From Podarcis vaucheri (taxonomy: Eukaryota), in assembly GCA_965113315.1 (NCBI GenBank), contig OZ220370.1: a DNA stretch of 64,000 nucleotides; one strand, given 5' to 3'. The notes beneath the pieces were generated by a model. That model saw only the letters and a list, made by a program, of their open reading frames with translations, was not told the DNA's origin and made no database searches. The translations under genes and the position numbers were made by a program. Shown piece by piece: positions 1 to 64,000 of this stretch (position 1 is the stretch's first letter; each line of letters begins with the position of its first letter).

Positions 1-1575
1 TCCCACCACACTTGAAAGAATGTTCCTTCTTTTTCTTTACATTTCCAACATTTGTTGCACATCTTATACATCTTTGCTAACTTTACAGGTGTAATGTACC
101 ATCTATAAAACATTTTCATAACATTTTATTTCAGTGCCGTACATGCAGTGAATTTTACATTCTCTTTCCACAGTTTTCCCCACTCATCAAATTGTATATT
201 ATACCCAAAATCTTTGGCCCATTGTATCATTACCGATTTAACCTCGTCATCTTTCGTATGCCATTCCAACAATATCTTATACATTTTTGACAAAGTTTTA
301 CATTCATTGTTTATTATATCTGTTTGAAATTTAGAATCTTTTTCTACATAACCACTTTCCTTTAGATCTTTTTTAAACATTTCATCTACTTGAAAATAAT
401 GCAACCAATCATATACATGATCTTTAACTTGTTCATATGGTTTCAGTTTCCATTTTCCTCCTTCTTTAATTACCAATTCTCCATATGTACTCCATTTACC
501 TCTCATATTAATTTTCTTAACACTCATAATCTCCAGCGGAGATAGCCAATGTGGGACTTTTGGTTCCAATATATTTTTGTATCTATTCCATATTTCTATT
601 AACGAACTCCTGAAAATGTGGCTTCCAAAACCTTTATGAACTTTCTTCTTATCACACCATAAATACGCATGCCAACCAAATCTGTTATCAAAACCTTCAA
701 GCTCTAATAGCTCCTTATTTTTTAGTTTGATCCATTCCTTTAGCCAACATAGGCATTCTGCTTCATAATATAATTTCATATCTGGCAGGCCGAAGCCACC
801 TCTTTCTTTTACATCTGTCAATAACTTAAATTTTATTCTTGGCTTCATCCCCTGCCAGATATACCTTGAAATCACTCTTTGCCATTCTTTAAAGATTCCT
901 ATACCCTTTATAATGGGTATAGTCTGAAATAAAAATAACATCTTTGGCAGTACGCTCATCTTTATTGTAGAAATTCTTCCCCAAAAGGATAATTTCATTC
1001 TACCCCACACCTCCAGATCATTCTTTATTCCCTTCCAAACCGGAATATAATTGTTTTGATACAAATCGATATTTTTGGGCGATAACCAAATTCCCAGATA
1101 TTTTACCTTTTCCACCACCTCTATCTCCGTTTGTTGCTGCATTATTTCAATCTTACTTTGTTCCATATTTTTTACAATCATTTTAGTCTTTTTCTTATTC
1201 AGTCTAAATCCGGCTACCCTTCCAAATTGTTCCATCTCATCCAATACCTCTTTTACACTTTCTATTGGTTCTTCAATGGTCATTACCAAATCATCGGCAA
1301 AGGCTTTAACTTTATACTCATTCTGACCTACTGTCACCCCTTTTATTTGTTTATTTTGTCTAATCGCATTTAAAAAGACTTCCAGAACCATTATAAATAA
1401 CAATCACGAAAGTGGACAACCTTGTCTTGTTCCTTTAGATATTTTTATATCTTCAGTAATTACGCTGTTAACTATCAATTTTGCTCTCTGTTCTGTATAG
1501 ATTGCCTTTATACCATTGAAAAACTCTTTCCCCACCTCCATATATTCTAAGTTTTTCAGCATAAACTCCCAAGAT
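1..1575 (-). mobile_element. L1-clade LINE ORF2 fragment (RT + C-terminal zinc knuckle), 5'-truncated, with in-frame stops
   Basis: ORFs 1404-1700 and 126-1403 share one frame, split by a TGA in RQGCPLS*LLF. Motifs KAFADDLV and KYLGI are present. After a second stop at 126-128 the frame continues [19 protein letters not shown]. Confidence 0.93.
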
Positions 1576-1802
1576 GAAACACATTCCACCACTTTTCCTT
1601 CCCGCCCGCCCAACATGAAAAGATACTGGTAATTAAGGAAATAACTAAATATTAAGATGTAAGTGAAATAATTTTCTACACTCTGAAAACCCATTGCCAA
1701 AGGATGTGGATAAGATTATGAATATGGCTGAAGTCCAAAGAGCAACTGGGTGGATTCCAGGCCAAGCCTGGCAATATTATTCACCTCATGATCCTAAATT
1801 AG

Positions 1803-1935
1803 AGACTGGGAGCCTGTGCCTTCCAGATGTTTTTGGACTACAAGACCCATCATCCCTGGCCTTTGCCTATGCTGGCTGGGGCTGGTGGGAATTGGACTCC
1901 AGCAACATTTGGAAGGTCACAGCTTCCCAACTGCT
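1803..1935. mobile_element. Palindromic hAT-like MITE, degenerate
   Basis: Imperfect inverted structure: cctgtgccttccagatgtt...ggactac / ggactccagcaacatttggaaggtcacagc. Confidence 0.6.
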
Positions 1936-2743
1936 GCTCTAAACCCAATATTTTTTAGAGGTGCGATAAGGTGGTTTGATCTGCTCCTTTGCTCATGTGC
2001 AACACAAAGTCCACAAAGAGTCACACCATCTGGTTTTGTTCTTCTTATATTTACTTACAAAGCTCTTTGGAGAATGGATCCTTTTCCACAAGTCACTAAG
2101 AAAGCATTAATCTTTCAAACTGAAGGCAGCAAAGCTGTTCATATAGATTGCTTTCTTAATGGACCACTGGGCCGAACAGCCCCATTCATTGTTTGCTATT
2201 CTGCCAAATGTAAGTCTGATTTCAGCAACAGCACTCACACAAACTTTGTCTTACAAAGAAAAAAAAGTACTACTTGATAACTGAACACACTCTACGATGG
2301 GCAAGAAACCTGCAGTAAAGACAGCACATTGTATTATATACAGTGCTGTGTTCACGAATGTCTTTCTACAGATTTATTTGCACAAAAGTTACACAAAATA
2401 AATCAATATGGAAGCAGCTGCAGCTATCATTTTAAGGGAGTATTTCACAAAGTCACGCAGCTTCCTAATTCGATTACTATTAATGACGTAGTTAGCTATG
2501 TATTGACTGACATGGAACTGACCAGGAACTTCATGTCAAAATAATGAATGCTACAAGATCTCTGCAAGGTTGCCACCCGTTTATAGTTTTTATAGACTTT
2601 CCATAAAATCATTTGAGGTTAACTGGTAGAAGCCCTATTATGGGACGATTCTGGTTGTTCTGGAACTTTGAAGGCTAACAAGTATATTATGGTTTAAACG
2701 TTCTTGGACCTGAGACTACTTCATCAGATGTATGAAGCATGTG

Positions 2744-2746
<3 letters not shown>

Positions 2747-2787
<41 letters not shown>
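2747..2787. repeat. (GA)n microsatellite
   Basis: Direct reading. Confidence 0.95.
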
Positions 2788-2794
<7 letters not shown>

Positions 2795-3322
2795 ACCATT
2801 CACAATCGGACATAAAATGTCATAAAATGCAAGCAGAAGAGCAGGCCCCTGACATTTTTATGCAGAGCTCAGATGTGTACATGGTAAGAACAATGACCCT
2901 TCAATACAGCCTTCTTACCTCTGCTATGCTAATTCTGCACTAATCTTTCACTACAAGTGTCAAATTTATAAAGTAGAAGAGGAAGACAGTTGCCACCAAT
3001 TCTTAACAGAGTTTTGGCACAATCCACCATCACCCAAATGCCACAGAGCAGTGTGTAGAGCTGCCTCACAGGAATCCATTAATCCCTCCCCTCCTTTATG
3101 CCAAGCCCCGATTGTTCTGCCCCCTCTCAGTCATGCACACTCGCAGCTACACGCAAGTTATTCATTTTCATTCACAGACAGCCTTTTCACACATGGCCCC
3201 CACAAGCTCATTTCCCCCTGGATCATGCATGAATTTCTCCAAGGGAAAAGAAGAGCAGAGCTACACACACACACAGGACAATTTAGAATTTCTGTATAAT
3301 GTTGTTGTATGCTTCCTTCAAT

Positions 3323-3647
3323 GGGACACGGGTGGTGCTGTGGTCTAAACCACTGAGCCTAGGGCTTGCCAATCAGAAGGTCAGCAGTTTGAATCCCCGA
3401 GACTCCCATTGTTTGGTCCCTGCTCCTGCCAACCTAGCAGTTCAAAAGCACACCAGTGCAAGTAGATAAATAGGTACCACTCCGGCGGGAAGGTAAACGG
3501 CATTCCTGTGCACTGCTCTGGTTCGCCAGAAATGGCTTAGTCATGCTGGCCACATGACCCAGAAGCTGTCTGCTGACAAACGCCGGCTCCCTCGGCCTAT
3601 AGAGCGAGATGAGCGCCGCAACCCCAGAGTCGTCCAAGACTGAACTT
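3323..3647 (+). mobile_element. Sauria SINE (POM/Squam1 type)
   Basis: tRNA-like head gggacacgggtggtgctgtgg and core caagtagataaataggtacc...gggaaggtaaacggc, shared with the other copies in the window. Confidence 0.9.
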
Positions 3648-5444
3648 GGCTTCCTGACATGAAAAAGCCCCTTGCGGGGGACTTGCCTCATGACATTTTC
3701 CCTTGAACAGTGTGAAGCTGAGGGTGGTAGCACTTTCTGAAATCAGTACATCCACAGACTTTATTTTTAAGAGAAGTGCTTCTTTTTTACCATGAAAATG
3801 CTTTTTGCATTGATCTCCTTAAAAGTTAGGATTTCACTTAAAAATGAGTAGCTCATGGTCGACAGGCTCTCTGCCTTCTTACACTTGAAGAAAGCTCAGT
3901 CCAAGATGCTATGGGCTTTTTAGGGTGCATCGGGCGAGTCATAAGCCCTGTACCCATCCATGAGAATTTCACTGAAAATGTTTCTTTCCTTTGATAAATT
4001 TTAAGTGATGAATGAAAAAACTGCAGGACAAACTTTTGATACAACAAAACTACTGAATGCGATGGAATAGCTCTGCACATTATTCTGTTGCTGTGGAAAG
4101 TGCAAAACTGTACCCAGATATTGCTTGGCACTAGTTCCTAGTAAAGGTGCTTAGGACTGCAGCCTTCGGCACAGGCTGTCTGTTACCTTGAGGGCTGACT
4201 GCTGTCGCCTCTGTGATTCCTCCCACGATGCTCTGGTGTGTCTCACCCCAATGTTGTTAGGTCAGGCTGCATGTCCCTCGCTGCCCCATCAATCTGTGCT
4301 ATAATGTCTGGAGTGCAAAGAATAAAACTTGGAGTTCCTGCAAGCCACAACCAACACTCTCATAATCTCCTGGTTTGATGTATGAATTTGGTCAGCTCAT
4401 CATACTCAATAGTATTATGTATGAATCAAGTGTTCTTTTTCCTAGAAATTCTTCTCTGTCTCAGAACATTACATGACATTCAGCACATGTGTGGTCATCA
4501 TCCATGGGACCAGGAAGTCAAAGCCAGCGTACTCATGTTGAAACTATGTGAGCAGACCGCCTGATCACGCAGCCTTTTGTTTGGTGAGTATCTTTTCTAA
4601 CTGGGTCATTTATATTAATTACATCTTGGAAAGTTGTATGTAGCTGTTATCTGGTGCAGCTTGGTCCATCAGGGCAGGTAGGGCACTGCTCACTCTAGAC
4701 CCCCCCCTAAGCCCTAAATCTATAGTCCAGTTCCCTCTCGGTTCCTTACATTCATATCCAACACAGTACTTTACATTAAGAGAGACTCTGGAGTTGTTTC
4801 TGTCAATCTCCTGGGCCAGCAACCATCTCTGGACAGTACAGCCAAAAACAATCATCTCAGTGTCCTACCCCTGGCTCCAGGGGTGAAAGAAATTACATTT
4901 CAATAGATGTGGCTTGGAGAGGGCCTCCATTTTTTACTTCCTTTGGAATAAACTCTAGCCAACCAGGAGTCCCTCAGAAATGCACTGAAAGGTCCACAGC
5001 ATCAGGGCAGGACCATGAAGAGCTTTGCCACCAATCAGATGCAAGCTCTCCTCTGAGTTTGTGTCTTAATTCCCAGGCTAAAGCAGAAGGAAGCATTATT
5101 CTTTCTGTGATTGTCTCTGAAGCAGGAGCAGCAAAATATCTGTGTGGGTTTGGTTGGTTGTTCATATGGGCAGCATTGAGTGTGAGATGGGAGGGTGTAG
5201 TTTGCCTGAAAGGCCTTTATTGAGGTGGGAAGAGGGGAAAGAGCTGTGCAATGGGCACCAGGGGGTGGGGTATACTGTTAACCCAGATGGGTCTTAGCTG
5301 ATCATTGTGGGTGAACCTTGCTGCACCCCTGGCCATGCAGAGAACTTCCCTCCTTCACCTTAAACCTGCAAACTTTTAAAAAATATTCTCTTTTTTCAAT
5401 AGCAAGAGAAATTGCTTGTTTTTAATTTGAGCCTCTTTTTTTTT

Positions 5445-5445
<1 letters not shown>

Positions 5446-5488
<43 letters not shown>
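5446..5488. repeat. (GA)n microsatellite after a T run
   Basis: Direct reading. Confidence 0.95.
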
Positions 5489-5491
<3 letters not shown>

Positions 5492-7400
5492 GCTTTGAAT
5501 TAGAATAGCTGCTAGACACTGAAGAGAAACAACTCTTAATTTAAACTGACAGGTGCTGGATATTCAAAGGCCAGGTATAACTCTGGGGATCCACTCCTCC
5601 TTGAGGCACGCAGAGGTTAAAGGCATCTCCATGACACGAGTGGTTTACAGTGACTGAATATTGCTGATGCTTGCAGCATCAAAGTGCACTTCCCTCAAAT
5701 GGGTTCCCAAGTCCGTCTGCGACCTCCTGGTCTCTAATCTAACACACATTCACAGCAAACTCTTTTGTTGCACCTTACAGGGTCCATAGCAACAGAGCAG
5801 CGTGTGGTGAAGCTGTTGCACTCTCCATTCAGGCAAGGCTTGCTGAAAAGGATGAAGACTGTGCTGCAATGCTCTTGGGGATTGCTCCCATTGCAAGGCT
5901 TCTGCACTCAACCTCAGCTTTTATGCTGCGTATTTGCATTGGCAACGTTGCTTTGTTGAGAGCTCAGTGGGCTGTCAACTGTGGGTCAAACTAAACATTC
6001 TTCATGTCTTTAGTCCTGACATACAATATTTTTAAAAATAAACAGCCGACACTGTGGGGAGAGGAGTGGAATTGTGGGAAGAGGGGGATTTAACCCATTG
6101 CCTTCTTTGCTGAGGTCCCAATCAGAATCAGCCCCTCGGTTGCTATTTGCAGTGCAATGTAAACTCCCATTGGCACCATGGTTGGATGTGTGGGTGGTGG
6201 GGACCCTGGAGGGAGGGAAAGGGAGAGGAAATGGTGGAATGGGGGAGGAACAAAAACTAGACTGGGTTATGGAAGGAGGAGAGGAGAAAAGCCCTTTGCA
6301 AGCAATCAGTTCAGATCTCTGGCAAGAGTCAACTGTTCCCCAGGAAACCACTGTGCTGGTAGAAAGAGGAGAGTGAACAGGGCCCACACCAGACCCTGAG
6401 GGGAGGGGTCCCTGCAAATGGTGCCCCCACCCTCCCAAGACACTGAAAAGAGTACAGCAAAGGCACCCGCCTAATGTCCATGGACAGGGAGATCCAGAGT
6501 GCAAGAGCTGCCACTTTACAAGTGCAGAATGAACATTATGCGGCACTTGTAAAAGTTCCACAAATCGAAGTCCTTGCGTGGGCATGTTTCTTTTTTTATT
6601 ATTAACATCGAAGTGGGCACCTTTCAATGAGGTGTCCCAAGGCCCTCTCATTCATACAACCCATTCACCCACTGGCCAGAGGGTCACGGTTGCTGCGGCC
6701 CTCAAGCATTGTTTCAGTGTTTGTGTGTATGTGCGATGTGAACCTCCCTACTCACATTGTTTTGTACGAATGATCATAACATTAAAAGGGGAAAAGAGGA
6801 GAGATTTATTTCCTTTAGTTATTCCATGAATTTATAAGTTTCCCTTTGGTAAGAGGGAGATTTCTCTCTGGTTGTAACACACAACAACCTTTCATCAGTG
6901 TTAAAATGAAAACAACCTTCTCAAATGAATGCGCATATCCAAACTTTTATATGACCATAGAATCAGAGGCAAACCATGTAACCACATGCACACACTTCAA
7001 GCAAACATTAACCTTTCCAATATTAAAAGGATGGCATTTCCCACACTTAATTCGGTAGCCCATCCCAACGAATAAGGGTCCCTCCCTGTCCTGACCACCT
7101 GGTGCCTGTATGATAAAGACCTCAGAAACAGCTCTCTGCTGACCTCCCTCCTTGTTTTACAGCAGGCACCACATAGCCTTCTGAAATCCTTTTTGTGTTT
7201 TAGTCTATCAATCCATTTCAGCGAGTCATCCCACCTTCCTTGGGGCATCAGCTTCAAGCATGTGACACCTTCCTCCATCTCATATGTTTTCTTTATATTG
7301 TATAAATATTGCTAAATTAGCATTCACCATGAGCTCAGTCTACATTTTGTCAGGGCGCAGGTGGCTCCTTCTTGCCAGCTGAAAGGTCCCTTTCACATAA

Positions 7401-7660
7401 AGAAGAAGAAGAAGAAGAAGAGTTTGGATTTGATATCCCGCCTTTCACTCCCTTTAAGGAGTCTCAAAGCGGCTAACATTCTCCTTTCCCTTCCTCCCCC
7501 ACAACAAACACTCTGTGAGGTGAGTGGGGCTGAGAGACTTCAGAGAAGTGTGACTGGCCCAAGGTCACCCAGCAGCTGCATGTGGAGGAGCGGAGACGCG
7601 AACCCGGTTCCCCAGATTACGAGTCTACCGCTCTTAACCACTACACCACACTGGCTCTCC
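7401..7660 (-). mobile_element. Squam3-type tRNA-derived SINE with (CTT)n tail
   Basis: Reverse strand begins gagagccagtgtggtgtagtggttaagagc (A box), has ggttcg (B box) and a CORE-like gggtgaccttgggccagtcac, and ends in (ctt)n. Confidence 0.85.
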
Positions 7661-8059
7661 CATCTAAAGAGTGGATGGGAGGTTATAATTGGAACTAGTC
7701 CTGAAGGGCAGTAAATCTCTGCAGGTGAGTCAAACAAGCAAGCCAAATTGCATGCTACGGGGGAAGGCAAAATAAATTGCATATGTACTCAAGCACAAAT
7801 TTGAGAGCATAACTTCAGTTCAGAGCCGGAGCACACATGACAGGATCTGTCTCTTGAAATGCAGGCAGGTTTGCCCCAAGCAAATATAAAGCAGGGGCCA
7901 GATTCCTAGGACTTCTTTACCTGCAATTAGATCTACTGAGAAAATAATTCTCTCATTTGGGAACTGATACCAGGAGTGAGATTTTCCTGGGAGAAAACTA
8001 CCTGGGTGAAGGGCTATGGAGAGGAAAGCAATGGGTAAGGGAAGTTGTTACTTTAGCTA

Positions 8060-8429
8060 AAAAGGTAAAGGTAAAGGTTCCCCTGCCCGTACGGGCCAGT
8101 CGTGACCGACTCTGGGGTTGTGTGCTCATCTAGCTTAAGAGGCCAGGAGCCAGCGCTGTCCGCAGACACTTCCGGGTCACGTGGCCAGCGTGACGAAGCT
8201 GCTCTGGCAAGCCAGCACCAGCGCAGCACACGGAAACGCTGTTTACTTTCCCGCTATAAAGCGGTACTTATTTATCTACTTGCACTTAGGGGTGCTTTCG
8301 AACTGCTAGGTGGGCAGGAACTGGGAACGGACGATGGGAGCTCACCCCGCCGCGGGGATTCGAACCACCGACTATGCGATCGGCAAGTCCTAGGCACTGA
8401 GGTTTTACCCACAGCGCCACCCGCGTCCC
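8060..8429 (-). mobile_element. Full-length Sauria SINE with 14-bp TSD
   Basis: (ACCTTT)n tail, tRNA-like head, TSD tgttactttagcta at 8046-8059 and 8430-8443. Confidence 0.95.
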
Positions 8430-9914
8430 TGTTACTTTAGCTACTGTGCTCTAAAATGAACTGCTCAACCCCTGCATTATATGTGCTTTGGGACAGAACT
8501 TTGAAGCCACTTGGCATTCACTGCAATTCTGCCCTCAAAATGGGGCACCCGATTTTAACAACTAAAAGAGTCCCATCAGGAGGAGCTGAATCATCCTCTG
8601 CTTTCCCTCCTTAGGAACCATTAGCTTTATCACTTTTCTTCTGCCTGGCTCAATACTGAAAGCAGACCAAGGGCAGAAGGACAACAGGGTTTTAAAAACT
8701 AGGCCAGAACAGAGATGGCTGACTCTGTGGCGAGATGAGGGTGGGGCGTGCTCAGCTCCCCTCACCTGTGTGTGAGAGGAAACGTGATTCAAAGGATGCT
8801 GCTGCTGCTGTCATGTCTAAATTGGCCCCCAAGACTGAGTGATTGCCATGGTGCTGCCAAGCTGAAAGCCCCCACAGACGCTGCGAACAGTGACAAGAGT
8901 TTCATTATTATGATCCCAGAACTATGATGTTTTGCACAGATAGGAGTCAATGTCTCCTTTTAATTTCCTCCAAAATATTAGGGTGTTCTAAAATGACTGC
9001 TGCAGCTGATAATAGTGTTGTGAAATAAAGTGGCTAGATTAGCCATCATTGCAATCTTTCATTTCTTTACTTTGTGTTATCTTGGATGATTTTCTGTATC
9101 TACCGTCTGCCGTAATAGTTCTCCTCTAATAAGCATTTGTTTGGAGATACATTTTAGAAGTGCGCTGGTGTTGTCGGATTTCAGAAGTGCTCAGTGTGCA
9201 CAATCAGAATGAGATTTCAGTAAACAAAAGCCCCAATTAAAAAAATCCAATCAGCATTTATAGAGGATCTGCTTGTGTCAGCCACCCAGTGACCTTATAG
9301 CAGAAGCAAGATACAAAACGGGGACTTCCTGTTTCGTAGGTGAGTTTCTTAGGCTCTGTGGCACACCAAACCTTTTACACAACCTCCTAGAATAGCAAGT
9401 GGTTGCACACATGAAGCTGCAGCAGGAGTTCGCTAGTTTGGAGTGTGCATGGTGGAGAACAATATGCACTTCTGATCAAGTATAGGGGATGTTCCATATG
9501 AATATGTGAGTCTACTCTGAGGAGCAGGCAAGATACTTATGAGGGGGATGCAACATACAGAAACCAGGCATTTCTATCACAATGCTGTTGTGGTAAAATG
9601 GGGCACTTCCTTCCAATTCTCCACCAATTCATCTCTTGAAATGGCCCCCTCAATCAGTGTTTCATGTTTTCCCACAGCCAGGCCATAGAATAAACCAAAG
9701 ATGAGCAGCTTTCAAGTGAAATTCGCAGTAACCCCCCCAACCCCCCCCCCAAACATTGGGTTTTCTCCCTTCTCTCTTGCCAGTCCTCCCTGAATGCCCT
9801 CTGGAACACACAGTTGCCAGGAAAAGGTCTAGTCCTACTCTTACTGGTTCTTATCAAATGAACATAACTGATGCATAATCATTTGCATCCTCATGTACAG
9901 CATGAAAAGCCCTG

Positions 9915-10286
9915 ATTAGTCTAGAAAGGAGGAGGCAGAGGGGAGATAGGACAGCCATCTTCAAATATGTAAAAGGCTGTCACATGGAAGATGGAGCAAG
10001 CTTGCTTTTTCCTGCTCCACAGGGTAGGACCTAAGCCAATGGCTTCAAGTCATAAGAAAGGAGATTCTGACTAACAATTGGGAAGAACTTTCTGGTGATA
10101 AGAGCAGTTTGACAGTGGAATGGACTCCCTCAAAAGGTAGTGGGTCCATTTCCACTGGAAATGTTTAAGCAGAGGTTGAATGGTCATCTGTCATGGATGC
10201 TTTAGTTGAGATTCCTGCATTGCAGGGGATTAGATTAGATGACCCTCAGGGTCCCTACAAACTATGATTCTATTTTTCTATGATTC
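9915..10286 (+). mobile_element. CR1 LINE 3' fragment
   Basis: Degenerate ORF2 end (gccatcttcaaatatgtaaaaggctgtcac, ggaagaactttctg) and attctatg-type tail; homologous to 57470-57800. Confidence 0.88.
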
Positions 10287-11077
10287 ATGTTCTCTCACTT
10301 CTCACAAATTGCTACTGTGCATCCAGGTTCAAAGGTTATGCATACCAGCCGCTGTCTATTGCTCAATACTTGCAGGACCACCAGCAGTGAGAAGGATGCT
10401 CTCAACTACACTGCCGTTGGGTTGACAAACTACTTGGCCCAGGAAGGCTCCCGTACCTTGAAAGCTCTCCGAGAGTCAAGCAAGAGGTGAAGATGTTCCT
10501 AGTGTGGAGCTGGTGCCACAAGGGACACTTGTTCCTGCTACCCTTCTGTCTGCTAAGCCACTACCCAAGGCACAGGAGCCCTGCTGGCTGGGAGCCCCAC
10601 ACACGTCTTTCCCTTTTGGGATCTCCTCCATCCTGGATGCTGTTGAATAAAGGCCTTGTCACTGCCAATTCTGTTGTTTCTTTGATGCTGGAAATGGTAG
10701 ACAGAGATCCCTTTCCCCACCTAGAAGGCTCTGGCTTCAACTGGCCCCAGCAAGGGACCAAAAAGCACTGGAGGACAGGCAGGGGTGCTGCTGCCTCCCT
10801 TCCCTTGCTCACTTAGTTTCTGTGGGCTGTGAGGGGACAGGCCTTACAAGGAGCGCAATTGGGATGGGTGCAGCTGCCAGAGTGTATTGAGATGGAGGAG
10901 GCCTGCTACTCAGTAGGTCTGGTGGAGAATTGACTGTGTGGCTTGGAGAGATGGGTCAAAATGGCTGGCTGGTCCATGCAGCAGCTGATCATGGGTCCAG
11001 CTTTCTCCAAGTGTGGGATCTGTATGCTGGATTTACTCCTGGGACCTCCTACATGCCCAAAGGAGCTGCTCTACTAG

Positions 11078-11235
11078 CAGTGGCGTAGCATGGGTTGTCA
11101 GCACCCGGGGCAAGGCAAATAATTTGCACCCCCTAACCCATGGATTTGCGCCCCATAACCCATGGATTTGCGCCCCATAACCCTAACCCCCAGATGTTGC
11201 GCCTGGTGCGGCCGCACCCCCATGCTACGCCACTG
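11078..11235. mobile_element. hAT-type MITE with 17-bp TIRs, 8-bp TSD and internal tandem repeat
   Basis: TIR cagtggcgtagcatggg / cccatgctacgccactg; TSD tctactag at 11070-11077 and 11236-11243; internal taacccatggatttgcgcccc repeats. Confidence 0.9.
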
Positions 11236-11246
11236 TCTACTAGACT

Positions 11247-11465
11247 ACCTAGTAGTTCAAAAGCATACCAGGGCAAGTAAATAAACAGGTACTGCTGCGA
11301 CAGGAAGGTAAACAGCCTTTCTGTGCTCTCTGGCTTCTGGCCACGTGACCTGGAAAGCTGTCTGTGAACAAACACCAGATCCCTCAGTCTGAAAAGCAAG
11401 GTGAGTGCTACATCCCCATAGTCGAGTTTGACTGGACTTAACCATCCCGGGGTCCTTTACCTTAC
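11247..11465 (+). mobile_element. 5'-truncated Sauria SINE
   Basis: caagtaaataaacaggtac...ggaaggtaaac...cctttaccttac matches the 3' two-thirds of the other copies. Confidence 0.8.
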
Positions 11466-11471
11466 AGGCAG

Positions 11472-11606
11472 CAGGGTTTTTTCCAGCCAGGACTCGCTAG
11501 AACTGAGTTCCAGCACTTCTCAGGTGGGTACCATTGCTGTTATAAGAGAACAAGGGAGTCATTCTTGGTGACTTCCAGCACCTCTTTTTCTAGAAAAATA
11601 GCACTG
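11472..11606. mobile_element. Probable hAT-like MITE
   Basis: Ends cagggttttttcc... and ...tctagaaaaatagcactg; repeated internal ttccagcac units. Confidence 0.5.
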
Positions 11607-13840
11607 AGCACTTGAATGTCGGTCTTGCCCCTTACATCCCTGCTCTTGCTGCCTCTCCTCCTGGCCTTCAGACATTGAGTGGGAATCCTCTGAAGACGGT
11701 TCTGTACATGCTTGGTTGAATGTACAGCAGGTTCCCAGTCCCAGGGAGAATTAGGAAATAAAAAACGTAAACAGAACATTAAAATATTATAACTGATGCA
11801 GAATTCAGAGGTGCAACTGCAAAGATGAACATATTTTGCGCTGTGTTGATTAAATTATGATACAGAAAAGTAGGCATTCAGCCTGAATCCTGTAAAATGC
11901 AAAATCTATTTGGCTTTTCAAAGTCCACATTCACGTTCTCATATATGTGCTTTCCATTTCAGTTATACAGGACAGTATGCATAATGATCAAATCAGGTTG
12001 AAATGCCAGGTGATTATACAGAGCCACCATTTCATCAGCTTTGTAGGGAATAATCCTTCATGTGTGAATCCTGCTCAGCCTAACTTGACTGAATTAAACC
12101 AGAATTCTCCAGCTGACCCCTTTTCCAGAGTTGTTTTCTGACCATTTCCTTTCCCATGCATTTGTGATCTTCAAGTTGCTGCAGTTGTATGTGTGAGAGA
12201 GACACACAAGGCACTCTGCAAGAGATTTTAGCTTCCACAGATATTCTCAGTGCATATGCTAATCTTGCCCCATTTCCTCTGGCACTCACTGTAGGATTCT
12301 GGGATGAGGTTTTCTAATTTTGTACAGCTTCTTAATCTTCAAATGCTCTCATTTTTAAGTACCTATTTTGGCAAGACTCAGATTTCTTTCAGTAGGTTTT
12401 TGGAGACCTGATTTGCATGTTTGTTGAGGTGGTGCTTGGGCATGTTTGTTGTGTGGTTTTACAGCAATTCATCACACCTTCAATCTTTCTGCTTCTTGCG
12501 TGAGGTGGTGTGGTGGTCATAAGTATTCCTTTTCTGCCAGTAATGCCTGAGAGTGGTTCTTCCAAGCACTTTCTCTGCTTTACTATCTCACAGTTCTCTT
12601 TTGATGTGCTTCTGCCGGCTTATAAAACATTTATATAAATACAGAAATACTGATAAACAGATACTCACCACACAGAGATCTGTTTGTGTTGCTGTGGGAT
12701 CCAAGAGCCTTGTACATGTATGTGAATAATTACATAGATAATACATAGATATTCATGTTTAAGTATGCATATAAATTATGCATGTCTTCACATTTGTTCT
12801 GCAGATACAGGTTTTACTAATAAAAGTTGAATAACAGAATTGAAGTTCAAAAATTGAATCTGGTATCAAAACCAAACAATTATCGAAAAAAATATTTGTT
12901 CCATATAAATCTGCTCTAAAGTTCAAATCCCAGATGAACCCCCCCCCCAAAAAAAAAGAACATGGAAGAGGAAAAAGAAGCTTTGCCTCCCATTCATACA
13001 AGTGAAGACTTTGTCTGCAACATTCTTGCAGTGTTGAAGTTGGCCAATTTGCTCTCCTCAGCTGGCTAGGAAGAAGACAGAAGACAAGACAGGGCTGCAC
13101 ATGTGGAAACAGCTTATCTTCTTTGAACCCCTTTTCTGTATCAGTGGCTAACTACAGCTTGTCAGAGGCAACCCATATGCCTTTGGGGAATCTGCAGTGA
13201 GAGACCCACGTAGCAGAAGTTGTCACCAGTTTCAGTCACTGCACAGAGGCAGCTTAAAGTCCAAGCAGTTTACTGTTGCAGAAGATAAGGCTTCAGTAAA
13301 GCAGTTCCAGACACTGGTACATACATACAGTTTGTAGGCATTGCAGATATAGATACAGATATATACAAGTACAATGTTTTCCCATTGCCCCAGCAATTCC
13401 AAGATGCAACACAGACTTCAACTCACTTCTCAAGACTGACCCCAACACAGACAGCACAAGACCCCAGACCCATGAGCTGACATGCACTAATCACTTATAT
13501 GGTCAGCACTGTTTTTAATAATCATTCCATGATGGCTGACTTTCTGCAGGCAGTGTAGAGAATTCGAAATTGTGATTAGGAAAGTGCTTATTTGTCCTAA
13601 GAATCTTCAGCAGACCAAGAGCAGAATTCCATGATTTAGAGACAATAAATGTTTATTATCTAATCTGAGGTCACAAGCAATCAACTATATTAATCATAAA
13701 TTATAATTAAATGCTTTTGCTATGGCAACACTGGGAGCAGAATAACTGCTATGAGGCTCTTTGCTGTTCAGAAAGACAAGAATCCTCAGGAGACTTAGAA
13801 TGTTGCAGCATGACTTCTGTAGGCTAAATTCAGGTATAGT

Positions 13841-13973
13841 ATCATAGAATCATTGAATTGTTGAGTTGGAAGGGACCCTGAGGATCATCTAGTCCAAACC
13901 CCTGCAATCTAGGAATATGCAGCTGTCCCAGACGAAGGTCGAACTCAAGCTTGACATTATCAGCACCACACTG
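13841..13973 (-). mobile_element. CR1 3' tail, possibly a tRNA-headed CR1-dependent SINE
   Basis: atcatagaatc...gagttggaagggaccc...ctagtccaa is the reverse complement of the CR1 tail; followed by a degenerate B-box-like ggtcgaac. Confidence 0.6.
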
Positions 13974-14594
13974 AGATGTTCAGTTGCTTTCTCAGGGTAT
14001 GCTTTTAATTTTAGGTTGGCCGTCAACTGATAGGACTTGTGTGTGTGTTTTAATAGTTACATTGGCCCTGCCATGCTTTCAACTTTTAATCCCTGATGTG
14101 TGCTCTGAGCTTCTTTTCCACAAGGATCTGGGTTATTCATGTTGAAAGTGTAACAGCAGGGATCATTCAGTGTGCAGCTTAGGGATTAATTTTGTGGGTG
14201 TAAAAGTGAATTAGCCAAGATGGGACAGGTGGAGGTGTTGCTTAACAACCAGGCAAAGTGGCATGATGGCCAGCTGCGTAGTTACGAGGGAATTCCCCCC
14301 CCATGTGTTATTTGAACACCTGCTAGGCATAAGACTTGAACTAAGAAAGGCAAAATCCTCTCTTCCTTTCTCCTAGAATTAAACATGCTTTGGGTTTGTT
14401 TGTTTCATCATCTAGTCTTCTAGCTGCTGGTGCTATTACTGTTTATTCAAATAACACCAGCAATACATGGTATTTAATAAAGTGATATATTAATATGGAC
14501 AGGTCCCTACCCAAGAGAACTTCTAGTCTATGTTCTATCCACCTTTCTTCCAAAAACTTTGGACTAATGCACATGCCCCCCCCCGCCAAATATA

Positions 14595-14737
14595 TTTTCA
14601 CAGCCGTGTGATGTAGGTTAGGTTGAAACATAGGTGACTTCCCTAAGGTCATCCATGGATCTCTAAGACTGAGCAGAGATAAGATTTTGGGTGCCCCTGT
14701 CCAAGCCTAGTAGTCAGTCCCATACACCATGCTGCTA
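14595..14737 (-). mobile_element. Old Squam3/CORE-like SINE remnant
   Basis: gtgacttccctaaggtcatcc and tacaccatgctgc resemble the 7401-7660 element. Confidence 0.55.
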
Positions 14738-15744
14738 CTCTCTGACAGGTGGGGAGAAGGATGGTCATTGGTTTCAGTTCAGGATGGTAAATTAGATCTT
14801 AAGAAGTCTTCATGGAAAATGTTGGGCTTGGGAAGGGATTTGAAGGAAGACAGAAAAGAGGCAACATGTAGTTTTGACAGAATGGAGTTTCAGACATGAG
14901 GGCAGATAGGAGAATACATAGTTGCTTAGGAAAGCTCTTGAGAGTAGTAGGGCTAGAGGTCACAGGCTTTGAAATTTGCTTCCGTCTTAACTACAGACTT
15001 ATTTGCAACAGTGGCTTTGTTCAAAGAATGAATTTATTACCTGAGCTTGCCAAGCACCACCTCTTGTTCTGAGATGCATTGTCTACATGTTCAGGCCTCC
15101 AAGCCATTTTGTAGCATTGCTTCTAGTTCTGACTCTCTGCCTATCTTCCTCCTCCTCCCTTTCTCTTTTTGTTGTTGACACACTTTATGTGTTTTGGGGC
15201 TTTTACCTTATCCTTTCATCTCCCTTTCCCTAGGCTATGCTTATTTAACTCTCTTTCCTCAAATTTAATTTCCTTCAAGCTCTTTATCTCCCGCCACTCT
15301 TTCTCTTTATTGATTTCAGTACACCAGTGTGTCACGTTTGAGGTACTCTGAAACGGATATTATAGGAATGAAGAAAAGATGTTGGGGGGGGGGGAAGTAA
15401 ACTTGGGATGTGTAACTAATTAAAAGTATTACAACTTTTTATTACAGATAATAGACAATAACATCACAGATACACATTACGAAGCTCAATTGAATGTCAA
15501 AGTTGCTTATTTGGACCAGTATTTAGTGCAAATTATCATGAAGATGTGCTCCAAATGATAATTAGATAGCCACAGCTAGCTCTAGATGCTAGGTACCTTC
15601 ATGCCAAGTTCGAAGACAACCAAAAGCTTTCAGGATAACTATTGTAACTAAAGTCCACGGATCCCAAGTCCACAGACTGCTGCTTTCAGGCATGTTACTG
15701 ATTCTGTCCTCTGACAGTTTTGGGGATCAGTAAGCACCCCAAGA

Positions 15745-16108
15745 GGGACACGGGTGGCGCTGTGGGCTAAAGCCTCAGCGCCTAGGGCTTGCCGATCGAA
15801 AGGTCGGCGGTTCGAATCCCCGCGGCGGGGTGCGCTCCCGCTGCTCGGTCCCAGCGCCTGCCCACCTAGCAGTTCGAAAGCACCCCCGGGGGCAAGTAGA
15901 TAAATAGGTACCGCTTACCAGCGGGAAGGTAAACGGCGTTCCGTGTGCGGCTCTGGCTCGCCAGAGCAGCGTTGTCACGCTGGCCACATGACCCGGAAGT
16001 GTCTGCGGACAGCGCTGGCCCCCGGCCAATAGATGTGAGATGGGCGCACAAACCCCAGAGTCTGGCAAGACTGGCCCGTTCGGGCAGGGGTACCTTTACC
16101 TTTACCTT
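15745..16108 (+). mobile_element. Full-length young Sauria SINE
   Basis: Intact CpG-rich head with ggttcgaatccc, (ACCTTT)n tail, TSD taagcacccc at 15731-15740 and 16109-16118. Confidence 0.95.
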
Positions 16109-16799
16109 TAAGCACCCCGAGTGCCCTTGCTATTCACCAGTCTGTTCTTGCTTTCTGGTGCCTCTCCCTGACAAAGTACTGTGCCCACTTTGGCCTTTTG
16201 TAGATGCCTTGTTAATGTGTTATGAGTGTGAGTTACTCATGTTGCCATTCTTCGAGGTCCAGCAACTTTCCTGCGACTTCCAGAAGTTATATCTCTGTGT
16301 GGGAGGTGGAAGCATCTCAGCGCTAGTGCACATGCATACGAGTCATGTGTGAACACTGATGTGCTTATGCTTATCTTTTAAATAAGTGGAATGCAGGTCT
16401 TCTGTGGCACGCAGAGATGACTCAGGCAGTGGATGCAATAATTTGTCAGTGTCATCTCCCAAAATGAGTTCTCAGCTACCTCCATGGTTTACCAAGGTGC
16501 TTGGAGTGATGAAAGCACTGCCGTTATTATTACTCAGCGGCAGAGAATAAACAGTATTTCATTGTATCCCTCATTGCATCCTTGGAGTGTAATCTGGTTT
16601 CATGAGAAGTGTGGAGCCTACTTTCTTCTGGTTTGGAATATTTGAAGGTCTGCTGTGACATATCTTTTAAACCCTTGGAGGATAAAAATCACCATTTCTG
16701 CTCCAATATATATATGCTTCAGCTGGAATAATTATGTTTTCTAGAGCACAGAATGGTCCATCTTTGTGAGATGACTCAGTTGTTGCAGCCAGAGGATGT

Positions 16800-17150
16800 A
16801 GACATATTTCTTATATAATTGATTTTTGTCTTCTTGGCTCATAAGTGTTACTAAGAGCTATTTGACCGGCTGGGCCCAGGAGATGATTAACACCTCCCTG
16901 CAAGAGATGGCAGTCATATGGCCACTCCTCAAAAAATCCTCTCTGCAGTGCAATAGCTATTGGCCAATCACAAATATGGGCAAGGTACTAGAGCGAGTGG
17001 CGGTTGTGCGACTCCTGTCTCTCTTGGCAGGCAATGATCTTCTAGGCCCATTTCAATGGGGTTTTAGGTCCAGCTTCATCATGGAAACCACCCTGATGGA
17101 TGTCCTGTGCTGGGAGGGAGACAGAGCAAGTGTAACATGAATTTTCCTTG
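16800..17150 (+). mobile_element. L2 LINE RT remnant
   Basis: ORF 16826-17140 PLLKK...YWPITN.GKVLERV...PFQWGFR...ETT corresponds to the L2/CR1-group NYRP..N..KVLER..DPFQSGFR..TETAL segment. Confidence 0.75.
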
Positions 17151-17199
17151 AGCCTATTTCCAGGTGGTGCTTTTGACAAGGACCAAAAAGCCTTAAGGT

Positions 17200-17355
17200 G
17201 GGGATGGCCTGTAGCTCAATGTGCATTGCAGGCAGAAGGTCTGAGACTCAACCCAGGGCAGCTCCAGGTAGTGCTGCGAATGTCCACTGTCTATAGTGTG
17301 GAAGAGTCGCAGTAGACAACACTAAGCAGAATGGACTAATAGTCTGACTTAGTTT
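17200..17355 (+). mobile_element. Degenerate tRNA-derived SINE
   Basis: tgtagctca A-box-like start, gcagaaggtc, and 3' gtagacaacact...tggactaatagtctgact. Confidence 0.5.
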
Positions 17356-19312
17356 GAGTCCTAGGCTCTCCCTGAATGCTGCCTGAATTCTGAAATCTTC
17401 CAATGATTTCTCTCAGGATACCACTGGAGAAAGGGCCTTTTAATCTGTGGGACCCTGGTAGTGGATCACTCTCCACAAACAAGCCTGCCTGCTAGCACCC
17501 ACCAGGTTAAGACATCAGGTTAATGCATTTTTATTCTTTCAGACACATTAGGTTGCTGTCTTATATACACTGATTGGAAATAAGGCCCATTGAATTCAGC
17601 CGAGATCCCCCCCCCAGTAGACATGCCTAGGATTGCATGTTTAATGGGTTTCCATTTTAAGCACTGGTCATGATTGTTTTCCACCCTGCTGTTTTATCTG
17701 GTTTGATGGTTTAATTCCATCAGGGTTTATTGATTTTACTTATTTTATTGTATATTTTATAGTTGCTTTTGGTTTTTAAGCACCCTAGGGTAAGTTTCTG
17801 GATATTAAGCATTTTGCTGCCCTGGGTTCCTTTGGGAGAAAGGGCAGGAGGGACACTGAATAACCAAATGTTTATGAAGAGCAGTGTGTCTGTCTGTCTG
17901 TCTGTCTGTCTGTGTGTGTAGGTGTGGATACTGACCAAAACATTAGTGTCTCACATTGAATGCAACTTGTGCTACTCAAGAAAATATTAATAAAAACAAA
18001 TTTAAAAAGATATATATATATAATATCACTATAAAGCTGAAAATAAAAGACTAAAGATCTCTATGCCAGGGACATTAGCCTCTATACCACTGACTTGAAT
18101 ATAGCTGTCATGTCTGGAAATTGTTGAGGCATAGAATTTGGCAGACTTCCAAAGAAAGGGAATTAGAAAACCACGGAGACTGACTTTCTTTTCTACATAA
18201 CCTTGTAGAGTTTTATTTAATTTACAGATCCATGGATTCATGGTCTGGAAAGCATGATCCTCCTGCTCCCACCCCGCCCCCCACCCTTGCCTCTCTCTGT
18301 ATACTTACCATATATTCAGTATTTTATAACAGATATTGAAGTCTGAACAAAGGAATTCTTATTCCAGGTGGTGAAGACAGGTACCATCAGAGAAGCAATG
18401 GTGGGGGAATCAAAAACCTGAAACCAGTCTTGTATATCCATTAGGTACCTCAACAATCTATTTCTGACTAATTTCAGTCATGGGGAAGAGAGTGCTGCCT
18501 CTGACTTGGTACAACCTGGTTTTTTAGAAGCTTGTGGAGACACTTCCAAGTTCACCTCGCCCCCCCCCCCATCCACTTATTATCTTAATTGAGCACATGG
18601 GATTGATTTTTGCAAAAGCAGGCCTCCCTTGAAAAGAATTCTAAGCTGTCTCTCAGTGTGATTATGGCCAGGAAACCATGCTTCAGCTTCATAAAAAATG
18701 TAACGCAATGCCCTAACAGGAAATGCTCTGTCAGATACTAGCTCTCAGTCTGGGGGTTTGATGCCAACTCAGCACTGGGTTTTGGCACTAAAAAGAAAAA
18801 AGGAAAGGAAAAAAAAAAGGTTCTATAGAAGGGTATAAAGCTGGGGTCATGACTTTATTTGTGACACTGGTCTCAAAAGGACTTTGTGCGTGCAACCAGG
18901 GGGATGTCAGTTTTCCAGGAAAAGAACGGCATTTTTTTGTGATTTTGCCAAGAAAGCTCAGCAACGTTTCTGTACGGATTTTCATTGAAATATGGCAACC
19001 CTAACCAATTTCCATGCTGAATTCCTTCTCCAGTTAGGGACATGCCTTAGGAAGGCCACTTCTGCATGCTCATACCTGCTGGGATGGATCAGGGCACTAT
19101 ACCTGAAGGTGGCCTCTTCTTTTTCAAATACTGGTGTTTGGAGCAATTCATACTACACTTTCAAATTCAGCTCTTTTCTATTTTGGAACTTCAGATTAAG
19201 TCATACAAGGACACTTTAGACATAAATTTCACCTGTTCCTTATCAGCTCCTGGCCCATACTTGTTGAAATTATTTAATGTTACAAAAAGGATGTTTAATT
19301 GTAATTGTATTA

Positions 19313-19521
19313 CAGTGGTACCTCGGGTTAAGTACTTAATTCGTTCTGGAGGTCCGTTCTTAACCTGAAGCACCACTTTAGCTAATGGGGCCTCCTGCTG
19401 CTGCCGCGCCGCCGGAGCACAATTTCTGTTCGCATCCTGAAGCAAAGTTCTTAACCTGAAGCAATATTTCTGGGTTAGCAGAGTCTGTAACCTGAAGCGT
19501 ATGTAACCCGAGGTACCACTG
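19313..19521. mobile_element. Tc1/mariner-type MITE
   Basis: TIR cagtggtacctcgggtta / taacccgaggtaccactg, TA on both sides; three copies in the window. Confidence 0.92.
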
Positions 19522-19970
19522 TATATTCAAGTTACTGTGGATAAAATTTGAGTACATGACTGAAGGCTTGCATTTTTCCACTGCAAAGGTGGGGTGAGCT
19601 AAGTTTTATGACTGAGTCACATGTTTTGGCGTAGTGTTTCAAAGTGTTTACTTGTAAAGTAGCACACACCATCCACATGCTCTCCTTGCCACGGGTGCAA
19701 GGCACGGGTGGGTGGGTGGACTGCCAACGCAGTTCCTTGCCAAGGGCGCAAGGGAGCCCAGGTATACCACTGCAAATCAATTGTGAGCTGAAGTGAGCTG
19801 GGGTCAGTTGTGAGCAGCTGCGACCGGTCTAAAGAGGCAACCAGGAAAATAAGGCAAATATATGCAGTTTTCTGGAATTTAAAATCAGCCAGTTTCCTCC
19901 CTCCCCAACACACTAAAGAATGAGCACCCATGTGCATCCAGATACACTACTCGATCTTAAAAGAATAGAT

Positions 19971-20204
19971 CAGGGGTCAGCAAACTTTTTCAGCAGGGGG
20001 ACTGTCCACTGCCCCTCAGACCTTGGGGGGGGCCAGGCTATATTTTTTTTGGGGGGGTGAACGAATTCCTATGCCCCACAAATAACCCACAGATACATTT
20101 TAAATAAAAGGACACGTTCTACTCATGTAAAAACTGTCTGTGGGCCGGATTGAGAAGGCGATTGGGCCGCATCCGGCCCCCGGGCCTTAGTTTGCCTACC
20201 CATG
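19971..20204 (+). mobile_element. hAT MITE with 8-bp TSD
   Basis: Ends caggggtcagcaaact / agtttgcctacccatg; TSD gaatagat at 19963-19970 and 20205-20212. Confidence 0.9.
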
Positions 20205-21210
20205 GAATAGATGGATGGCAAAATAGCGAAGCTAGGACTTTCTTTTCCGTCTCCCTACCTTTTTTTTTTTTTTTTGAAGAAAGTCCAATTTGTTTAATTA
20301 GAACTTAATTTTAAGCAAATATGCCCAAATCTGCAAACACAAACTACTGTTAATCTAAATGAGGTCATCTACAGACACTTAACTTTCAATTTTTTGATTC
20401 TTGGATAGGCTATGATGTCATAGTGAGGGTACGAAGATTATACCTTCCCCCTCGAACTTAGCTTTACATTTGTTAGACAGTATGTGTATTGACTATATAC
20501 CTATTTCTATCTAATTTCTCACTGCATTTCAGATGACGGTGATCATTAATGAGCAACATGAGCTCCCCACCTATAAGGAAATGTTGTTGTTTTATAAAAA
20601 GAACTCAAGCGAGTTCAAGTGCCGGTGAAGCAAGAAACGGAGCGGCGGTGCTAAATCTGCCCTCTTCCCTCTGCCCTCCCTACCATTCTCCATTTGTCCC
20701 ACTTTCCTTCCACATCCAGCCCATACAGCTCATGCTGTCTTTGTAGACAGATTTCTGTGTATCCACATAGACTGGAAGTATATTATACTGCTATTTTCTT
20801 CTGGCCACCTCCAAAAAACATGTTTTTCCATGTTCAAACCATGCATCCTTCAAATAGACGTGCATCCTCCCTTGACAAAAATGGCATCACCTCATGTTCT
20901 ACTTGGCAGAGGGACAAACTGCCACCTCCCTTCTGCAACAGAAGCCGGTTAAAAGCCACATTTAGGAGACTGAATAGCCAAAAGGGACACTAATGATCTG
21001 TTCTGTGCATATTTACTCAAAAGCAGGGCCCCCTGGGTTCAATGGGGCTTACTCTCCAGTAACTGTGCATAAAATCGCACCCTTTTAAATCTGTTGCGCA
21101 GAAACCATTTGTTCATCGTTCGTCCTGTTTCTGTTTCTCATTCAGGAATGAGGTTTGTGAATCCATTTGCTGGAAATCCTGATTAAGTCAGAAAAGCAGG
21201 AGAATGAGAA

Positions 21211-21244
21211 GCTCGCCCTCTGGTGGGTCAACGCAGGAAGCGCA
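21211..21244 (-). promoter_or_regulatory. Reverse-oriented extended CTCF motif in a CpG-enriched unique segment (candidate HS5-1-like enhancer)
   Basis: Minus strand reads tgcgcttcctgcgttgacCCACCAGAGGGCGagc: CTCF core plus an upstream TGCxxTxCC module. Confidence 0.55.
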
Positions 21245-21520
21245 TCGTATGCAATAATTAGATTCACGTCAGAAATCAATCGAAAACAACGCCAACCTTT
21301 CAGTGCTTTGCTAAATTAATTCTGTTTAGAAAAGCTGTTTATTCGTGACCCATTTATATATTTATTTATTTATCTATAAGTATACATAATATATTGAACA
21401 AAAGGCAACTGCTGATTTCCATCCAGCCATTCATAAAACACTTTGGGGGACTTTATTTAATCTCTCTTTCCTTCCTCTGAAAAATTCTAATCATATGTGC
21501 TCTTTGTATAACAATTCAAC

Positions 21521-21527
<7 letters not shown>

Positions 21528-21563
<36 letters not shown>
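21528..21563. repeat. (GT)n microsatellite
   Basis: Direct reading. Confidence 0.95.
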
Positions 21564-21567
<4 letters not shown>

Positions 21568-22815
21568 AATGGAATAGTTCAGTCCCTACTATCATTGCCC
21601 CCTTAAATTGTAAAGTAGAAACCAAGTATAACTACAGTCCAAAATTCTAGTATCAAAAATATTGTGGTTTGAGAAAATAGTGAAGGAGCATATTATCCTT
21701 CCTGCAAAATGTGAAAATCACAACTTAAGGCACTTGTGTTAATTTCCATTAAAATCCTTTATCCCCCCCTAAAAACAAAAAAACAAAAACAAAAACCACC
21801 CACCCACTTTCTACAGTCCCTCACACTGTATTAGCTTACAATTGATCCTCCATGTCCTTTCCCTCGGTCTTTCATCTCTAGTCTTCTCTCCTACTCTGCC
21901 AGCTCCTGATCTTTGCTCACCCAACTCCCTAAAGGGTTACTACACACACCTGTTCAGTAGCTTGTCTGAAATGCCCAAGTTAACAACACAGGGTGAGCTA
22001 TAATGGTATATAATCTGCCCATCAGAGCACATTGTTTTTTTTAAGCTCAAAATTTAGATTTATTTAAAAGAACATAACATTGCGGTTAATTTAATAAACA
22101 AACAAAGCATCATTTCTAACATATAAATGTGACCTAGATAGTAGAGAGGGCAAGTACTTTTTTTTCTTACTTTCACAGAAGATCCATTTTAGGAAGCAGT
22201 AGCACTTGAGGTAAATCAAATGCTTCTTCCTGGCAGAAGAACAGCATGAACTTCAGGAAGCTAGCTAGCTGCACCTGAAAACAGCAGACTGGAAACAAGG
22301 CTAGATATCTGAGACAATTGACTCCAGCAAAAGGACTATTTTCTCTGCTCACAGTAACTCAACATATAGTAGTGACCTCCAGGAAGGAGAAAACATTGGG
22401 GTTTGAGAGCAACAAATAGTTCAGACTCTCTAATTAATATGATTTTTTCTATTATTTAACCCCACCTCCCTTTAACAAGGTTCTTCCCATCTTTACATGG
22501 GCAGAGACATGCCTGTTAGGATAGCCTCTAGACGTAGCGCAAGGCAGGCAACACACACAGCCCTCTGACATCTTAACTGGAGCAACTGACAGATAGGAAG
22601 GAAGGAGCTAGACCAGAATGTCAATGCCAGTGGTACTGAATGTTGCAGAGAATGCAGGAGAATCAGGGAACCCAACTCATCACAAGTTGTCCATTACAGA
22701 AAAGAAGGCAGTTTCTTTCTCAAATCTGGGCCAAACACTAAACTGGAAGTATTCAGTATTTATTGAGGAATGCCTGGAGCTGGGTCACCCTTATTGTCTC
22801 ACGCCTTAAAATCAG

Positions 22816-23066
22816 AATAAAAAAATTCCTTCCAGTAGCACCTTAAAGACCAACTAAGTTAGTTCTTGGTATGAGCTTTCGTGTGCATGCACACTTCTTC
22901 AGATACACACAAGTGTATCTGAAGAAGTGTATCTGAGTGTATCTGAAGAAGTGTGCATGCACACGAAAGCTCATACCAAGAACTAACTTAGTTGGTCTTT
23001 AAGGTGCTACTGGAAGGAATTTTTTTATTTTGACTATGGCAGACCAACACGGCTACCTATCTGTAA
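22816..23066. mobile_element. Penelope-like terminal-repeat element in inverted (palindromic) arrangement
   Basis: 93-bp arms 22816-22908 and 22937-23029 are reverse complements; TSD cttaaaatcaga at 22805-22816 and 23067-23078. Confidence 0.85.
22939..22976 (+). ncRNA. Minimal type I hammerhead ribozyme motif
   Basis: gtat-CTGAAGA-a-gtgtgcatgcacac-GAAA-gc-TC-atac: stem I gtat/atac, catalytic core, stem II hairpin, vestigial stem III. Mirror copy on the minus strand at 22869-22906. Confidence 0.8.
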
Positions 23067-23453
23067 CTTAAAATCAGAGTAGGCCAATGGTGGCATTTAA
23101 AGTAAGGAGTTTGCCACCACCTCCTCCAATATAGGTGGACATGACTCTCTCCTAAAGAAGCATTTGCCACTAGTCCAAATATTCAGCCCTTTTAAAAAAC
23201 AAATTATATGGTAGTGTGTCTTGCAACCAAACCATAATGGATGTTAGAACTGACATTGCATAGCCAAAATTCTCAGAGCTTAATGCCAAAGAAATAAAAA
23301 GAAACACATATTCAGGTGCAAACTTAATCAGATCCAAGTGTGGAACAGAACGCTGACTTATATGTGGTGGGATATGTTAATTCGGTGCTATTGAAGGTTG
23401 ATTTGTGTGCTGAAACAACAGTTATGTACACAACACTGACTTTAAGCATCACA

Positions 23454-23803
23454 GCGGGCGGCACTGTGGGTTAAACCACAGAGCCTAGGACTTGCCGATC
23501 GGAAGGTCGACGGTTCGAATCCCCACGACGGGGTGAGCTCCCGTTGTTCAGTCCCAGCTCCTGCCCACCTAGCAGTTTGAAAGCACATCAAAGTGCAAGT
23601 AGATAAATAGGTACCGCTCTGGCGGGAAGGTAAACGGCGTTTCCGTGCGCTGCTATGGTTTGCCAGAAGCGGCTTGGTGATGCTGGCCACATGACCCGGA
23701 AGATGTACGCCGGCTCCCTCAGCCAATAAAGCAAGATGAGCGCCACAACCCCAGAGTTGGTCACAACTGGACCGAATGGTCAGGGGTCCCTTTATCTTTA
23801 CCT
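23454..23803 (+). mobile_element. Sauria SINE
   Basis: Same head, core and tail as the other copies. Confidence 0.9.
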
Positions 23804-23815
23804 TATATGTCTATA

Positions 23816-23907
23816 ACAAAATAAAAAAATTCCTTCCAGTAGCACCTTAGAGACCAACTAAGTTAGTTTTTGGTATGAGCTTCCATGTGCATGCACACTT
23901 CTTCAGA
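23816..23907 (-). mobile_element. Penelope-like terminal-repeat monomer, hammerhead core mutated
   Basis: Homologous to 22816-22908; TSD tatatgtctata at 23804-23815 and 23908-23919; GAAA core reads GGAA. Confidence 0.85.
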
Positions 23908-24949
23908 TATATGTCTATATGCAACATAACTGCCTTTTAAAAACCATGTGCTACCTAAAAGTTAAATCCTCTCCTCTCTTTACATGCATTCAGTCTCCAC
24001 TTCCTTTACTTCTGAGATGCCTTTTTCATCGCTTGGAATCTGGAATTACGAAACTGTTGGCAGGTTTTTCTCGACTGATGATGTCAGGCAGGCTACATGG
24101 AGTGTAAGCATGCCATCTGGTGGTTGAAAGGAAATAAGAAAAAGGAAATAAATGATTTGAGTAAATGCACTGATATAATCCCATAAAAGTGGTGCTGGAC
24201 TTTTAGATGGGGCTATCTTGCACCACACCCATAAGCACCTTGGGCTTTTTAACCCAATAGAATTTTTCCTGGTAAGACTGTTGAGAAATGTGTTTTCCTG
24301 GTGAAACAGAAAAGCAGCAATAAGCCTCAGGTCCATTAATTAATGAAGCCTCCAGGCGAAGGAAAAGTGTTTAAACCTAGGCAATCTCACAAGGGAATAA
24401 GCCCCACAGAACACTATGACGCTTGAGATATGCACAAGTTGTGCTGCAATTCCCAGAGCTCTCTTCCTTAGCTGTACTGAGAGGGAAAAGATTGCCTCTA
24501 ATGCAAAACACGCTTACTAGGGCTGCCTTTTCTTTCTCTCTCTTTTCTTTAATATATTTTTAATAGAACTTTGAAACATAAAAAGCAAACAAAAATATAT
24601 TTTTAAAAAGTTACGTGAACTATATCATAACAACATAAAATACACAAAAGTAAAGAAATGAATGGCAGAAAGCAAATTAGAGCAAGACCCATTTCTGCCA
24701 CAGTGTGCAGACTTTGGCAAACTGGCCACAGACCATGAACTGGGAACAGCCATTCTGAAGCCGTGGGAGCAAATAATGGCTGCAGGACCCAGGAAGCCCC
24801 TGCAGAGGGCCATGGCATGGCCACGTAAGTTGGTCTGCTCTGGCACAAACTGTGCATGCTAAAACACATCTACATACACGTCCACTTAGTTGCACCCTGG
24901 ACTTCCACAGTTCCAGCAACAGCAACTTGACAATGTGGCAGCTGTCTGG

Positions 24950-25209
24950 GTGCAGATCTACACTCATGGTTTTTAACGCTAAAAAAGAGATAAGGAATGG
25001 TTCTGATAACCATATAGCCAGATGACATTCATTTTTAATGTTAATACTGTAATGTGTTATTGAAATGTGACACCAGAGGGCGCTGTAGAGAAACTAGCTA
25101 TCATAAACCAGGTAGGAAAGGAAGTGAAAATGAAACCAAATGGGACTTTTTCTGTCTTGGAGTTTTAGTTTAAATAACTAATGTTTAAAACGTTAGTGTA
25201 GATCCAGCC
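24950..25209 (+). mobile_element. PIF/Harbinger-like MITE carrying a CTCF motif
   Basis: Inverted ends gatctacact / agtgtagatccagcc; internal acaccagagggcgctg at 25070-25085; homologous copy at 53825-53996. Confidence 0.65.
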
Positions 25210-26208
25210 TTGGTCTGAACAGCTGGATTACCATCTGGGTGATGTGTGGGGCCTCCACTGCCATGGTCCATTGTGGAACTAGTTTATGTAGTAGTTTAAT
25301 AAGATTATAATATGTCTCAATAAATAGAAGCTTCTGCAGATTGACCATTTATAATTTTTGATCTTAAGAGAATTGCTGGTTCCAGATTTAGTCTGGTGCT
25401 AACTACAGTAGACTGCTTTGGGGCTATTTTATCGCTTTGTTGGGACATCTGGTTAATGGTTTGGCATCTGTACTACTGGGGGGGTGCACAAGTTTATGTC
25501 CTGGGGTACAATAGAAAGGACCAAAGGCAATAGGACTCTCTGTCCTATTGTCAATGTTGAACGAATTAATGACATAGAAGCCTTTCTAGTTACCAGGCAG
25601 TAGTCCACTGTTCTTGCTCCCTAGTGGGTCATGAAGGCGAATTCTCCCATGACACCCTCTGGGAGGACCCCATTCAGGATTGTAATTGCAAAGAAGCTAA
25701 ACAATAACTAGCAAAATCTATTTTTTGATCTTTGGGTGATCTAGATGGAAAACAACCAGGAGAGAAGTAATAATACTCCTTAACCTCCAACTAGGTGTAT
25801 AAATCATCTTGTCATGCCCTCCACATATGAAGTCCAAGAGCTGACCAAGATGAAAGCCAAATCCATTTGTGCAATGTGTAATAGACGAGGGAGGTCCGCT
25901 ACAAACAAGAGTGGGGCTCCCACTGACATTGCATCTCAGCCCAAGTGAGAAAGCCCCAAAATAACAAGCAAGTTCAGCAGCAAGGCAAGTAAGTCAGTGC
26001 AGACCAGGAGCGTTGGCTCCTAGGGCTGAGCCCTTTTGGTTCCCCTATATTTTGGGGGTAGTGGCCAGCCCCCCCCAATGTCCCAAAAGCACAGAGCTTT
26101 GGGAAGGAGTCAGGAGGGCTCCAGCATCCTGCCAGAGCCCTGGCACCTCTTTCCAAAGCCCGGGAAACTTCTGCCTGGCTTAGGAAAGGAGCCGTGATGC
26201 TCTGAAGG

Positions 26209-26459
26209 CATGGGTAGGCAACTTAAGGTCCATGGGCCAGATGCGGCCCAGTCACCTTCTCAATCCGGCCCGCGGACGGTCCGGGAATCAGCATGTTTTT
26301 ACATGAGTAGAATGTGTGCTTCTATTTTAAATGCATCTCTGGGTTATTTGTAGGGCATAGGAATTTGTTGAATTTTTTTCTCCAAAATATAGTCCAGCTC
26401 CCCGCAAGGTCTGCGGGACAGTGGACCAGCCCCCTGCTGAAAAAGTTTGCTGACCCCTG
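26209..26459 (-). mobile_element. hAT MITE (same family as 19971-20204)
   Basis: Reverse-complement homology; flanking duplication ctctgaagg at 26200-26208 and 26460-26468. Confidence 0.9.
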
Positions 26460-28021
26460 CTCTGAAGGGGTCCAAGACTCCTCCTGCCATCTTCCCAAAG
26501 CCCTGCCTGGCTTTGGGAAAGAGCTCATGACTTGATGTTAACATTGGAAGACCCATTGCAAGGAGTTGGAACTCTTATGGACAAACTAAATGAGCTTGGT
26601 ATGTTAGCAGATTTTAAGATTCACCACCAGAAAATGAAAATACTAGCAAAGAATATGACAAGAAAACAGACGTTCAAATTGATGAAGAAAACAGGATTTC
26701 AAATTGGGGGGGGGGTGAGTTAAATATTTGGGCATCACTGTGACACATATGAACTGTACTTTTTTTCAAAATTATTATGTTAAAACATGGGCTGAAATTA
26801 AAAACAAATCAAGATGGGAGAAGTTTAAATTGTCAGTGCTTGGTAGAATTTCACTGATAAAAATGAGTGTTCTGCTTGCAATGATGTTTTTATTTCAAAC
26901 AATACCTTGTGTGAATAATGACTTGCTGTTTAAAGGATAGCAAAAATATTTATCTAAGCTTTTATGGCAAGGTAAAAAAAAAGAGCTAAAATGAAAGTAC
27001 TGCAATATGTGAAGGAAAGAGGGAAGACAGGGATGGCCTGACTTGAAATTGTACTTTGTAGCCTGTTGCTCAATTTGGATGAAGGAGTGGGTGACCTTCA
27101 AAAAATAAGAGAATTTTGGAATTAGAAGGTAATGGTTTAAGGTTTGGGTATCTGTGGTATGACAAGGTTAAAGTTATTGTGGAGTTTTAAAATTATTTTG
27201 TTAGGTGAGCTATATTGTGAGTCTGGTATTGATAGAAACCTAGGTTACATATATACAAACATACCTTTATGGACCTCAACATAAGAAGCATTTCATAGAA
27301 AAGAGATGACGGGTAAAGAGAAATGGCAAATCTATCTAGAATTATTAGCGTGGAGTGAAGGGGACTGCAGAATTAAAGCAAAGGAACAATTAAAAAGAAA
27401 TTTGGGGTATAATATTCAGATGGAACAGTGGGAACATATGTGGACTAAAGGGTTAAAATATACATTGTGTTATGACATAAAGAGGGTTTTTTTAATAAAA
27501 TGATGTACCATTGGTACTTAACTCCTGAGAAATTATTTAAAATGTATTTTAAAAAATACTCCAAATACTTGTTGGAAATGTAAAGAACATAGAGGGGCAT
27601 TTTGTCATGACTGGTGGAAAAAATATTGGATACAAAAAATATTGGATACAAATATATACATTGATACAGAGAATACATTGATAAAGATTAACTTTCAATT
27701 GAAACCAGAACACTTTCTGCTGGGGCTTATGGAAATACAGTTGGAAAAAGACTATTGAACTTTGCTTCCATATATGATTATGGCATTAAGACTTTTATAT
27801 GCACCAAAGATGGAAAGATTCATTATTACAAAAAATGGAGAAATGGTTGTGAAAATTAATGAACGTAGCTGAGATGGTGAAATTGACATGTTTAATAATA
27901 ATAATAATAATAATAATAAGCCATTGTTGACATTTGCTAAAGACTGGAAATCTCTTATAGACTTTTTGTGTCAAAATAAAAAAATTCCTTCCAGTAGCAC
28001 CTTAAAGACCAACTAAGTTAG

Positions 28022-29830
28022 GGACTTCCGGGGTTGGCGCGATCTGGAAATGGCGGATTCCCTCCGAGCTCCGGAGGGAATCGGCTCAGCGGTGGATGGG
28101 TCTTTGCCGTGCCGGCGACACGGGGACCCTTATAATCCGCAGGCGCGGATGCCTGCGGACTGAAGACTCGGTGGGCACCTTAAGCGCCCCCCCGATTCGC
28201 GAAGAGCCTTTTTAAAGGCTGCGGAGGGGATACGGGGGACGGCGCGGTGCTGAGAGTCGATTGCTACCGCCGCTGAGTGAAGCCGCGAGCCATGACTGGA
28301 GAGCGCTGACTTCCTTCCTTGAAATTTGGCTGAAAAGAAGAACCCGTGAGTAAACTAGAATTGGACTTTAAGAATTTTACCTTTTGAATTTGAGACGATC
28401 GGGGAGTGTGCTAAAAGGAAGTCCGCACCCCCACCTTGCAGACGATTCAGAGCAACGATGTAAGAACTAAGCTGGAGTGCCTACCCTGTAAAGGGTGAGT
28501 TTAAAAAGACAGTAACTTCCAAGATTTGGAAAAGTAACTTTGAGCAGGAGAGTGGAGTGTCGGAAGTCGTTTGTTTTGCTGTAAACAACCCCCCCTCCCG
28601 AGCCCGGGAGCATCCTGTTCTGGAGCCTGTGTAAGAGGTACAGAGTTTGACAGCTGTCAAACGGACTGTAAATAGTGGAAAATTGTAATTCCTCTGGATT
28701 AAAAGGAGTTACATTTGAACTAAAATTGTTGGAAATAAAGAAACAATAACAAGATTCAGGACTGTTGGAGAAAAGAACACTAAGTAACCAGATTCCCTCT
28801 AGGGGGAATTCTGTGGAATTACAATGGCTGTGGATGGAAAGATACTGGGGGAAATCGAAAGGATGTTCTATTTGGTGGGAATCTTACAAGAGCAGACTAC
28901 AGCTATGAGTGAACAATTGATGACCTTGACTTCTGAAAAAAGTAGTTCTGCTGAATGTAACGAGGACCGGAATGAGAAAGAATCCACAGCTGAACCAGAA
29001 ATGATAACTAAAGAGGAGGAGAAGACAAAACAAGAAAGAGAAGAAGTGAAGTGGGAAAACATTAACCAGAAGCTGACACCTGCAGAATACAAGCAAGGAG
29101 ACTATTGGATTAAACCTACTACAAATCTACGAAAGATGCAGAAGACGAAAGTGGAGGCCCTGGGAGTTTATGAAATTAAGGAATTTAAAATAAAGAAATA
29201 TAATTGGGGCCTCCACATAGACTCTGAATCTGATTACCTTCAAGATTTATGCCTTGTGGAAATTCTTCAGCAGCTGTTTTCAAATATGGGAAGAGACTAT
29301 GGACTGATTGTGACAGAATTCTTTCGAGACTTGATGACCGACATAAAGGATTACCAACAAGACCGGCGGAGAGGGACTGAAATAGACTTGAAAGCCTCGG
29401 ACGTGAGGAACCCAGGCTAAGAACTGTTACCTTGGACATGTTTTGGGAAGGGGCGCAAATCGGGGATGGGAGGGAGGGAAGGATTTAGTTTTAACAACAC
29501 TCAAGACCAGGGGATTTAGTCAATAAGATTATCACTTAAGACAAAATGGGAAATCGATGGAAGGGAACTGAGGTCCAACTTAGAAAAAATTTAACTTTGT
29601 TTTTCTCTATAAAAAGATTAACATTAAGATGGATAAGGAAATGCCAATTTGCTGATATAAATTTGCGAATAGGGATGCAAGGGAGGGGTGGGGGGAGGTC
29701 AACGACCAGGGTTAGAAAATAAGTTTTTCGGAAATTATACATGTTTGTTGTTTTTTCTGTTTGTTTGTTTTTGTGTTCTGTTGTTGTTTATATAAAATGT
29801 GAAAACCCAATAAAATTTTTTTCTTTAAAA
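28022..29830 (+). mobile_element. Full-length 1.8-kb non-autonomous L1-mobilised retroposon (HAL1-like)
   Basis: 18-bp TSD aaagaccaactaagttag at 28004-28021 and 29831-29848 at a TT/AAAG site; CpG-rich 5' end with aaatggcgg; single ORF; AATAAA at 29809-29814 and short A tail. Confidence 0.8.
28824..29420 (+). CDS. 198-aa charged, probably coiled-coil ORF of the retroposon (ORF1-like?)
   Basis: Uninterrupted ORF with good start context (acaATGg), E/K-rich, between the GC-rich leader and polyA signal; no recognisable domain. Confidence 0.5.
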   Translation: MAVDGKILGEIERMFYLVGILQEQTTAMSEQLMTLTSEKSSSAECNEDRNEKESTAEPEMITKEEEKTKQEREEVKWENINQKLTPAEYKQGDYWIKPTTNLRKMQKTKVEALGVYEIKEFKIKKYNWGLHIDSESDYLQDLCLVEILQQLFSNMGRDYGLIVTEFFRDLMTDIKDYQQDRRRGTEIDLKASDVRNPG

Positions 29831-30120
29831 AAAGACCAACTAAGTTAGTTCTTGGTATGAGCTTTCGTGTGCATGCACACTTCTTCAGATACACGGATTC
29901 AGATACACAGATAGACTTTTTGTGTGAAAAAGAAAAAGATATAATGACATTGGATTTGAGAACTGAAGATAATGGTTTATAGAAAATGGCTTTATTATAC
30001 AGGAGTGGATGTAGTGAATAATATTTATAAATAGCGGACAGACCAAGAATTCTTTAGCTCCTTAGCTTTCTCTCTGTCTTTCTTTTTTCTCTTCTCTCTC
30101 TCCCTTTTATTTTCTATTCC

Positions 30121-30121
<1 letters not shown>

Positions 30122-30172
<51 letters not shown>
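30122..30172. repeat. (CTTT)n microsatellite
   Basis: Direct reading. Confidence 0.9.
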
Positions 30173-30399
30173 GTCTTCCCCCCCTTCGCTCTCTGGACAC
30201 TATACTTCTACTGATTCTCTTTATGTCCATGTATCTGACACACACGCAGCCAGGACACTTCATTCACTGTTTGGTTTTCCAGGAAGAGATTGGGCATATT
30301 CTTTTCATTCACTTCTTACCCTCCTTTGATGCTTAAATGATATTGACAACCCATCTCCAAAGTTTCCAGACAGATTAACAAGTATAGCAAATAAAATTT

Positions 30400-30790
30400 T
30401 AGAACAATTTTAAAATATTATGAAAATATGTCTAAATCAGAAACGCCCCCGGAACAAAATATAGATTTATTCTTTGTGTAATTGGGATGTATAATAGTAT
30501 ACTTGGGCTACAAATGTTGGAAGACGGATAAATGTAATACATAAAACAGTTAAACATAGTTAAAAGTAACTACCCTCATGAATTATTATTTTTAGAGATT
30601 AAAAAAGCATTTGACAGGTTTGAGTGGACATAATTGTTTAAAAATATTGGAATACTTTAATACAGATGGGGAACTAAGAAGCTGGATAAAACTTTTGTAT
30701 TCTCATCCCATAACTCAAGTCAGGTTCCTTTGTAGTGAAGTAGTATGTCCACAAATTTACAGCTATTCAGGCCTCTTATTGGTCAAGGAA
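30400..30790 (+). mobile_element. Old L1 RT fragment
   Basis: Translates FLEIKKAFDRFEWT*LFKILEYF...WIKLLYSHP (cf. D.EKAFDRVEW...WIK.LY..P). Confidence 0.75.
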
Positions 30791-30889
30791 TATCTGCCAC
30801 TGTATCCAGGCTTGATTCCTTAAAAGTGGTTTTGCCACTTTGGTGTCTCATTCTGGATTGTTACACTGATAATCATAATAGTACTAGTA

Positions 30890-31077
30890 CAGTGGTACCT
30901 CTGGTTACATACGCTTCAGGTTACATACGCTTCAGGTTACAGACTCCACTAACCCAGAAATAGTGCCTTGGGTTAAGAACTTTGCTTCGGGCTAAAGTGG
31001 TGCTTCAGATTAAGAACAGTTTCAGGTTAAGAATGGACCTTCAGAATGAATTAAGTTCTTAACCCGAGGTACCACTG
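30890..31077. mobile_element. Tc1/mariner-type MITE (inverted relative to the 19313 copy)
   Basis: TIR cagtggtacctc / gaggtaccactg, TA flanks. Confidence 0.9.
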
Positions 31078-31811
31078 TAATAAGAAATTATTTGTACCCC
31101 ACCCATCTGCCTGGCTTGCCCCAGAAACTTGGGGGCACTCTGGTCTGTGTTTGGATGCTGTTTGCTGGATTTCACTGCAGTCAACTGCTCTAATGGCTAA
31201 ATATTAAAGTTAGGTAAATTAAGTTCATTGTTTTACCTTATAGTATTCTCATGCTTTGATTATTTGCCTAATGGTCTTATTTCACTGGTAACAATTTTCA
31301 TGCTGCTGTTTTTAATAATTATTAGCATTTCTGTCACTATAATCTTGGTGTACCTGTTCACTTGCTTAACTGCTCCAGAGTAGTTGGGGCTTGGGGCTCA
31401 AGAGGAAGAGTCAGGTTGTTCAGCTCTTGCTTTCTGGAATTTCAGCTTGTCTAGTGTGCAAAACGAGGTTCTCACCTATATATTGGATAATCAAGCAGCA
31501 ATGGTGGCAGCTTCTACCTCACAGGGATTATTTTATCCTAGTCATTTGGCAGCTTTGTATCAAAAGATAGCTAGTGCTCAGTTCCTGAGCACCGTCTGTT
31601 CTTTATATGGTGACAGAGGTGGGATAAGAGGCCAAGCAAGCTGTAGTTAACACATATCCTAGTGTGGTTAGATTGTTAGGAGGCAGTGAATTGATGAAAA
31701 GAAGATCAAAGAAAGTGGCAGACGTGTATGCTCATTGTGATCAGAGTTCAGTGGAGTCCACTCAACCTGCGGGAACCTATGATGTCCTGCAGAATGCTGA
31801 GCCACCTGGAG

Positions 31812-31814
<3 letters not shown>

Positions 31815-31854
<40 letters not shown>

Positions 31855-31868
31855 ATCTATCTATTTAT
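31815..31868. repeat. (TATC)n microsatellite
   Basis: Direct reading. Confidence 0.9.
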
Positions 31869-32604
31869 CACCTGGAGGAGACCAGCCCACCAAGGAACCA
31901 AGTAAACACTTGGATCAAAATTGTCATATATATATTTTGAAATTTCAAACCCTCATAACGCAAAAACATGATGAGATAAAGAATTAAAAATTTATATTTA
32001 AACTTAGTTTTGATCATTCAACAAGTGTACAAAATATTAAGAAAATTGGATGACATGAGGTAAAAAAGTTGGATTACTTGATATGGAATGACCCCTTATT
32101 AAAAAATAATAATGTGTTAATCAATGCTCTATTTAAAATTATTATCCAAGCATGCTTTATGTGCCTTGCCTTGCTTTGCTTCTATATTCCCAGCAGCTTT
32201 TAGCTATGATATGCCATTAGTCTGATTATTCCATATCACTGAGTCCCCAGTCCATCTGCAATTTCCTTGGGTGGGTGACACTACCAGCCCCAAGTATATT
32301 ATCCAAACCTATAAGTAAGGAACCCCTTCCCAGAGGGATGAGCCTTCAGCATCACCCCCACACAACTTGGAGGCAACCTCTTGGTGTAGTTGTGATCCAT
32401 TTGTTGTTTTTTAGCATTTACTTCTGGATCTTTACTTTGGTCACCCACTTTAGCTTTGAACTAGGATTCCTAAAAGGGAACATACAAGATGCCCGTGTAT
32501 TGGGCCCTTCAAAACTCTTCATCTGTTACAAGGTAGATGTGATCACCAAGAGGTGAGCGGGAGATGAGAAAAACAGTTGCCTTTGGGAAGGATTGGCTGC
32601 ATGC

Positions 32605-32768
32605 TCAAGTTACAAGAAAGGAGATTCCAACTAAACATCTAAATGGACTCCCTTGAGAGGTTATGGACTCTTCTTCCTTGGAGGTTTTTGATTGAAATCC
32701 CTGCAATGCAGGGGGTTGGACTAGATGACCCTTGGGATCCCATCCAGCTCTACAATTCTATCATTCTA
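32605..32768 (+). mobile_element. CR1 3' fragment
   Basis: caagttacaagaaaggagattccaactaaacatc...gggggttggactagatgaccc...ctctacaattctatcattcta. Confidence 0.8.
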
Positions 32769-32769
32769 G

Positions 32770-32960
32770 CTCTGAGAGCCTTCTGGAGGTTCCCTCGCTG
32801 TGAGAAGCAAAGCTACAGGGAACCAGGCAGAGGGCCTTCTCGGTAGTGGCGCCCACCCTGTGGAATGCCCTCCTATCAGATGTCAAGGAAATAAACTATC
32901 TGACTTTTAGAAGGCATCTTAAGGCAGCCCTGTTCAAGGAAGTTTTTAATGTTTGATGTC
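32770..32960 (+). mobile_element. L2 LINE 3' fragment
   Basis: agggccttctcggtagtggcgcccaccctgtggaatgccctcc encodes RAFSVVAPTLWNALP, the L2 ORF2 C-terminus. Confidence 0.85.
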
Positions 32961-32982
32961 AGATTGGCAACTTGGAAGCTAC

Positions 32983-33115
32983 NNNNNNNNNNNNNNNNNN
33001 NNNNNNNNNNNNNNNNNNNNNNNNNNNNNNNNNNNNNNNNNNNNNNNNNNNNNNNNNNNNNNNNNNNNNNNNNNNNNNNNNNNNNNNNNNNNNNNNNNNN
33101 NNNNNNNNNNNNNNN
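32983..33115. other. Assembly gap (133 N)
   Basis: Run of n. Confidence 1.
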
Positions 33116-33729
33116 GACAGATGATATATTTTATTATATATGAGACTTTCAAAAGGCAACTTGTTTCTTTTCTCCTGATCAAGTGTTTGGGAGGGAACAA
33201 AAACAAGTGCTTATAGAAGGGGATTTCAGGCTACTCTTGTCTGAGCTCCCTGTTTCCAACAGCAAAAGGCTTTCAAACAGTGGTACAAATTCCAGCATCT
33301 GGGACTTCAAAGCACAACATCCCCTTATGCCATAGTGATGTCAAGTGATTGATAGGTGGGCACCAGGGGGTGGGGGAACATAACAACTGTTTCCCTACTC
33401 CTGCAGTAGACCTTAGTGCAACCTGAAATCTGATTTGTACCTAGCACAATTGAATTAAATTCACTGGGCAGTTCTATGGATTCCCACTCAGAAGTAATCC
33501 CTGTACTCAAATATTATTATGCAGCCCAAATCTACAGATGATCTCCACATGAAAACTCTTGCAAACTAATGACAGTGCAACTTTCCCATCTTGCCCAGAT
33601 TTCCTTACCACCTCAGATTCTTGCTATTTTGTTTAACATCTGCAGCAAAAAAGATGAGAATCTGAAAATCAAAAGAAGGAGTGAGACAAAGTTTGAAGAA
33701 CCCCAACAAAGGTTCTAGAGAACCTACTA

Positions 33730-33971
33730 CAGTGGTACCTCGGGTTAAGAACTTAATTCGTTCTGGAGGTCCGTTCTTAACCTGAAACTATTCTTAACCT
33801 GAAGCACCACTTTAGCTAATGGGGCCTCCTGCTGCCGCCGTGCCGCTGGAACACGATTTCTGTTCTCAACCTGAAGCAAAGTTCTTAACCCGAGGTACTA
33901 TTTCTGGGTTAGCGGAGTCTGTAACCTGAAGCGTATGTAACCTGAAGCGTATGTAACCCGAGGTACCACTG
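33730..33971. mobile_element. Tc1/mariner-type MITE
   Basis: Near-identical to 19313-19521, same TIRs. Confidence 0.92.
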
Positions 33972-34158
33972 CAACTACTTCATTTTAGTGAATGTGCATG
34001 GCCATTGCCAGCAAAAGAATTTCAAAGGGACATAGGAATGTAAAACTATCAAACTATCAAAATTTAAATGCTATCACTTGTAGTTTGAGGTGAGACATAA
34101 GATTTTTAGAACAGTATATGGGTTAATTGGCTTGTCAATGCCAAAATGTCTGTGCCAT

Positions 34159-34453
34159 TGTTATGTACTGAGTTGAATAGGATCCAAAATGCAGCAGTCT
34201 GATTGGTCCTAGAACAATAGGATCCAAAATGCAGCAATATGACTGGTCCGCAGGAGCCACCCAATCCAGCTCCAGGTGGAAGTGAATCCACAACCTGATT
34301 GGTCTACAGGAGAATCCTGGAATTAGCCAATCACGTGCAGCCCATTGTGTAAATGATGTATATAAAGCAGATATTTTGGAGGGACAATCATTCCTCACCA
34401 CTATGAGCTGAATAAAGAGCATGAAATCCACTCTCGACTCCAAGTATATTTCA
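34159..34453 (+). mobile_element. Solo LTR
   Basis: TG...CA termini, 5-bp TSD gccat at 34154-34158 and 34454-34458, several CCAAT/ATTGG boxes, tatataaa, aataaa. Confidence 0.88.
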
Positions 34454-35819
34454 GCCATCAAGAACTGTTTTGTGAATTACAAGTGTATAATTACCACAGC
34501 TTGTCCTTTTCTGCATTTCATTTCCTCCTGACCTTATTTCCTCCTGCAACTGTTTCTCCCAGGATAACCTTTCAGGCATGTTCATACTGAAGTCCCCAAA
34601 ATCGTATGGCATAATAAATTGGCTAGTCTTTCAGGTGCTCCAAAACTTGCCCTACAGTTACTTGCTTTGGGGTTTTTCTATGCTTGTCTCCAATATTTGC
34701 ACACTTATTAAATGGGCAAAACTCATCACCTGCCATGAGTGAAAACATGAGAAAAGTGTTCTCTGCTTAGCATGAAATACACGCAGTTCCAGTTTTGACC
34801 ATTCTGTGTCGCTGTTGCTCAGCGCTGCTGAGGATGTGCAAAGAATCTGCAGGAAAACAGAACAGGCAGTGGGGAAATGGCGACTGAGCTTGCTGTTCAG
34901 ATGGTGTCTGATTTCCAGCCCTTTCACAATAAAGGAATTTGACATTCCTCCTCAATAAGGAAAGGGACCAGAAGAAGAACGTTCCTGCAAGGAAAGGTAG
35001 GGGCTTCCTTTCTTTGCCTTTGTGTAGTTCATTTTCTTTCTGATTTCTATTTTAGGTCCCAAAAATCTGGGAGGATGGACTGCCTGGACTCCTGCTTTCT
35101 TCACAATGAAACATGCAAATGGTTTGGTGCTATCACACAAGATTATTTCCAGACATGTAAGTGATGGATATAATAAAAATACAAGCATTTACTGGAAAAG
35201 AAATAAAAGTACTGAAGAAAACATTTCTTGGCATATTTAGTGAAACTGTTGATTGCAGACTCTATTGGACAAAACTGCAGTTTGTGTTTGGATAGCCATG
35301 TGGAGAAACATGCTTTTGTGTGTATACAAAAAGCACACAGAATGAAGACTTTATCAAGAACCATTTGCAATTTTGACCATGGCACAGAGGTGGATAAACA
35401 TGGAAGCACAGTGGTAAGATAAGAATGGGAGGAGAAACAAGTAAACCAATAAATGAAATTACAGTGGAAACAACTGGCATTATATTGTTGTCTTAATGTA
35501 TTGTATCCAAAGTGGGGATATCCAAAGCCATAGGAAGGGAGAATCACCTGATAGGAAGCAGATGACACAATGTAAATGAAAAGCATAATGAGAAGATCCT
35601 AGAAGGCCGTGTCAGAATGGGTGCCTGCAGCTCTAAGAATTTGATAGATAGCTTAAAAGTGGTGAAGGAATGCCCACATTTTGCAATTTTTTCACTGGAC
35701 ATTCAGAAATCAAATGAACTTATTCTGGTAAGGAAAGAAGAACCTTTCCTCTGGCAAGGAAAGCAGAAGCACAAACCACATCACAGTTATATCAGCATAC
35801 AGTACTTGTGAGTGAAAAT

Positions 35820-35913
35820 TGTTGCTGTTGTTTAGTCATTTAGTTGTGTCTGACTCTTCGTGACCCCATGGACCAGAGCACGCCAGGCACTCCTGTCTTC
35901 CACTGCCTCCCAC
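35820..35913 (-). mobile_element. RTE/BovB LINE 3' end
   Basis: tagttgtgtctgactcttcgtgaccccatggac...gccaggcactcctgtc is the BovB 3' signature with a (CAA)-like tail; TSD agtgaaaat at 35811-35819 and 35914-35922. Confidence 0.85.
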
Positions 35914-36157
35914 AGTGAAAATATAGAAGCTTAAATTTTCCGGCAGCAGCTGAGCAGAGGCTAGGAAGTAAATTCTGCTGTGCTTTGGGAAATGACCGAC
36001 ATAGCACCTACCCCAATTTATTGGAAATTTTTCACCTCCAATGTGCCTCTGAATATCACTAAATCTCATTGTTTAGGAATCAAAGTGTTTAGCCCCAAAG
36101 AATGCATATCAAGTTGTTCCAAGGACCTTTGATATCCAGCCCAAACTTCAGACTCTA

Positions 36158-36287
36158 TCTGAAAAAGTGTGCATGCACACGAAAGCTCATACCAAGAACA
36201 AACTTAGTTGGTCTCTAAGATGCTACTCGACAATTTATATATATATATATTTCTGCTGTGTCAGACCAACACAGCTACCTGCCTGAA
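36158..36287 (+). mobile_element. Penelope-like terminal-repeat monomer, hammerhead core mutated
   Basis: Homologous to 22941-23066; CTGAAGA reads CTGAAAA; TSD ttcagactcta at 36147-36157 and 36288-36298. Confidence 0.85.
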
Positions 36288-36599
36288 TTCAGACTCTAGG
36301 GTTATCACGTTTCCTTTGATGACATGTGAACACTTCTGTTTGTGGGTCCAGAAAATACATGAATAAAAGGATCTAACATCAGAAAAAGAGACAGTTTTAT
36401 GACCAGCTGATGATGAACACACTCAGATTTCCACAAAATGGCCTGGTGTCCTGGCTAAGCCAAAAAAGGAGACAACATATAGTCAAGTAACATCTGTTAG
36501 GCAACACAGCTATGTACAAAGATGTGAAGTCCAGATACAGGGGTTATTTTTTCAAGGATTATGATACATTTTCATGTCAATGTGAGCAGAGACACTGTT

Positions 36600-37830
36600 A
36601 GCAACACACTACCCTTTTTCTGATTGCATAGGAGATGTGTTGTGTTCAGACACTACAAATTAATTATGTTTTGTCTGCTCCCTCACTCATTCCTTTAAAG
36701 TAAAGAGATCAAACGTATTACATTAAAAGCATCTGTATGGCGTCTGAATTAGTAATCAAGGTTCAAGAGACAACAGAGGGACAAAATCACAATGTGTTTG
36801 CAAATCAATGGAGCACCTGGCTTCTACAACTGGCTTTGCGCTGGTAGGCAACAAAAGGGGGCAAACACCTAAGGCCCTGTATGGAAGTCCTCCCTGAAAG
36901 AGGCACCTGTGAACTTGCAGCTTTATGAAAGGTTCTTCTTACTTGCCCGACTTGCTCTCCTTACTTATTTGATGATAAGGTGCCATGCTGACAATCAGTG
37001 GCAACTGACTATGAAGCTGCCTGAAGCATGAAATTGACCAGCAACCCTGCAGGAGAAAACCCATGTTCTAAAGGTCCTGCCCTGAAATTTAATAAAGCTC
37101 AGCAAAGAGCAGTAGATGTTTGTTAAATAATATTTGATTAATAATTTTGACACCATTCTCTACCAGCGCATTCAACTAAGGATATCCTGAACTTGACTTT
37201 GCATGCCTTAATTCATAATGAGAAGCAAAATCTTTGAACTCCTGACAACAAAATTTTGGCTCATGATCTGACATAACCATCGGTGGAATACCCTGTCTTG
37301 TAAAAACAACTTTCAATTTGCCTATGACAAATTTTGCACTCAGATTGTTTAGTTCGGATCTCTGGATAATGTGAATAATGGTCAAGAACAAGTAAATATT
37401 GATGCCCCTCCTATTCAAACAAATCCATTCTCACTCTTGATCATAGAGCTAAAAAAATCCATATTAATAATAATAGGCTGTTTTGAAGCATACCTCACAA
37501 TCTTTTACAGAAGCTTCTATATCATGATTTAGGTCAGACCATCTCACTTCAAATATGCCACATTGTTAAGGAATCCCTTCCAAAACTGCAAGTCAACCTT
37601 TTTGCTCTGAAATTTGAAACATTCCAAATGTTTCTCCATCTTGCTAATATTTTGATCTCTCACCATATTAAGAAAAACAGCAATTTTCTGTATATCTGGT
37701 TTTTCATCTGACTGCATAGCCGACAATAAAATCTGAAACTCTTGTTTAAATATCTTCCTTTCCTGTGCTGCCACAAGTGTGAGCAGTAAAGGACATGGAG
37801 CTCCCAAATATTCCATCATACCTTCACATA
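36600..37830 (-). mobile_element. Degenerate, internally deleted Gypsy-like LTR retrotransposon (gag + integrase remnants)
   Basis: ORF 37176-37418 VFTRQGIP..VMSDHEPKF...EFKDFA..Y...H..SS.GYP matches the rve integrase core; ORF 37544-37819 is gag-like; purine tract aaaaaagggtag near 36610. Confidence 0.75.
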
Positions 37831-38486
37831 ATATATTTCACTCAATGTACCACGTTTATTGTCTTCTATTATTGCTTACTGTCTTCTATATGAAGATTGA
37901 AAATCAATGTAGTAGTTGGAACAAATCTCAATAAGCAAGCACAACATCATTCACCAACTGAATTTAATCTTATCTAACTTATAAAGATAACAAACAGACT
38001 TGAGAATTTATTCACTTTGAACATACAATGACATTTCATCACAATGAGAGGGGAGAATTCCATCCAAATTTGAAATGACTGGCTGGAGATAAAATGGCAC
38101 CCAAGTCATAGTCAGGGTCTGTCAGATGGCTCTTCAGAACAAGTCAATCTGTGTGAAGAGAAGAAGAAGCAGAGCTGGAAGTTGAAATGTTGTATGATGC
38201 AAAAAGTTGCATCATTTTTGTTGTTGTTCCTTCTTGGAGGCCACAGTGGCTGTGAACAGTTTATGCCAGCAACAGTCCTCTCAATAATTTGTGAATGTTT
38301 GGGGACATCACAGTGTCTCAACAAATATCTTGATGGGGAGTGGGGGGGCTTGAGAATGAGAGGTTACAGCCTTTTTATATATCAGTTAAGGGTTAAGAAT
38401 ACAATCATAAAATAGAAGCTGTTACATGAGATCTTTCTATGTGAGTTGGTACGTGGTAATGTTTCGGGAGCTACATTGCAGTTTAA

Positions 38487-38501
38487 ACACAAGGTGGTGC
38501 T
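38487..38501 (+). promoter_or_regulatory. Pcdh promoter CSE / forward CTCF motif (gene 1)
   Basis: acacaaggtggtgct about 250 bp upstream of the ATG; equivalent motif before every paralog. Confidence 0.8.
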
Positions 38502-38747
38502 CTTGCACAACATAGATTATATAGTAGTGAGTAACTGCTCTCCGGGAGCCATAAATGCAAAGGAAGCATACAAAGAGAAAGGAAACTGATCTTCATTTCA
38601 GGCAAATCTTCCAAAAGGCCACAGTCCATTAAAAAATATAGCAAAAGAAATGAATAATTGTATTGGGGATATATAACAGACACATAACAGACAACGTCGA
38701 AAGAACCACCTTGCATCATATATCTGACTGGAAGTAAGGCTGGGAGA

Positions 38748-41189
38748 ATGGAAATGCCCCTCAAGATCAGGCAGGTTTGGTCTTTCCCCCTGTATCTCTG
38801 TGCATGCATAGCAATGTGTGAGTCCTTCCGCTATTCAGTGGCAGAGGAGGAGAAAAGTGGGTCTCTGGTAGCAAATGTGCTGAAGGATTTGAGAGTGGAT
38901 GCAAAGGAGCTGTCTGCTCGGAGAGCCCGGCTGGTTTCTAAGAGCTCCAAGCAGTATTTCCAGCTGGATCCTCATTCTGGGGATGTGACAGTAAAGGATA
39001 AAATTGATCGGGAGTCCCTGTGTGGTCAGAATGAACCATGTATTCTACTGTCTGAAATTGTGCTGGAAAAGCCATTGCAGCTACACAGAATTGAAGTTGA
39101 AATAGAAGATGTGAATGATAATTCCCCCAAATTCCTTAAAAATCAGTTTATTTATAAAATACCTGAGCAGACTCCTGTGGAAATCAGATTTCCTTTGGAG
39201 AGAGCAGAAGACCCTGACAAAGGAAAAAATACAGTTCAGAACTACACCCTTAGTCCTAATGAGCATTTTAGACTTGATGTGCAAAGTCACAGTGATGGTA
39301 GCAAACAAGCGGAATTGGTATTGGAGAAACAGTTGGACCGTGAGGTGAATTCACAGATTGCCCTGATTCTGTCATCTGTTGATGGAGGAATCCCAAGAAG
39401 AACTGGAACAGCCCAAATAATCATTGATGTTCTGGATAACAATGATAATTTCCCTCAATTTGAACAATCTGTGTACAAAGTAAAACTAATGGAAAACAGC
39501 CCACTGAATACACTGGTTGTAAAAGTTGAAGCAAGTGACAAAGATTTTGGTTCCTATGCAACTATAACTTATTCCTTCAGCCAGGTGGGGCAAACGGTAT
39601 TAAGATCCTTCACTTTAAACACACTTAATGGAGAACTTAGTGTTTCAGGGACAATTGATTATGAAGAAAACACAAATTATGAGATGAAAATCAGAGCTAC
39701 GGATGGAGGGGGACTTTCCTCTTACTGCAAAGTCATTGTGGACATTGAGGATGAGAACGACAATGCTCCAGAGATTACCATCACATCCATCACCAGTCCC
39801 TTACCTGAGGACTCTCCCCCAGACACAGTGGTGGCCCTTTTCAGTGTAACAGACATGGACTCTGGAGACAGTGGCAGAACTGCCTGCACCACTGAAGTCA
39901 ACCTGCCATTTGTGCTCAAACCCACAGAGAACAACTATTACCGGCTGGTGACCCAACAGTCACAGGACAGAGAACAAGCCTCTGAGTATAACATCACCAT
40001 CACAGCCACAGACAGGGGCTCTCCCAGACTCACTTCCACAAGAATACTTCATGTTGAAGTGTCAGATGTCAATGACAACCCTCCAGTGTTTGAAAAGCCA
40101 TTCTATGAAATGCAGTTAAGAGAAAACAATATTCCTGGTCTTCTGATCAATTCGGTCCATGCTGTTGATCTGGACACAGCGCAGAATGCCAAAGTGACCT
40201 ACTCGCTTTTGCCTGGGAAGGTCAATGATGGCCCCACATCCTCTTACATCTCCATCAACTCTGAAACCGGGAACCTGTATGCCATTCGGTCTCTGGATTA
40301 TGAGGAAGTACAAGATTTCCAGGTGACGGTGAGGGCTGTGGATTCAGGTTCCCCTCCACTGAGCTCAGAGGTTCCCATCCGTGTTCAGGTCGTGGATGAA
40401 AATGACAATGCCCCCTTCATCCTCTACCCTCTCCAGAATGGCACTTCCCCCTCGAATGACCTGGTTCCCCGAGGGGCAGAGACTGGCTACCTGGTCACCA
40501 AGGTGGTGGCTGTGGACAGGGATTCTGGCCAGAACTCTTGGCTTTCCTACCAGCTGTTGAAGGCCACAGAACCGGGTCTGTTCACGGTGGGGGCCCAGAA
40601 TGGAGAAGTGACCACCCTGAGGCCGGTCAGCAACCGAGACAGCTTCAAGCAGAATCTGATTGTGGTGGTCCGAGACAACGGCCATCCTCCCCAGTCCACC
40701 TCTGCCACGCTCAGAATCCTTCTAGTGGACGGCTTCTCTGACCCTTATCTGAAAAGTGTGGCTCTCCCAAAGGAGGAAACAGCGGAGGAGGAAGACCCCA
40801 GCCTGACGATGTATTTGATCATCTGCTTGGCTGCCAAGTCAAGCATCTTTCTCATTTCTGTAGTGGCCTTTGTTGTAATCAAGTTGCAGAAACGTGAAAA
40901 GTTCATAGGAACCTACAACTCTGGAGCCAATTTCCCGGTGGGACCTGATTCCCAGGAGATCTCTGCGGATTCTGGTGCTGGATCTCTATCCCAGGCTTAC
41001 AACTATGAGGTGTGCTTAGCTGGTGGGTCTCTGAACAGCGAGTTCAGGTTTCTCAGGTCCCTGTTTCCTGTTTTCTCTGTGGAGCCTCCTAACACTCAGG
41101 TGAATCCAAGGAGTTCCAATGATTCTCAAGAGCTCCCCAGTCAAGTAGAGGAATGTAAAGATAATATCCAGGTAAGAAAAGTATTTTAA
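38748..41189 (+). CDS. PCDHB: Clustered protocadherin beta-like, gene 1 (large exon; probable donor after 41171)
   Basis: Signal peptide, six cadherin repeats (DxNDNxP, LDRE, DGG), DNAPFILYPLQN, YLVTKVVAVD.DSGQN.WLSYQLLKATEPGLF, TM segment and beta-type cytoplasmic GSLSQAYNYEVCLAGGS..SEFRFL. Confidence 0.95.
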   Translation: MEMPLKIRQVWSFPLYLCACIAMCESFRYSVAEEEKSGSLVANVLKDLRVDAKELSARRARLVSKSSKQYFQLDPHSGDVTVKDKIDRESLCGQNEPCILLSEIVLEKPLQLHRIEVEIEDVNDNSPKFLKNQFIYKIPEQTPVEIRFPLERAEDPDKGKNTVQNYTLSPNEHFRLDVQSHSDGSKQAELVLEKQLDREVNSQIALILSSVDGGIPRRTGTAQIIIDVLDNNDNFPQFEQSVYKVKLMENSPLNTLVVKVEASDKDFGSYATITYSFSQVGQTVLRSFTLNTLNGELSVSGTIDYEENTNYEMKIRATDGGGLSSYCKVIVDIEDENDNAPEITITSITSPLPEDSPPDTVVALFSVTDMDSGDSGRTACTTEVNLPFVLKPTENNYYRLVTQQSQDREQASEYNITITATDRGSPRLTSTRILHVEVSDVNDNPPVFEKPFYEMQLRENNIPGLLINSVHAVDLDTAQNAKVTYSLLPGKVNDGPTSSYISINSETGNLYAIRSLDYEEVQDFQVTVRAVDSGSPPLSSEVPIRVQVVDENDNAPFILYPLQNGTSPSNDLVPRGAETGYLVTKVVAVDRDSGQNSWLSYQLLKATEPGLFTVGAQNGEVTTLRPVSNRDSFKQNLIVVVRDNGHPPQSTSATLRILLVDGFSDPYLKSVALPKEETAEEEDPSLTMYLIICLAAKSSIFLISVVAFVVIKLQKREKFIGTYNSGANFPVGPDSQEISADSGAGSLSQAYNYEVCLAGGSLNSEFRFLRSLFPVFSVEPPNTQVNPRSSNDSQELPSQVEECKDNIQVRKVF

Positions 41190-41299
41190 TACTTTTCATA
41201 TAGTTATGTTCAGTTTATCTATTATTTGCTCTCAACAAGTCTTTGATTTCTAAGCCTGAATGCAATGAATTCTTAGAAGTCTGGAAATGATCAGTAGCT

Positions 41300-42040
41300 T
41301 GTCCATTGCATACAGTCATTCTCCTTTTAAGTATAATAGAAAAGGACACCAGAGTGAACAACAGAAACTTCTACTTTGAGGAGATACAGCTTCCTTTTTA
41401 TTAAAAGTCACTAGGGATGGACGAATAATTCAATTTTAGTAGCTCTCAGTTTCTCATTTTTCCAATTTTACATTCAGGTCACCATATTTCCACAAAAAAA
41501 AATTGGAGTTAAGACCTCACAAAAATTCAGCAGTATTTTAGTGACATTTCTCCCAATATACATACATACATACATACATACATACATACAGGTTTTTTGC
41601 AAGCAATTTCCCTAATATAGTGTCTTTTTATATGTTATTTTCACATTATGCATGCTTTCCTCTTATATGCCCATTTCTGTACAAAATGGTCGGATAATTG
41701 CATTAGAGAATTCAGAGAAATGTGATTTTTGAAGGGCAGCTCTGTTTTGCTTCATATTTTTTTTTGCAACAGTGATTTAGGTTGGTTCATATTAGAATAT
41801 GAAAGAAAATAAATTTCTCCCACTTCCCTAACAGTCACTGTCAATAACTATTATGAACTTGTGAACCACAGTCCTTTGGACAGAACGATACTCACTGAAG
41901 GCATGACCACTGATGATGTTCTATGGTTCAGTTCAATAAGAATGACTTATGCTCAAGTCTTAAGAGAACAAGACAATTCTCCAGTGTTTGAGAGATCATT
42001 GTAAAAGTGTGGGGAAATTAATACCCTAGGCATGATGATC
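41300..42040 (+). pseudogene. Pcdh relic (EC4 to start of EC5), split by a MITE
   Basis: Translates CPLHTVILLLSIIEKD...QLPFLLKVT[MITE]VNNYYELVNHSPLDR...QDNSPVFERSL*, aligning with SPLDTVVALFTVTDRD...NLPFALKRTMDNYYQLVVQSPLDRE...NDNPPVFEKS. Confidence 0.8.
41412..41830. mobile_element. hAT-like MITE containing (TACA)n
   Basis: Ends tagggatgg / ccacttcccta; 8-bp TSD aaagtcac / acagtcac; related partial copy at about 61157-61429. Confidence 0.7.
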
Positions 42041-42049
42041 AAGGGATTT

Positions 42050-44160
42050 GATATTTGTTTTCAATTCTGTCTTCTATAGTTTTTAAAGTTACTGTACAAG
42101 TGGCTCAAATTATTTTTCTGGATCTTTCAGAATTAGCACAGTGTCATCTGCATACAAACTTATTTTTAAGTGTTTTGTTAATATTGTCAATCCTTTATTT
42201 ATGTGACCAGTCTAACAGCTTTGGCCATAAGTTCCACAGATAATTAAATAGTAACCTCAATAATTGGCATTCCTATCTAGTGCATCTATTTAATTTAAAT
42301 GTTTCTGATTGTACTTTGTCTGTTTTGAAGCAGTAGGGTTTGAAAACATTATAATCCAGGAGATTAAAGTAGTGTGATTAAAGTAGTGTCCACTTACATT
42401 ATGTGCAGCTCTCAGAATAGATCACTCCATTTTATCAAATGCTTTATCTGTATGGATTGTTTCCTTATTCTGGAAATAATGTTAAGTAGTTACTTGACCC
42501 AAGTTGATAACTTTCAAACCGATGAACACTATACTAAATTAAGTGGGGGTTTTTAGTAGCATCAACTCTTTGTAATATTGTTTGTCCTTTTATGTTGTTG
42601 CACCACATCTTTAATCTGTGTTATTAACTCATTAATGGTTTTTTTTCCTTTTTTGAAATATGCAGCTTTTTGTTTGATTTTTCTTGTGGTGACTGCTTTG
42701 AAGACCTCCCAGTTTGTTACAGGACAGTCTTCTGGGGAATTATTAAAATATGCTTCAATTATCAGTTTTATTGTCAGAACAAACTCTAAATTAAACATTA
42801 ACATATTGTCTAGGTGCCCTTCAGTGGTATATCTTCCAAACTTTCAAATGCTTGTAACAACAACAACAGCAACAGCAAAATAAATGTTTTGTCCTGTATT
42901 TGCTTACATCACTTTCTGAGTTAACCACGCGGATGTAAAAAATAAATAAATTATTGAGTGATTTCATAAAATGTGTAATCTTTCTCCTTTGGTTGAAACT
43001 GCCACAAGGTTTGTACCAGAAAAACTTGTGTAATTTTTTTTTTTAAGGGTTGGAATTACTCCTTAAAAAAAGGAGTATTATTTTGTCCTGTCCAATTTTA
43101 AAAATTTGATTCAAATAAACCCTCCACCAAGTATAATTTCTTTGTCTAGGCTGGAAACAATTATGGCATTAATTTTGGGAATGCTTTTTGATTTTCATTT
43201 GACGCATAGATATGTCCAATCATTATTGACTTTCCACCCACTAAACCAGTGCCAAATATTTGTGCTGCATCTTTCATTGATTATACATTTAAAAAAAAAT
43301 AATGGATGGTTTTAATTCAAGATTGCAATCCACTTTTCAACATAACAGGATGAAAAAAATATTATCTAGATTTTGAAGCATTGAAGTATATGTCTTCATC
43401 TTTTAATATAATTTACAGCAAAGGGGTTATCATAGTTTTTTCTTTATTTAGTGGTTTAGCAAATTTCAGATGCCTTCTGAATGAGTTCAACTCTAATGTT
43501 CAATGAAATAATCTTTACTTTAGTCATCTTTAAAGTTAAAGTAAAAAGGGTGAAATAAGGTTTCAGGGGAGAGGAAAAGGGAAAGATAAAGGCAATGCAT
43601 GTTAAAATGTTGACAGAAGGGATTTTTATGTGGAAATTTTGGGTTTATTCCAAAGGTGTCTTCAATGCTGACAGCACATCAAGCTGTAGAAAATCTTTTG
43701 AGGTGTCTTCCATACACACCTGATTTCTTCTTCTAATTATTATATTCTACCCATTTTATTACTTATATCCTCTTTATGTTCATGATATTCAGTTTAATTT
43801 CCAGGAAATGTGTTTTATGTTGATTCCCTTGCCCTGTTTTTAAGATTGCAAGTTTGTAATTGTAAATTGCAGTTTTTAAAGTTGCAATTTGTTCACTTTA
43901 AATTTAGCCAGAACAGTTTATCTTGGTTAATAAATAATTGACAGTTTTGGTTACAGAAGGGGAAAAGACAGTTCATTCAAATGTTAGTCTTCTGGGTGTT
44001 GTCTAATTGGTTAATTGATTAGTTGTATAGACAGAAAAGAGTGACAAATTTGGGGAGAGGTCTTTAGCAAGTTCTTCACAGTAGGTTAAGTACTTAAGAA
44101 TTCATGCATTGACTTGTGTAGGCAAAAAGAGTATCCAAACATTGATATTGCAACAAATGA
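42050..44160 (-). mobile_element. Highly degenerate L1 remnant
   Basis: ORF 42562-42804 YFNN...WEVFKAVTTRKI resembles the L1 ORF2 WEAFKA.IRG linker; strong T-rich strand bias. Confidence 0.6.
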
Positions 44161-46022
44161 ATTTGGAAAGTAGTCAAAATAAATGTTAGTAGAATAGGCC
44201 AGATCCCTATCGCCCCATCCTTGAAGGGCCAAATTTGACATGTGGCTGGGGCCACTCATCTGTCAATCACCTGTCACCATCTGTCATCAGGGGGCTGTTG
44301 GGACCCCAAAGCATACTTTGGGGCTGTTTGAAAGTCCTTACATAAACTGCTCTTCAGTTTTCATAGCTTTGAAGGGCTGTTTGCAAAAGTGCTTTCAAAT
44401 AGCCCATGTTTTGCACCTCAAGTGTAGAGTTCTTTCCTCTGACTCTCCTACACTCTACGAGTGTGACTACAAGTGTAGACTTGGCAGTCACACTTAACAC
44501 ACTGCGGAAATATGTGCAATGATGCTTGACTTAGTGACTTTGCTGGTTTTTATATCAAGCAGCTGGATGTTCTTTGTTTGGAGAGTTTGTTTTCTGCCCA
44601 GTTCTATTGATGTTGCTGCAGGCACTGGCTATGCAGGCAGAAACAAACAAACAAAACAAAAAAGGAGGTGTGCAATAGAGGGAGTGAGTAAAGTATTTCC
44701 ATTGCTCTCTGAGTCTGATCAAGGCTGTCAATATATTGTTTTCTTTTACAAACACTTTAATGACATTGCTTCCAGTCAGGCAAGGGGGAAGAAGGACATG
44801 CCCCCTTCCAGATTGAATCCTGACCATTATTTCTTAAGGCAACAAATCACTTGTACTCGGCCATCTCTTTAGTTACTGAAAGACCCAACCTCCCAGGGAA
44901 TCTGCAAGCTTAAGATTGTCCAACCAGGTCATCATCTTCTGAAGAATAATGGGGATGGAGAGCATCACTAAAACCAATTTAGTTGAACTCCAATTCTGTA
45001 ACACTATTAAATAAATCAAACACATGCAAGAGACATTTCTGACCTTCAAGGGGCTATTTATTGCTGTAACATCTTTCTGTGAATGTGATTCTAGCTTTCT
45101 GGAACCATTAATTACCGGTATATATATATATTACCAGCCATTTGAATAATAAAAGGAAATCTGGTTTTGAGACCTGAGGAGTGATGACTACGTCTAGATT
45201 TCTTTGGTGGAAAGATCACACCCATCTGTTATCAATATGTATTGTATTAATATTGCTACCTCTGCTATGGATATTATGCAAGACTGCTGTGGTCCAATTT
45301 GGATTTCATATATTTCAATTGTGGTTTATATTTGATTATTGATTTTTTTTTTGTTTAAATCTATTTATATAAATTGAGTAGATTTATTTTTTTTAAACCC
45401 ACAGAATTAGATCTATGAGGCTGGCAGTGTCTTTGATTCCACCTCCCATCCTTTAATAAGATACTGAATCACTTGAGAAGCTGATTTTAATATTAAGGAC
45501 AGTTTCAAAACATATTTGTAAACTGGCATGTAAGACAAATGTTCAGATGGAAGGGGAGCAAAAAATTCCACTAGCTTAGCATAATTCTATCTCTTCTCCC
45601 CACCCACCATGAACCTTATGTTAGTTCAGAATTTATAAAATATTATTTTGGAAAATATTATGATGTTTAATCCACATGGCTAACAGAAAAACACCTTAAT
45701 CATTTTAGGTTATGAGTTGTCTGCCAGTATAAGAGAGATAAGTCTAAATTTACCACTTTTGTAGTAATCAGAGTGTATTTGAATACTTTATTCTTTGTAT
45801 CCAGATTGTGGGACATTTTGAAAACTGAATGCAAGGCACTCTGTCAGTCGGTCCCAGCAGTCTTCATGTGGGTGTGGGTGTATTATATAGGATATATATA
45901 TAATTATATAATGATATAAGTTAATAGACTACACGTTAGAAAACCTAAGGATTTCTAGATCTCCTAAAAGATCTGTGTAGGTTGGCAAGTGGTAACATCA
46001 ATGGAGTTGTATCACAATTCCA

Positions 46023-46037
46023 ACGCAAGGTGGTGCT
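46023..46037 (+). promoter_or_regulatory. Pcdh promoter CSE / forward CTCF motif (gene 2)
   Basis: acgcaaggtggtgct followed by attacacaacacaga, shared with the gene 4 promoter. Confidence 0.8.
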
Positions 46038-46267
46038 ATTACACAACACAGACCATATTATCAGAGAGCAAGTGCTCTCCCAAAGAGCTGCAGCCATTAG
46101 ACAAAGCAATCTTAAATAGATGCTCATTACAATCCAAAGGAACAGACCTCTGCATCTGTTTCAAAACAGCTAAGGACAGATTGGCCTTGCAGGTGTGTAA
46201 CTCATGAAAGGAAATTCTGGACAGATACTTCTTCTAATCTGAACTGACTGGAAGTGAAGCTGGAACA

Positions 46268-48697
46268 ATGGAAATGCACAAAAGGCAAGTTTTGAGTTTT
46301 GTTCTTTATTTCTGCATGTGTATTGCAACATGTGAAGCCATCCTTTATTCAGTGCCAGAGGAAAAGAAAAGTGGGTCTCTAGTAGCGAATGTGCTAAAAG
46401 ATTTGAAAGTGGATGCAAAGGAGCTGTCTGCTCGGAGAGCCCGGCTGGTTTCTAAGAGCTCCAAGCAGTATTTCCAGCTGGATCCACATTCTGGGGATTT
46501 GATATTAAAGGACAAAATAGACCGAGAGTCTCTGTGTGGTCAGAATGATCCTTGTCATCTACTCTCTGAAATTGTGCTTGAAAATCCATCACAGCTGCAG
46601 AGAATCAAAGTTCAAATACAGGATGTCAATGATAATACCCCTAAATTCTCAAAAATGAAATTCATTTTTGAAATACCTGAACAGGTACCAGTGAACACTC
46701 GATTCCCTTTGGAGAGAGCACAGGATTCAGATATAGGAGAAAATGCTGTACAAAATTACACACTTAGTCCTAATGAACATTTTAGACTAGATGTCCACAG
46801 GGATGGAAGCAAATATATAGAACTGGTTTTGGAGAAGCAGTTAGATCGTGAGGTAAACCCACAGATTACCATAATTCTTTCAGCTGTTGATGGAGGAATC
46901 CCAAGAAGAACTGGCACAGCACAAATAATCATTGATGTTCTGGATACTAATGATAATTTCCCTCATTTTCCACAATCTGTGTACAAAGTAAAACTAATGG
47001 AAAACAGCCCACTGAATATGCTGGTTGCAAAAGTTGAAGCAAGCGACAAAGATTTTGGCTCCTATGCAACTATAACATATTCCTTCAGTGAAGTGCCAGA
47101 AAATATGCTAAGATCATTCAACTTAAACAAAAACACTGGTGAAATTACCGTTTCAGGGACAATTGATTATGAAGAAAACACAAATTATGAGCTGCACGTC
47201 AGAGCTACGGATGGAGGAGGTCTTTCTGCTTACTGCAAAGTCATTGTGGATATTGAAGATGAGAATGACAATGCCCCAGAAGTAATAATCACATCTATCT
47301 ACAGCCCTTTGGCTGAGGACTCCCCCCCAGCCACAGTGGTGGCCTTCTTCAGTGTCACAGATGTGGACTCTGGGGACAGTGGCAGAACTGCCTGCACCAC
47401 TGAAGTCAACCTGCCATTTGTGCTCAAACCCACGGAGAACAACTATTACCAGCTGGTAACCCAACAACCACTGGACAGAGAACAAGCCTCTGAGTATAAC
47501 ATCACCATCACAGCCACAGACAGGGGCTCTCCCAGACTCACTTCCACAAGAATACTACATGTTCAAATCTCAGATGTCAATGACAACCCTCCAGTGTTTG
47601 AAAAGCCATTCTATGAAATGCAGTTAAGAGAAAACAATATTCCTGGTCTTCTGATCGGTTTCGTCCATGCTGTTGATCTGGACACAGCGCAGAATGCCAA
47701 AGTGACCTACTCGCTTTTGCCTGGGAAGGTCAATGATGGCCCCACATCCTCTTACATCTCCATCAACTCTGAAACGGGGAACCTGTATGCCATCCGGTCT
47801 CTGGATTATGAGGAAATACAAGATTTCCAGGTGACGGTGAGGGCTGTGGATTCAGGTTCCCCTCCACTGAGCTCAGAAGTTCCCATCCGCATTCAGGTCG
47901 TGGATGAAAATGACAATGCCCCCTTCATCCTCTACCCTCTCCAGAATGGCACTTCCCCCTCAAATGACCTGGTTCCCCGAGGGGCAGAGACTGGCTACCT
48001 GGTCACCAAGGTGGTGGCTGTGGACAGGGATTCTGCGCAGAACTCTTGGCTTTCCTACCAGCTGCTGAAGGCCACAGAGCCGGGTCTGTTCACGGTGGGG
48101 GCCCAGAATGGAGAAGTGACCACCCTGAGGCCGGTCAGCAACCGAGACAGCTTCAAGCAGAATCTGATTGTGGTGGTCCGAGACAACGGCCATCCTCCCC
48201 AGTCCACCTCTGCCACGCTCAGAATCCTCCTAGTGGACGGCTTCTCTGACCCTTATCTGAAAAGTGTGGCTCTCCCAAAGGAGGAAACAGTGGAGGAGGA
48301 AGACCCCAGCCTGACGATGTATTTGATCATCTGCTTGGCTGCCATCTCAAGCATCTTTCTCATTTCTGTAGTGGCCTTTGTTGTAATCAAGTTGCAGAAA
48401 CGTGAAAAGTTCATAGGAACCTACAACTCTGGAGCCAATTTCCCAGTGGGACCTGATTCCCAGGAGAACTCTGCGGATTCTGGTGCTGGATCTCTATCCC
48501 AGGCTTACAACTATGAGGTGTGCTTAGCTGGTGGGTCTCTGAACAGCGAGTTCAGGTTTCTCAGGCCCCTATTTCCTGTTTTCTCTGTCGAGCCTCCTAA
48601 CACTCAGGTGAATCCAAGGAGTTCCAATGATTCTGAAGGTGTCCCCAGTCATGGAGGTGAAAGTCAAAACATTATCCAGGTGAGAGAACTATTTTAA
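46268..48697 (+). CDS. PCDHB: Clustered protocadherin beta-like, gene 2 (probable donor after 48679)
   Basis: Same domain architecture and beta-type cytoplasmic motif as gene 1; 809-aa ORF. Confidence 0.95.
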   Translation: MEMHKRQVLSFVLYFCMCIATCEAILYSVPEEKKSGSLVANVLKDLKVDAKELSARRARLVSKSSKQYFQLDPHSGDLILKDKIDRESLCGQNDPCHLLSEIVLENPSQLQRIKVQIQDVNDNTPKFSKMKFIFEIPEQVPVNTRFPLERAQDSDIGENAVQNYTLSPNEHFRLDVHRDGSKYIELVLEKQLDREVNPQITIILSAVDGGIPRRTGTAQIIIDVLDTNDNFPHFPQSVYKVKLMENSPLNMLVAKVEASDKDFGSYATITYSFSEVPENMLRSFNLNKNTGEITVSGTIDYEENTNYELHVRATDGGGLSAYCKVIVDIEDENDNAPEVIITSIYSPLAEDSPPATVVAFFSVTDVDSGDSGRTACTTEVNLPFVLKPTENNYYQLVTQQPLDREQASEYNITITATDRGSPRLTSTRILHVQISDVNDNPPVFEKPFYEMQLRENNIPGLLIGFVHAVDLDTAQNAKVTYSLLPGKVNDGPTSSYISINSETGNLYAIRSLDYEEIQDFQVTVRAVDSGSPPLSSEVPIRIQVVDENDNAPFILYPLQNGTSPSNDLVPRGAETGYLVTKVVAVDRDSAQNSWLSYQLLKATEPGLFTVGAQNGEVTTLRPVSNRDSFKQNLIVVVRDNGHPPQSTSATLRILLVDGFSDPYLKSVALPKEETVEEEDPSLTMYLIICLAAISSIFLISVVAFVVIKLQKREKFIGTYNSGANFPVGPDSQENSADSGAGSLSQAYNYEVCLAGGSLNSEFRFLRPLFPVFSVEPPNTQVNPRSSNDSEGVPSHGGESQNIIQVRELF

Positions 48698-49159
48698 TTC
48701 TTTTAGTATGGTTTCATTTCAAACTGTATCTGCTACTTTCTTGATGCATATCATCCAGGAGAAAGTCAACATATGATTCAGGTGAGAATATTCCTTTCAG
48801 AGTTTTCATATATTCAATTTTAAGATGTATAATATTGGGGGCAAAAAGCTCTGTTGGGAGTTATTTGTGTCATGGTCGTTTCTTGCTTAAATATTATCCT
48901 CATATTACATTATCACTGTGGGAGGCAGAGGTCATTCACCATAATCTGGAGGCATAAAAACTGTTTGTTGAATCTACACTATTTCAAGTAGGAGAGAGGT
49001 CATGGATTTTGTTACAGGTAATGGTAATTGTAGCTTTGTGACAGTTAAACTACAGTTCCAGGTATTATTTGAGGGAAAGCAACATGGTGCTAATGTGAGA
49101 CCATCAAGTTTAACAAACATAGAATGAAAAACATAGTCCATAGTCCTTTCATTACACAT

Positions 49160-49174
49160 CCACATGGTGGCAGT
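49160..49174 (+). promoter_or_regulatory. Pcdh promoter CSE / forward CTCF motif (gene 3)
   Basis: ccacatggtggcagt about 210 bp upstream of the ATG. Confidence 0.8.
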
Positions 49175-49379
49175 ATGCACAAACACAACATTTGGAACTC
49201 AGAATTCTGTTTTCTAAAGAAACGTCTGCAACAAGAAGACAGCCAGTCTTTGACTGTGATTAAGAAAAAGGAGCCAGAAGCAGCACCAAATTTATTTCTA
49301 CAACAGCAGAGATTATCATTGGATGACTATCAGAAAGTACATATTTTGAACACACATTGAAGAGGCAGATTCCTGAACC

Positions 49380-51908
49380 ATGGGAGATGGCTACAGAAAA
49401 AAACAAGGTCTGTATGTTTTGCTTTTCCTTTGTCTTCCTGGAGCACTGAGTATTTCACTTCACTATTCTGTGCCAGAAGAAAAGAAAAGGGGGTCTTTGG
49501 TGGCTAATGTGCTGGAGGATTTGAAACTGAGAAAAGGGGAGCTGTCTGCTCGCAGAGCCCAGCTAGTTTCTAAGAACACTAAGCAATATTTCCACCTTGA
49601 TACTCACTCTGGGGATCTTTTAATAAATGATAAAATAGATAGAGAAGTTTTGTGTGACCAGACTGATCCTTGCTTGCTTCTCTCACAAATTGTGCTGGAA
49701 AACCCATTAGAGCTCTACAGTATTGTAGTCAAGATAGAAGATGTGAATGACAATGTTCCCAAATTCTCTACAAAGGAATTTGATCTGGAAATTCCCGAGA
49801 ATGTTCCCACAAATACACAATTCCCCATGGAATCTGCCCAAGATGAGGACCTAGGGAGAAATAACATTCAAAACTACACACTCAGTCCCAATGAACATTT
49901 CCGGCTTGATGTTAAAAGTGATGAGGATGGAACCAAGCATGTGGATCTTGTCCTGGAGAAACCTCTGGACAGGGAGAAGGACTCACACTTTGGACTGACT
50001 CTCACAGCTGTAGATGGAGGGGAGCCACAGAGAACAGGCACAGTTCAAATAAATATTCAAGTTATTGACAATAATGACAACTTTCCTCAGTTTACTCAAC
50101 CTGAATATAAAGCTAGGTTGAAAGAAAACAGCCAACAGGGAACTCTGGTCTCCAAGGTGGAAGCTACAGATTTGGATTTTGGTTCAAATGCACAGATCAC
50201 CTACTCATTCCACCGAGTGCCTGAAAAAATAAACAATTTGTTTCACTTAAATGAAATCACTGGGGAAATCAGAGTTTTAGGTCAAGTTGATTTTGAAAAA
50301 GAAACCAGGTATGACATGAAAATTAGAGCAACAGATGGAGGGGGTCTTTCAGGGCACTGCAAGGTCCTGGTAGATGTTGAAGACGTGAATGACAATGTCC
50401 CTGAAGTTTCAGTCATATCCATCACTGGCAGCATACAAGAAGATTCTCCTCTGGACACAGTGGTGGCCCTCTTTACTGTAACAGACCGAGACTCTGGAGA
50501 CAATGGCAGAACCATGTGCTCTGTGGAGACAAACCTTCCCTTTGCCTTAAAACGCACAATGGATAACTATTACCAGCTTGTGGTCCAAAGTCCCTTGGAC
50601 AGAGAGAAGGTCCCGGAATATAATATCACCATCACAGCCGTTGACCAGGGCTCCCCCAGGCTCACTTCAACTAGAATTATTGATGTTCAGATCTCAGATA
50701 TCAATGACAACCCTCCAGTATTTGAAAAGTCTTCATGTGAAATGCAGATTCGGGAAAACAATATTCCAGGACTGCTCATTGGCTCAGTCCATGCTGCTGA
50801 TCTGGACACTGAGAAGAATGCCAAGGTCACCTACTCCCTTTTGCCTGGGAAGGTCACTGATGGCCTTGTGGCCTCTTACATCTCAGTCAACTCTGAAAGC
50901 GGAAATCTGTATGCCCTCCGATCTCTGGATTACGAGCAGATCAAAGATTTCAAAGTGACGGTGAGGGCTACAGATGGAGGGTCTCCTCCCCTCAGCTCAG
51001 AAGTTACTGTCCGAGTCGTAATCCTAGATGAAAACGACAACGCTCCCTTCTTCCTCTACCCTCTTCAGAACAGCACATCCCCCTGCAATGAGCTGGTGCC
51101 CAAGTCAGTGGAGGCTGGCTACCTGGTCACCAAGGTGGTGGCTGTGGATGGAGATTCTGGCCAGAACTCGTGGCTTTCCTATGAGCTGCTGAAGGCCACA
51201 GACCCTGGTCTTTTCAGCCTAGGAGCCCAGAATGGGGAAGTGAGAACCAGGAGAGCCCTGAGCGAGCGAGACACCAGCAAGCAGAGACTCCTGATAGTGG
51301 TCAGGGACAACGGGCTCCCTCCCCAGAGCAGCACTGCCATGCTCCAGGTCCTTCCCGTGGGTGGCTTTTCGGATCCTTATATGAAGGCTGTGGAGGTCAG
51401 TAAAGAGGAGCACGAAGAAGATGGGACCTTGACCTTGTATTTGGTGATCTGCCTGGCTGCAGTCTCCTTTGTGTTCCTCGTTTGCATTGTTTCCTTTGCT
51501 GCCATCAAGATCTGCAGGAGGGATCCCAGGGAAAGTTTTATCGCTGCCCCTCCTCACTTCCCACCTGCCAGACCCGACATCCCAGAGAACGGTGGCGATT
51601 CTCAGAGTGGGTCTCTTTCCAGGAGTTACCACTACGATGTGTGCTTAACCGGTGGGTCCTTGAGCAGCGAGTTCAGATTCCTCAGGCCCCTCATTCCTGT
51701 TTATTCTGTGGGGGATCCAAACCTCAATGTGAACCAGACCCCTCCGTCTGCTTCCCAAGATATTCCTGACCAGGTGGGGAAAGAAGAATCAGAGAAAGAG
51801 GTGAGAAAGAAGCTTTTGGTTTGTTTGTTGGTTTTAAATATCACTCTCATTATACCAGAAATATCAAAACAGGTCACGATCACTTTGGGAATTCTTGTTG
51901 CTTGGTAA
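49380..51908 (+). CDS. PCDHB: Clustered protocadherin beta-like, gene 3, divergent subtype (probable donor after 51800)
   Basis: Six cadherin repeats, DNAPFFLYPLQN, LTLYLVICLAAVSFVF TM, GSLSRSYHYDVCLTGGSLSSEFRFLRP. Confidence 0.95.
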   Translation: MGDGYRKKQGLYVLLFLCLPGALSISLHYSVPEEKKRGSLVANVLEDLKLRKGELSARRAQLVSKNTKQYFHLDTHSGDLLINDKIDREVLCDQTDPCLLLSQIVLENPLELYSIVVKIEDVNDNVPKFSTKEFDLEIPENVPTNTQFPMESAQDEDLGRNNIQNYTLSPNEHFRLDVKSDEDGTKHVDLVLEKPLDREKDSHFGLTLTAVDGGEPQRTGTVQINIQVIDNNDNFPQFTQPEYKARLKENSQQGTLVSKVEATDLDFGSNAQITYSFHRVPEKINNLFHLNEITGEIRVLGQVDFEKETRYDMKIRATDGGGLSGHCKVLVDVEDVNDNVPEVSVISITGSIQEDSPLDTVVALFTVTDRDSGDNGRTMCSVETNLPFALKRTMDNYYQLVVQSPLDREKVPEYNITITAVDQGSPRLTSTRIIDVQISDINDNPPVFEKSSCEMQIRENNIPGLLIGSVHAADLDTEKNAKVTYSLLPGKVTDGLVASYISVNSESGNLYALRSLDYEQIKDFKVTVRATDGGSPPLSSEVTVRVVILDENDNAPFFLYPLQNSTSPCNELVPKSVEAGYLVTKVVAVDGDSGQNSWLSYELLKATDPGLFSLGAQNGEVRTRRALSERDTSKQRLLIVVRDNGLPPQSSTAMLQVLPVGGFSDPYMKAVEVSKEEHEEDGTLTLYLVICLAAVSFVFLVCIVSFAAIKICRRDPRESFIAAPPHFPPARPDIPENGGDSQSGSLSRSYHYDVCLTGGSLSSEFRFLRPLIPVYSVGDPNLNVNQTPPSASQDIPDQVGKEESEKEVRKKLLVCLLVLNITLIIPEISKQVTITLGILVAW

Positions 51909-53824
51909 TCTATCACATCTGATATTTGTTTCTGTCTCCTTATACTGCTCTATATTGGTTACCTATACAGTGACTACAAAAAGAGGCTCAGTTTTCTCCT
52001 GGACTGCTTATTCCATATCTACTTTCTGCACCTCTGTCCTACTGCTCCTTTGTTGTCTCAGTTTCTTTCCCTGTTCTGTGGCATTCTTTGCTAACAGGAG
52101 AGCCCTGCTGTCTCCAAGTTCAATGTGAGGTGGTTCTGCCCACTGTCCCTTTCATTCTTCATCTCGATTTCCCATTGTCCCTTTTCTTCTTCCATCTATC
52201 ATTTACTCAAACCCCTTTCCTCCAAGCCCATTTATATCTCCATCTTGATTCATTTCTGAGGTCCTGTCTGTTAGCTCCTTCACTGTGGGTCTCTGCACTA
52301 AAACTGGCTTGAGAGTCAGACTTCATGCAGAATCATAATTGTTGCATGTACACCGGCGTGTCACTCTCTCATAGAAGAAATTAATAAAGCATGGGCGATG
52401 TTGATGTGTATGTCTTTAAATGCTTATATGCATTTATTTACTTTTTTTGACCTGCTGTTCAGCTTGAAAGGCACCAAGAGTGACTTGTATGTAATCAGTA
52501 CCCAAAACACAAAGGAGAGGGAAGTGAGGAGAAAGCAAACACAGGCATTAGTTTGAAAGACCACAACATTCTTTTAATGACCAGCTTGGGGGAGAGGAAA
52601 AAGGAGCCACATGGAGTTTGTGGAGTATTTTGGCTTTCTTCCTCTCCCGCAACCGCAGCCTGAAGGAGCAGTGTTCCCACATACATGTTAACAGGTGTTT
52701 TTAAATCCAGGTATGTTATCTACATATTTTCTGCAGCAGTTACCGGTATTTCTGCTGCACATGTTTACTGTTTCTTGAAGAAATATGCTGTCCTATATTT
52801 TTCTGATTTTGGTAGTTCCGCCAGTCCTTACAACCAATGTGTGAGTTTCCTGTTATTCTCTATCTAAAATGACATTTGGGCACAGCACCCCCCACCAGAT
52901 TAGTCATCAAAGCAAATGGCAGTTTATTGACTCAATAAGCAACCTTGTGAGCAGCAGATAATCTCTCAAGGTAAAATTTCCTTTCCCTTGCCTTGCTCTG
53001 CATCTGTATTTCAGCAGTGGCCAGACTCTTATTGAAATACTGCAGGACTAAATCCACATAGATGGTAATATTGCAGACGACCAACAGCTATCTGTTTCTA
53101 CACCTTTTATATTACTTTGCTTCTTGAAGATAGCATTTATTGGTTGTTTCATTGCTGGGGCTCATCTGGACATCTGGGGACTTAAGGAAAGAAGTATCGC
53201 TTCACAGGGCCATTCACATATTCACTAGAAGCTTTCACGACAACGTTTACTTTCTCAGGCTTAGACAGTAATCCTTAGGGGAGCCTTTTTCACATCAAGG
53301 ACTATATTTCCTTCTGGACCACCTTCCAAGAGCCACATGGCAGTGTTGGGAAGGGCCAGAAGCAAAAGTGGGTGGAGCAATAAATGTAAATTCTACCTTC
53401 CTCAAGTAGGCTAGCTTCTAAACACACTGAGACATTCCTCAACCCATGTAAGCAAGTGTCAAGATCAGGGTTCACAGGCTCACTCCAGTCAAGCAAAAGG
53501 ACTTGAGTAACAAAGTGTGGCGTGGGGAGAGGGGTGTGGTCAGACAGAGGGGCTTGGAGGGCTGCATTTGGTACCTGTGTCCGAGGTTCCCCAAACCTCT
53601 GCTAGATAATAAGACTGGCCTCCATTGGAGAAGGAAACAAGAAATAAACTGCCTCCCTCTTTTCTTGGTGCAGCCTTCTTTTGGTTATGTTAGCATAAAA
53701 GTTCTCATTAGCAGCTGATAGGAAAACTGTATTCCAGATGGTTTCTATTGTGCTAATAATCCTCTGCTTGCAACTTAACTTGGCATATGCTGGAAAGCAT
53801 CTAGCATCATATGGAACACTCTCA

Positions 53825-53996
53825 GGATGGATATACACTGATCTGAGAAAATGCAAAAAAAAAAAAACCAACACAATGTAATATAGCTCTCAGCTCAGTT
53901 TCCCATTAATGATGGATTGCTGCTCTACAATGCCCTCTGGTGTCACATTTGTATAACGAATTTTTGACGTTATAACTGACCAGTGTAGATTAGTCC
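53825..53996 (-). mobile_element. PIF/Harbinger-like MITE carrying a CTCF-like motif
   Basis: Ends ggatggatatacactg / cagtgtagattagtcc, 3-bp TSD tca; core is the reverse complement of 25063-25090. Confidence 0.65.
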
Positions 53997-54015
53997 TCAG
54001 TCTACATATTGTTTT

Positions 54016-54273
54016 GTTATTTTTTGCTCTATAAGACGCACCAGACCACAAGACGCACCTAGTTTTTGGAGGAGGAAAACAAGAAAAAAAATATTCTGAA
54101 TCCCAGAAGCCAGAACAGCAAGAGGGATCGCTGCACAGTAAAAGCAGCAATCCCTCTTGCTGTTCTGGCTTCTGGGATAGCTGCGCAGCCTGCATTCGCT
54201 CCATAAGACGCACACACACTTCCCCTTACTTTTTAGGAGGGAAAAAGTGAGTCTTATAGAGCAAAAAATACGG
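54016..54273. mobile_element. pogo/Tigger-like MITE
   Basis: Inverted ends tattttttgctctataagac / gtcttatagagcaaaaaatacgg-ta; internal palindrome gccagaacagcaagagggat / atccctcttgctgttctggc. Confidence 0.8.
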
Positions 54274-54499
54274 TATCTTAAAGTGGGCAACAATAAATCA
54301 GCAAAAATATGATTAAACGTGACTGCACTTAAAGTACACTATACCAAAACCAACAGCAAAAGAAACTGGAGGAAAGCATTATGGATTTATTTAGACAACA
54401 CAGCTGAAGGTCAAAACAAAACAAAAAGAAATAATTCAATTTGAATGGCATGGGGGGAGGGTGTTCCAGAGGGTCAGTGCCACTGTGGAGAAGGCTCAT

Positions 54500-56200
54500 T
54501 TCTGCAATATTGCAAGGCAGCAATGCAATGGCCATGGATTAGAAGAATAACAACCTAGAAACAAACCAGTAACCAGTACAGTTCATTAAGAGCAGGGAAG
54601 ACATGTATAATAAATGGAAGGACGGGTAACCAAGGATGAACACAGTCAAGTAGCTCTGAATTCTATGGGCAGTTGTCAGGAAAGCTAATGTTACGAAGGA
54701 GCTGAGGCTGGTGAGGAAGAAAAGGGGCTTTTTCAGGTAAGGATGGTGAAATGGTAACAGACGTCAAAAAGAAGGCAGAACTGCTCATCTCCTGTTTTGT
54801 ATTTATCTTCTCCCAAAGGGGAACTGTGTCCAACCCTACATAAGCAGCAGGACTGATGTCTGGGGTGCAGGACTGCAGTTCAAGATAGATTAGTAGTTGG
54901 TCAAGGATGACCTAGTTGTGTTAAATTAGTTCAAGTCTTCAGGGACAGATGAATTGCTGATAATTTTTCAGAAACCCTCTATCAACAGTGAGAAATTTTA
55001 GAGAGCAGGCGAGTTGTTACAGGCCTGGAGACAGGCAAATGTCACTCCAGTCTTAAAAAAAAAAAGGGGGGGGAATCTGGGAAATTTGAGTCTATTCCAT
55101 CTGACTTTGAGTCTAAGGAAAATATTAGAAGATTACAAAGAAGTCATTTTGTAAGCATATTGAAAACAATGCAGTGATTAGTAGAAGAGAACATGGATTT
55201 GTTAAAAATAAATCCTGCCAGACTAATCTTATATCCATTTTTTGTGGATGCTCTGGATGCAATTTGTCTTGACTTCAGAAAAAAATTTAACAAAGTCCAT
55301 GATCTTTTGGTTAGCAGGTTACATATATGCAAACTAGATGATCTGGTGGATTCATAGCTGGTTGGAAAACTGTAATCAAAGAGTGCTCATCAGTATTTCC
55401 GCATCAAATAAAAGTGTGGTTTTGAGTGGGGGGGGGCAGCAGGGCTCTCTCCTGGGCCAGATACTCTACACCGTGATATGATATGAATATATTTTATTGA
55501 AAAGGTTTCAGTTATAAAGAAATAAAGTGATACAAAGAAAAATAGAAGAAAAGGAAAAAAAAACAGGCACAAAAATGTGTAGAAAATATATATGAATATA
55601 TACAATATACGGAAAATACCCTAACCCATACATTCTTTTATCAATTTGATGTGATTATTTGAATACATATGTATATATTAATAGTCTACTGCATTTTGTA
55701 TAAACTCATTCCAAATATTGCCATATTTATCCAAACAAACCGTTATATGAAAATTATATGAACAGATGGAAGGAATCCTTACCAGATTTGCAGATGGCAC
55801 AAAATTAAGAAGGGTAGTTAACACCTCTTAAGACAGGAATAAAATTCAAAATAGCCATGATAGGCAAACAAAAACAAAAAACACACAAACAAAATAGGCA
55901 ATGAATAAATAAATAAAATGCATCTGGAGGATATCTAGTTTTGCAATTTTGTACATGTGGAAAGACTCACATTCATGAAATTCATCACAAGCAGAACCAT
56001 GAGTCAGCAGGACTCTCCTCCCAGACAAAAAAGTGGCAATTATTTCCAACTAATGGGAAGTAATAGTTCCAGGGTTTTTTTTACTGCACTAGTTAGATCT
56101 CACTTGGACTACTATGTCCAGTTTTGGACACCACACTTTAAGAATAACATAGATAGCCCCCAAGAATTCTGGCAGCAGGTGGGGGACTATCTTGTTGGAT
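54500..56200 (+). mobile_element. Old CR1 LINE ORF2 remnant with an AT-rich insert at about 55490-55750
   Basis: Broken motifs ANVTPV.KK, HGFVKNKSCQTNLI, LDF.K.F.KV, FADGTKL and LVRSHLDYYVQFW. Confidence 0.85.
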
Positions 56201-56439
56201 CTATTTGTTGCAGATACTTTAGCTGTACATCTCCTGTACAAAGAAGGGCTTATACCAGATGATCTACAAGGATCCATCCATCTCTGTGGTGCACAGTTCT
56301 GTGATACTATGTACACAGTTCCCATTCTGAAGTTTTCCTACTCAGTAGGGTGTCTCATGTTTCTTGTTTAGCTTGAATGAATAAGTCAGTGAGACATAGA
56401 ATAATAGAATTGAAGACTTGGATGGGATCCAACTCTTTC

Positions 56440-57800
56440 CCCAGTAATAACCAGCTGTACAAATATAAGATGGGCGATACATGGCTTACATGTGAAAAGG
56501 ATCCAGGGGTCTTAGTGGACCACAAGCTTAACATTATGTGTGAAGCAGCAACAAAAAAATAAGAATAAAAGCTAATGCTATTCTAGGCTGCATCAACAGA
56601 AGTATAATGTCCAGATCAAGGGAAGTAATAGTACAACTCTATTCTGACTTGTTCAGACCACACTTGGAATACTGTGTCCTGTTCTGGGTGTCACAATTTA
56701 AGAAGGATGTTGACAAGCTGGAATGTGTGCAGAGGAGGCCAAGCAGTGTGATAAAAGTTCTGGAAACCAAGCTTTATGAGGAATGGTTGAAGGAGCTGGG
56801 TATGTTTAGCCTGGAGAAGAGGAGACTGAGAGAAGATGACAGTGTGACGCGGCAGCTAAAAAAGCCAATGCAATTCTGGGCTGCATCAATAGGAGTATAG
56901 CATCTAGATCAAGGGAAGTAATAGTGGCATTGTATTCTGCTCTGGTCAGACCTCACCTGGAGTACTGTGTCCAGTTCTGGGCACCACAGTTCAAGAAGGA
57001 CACTGACAATCTGGAACGTGTCCAGAGGAGGGCAACCAAAATGGTCAAAGGCCTGGAAACGATGCCTTATGAGGAACAGCTAAGAGAGCTGGGCATGTTT
57101 AGCCTGGAGAAGAGGAGGTTAAGGGGTGATATGATAGCCATGTTCAAATATATAAAAGGATGTCATATAGAGGAGGGAGAAAGGTTGTTTTCTGCTGCTC
57201 CAGAGAAGCGGACATGGAGCAATGGATCCAAACTACAAGAAAGAAGATTCCACCTAAACATTAGGAAGAACTTCCTGACAGTAAGAGCTGTTCGACAGTG
57301 GAATTTGCTGCCCAGGAGTGTGGTGGAGTCTCCTTCTTTGGAGGTCTTTAAGCAGAGGCTTGACAACCATATGTCAGGAGTGCTCTGATGGTGTTTCCTG
57401 CTTGGCAGGAGGTTGGACTCGATGGCCCTTGTGGTCTCTTCCAACTCTATGATTCTATGATTCTATGACTGATAGGTGATAGCCATCTTCAAATATCTTA
57501 AGGGCTCTTACATGGAAGATGGAGCATACATTCCAGAGGGTAGGACCTGAACTGATGGCATCAAGTCACAAGAAAGGAGAGTCCAACGAAACATCAGGAA
57601 GAACTTTCTGACAGAGCTGTTCAACAGTCAGACTCCCTCAAGAGGCTGTGAGTTCTACCTTCCTGGGAGGTTTTTAAGCGCAGGGTGGGTGGCCATCTGT
57701 CATGGATGCTTTAGTTGAGATTCCTGCATTGTGAAGGTGGGAATAGATGACCCTTGGTGTTGCCTCCAACTCAACAATTCTATGATTCCATGATTCTATC
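56440..57800 (+). mobile_element. CR1 3' part interrupted by a younger CR1
   Basis: [11 protein letters not shown]...[12 protein letters not shown] to about 56835, resuming at about 57470 (atagccatcttcaaatat) through the tail at about 57800. Confidence 0.85.
56836..57468 (+). mobile_element. Young 5'-truncated CR1 LINE
   Basis: Intact 154-aa ORF2 C-terminus ([19 protein letters not shown]...WNLLPR) and perfect (ATTCTATG)n tail. Confidence 0.95.
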
Positions 57801-57976
57801 CCAAGGGTCAACTAGCCCAACCCCCTCCTGGGTGCAGGAAATATACATCTAAAGTGATATATAAAATACAGGTTATGAGAATACACCTTATGAAATATTA
57901 TAAACATTGCTATAGAAGATTATATTAATGCTGTTTGGAAAGTCACAAAGTCTATGGGAATCATATCATAGCTTGA

Positions 57977-57991
57977 GCACAAGGTGGTGCT
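57977..57991 (+). promoter_or_regulatory. Pcdh promoter CSE / forward CTCF motif (gene 4)
   Basis: gcacaaggtggtgct about 270 bp upstream of the ATG. Confidence 0.8.
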
Positions 57992-58259
57992 ATTACACAA
58001 CACAGAACAAATAATCAAGGAGCAGCAATTGCTGTCTGAAGTCTGTAACCACCAGACAAAGGAATCTCAGCGAGAAAGGAAGCAGATCACCATTACAAGC
58101 AAATCTATAGAAATTTCATGTGGAAATAGGCACCATATCCATTTCTAGATTTAAAAATACGAAGGTTTACCTTGCAAACTTACAATGGACAATCAACTTT
58201 GGCAGTTGTCTTAGAAAGAATCATCACGCGTTTCAGATCTGAGAGAAGAGGCTGCGAAT

Positions 58260-60779
58260 ATGGAAATAAATCACAACAGCAGGCAAGTTGTGTCTTTTTT
58301 TCTATATCTCTGTGCATGTGTGGCAATGTGTGAGTCCTTTCGCTATTCAGTGGTGGAGGAAAAGAAAAGTGGGTCTCTGGTAGCGAATGTGCTGAAGGAT
58401 TTGAAAGTGGATGCAAAGGAGCTGTCTGCTCGGAGAGCCCGGCTGGTTTCTAAGAGCTCCAAGCAGTATTTCCAGCTGGATCCTCATTCTGGGGATTTGA
58501 TATTAAAGGACAAAATAGATCGAGAATCCCTGTGTGGTCAGAATGATCCTTGTCTTCTATACTCCGAAATCTTGCTGGAAAACCCATGGCAGCTGCGTAG
58601 AATTGAAGTTCAGATAGAGGATGTGAATGATAATTCCCCAACATTTTCCACAAATCAAATCCTATTTCAAATATCAGAGCACATTCCAACAAATACACGA
58701 TTCCCTTTGGAAACAGCTCAGGATTCAGACCAAGGAGAAAATGCTATCCAGAGCTACACCCTTAGTCCTAATGAACATTTTAGGCTGGATGTGCAAAGAC
58801 AAACTGATGGTACCAACTATGCAGAACTGGTGTTAGAGAAACCGCTTGACCGTGAGGAGAATCCACAGATTTCCCTTATTCTGTCAGCAGTTGATGGAGG
58901 GACCCCAAAAAGAACTGGAACAGTGCAAATTATTATTGATGTTCTGGATGCCAATGACAATGTGCCTCAGTTTGACCAATCTGTGTACAAAGTGACACTA
59001 ATGGAAAACAGCCCATTGGATACACTGGTCACAAGAGTTGAAGCCAATGACAAGGATATCGGTGCCAATGGTCTCATCACTTACACTTTCAGCCAAGTGC
59101 CAGAAAAGGTGCTGAGATTGTTCAAGTTAAATAAACACAATGGAGAACTTATTCTCAAAGGAACACTTGATTATGAGGAAATTAGTAAGTATGAGATGCA
59201 CATCAAAGCCACAGATGGAGGGGGACTTTCTGCTTACTGCAAAGTCATTGTAGAGATTGAGGATGAGAATGACAATGCTCCAGAGATTACCATCACATCC
59301 ATCACCAGTCCTTTACCTGAGGACTCTCCCCCAGACACAGTGGTGGCCCTCTTTAGTGTCACAGACATGGACTCTGGAGACAGTGGTAGAATTGCCTGCA
59401 CCACTGAAGTCAACCTGCCATTTGTGCTCAAACCCACCGAGAACAACTATTACCGGCTGGTGACCCAACAGCCACTGGACAGAGAACAAGCCTCTGAGTA
59501 TAACATCACCATCACAGCCACAGACAGGGGCTCTCCCAGACTCACTTCCACAAGAATACTTCATGTTGAAGTGTCAGATGTCAATGACAACCCTCCAGTC
59601 TTTGAAAAGCCATTCTATGAAATGAAATTAAGGGAAAACAATATTCCTGGTCTTCTGATCAATTCAGTCCATGCTGTTGATCTGGACACAGCGCAGAATG
59701 CCAAAGTGACCTACTCGCTTTTGCCTGGGAAGGTCAATGATGGCCCCACATCCTCTTACATCTCCATCAACTCTGAAACGGGGAACCTGTATGCCATCCG
59801 GTCTCTGGATTATGAGGAAGTAAAAGATTTCCAGGTGACGGTGAGGGCTGTGGATTCAGGTTCCCCTCCACTGAGCTCAGAAGTTCCCATCCGCGTTCAG
59901 GTCGTGGATGAAAATGACAATGCCCCCTTCATCCTCTACCCTCTCCAGAATGGCACTTCCCCCTCGAATGACCTGGTTCCCCGAGGGGCAGAGACTGGCT
60001 ACCTGCTCACCAAGGTGGTGGCTGTGGACAGGGATTCTGCGCAGAACTCTTGGCTTTCCTACCAGCTGCTGAAGGCCACAGAACCGGGTCTGTTCACGGT
60101 GGGGGCCCAGAATGGAGAAGTGACCACCCTGAGGCCAGTCAGCAACCGAGACAGCTTCAAGCAGAATCTGATTGTGGTGGTCCGAGACAACGGCCATCCT
60201 CCCCAGTCCACCTCTGCCACGCTCAGAATCCTCCTAGTGGACGGCTTCTCTGACCCTTATCTGAAAAGTGTGGCTCTCCCAAAGGAGGAAACAGCGGAGG
60301 AGGAAGACCCCAGCCTGACGATGTATTTGATCATCTGCTTGGCTGCCATCTCAAGCATCTTTCTCATTTCTGTAGTGGCGTTTGTGGTAATCAAGTTGCA
60401 GAAACGTGAAAAGTTCACAGGAACCTACAACTCTGGAGCCAATTTCCCGGTGGGACCTGATTCCCAGGAGATCTCTGCGGATTCTGGTGCTGGATCTCTA
60501 TCCCAGGCTTACAACTATGAGGTGTGCTTAGCTGGTGGGTCTCTGAACAGCGAGTTCAGGTTTCTCAGGCCCCTGTTTCCTGTTTTCTCTGTGGAGCCTC
60601 CTAACACTCAGCTGAATCCAAGGAGTTCCAATGATTCTGAAGGTGTCCCAAGTCATGCAGGTGAAAGTCAACATATCCTCCAGGTGAGAGTACCATTTGA
60701 ATCCCTTTTGTATGGTTTCATTTCAAACTGTATCTGCTACTTTCTTGATGAATATTATCCTTTGTTTCTTCCAGAATAA
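58260..60779 (+). CDS. PCDHB: Clustered protocadherin beta-like, gene 4 (probable donor after 60683)
   Basis: Same architecture; EC4 to cytoplasmic part nearly identical to genes 1 and 2. Confidence 0.95.
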   Translation: MEINHNSRQVVSFFLYLCACVAMCESFRYSVVEEKKSGSLVANVLKDLKVDAKELSARRARLVSKSSKQYFQLDPHSGDLILKDKIDRESLCGQNDPCLLYSEILLENPWQLRRIEVQIEDVNDNSPTFSTNQILFQISEHIPTNTRFPLETAQDSDQGENAIQSYTLSPNEHFRLDVQRQTDGTNYAELVLEKPLDREENPQISLILSAVDGGTPKRTGTVQIIIDVLDANDNVPQFDQSVYKVTLMENSPLDTLVTRVEANDKDIGANGLITYTFSQVPEKVLRLFKLNKHNGELILKGTLDYEEISKYEMHIKATDGGGLSAYCKVIVEIEDENDNAPEITITSITSPLPEDSPPDTVVALFSVTDMDSGDSGRIACTTEVNLPFVLKPTENNYYRLVTQQPLDREQASEYNITITATDRGSPRLTSTRILHVEVSDVNDNPPVFEKPFYEMKLRENNIPGLLINSVHAVDLDTAQNAKVTYSLLPGKVNDGPTSSYISINSETGNLYAIRSLDYEEVKDFQVTVRAVDSGSPPLSSEVPIRVQVVDENDNAPFILYPLQNGTSPSNDLVPRGAETGYLLTKVVAVDRDSAQNSWLSYQLLKATEPGLFTVGAQNGEVTTLRPVSNRDSFKQNLIVVVRDNGHPPQSTSATLRILLVDGFSDPYLKSVALPKEETAEEEDPSLTMYLIICLAAISSIFLISVVAFVVIKLQKREKFTGTYNSGANFPVGPDSQEISADSGAGSLSQAYNYEVCLAGGSLNSEFRFLRPLFPVFSVEPPNTQLNPRSSNDSEGVPSHAGESQHILQVRVPFESLLYGFISNCICYFLDEYYPLFLPE

Positions 60780-63129
60780 ATAAAACCTTACGCTCAAGTA
60801 TTCCCCTCAAAACATCAGAAATAATAGTTTCTTATTTTCTTCTGTTTGAGTACTATGTTGTATTTTCCATAAAAATATCATATTGATCTTTCACATCTTT
60901 CACATTATGTGATACCTTACTACATGAGTTTATATATCACTATGAATCCTGTTCCCTTTCTCCGAAGTGGCCAGTCGGAGACGTATTGCCAAAAAACTGA
61001 GAGGGATATAATAGACTTTTTGGAGAAAATATACAATATTGCAACTGAGGGAGAACCTCTATGATTTATTTCTTTTGAAAAACTGCATATTGTTACAGTT
61101 CTTCTTTAGAAAATATATCTGCATAGTGCATTCTAAGATTAAAAGATCGCCATGCTTACGGATGGCTCACAAAATGTCAGCATTTTAAAGTGCATTTATT
61201 CTAACATACACATTTTTTTTTTACAATTTCCCTTAATATAATGCAATGTTTATGCATTTCTATTCACACTTTCCCTGATATACACATTCCTGCACACATT
61301 TTTTTGCTTGGAAAATTGCACTGCAAAATTTGGAGAAGTATGGATTTCGAAGGACAGTTGCTTTTCAAGTCTCAAATAGTTTTTAGAAGTGTGGGTTAGG
61401 TGGTGAACTGAATTTCTCCCCCTCCCTTATGCTTAACAGGACTAAAAAGAAACAGACTGAAATACATGTAAGCAATGAGAGGTTTTCAACAAGAAGCAAG
61501 TCTTCATCTTTATGGGCATATTATCATAATTTCCCCCAACATTTCCTGGGTACTTTCCTTGTAGCAAAATAATCTGCTATGAACAGAGTACCAGTAAAGC
61601 ATAGCCTTTTCTGTTAGGTATATCATTCAATGAGTATCCATTAATCGAAGAATACAGATTTGGTGGGGAGGCTTATTCGAGTTTCAGTCTGCAGACCATG
61701 AATATAAGATAGAGTGTAAAATGAAAAGTGCCTTTTGGACACTCCTTTTCTTTGTATTTGTGGCTTTGAGGACGGCAGCTCTCTTTCCAAAATCAGAAGT
61801 AAAGGTAGAAGGGCTTCATAAACTGTTCATTTGCAAGACAACCATAGGATGAAAAACAACCACAGCAGTAAGAAAGGCAAACAAACAGTGCATTTTAAAA
61901 TAAGGGAATAACAAATCCATGAACAGAAATAGCTAATAAATATAGACCAATTTGACTCAGAAGAACGCATTTTCCTTTTAATAATTGTGGCCTAGTTTTT
62001 ATTGCTACAACAAGGAACTTGGCTATATTTTCCTCTCTTCTTAGGGTTGGAGTCTACCATTAAAACCGAAATACAGAATTCCTCTGCATTTCCCAAATGT
62101 AGAGAAAGTGTTGGTGAGATAAACTGGGATCTCATATCCCTATAAAATGCAGTATAGGAGAACATGAGCAGATGTTTCGACTGAACCATTTTTGCAAGGG
62201 CAAACTCTCAAGTGCCAAAGCAGCCTTGTAAGCTGACTTATACAAAGTCAGAGATATAACTGTTGATGCCAAAACACCCAACCTAGCCATTGGAAATCAC
62301 CTTTTGTATCTAGGGGTATTTAATATTTAAATACCAAGCAAGTTGATAATTACTACTAGGTTGCAGACTAAGGTAAAGTGGTATGCAAACTCCTTTTGTC
62401 AGGGCTAATGAATTTTGCAAGTTAAGATCTTGAAGTCTGTGTTAACCCAAGTGGCAGCAGATGGGGTAGTGAATAGGCAGCAGTGTTAACACAATTGTTG
62501 TTGTTGTTAGCCAAAAACAGAAGTGTTTATCAAGAAAGCCAGGGATAGGTAGCCCAAACCTGCTGAGGTCAAGATAAATATAGGCAAAGCTAGGAACTGA
62601 TTGCTATTGTTTTCTAAGAACAAATACCTGCTTCGGTTGTAAGACTACATTGGAGACACATCTTGAAACACAGAAAAGTATTTCTTGGTTTCTCAAAGAA
62701 GTGGTTTGTGTTGTCTAAGGATTCATTAATCCCCAGCATTCAATCTTGAACTCCATACATAATCTTGGTATACACTTTGGCTTTGTACACCTTCAAAACT
62801 GAAGCTGTATGACGACTGCCTTTTGTATAGTACAACCTCAGTAGTGCAGCAAGACTATTCAGTGCAGACAATACAGTGTTTTGTATCTGATGCGACTGGG
62901 ACACAATGGACCAAAAAGTAATTCCAGTATTTAAAACTATTGACTTGCACTATTACGTGCTCACTGATGGCTCATTTATATTTTTCTTTGGAAAAATTAT
63001 CACTTTTTGTTTTATCATAGTTGACTGCCAACTGTTCTGTCTTGCAGTAGCTAGAGAATTTAGACTTCAGTCTTTTCAGATTCACCTAAAGTTGTGAAGG
63101 GTAGTACAGCATGATCTGTATATGAATGA

Positions 63130-63575
63130 ACGAATCTTTATTTGCATCAGCCATTGGCCATCACAACAAAACAACAATACTCTATACATAGAATAGAAAT
63201 AAAAAGTCAATTATATCAAATACATTCTAGGGTTTTGAATCAGTAGTCAAATAGTGGATCTTATTCCAATTGCCCCAGCTAAAAACCTTGTAACCTTTGC
63301 TGTCGCCTGCTCATCTTGATCTGCCAAGAGAAAACACACTGTGGCAGTGGCTGGGTGATCCAGAATGGACAATAAAAGAGGGGTGATAACCTCATCTCTC
63401 AAGTCTTCATAAAGAGTGCAAGCCAGAAGGGCATGCACCACCGATTCAGTACTGCCATCTCCGCAGGGACATGATCTGTATATAGAACCAATGACATTTC
63501 TGTACCAGTCAATATAGGCAAGTGGTACACTTGAGCATATAGTTCAGGAAAGAGATCATTCAAATAAATATTAAA
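63130..63575 (-). mobile_element. Non-LTR retrotransposon remnant (RTEX-like)
   Basis: FNIYLNDL...LVLYTD (degenerate YADD) joined to C-terminal HALLACTLYEDLR...FLLAD; clade assignment tentative. Confidence 0.6.
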
Positions 63576-63612
63576 AAACAAAGGGGCTAGAAAACATCTC
63601 TGTTACCCCACA

Positions 63613-63751
63613 TGCAGACCCTCCAAGTTTCCCTATTTTCCAGGAACAGCCCTGATTTAGAGAAACCGTCCCGGTTTCTGATTTGATCCCAGAATGTCCC
63701 ACTTTTCCTTGGGATGACCCGACTTTCATTGGAGAAATGTTGGCGGGTATA
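63613..63751. mobile_element. MITE
   Basis: Inverted ends accctccaa / ttggcgggt and repeated tgtccc-like units. Confidence 0.6.
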
Positions 63752-63850
63752 CACATGCCGTTAAAATGGGGTTCCTAACATCACCCTTGGAATTACATCT
63801 AACCTGCACTTTCGAACTGCTGTATAGCTGCCTTTTTTATTATTATTCAG

Positions 63851-64000
63851 CCACATGGTGGCAGCAGAGGCATATGCATTGATTGGAACTCAGGATTTTG
63901 TTTTGTGAAAAATCCCTCCGGAAGATCACAGGAATATTTGAAACAAGAAGACAGCTAAGAAGACGGTCTGTGAGAAAATATATAATATTCAGTACAGCAA
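63851..64000 (+). promoter_or_regulatory. Promoter (CSE/CTCF) of a fifth, gene-3-type Pcdh starting just beyond the window
   Basis: ccacatggtggcag, ttggaactcag and aacaagaagacagc occur in the same order as in the gene 3 promoter (49160-49242). Confidence 0.8.

Follow-up and report, generated by a model that had tools for sequence, protein, structure and literature searches.

The window, i.e., the 64,000-nt stretch of Podarcis vaucheri DNA that was analysed, contains three retroelements nested in one another. The outermost is an old, decayed L1 on the plus strand, the first half of which (26523..27971, a 3′ part of ORF2) was identified by tblastn with an intact ORF2p (E = 4e-39) and has its closest paralogues at 69–82% identity, and which continues with the end of ORF2 and the 3′UTR at 29926..30100 (plus strand, 72–79% identity to paralogues). 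The middle layer is a 112-bp repeat on the minus strand, split into a left part identical to other copies (27972..28021, inner target site duplication (TSD) included) and a right part also recognised by its identity to other copies (29849..29910); the repeat matches other copies at 100% over 52–64 nt. Longer copies of this repeat run into a GIY-YIG ORF (PF01541, E = 1.5e-5, above the cut-off), and therefore the middle layer is the 3′ terminal end of a Penelope element in minus orientation, so that the Penelope identity claimed in an earlier note on this DNA is borne out by the endonuclease ORF of the parent family. The innermost layer is a full-length HAL1-like retroposon of 1,809 bp (28022..29830, plus strand), delimited by its TSDs and by near full-length relatives.

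Both of the perfect nested TSD pairs claimed earlier proved to be exact repeats (plus strand), i.e., an outer pair of 15 bp (27957-27971 / 29911-29925) and an inner pair of 18 bp (28004-28021 / 29831-29848), the latter with the TT/AAAG insertion target, likewise confirmed, at its left copy. The outer insertion site is uninterrupted in the L1 paralogues L095, L098 and L101, where the 15-mer is single-copy; since these paralogues cross the site with one 15-mer, the outer TSD is real. The exact nested TSDs and the identified layers, together with the empty site, fix the order of insertion as it had been proposed, with the L1 first, Penelope second and the 1,809-bp element last. The nesting is ordinary and does no more than date the three layers; the inner element is the finding. 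The best explanation for its position is that the inner copy happened to insert into a Penelope end already sitting in a dead L1, and a preference of the inner family for the Penelope repeat, which had been suggested as a check, did not emerge, with only 1 of 30 loci in this repeat, namely the window locus itself. Insertion polymorphism at the window locus was considered from empty-site joints in runs X1–X4, but these joints stem from the high-copy Penelope repeat and are uninformative for the locus.

The Penelope family is very young; for a longer member, 40 copies were scored and all are 99–100% identical. In the window, its right part carries the core letters CUGA..GA / GAAA around a central hairpin at 29863-29888, which have no Rfam match and which we take to be hammerhead-like; hammerhead ribozymes are associated with Penelope ends. 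The GIY-YIG ORF (in the longer copies), head-to-head inverted ends and the putative hammerhead-like core are common to Penelope-like elements and the window layer, which differs in that only 112 bp of the 3′ end are present. Head-to-head inverted pairs of the same 3′ end are located at window 22845-23000 and at L013:4114-4228, and further copies at window 23851 and 36156.

The inner element starts with a 5′ leader (28022..28823, plus strand), a putative internal Pol II promoter that is homologous to L1 5′UTRs over its first ~440 nt and is CpG-rich as claimed (32 CpG in the first 299 nt, observed/expected 1.07). The 5′ motif that had been read as ETS/YY1-like is actually the L1 5′ terminus itself, common to L1s of the same genome; a published lizard L1 consensus carries the same terminus (PMC5381506). 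The 198-aa ORF was confirmed from the ORF list at 28824..29420 (plus strand) and comprises a predicted N-terminal helix (residues 3–38), a variable middle and a conserved C-terminal stretch of ~30 aa; its dN/dS and a link via basal family members mark it as a selected and likely eroded ORF1p. The 3′UTR (29421..29830, plus strand), weakly similar to that of an L1 clade, includes the expected AATAAA (29809-29814) and an A tail that is present but short, 3 of the 7 A of its run (29827-29833) belonging to the TSD. As noted before, neither RT nor endonuclease is encoded, this being the single ORF of the window copy, with ORF2 absent.

Both GTGAGT motifs reported in the leader are present (28346 and 28495), without use as an intron in the mobilised RNA and with no sign of leader splicing. 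The first donor lies 490–516 nt upstream of the ATG in nearly all of the 61 loci examined, the short leaders of L070 and L154, considered as splice products, carry deletions that are not GT-AG, and no GT-AG joint at either motif was found among the 15 joints listed of 26 (four runs, possibly RNA). Runs X16, X17, X19 and X20 were only guessed to be RNA, and their contigs over leader and ORF were not counted as expression. A near-palindromic CCCTCTAG(A/G)GGG motif is located just 5′ of the ATG (window 28796-28812) in all subfamilies; it also occurs in the L1 5′UTR (loci L123-L152) and is in frame with the ORF in basal family members. Five other ATGs precede the start codon of the ORF.

Copies, subfamilies and age of the family

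A genome search with the inner element returned 3,366 candidates, 40 of which were scored; 38 of 41 matches were near full length at 88–100% identity, and the closest scored copy differs from the window element by 1.9%. The 30-nt 5′ core has 825 exact genome matches versus 0 for the control, i.e., at least 825 copies, with exact matching biased to young copies. In a sample of 60 copies (the first 60 of 63 exact-core matches listed on contig C1), the family ORF was present in 58 and intact in 49, and no L1 ORF1 or ORF2 was found within 2.7 kb in any of them. The copies have a poly(A) end and TSDs, the latter identified at 24 of 30 loci and 15–21 bp long at 23 of these, with a pyrimidine at −1 (20/24) followed by a purine-rich start.

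Searches with divergent proteins yielded further subfamilies of the same layout (1.8–2.1 kb, ORFs of 175–221 aa) down to 33% protein identity. The dS between family groups is about 1.5, nested subfamilies defined by changes in common are resolved in a tree of 69 ORFs, and public DNA runs of two organisms contain family copies at ≥90%. The earlier note had proposed a young, protein-coding, non-autonomous family; this holds insofar as the family is multi-copy, coding and non-autonomous and the window copy is young, but the family as a whole is old and deeply branched. The overall picture is of a large and long-established HAL1-like family that was active until recently and whose protein is under selection and likely eroded. 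Longer fused forms of the ORF were not found among 7,991 scored candidates, which is weak evidence.

A TSD, an AATAAA and an A tail are equally common to processed pseudogenes. However, the nested subfamilies of the ORF tree, the L1-derived leader and the fact that no current L1 examined exceeds ~72% identity to this leader make it highly improbable that the copies derive from one host gene as processed pseudogenes, or that each is a separate internal deletion of a current L1. A single-copy processed pseudogene, named at the outset as an outcome that would refute the family, and one-off deletions of current L1s were ruled out by copy number, nested subfamilies and the sampled ORFs.

Several individual copies are unusual. 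At L009:763-4470 (G000:C27 near 56.216 Mb), a family member is inserted in the leader of another member, 33% identical to it, which retains an open ORF of 201 aa; one copy (L070-L080, G000:C41) was amplified with its flank to at least 8 places on one L1-rich contig; and a copy of ~1.1 kb (L197, G000:C1 near 0.597 Mb) runs from a tandemly duplicated ORF start straight into the 3′ end.

Origin of the leader and the ORF

Intact L1s for comparison were taken from the same genome, in which an autonomous L1 clade with an intact 1,246-aa ORF2 (RT and endonuclease) is co-resident with the family. The named relatives of an L1 ORF1p of this genome are Podarcis proteins, in keeping with a lacertid host. 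The homology of the leader to the 5′UTR of this clade was detected by blastn (66–72% identity, best E = 3e-18) and by nhmmer (E = 5e-43; 9e-66 for basal members), nhmmer matching only the 5′ leader in the clade and leaving ORF and 3′UTR unmatched. By local alignment, the window 3′UTR scored Z = 5.8 against the clade copy L108 (0/200 shuffles) versus Z = 0.0 against the other L1 family, and the 3′UTR of a basal copy scored Z = 2.3 against the clade; the second L1 family of the genome showed no leader or 3′UTR homology. On its blastn and nhmmer matches, the leader is shown to be of L1 origin.

The ORF had been described as unrecognised, which stands in that the window protein cannot be matched directly to ORF1p, but basal members of the family point to an eroded ORF1. 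A Pfam search with the window ORF and 14 relatives gave nothing under E = 0.03, an ESM Atlas search with the window ORF gave no usable match, and the two AlphaFold models run as had been suggested were uninformative (pLDDT 41 and 42). No intact RRM is recognisable in the window subfamily, and the ORF1p profile had no match in 60 copies. A genome search with PF02994 gave no match anywhere, and at E = 0.01 the Pfam model for L1 ORF1 fails to match 18/18 true lacertid L1 ORF1ps; the Pfam blank for the window ORF therefore means little, and such ORFs are easily labelled unknown.

An HMM search (E = 3e-10) and an unbroken series tie the window protein to the basal members, which carry the comparison with ORF1p. 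By hhalign, the basal profile aligned to ORF1p with P = 0.0034 and a probability of only 9.6%, starting at an internal Met near residue 47. A glocal alignment of the same profile reached Z = 4.8, 4.0 and 3.7 against three shuffle kinds (3.7 for block-order; 0/300 each), in a test that was tuned once by lowering gap costs and adopting the glocal mode after a heavy-gap local run, which itself recovered only a 12-column CTD-like motif (Z = 3.2). The post-coil half alone gave Z = 2.6–3.6, and the N-terminal 45 columns, i.e., the helix, alone gave Z = −0.6, which is not significant. Other comparisons with ORF1p were weaker, i.e., the whole-family alignment A2, which was negative (Z = 1.8–2.1), a window-close profile (Z = 2.0–2.3), ORF DNA alignments with ORF1 (Z = 0.3–2.6) and BLASTP of a basal member, which was not significant (E = 0.097). 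Among ungapped windows, 10/17 fell on two diagonals, at offsets 43–58 (coil and first RRM half) and 104–110 (CTD motif and last helix; p = 0.003 for the CTD motif as the best of 17 windows), suggesting a deletion of 55–60 residues in the RRM; a competing C-terminal register, whose end lies just past the RRM, scores as well. In the window subfamily, ~19 further residues of the RRM remnant are gone, and the window protein of 198 aa, versus 334–346 aa for ORF1p, does not encode a whole ORF1p (coil, RRM, CTD).

An L1-ended non-autonomous element could instead carry an ORF unrelated to ORF1, captured or de novo, that is selected for a new function. Consistent with this, neither Pfam nor the Atlas nor direct comparison with ORF1 gave a match for the window protein, and its only 5 near-length relatives are all family members, none of them longer. 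However, the alignment of the basal members with ORF1p is co-linear and begins at the internal Met, and each of the 19 ORF1ps (Z = 2.2–6.3) outscored each of the 16 control proteins (−1.7 to 1.5), only 1 of which has a long coil; in addition, the Pfam blank is shared by true lizard ORF1ps. An unrelated ORF is thus considered unlikely, and the ORF probably descends from ORF1, with the support coming from the basal members and the window protein being too eroded to show it directly.

Selection on the ORF

The ORF is intact in 27/30 copies chosen by DNA and free of stops in 148/150 best protein matches, which were chosen on protein score. Neutral evolution at dS 0.48 would predict ~13 stops. Frameshifting indels numbered 1 in 597 ORF nt versus 47 in 1,176 UTR nt (P = 7e-8), a contrast inflated by UTR homopolymers. 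Selection was measured by pairwise dN/dS and by counts of shared and private variants in a set of 69 ORFs, from which broken ORFs were left out and 7 flank-duplicated copies dropped. The ORF dN/dS was 0.44 versus a neutral value of 0.71, the latter being the expectation from the UTR transition bias; it was 0.43–0.48 in 7/8 group comparisons and 0.64 in the eighth. Residues 1–38 gave 0.15 and 0.14 within the two groups nearest the window element and 0.73 in the basal group, where no N-terminal constraint was seen, and the C-terminal 32 residues gave 0.25–0.40 between groups. The middle has many in-frame indels and a dN/dS of 0.4–1.0, which gives no sign of positive selection there. Synonymous changes were enriched among shared variants (P = 0.002 and 0.0006 for the N-terminus, 0.007–0.03 for the whole ORF) but not among private variants (P = 0.09 and 0.43), which is the signature of selection acting on source elements. 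The ORF evolves under purifying selection, and the family has amplified as a family of its own with its ORF kept by selection, as in HAL1.

An ORF1-derived frame might also be kept only for its translation, i.e., for ribosome proximity to nascent ORF2p or for mRNA stability, with the product mattering little. The many in-frame indels tolerated by the middle (dN/dS 0.5–1.0) and ORF lengths varying from 175 to 221 aa would suit such a role. However, an open frame alone would not call for the amino-acid constraint found at both ends of proteins as little as 33% identical, and we regard selection for translation alone as improbable.

Proposed mobilisation and comparison with known systems

The reading that we favour, and hold to be probable, is that of an abundant, RT-less family with L1 ends, whose ORF likely encodes an L1 ORF1p that has been shortened and evolves fast, and whose RNA is likely copied in trans by the ORF2p of co-resident L1s. 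The family would have arisen by internal deletion of an L1 from the clade whose ORF1p starts MSG(T/S)G, an internal ORF1 Met becoming the new start codon and part of the RRM being lost. From L1 biology, transcription would start from the inherited CpG-rich promoter, polyadenylation would occur at the AATAAA, and target-primed reverse transcription (TPRT) would be carried out in trans by L1 ORF2p; the TSD length, the target bias and the intact partner L1 are consistent with such mobilisation in trans.

The most speculative step is that the protein might act in cis, its N-terminal helix joining ORF1p coiled coils and bringing its own RNA into L1 particles. Any benefit from the protein should be in cis because selection acts on element lineages, and constraint on the N-terminal helix and C-terminal motif, not on the RRM, points to assembly together with L1 ORF1p rather than to RNA chaperoning of its own. 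When residues 1–60 were modelled in complex with two ORF1p coils, the prediction was a weak pass (0.53 versus 0.01 for the best control, the controls not being known coiled coils), with runs agreeing in at least 81% of contacts and a partner pLDDT of at least 66. The pass mark was reached by 51/78 solved and 2/108 mismatched pairs, and scores of ≤0.60 comprised only 5 solved pairs and all 4 passing mismatches. On this model, an adaptor role for the protein can be put forward tentatively; the fuller version, in which the protein is no longer an RNA chaperone but a hijacking adaptor whose helix splices into L1 ORF1p coils and draws the mRNA encoding it towards ORF2p, the middle being free to turn over, appears rather doubtful. 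If true, the adaptor reading would make the family a parasite of L1 at the protein level, one that has diversified into numerous lineages living side by side, and would provide a naturally occurring minimal mutant in which ORF1p oligomerisation is separated from RNA binding.

The HAL1-like label given earlier is sustained by the L1-derived 5′ region, the absence of ORF2, the poly(A) and TSDs, and a selected family of its own; because a whole ORF1p is absent, the family is filed as a HAL1-like variant rather than a typical HAL1. We conclude that this is a HAL1-like element of independent origin, that its likely ORF1p no longer has an intact RRM, and that L1 ORF2p likely copies it. No paper on a lizard HAL1-like family came up in the literature searches, and a prior description is possible in the primary HAL1 paper, in supplements or in repeat libraries. 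The primary paper is reportedly that of Bao and Jurka in 2010. The HAL1-like strategy is present in a reptile at high copy number, and with promoter and ORF mostly intact, the copies are likely to generate insertion variation in lacertid genomes and to give rise to mis-annotated genes there.

HAL1 is described in PMC5753468 as an L1 derivative encoding only ORF1p that arose several times in mammals, and PMC3627910 cites the long-kept coding of guinea-pig HAL1 as evidence of a cis role. According to these two sources, PMC2241872 and PMC5322556, mammalian HAL1 shares with the lizard family its L1 descent, one ORF, no ORF2, poly(A) and TSDs, long-kept coding capacity and many full-length copies; PMC8535693 is a further source for comparison. 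However, the lizard family has a reptile host and a lizard L1 donor, which indicates an independent origin, and many of its lineages coexist, down to 33% identity. Rat RNHAL1 is near-identical to active L1 (98% over the 5′ 2,600 nt; PMC2241872), whereas the protein of the window subfamily has ~200 aa and no recognisable intact RRM. HeT-A (Jockey clade) and Ag-Sponge (CR1 clade) are also bipartite deletion derivatives that keep an ORF1-type protein (PMC5786205); they belong to other LINE clades, and the lizard family is dispersed, not telomeric, with a strongly eroded protein.

Why non-autonomous LINEs keep an ORF1 protein has been the subject of two proposals, one that ORF1p binds its own mRNA tightly (PMC2241872) and another that it multimerises with the protein of the autonomous partner (PMC5786205). 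With the terminal helices under selection while the RNA-binding domain decays, over graded living subfamilies, the two proposals become separable. Lizard clade-1-type L1 (PMC5381506) has the same 5′ terminus motif, a homologous CpG-rich leader and a similar 3′UTR, whereas the family lacks ORF2 and the N-terminal ~47 residues of ORF1. The same paper calls the RRM and CTD very conserved in L1, and it is these that are degraded in the lizard family.

Two Podarcis muralis database proteins, P0029 and P0030, combine a TRIM39-like RING and B-box with the coil-RRM-CTD half of lizard L1 ORF1p, a combination that is either a TRIMCyp-like fusion or a gene-model artefact.
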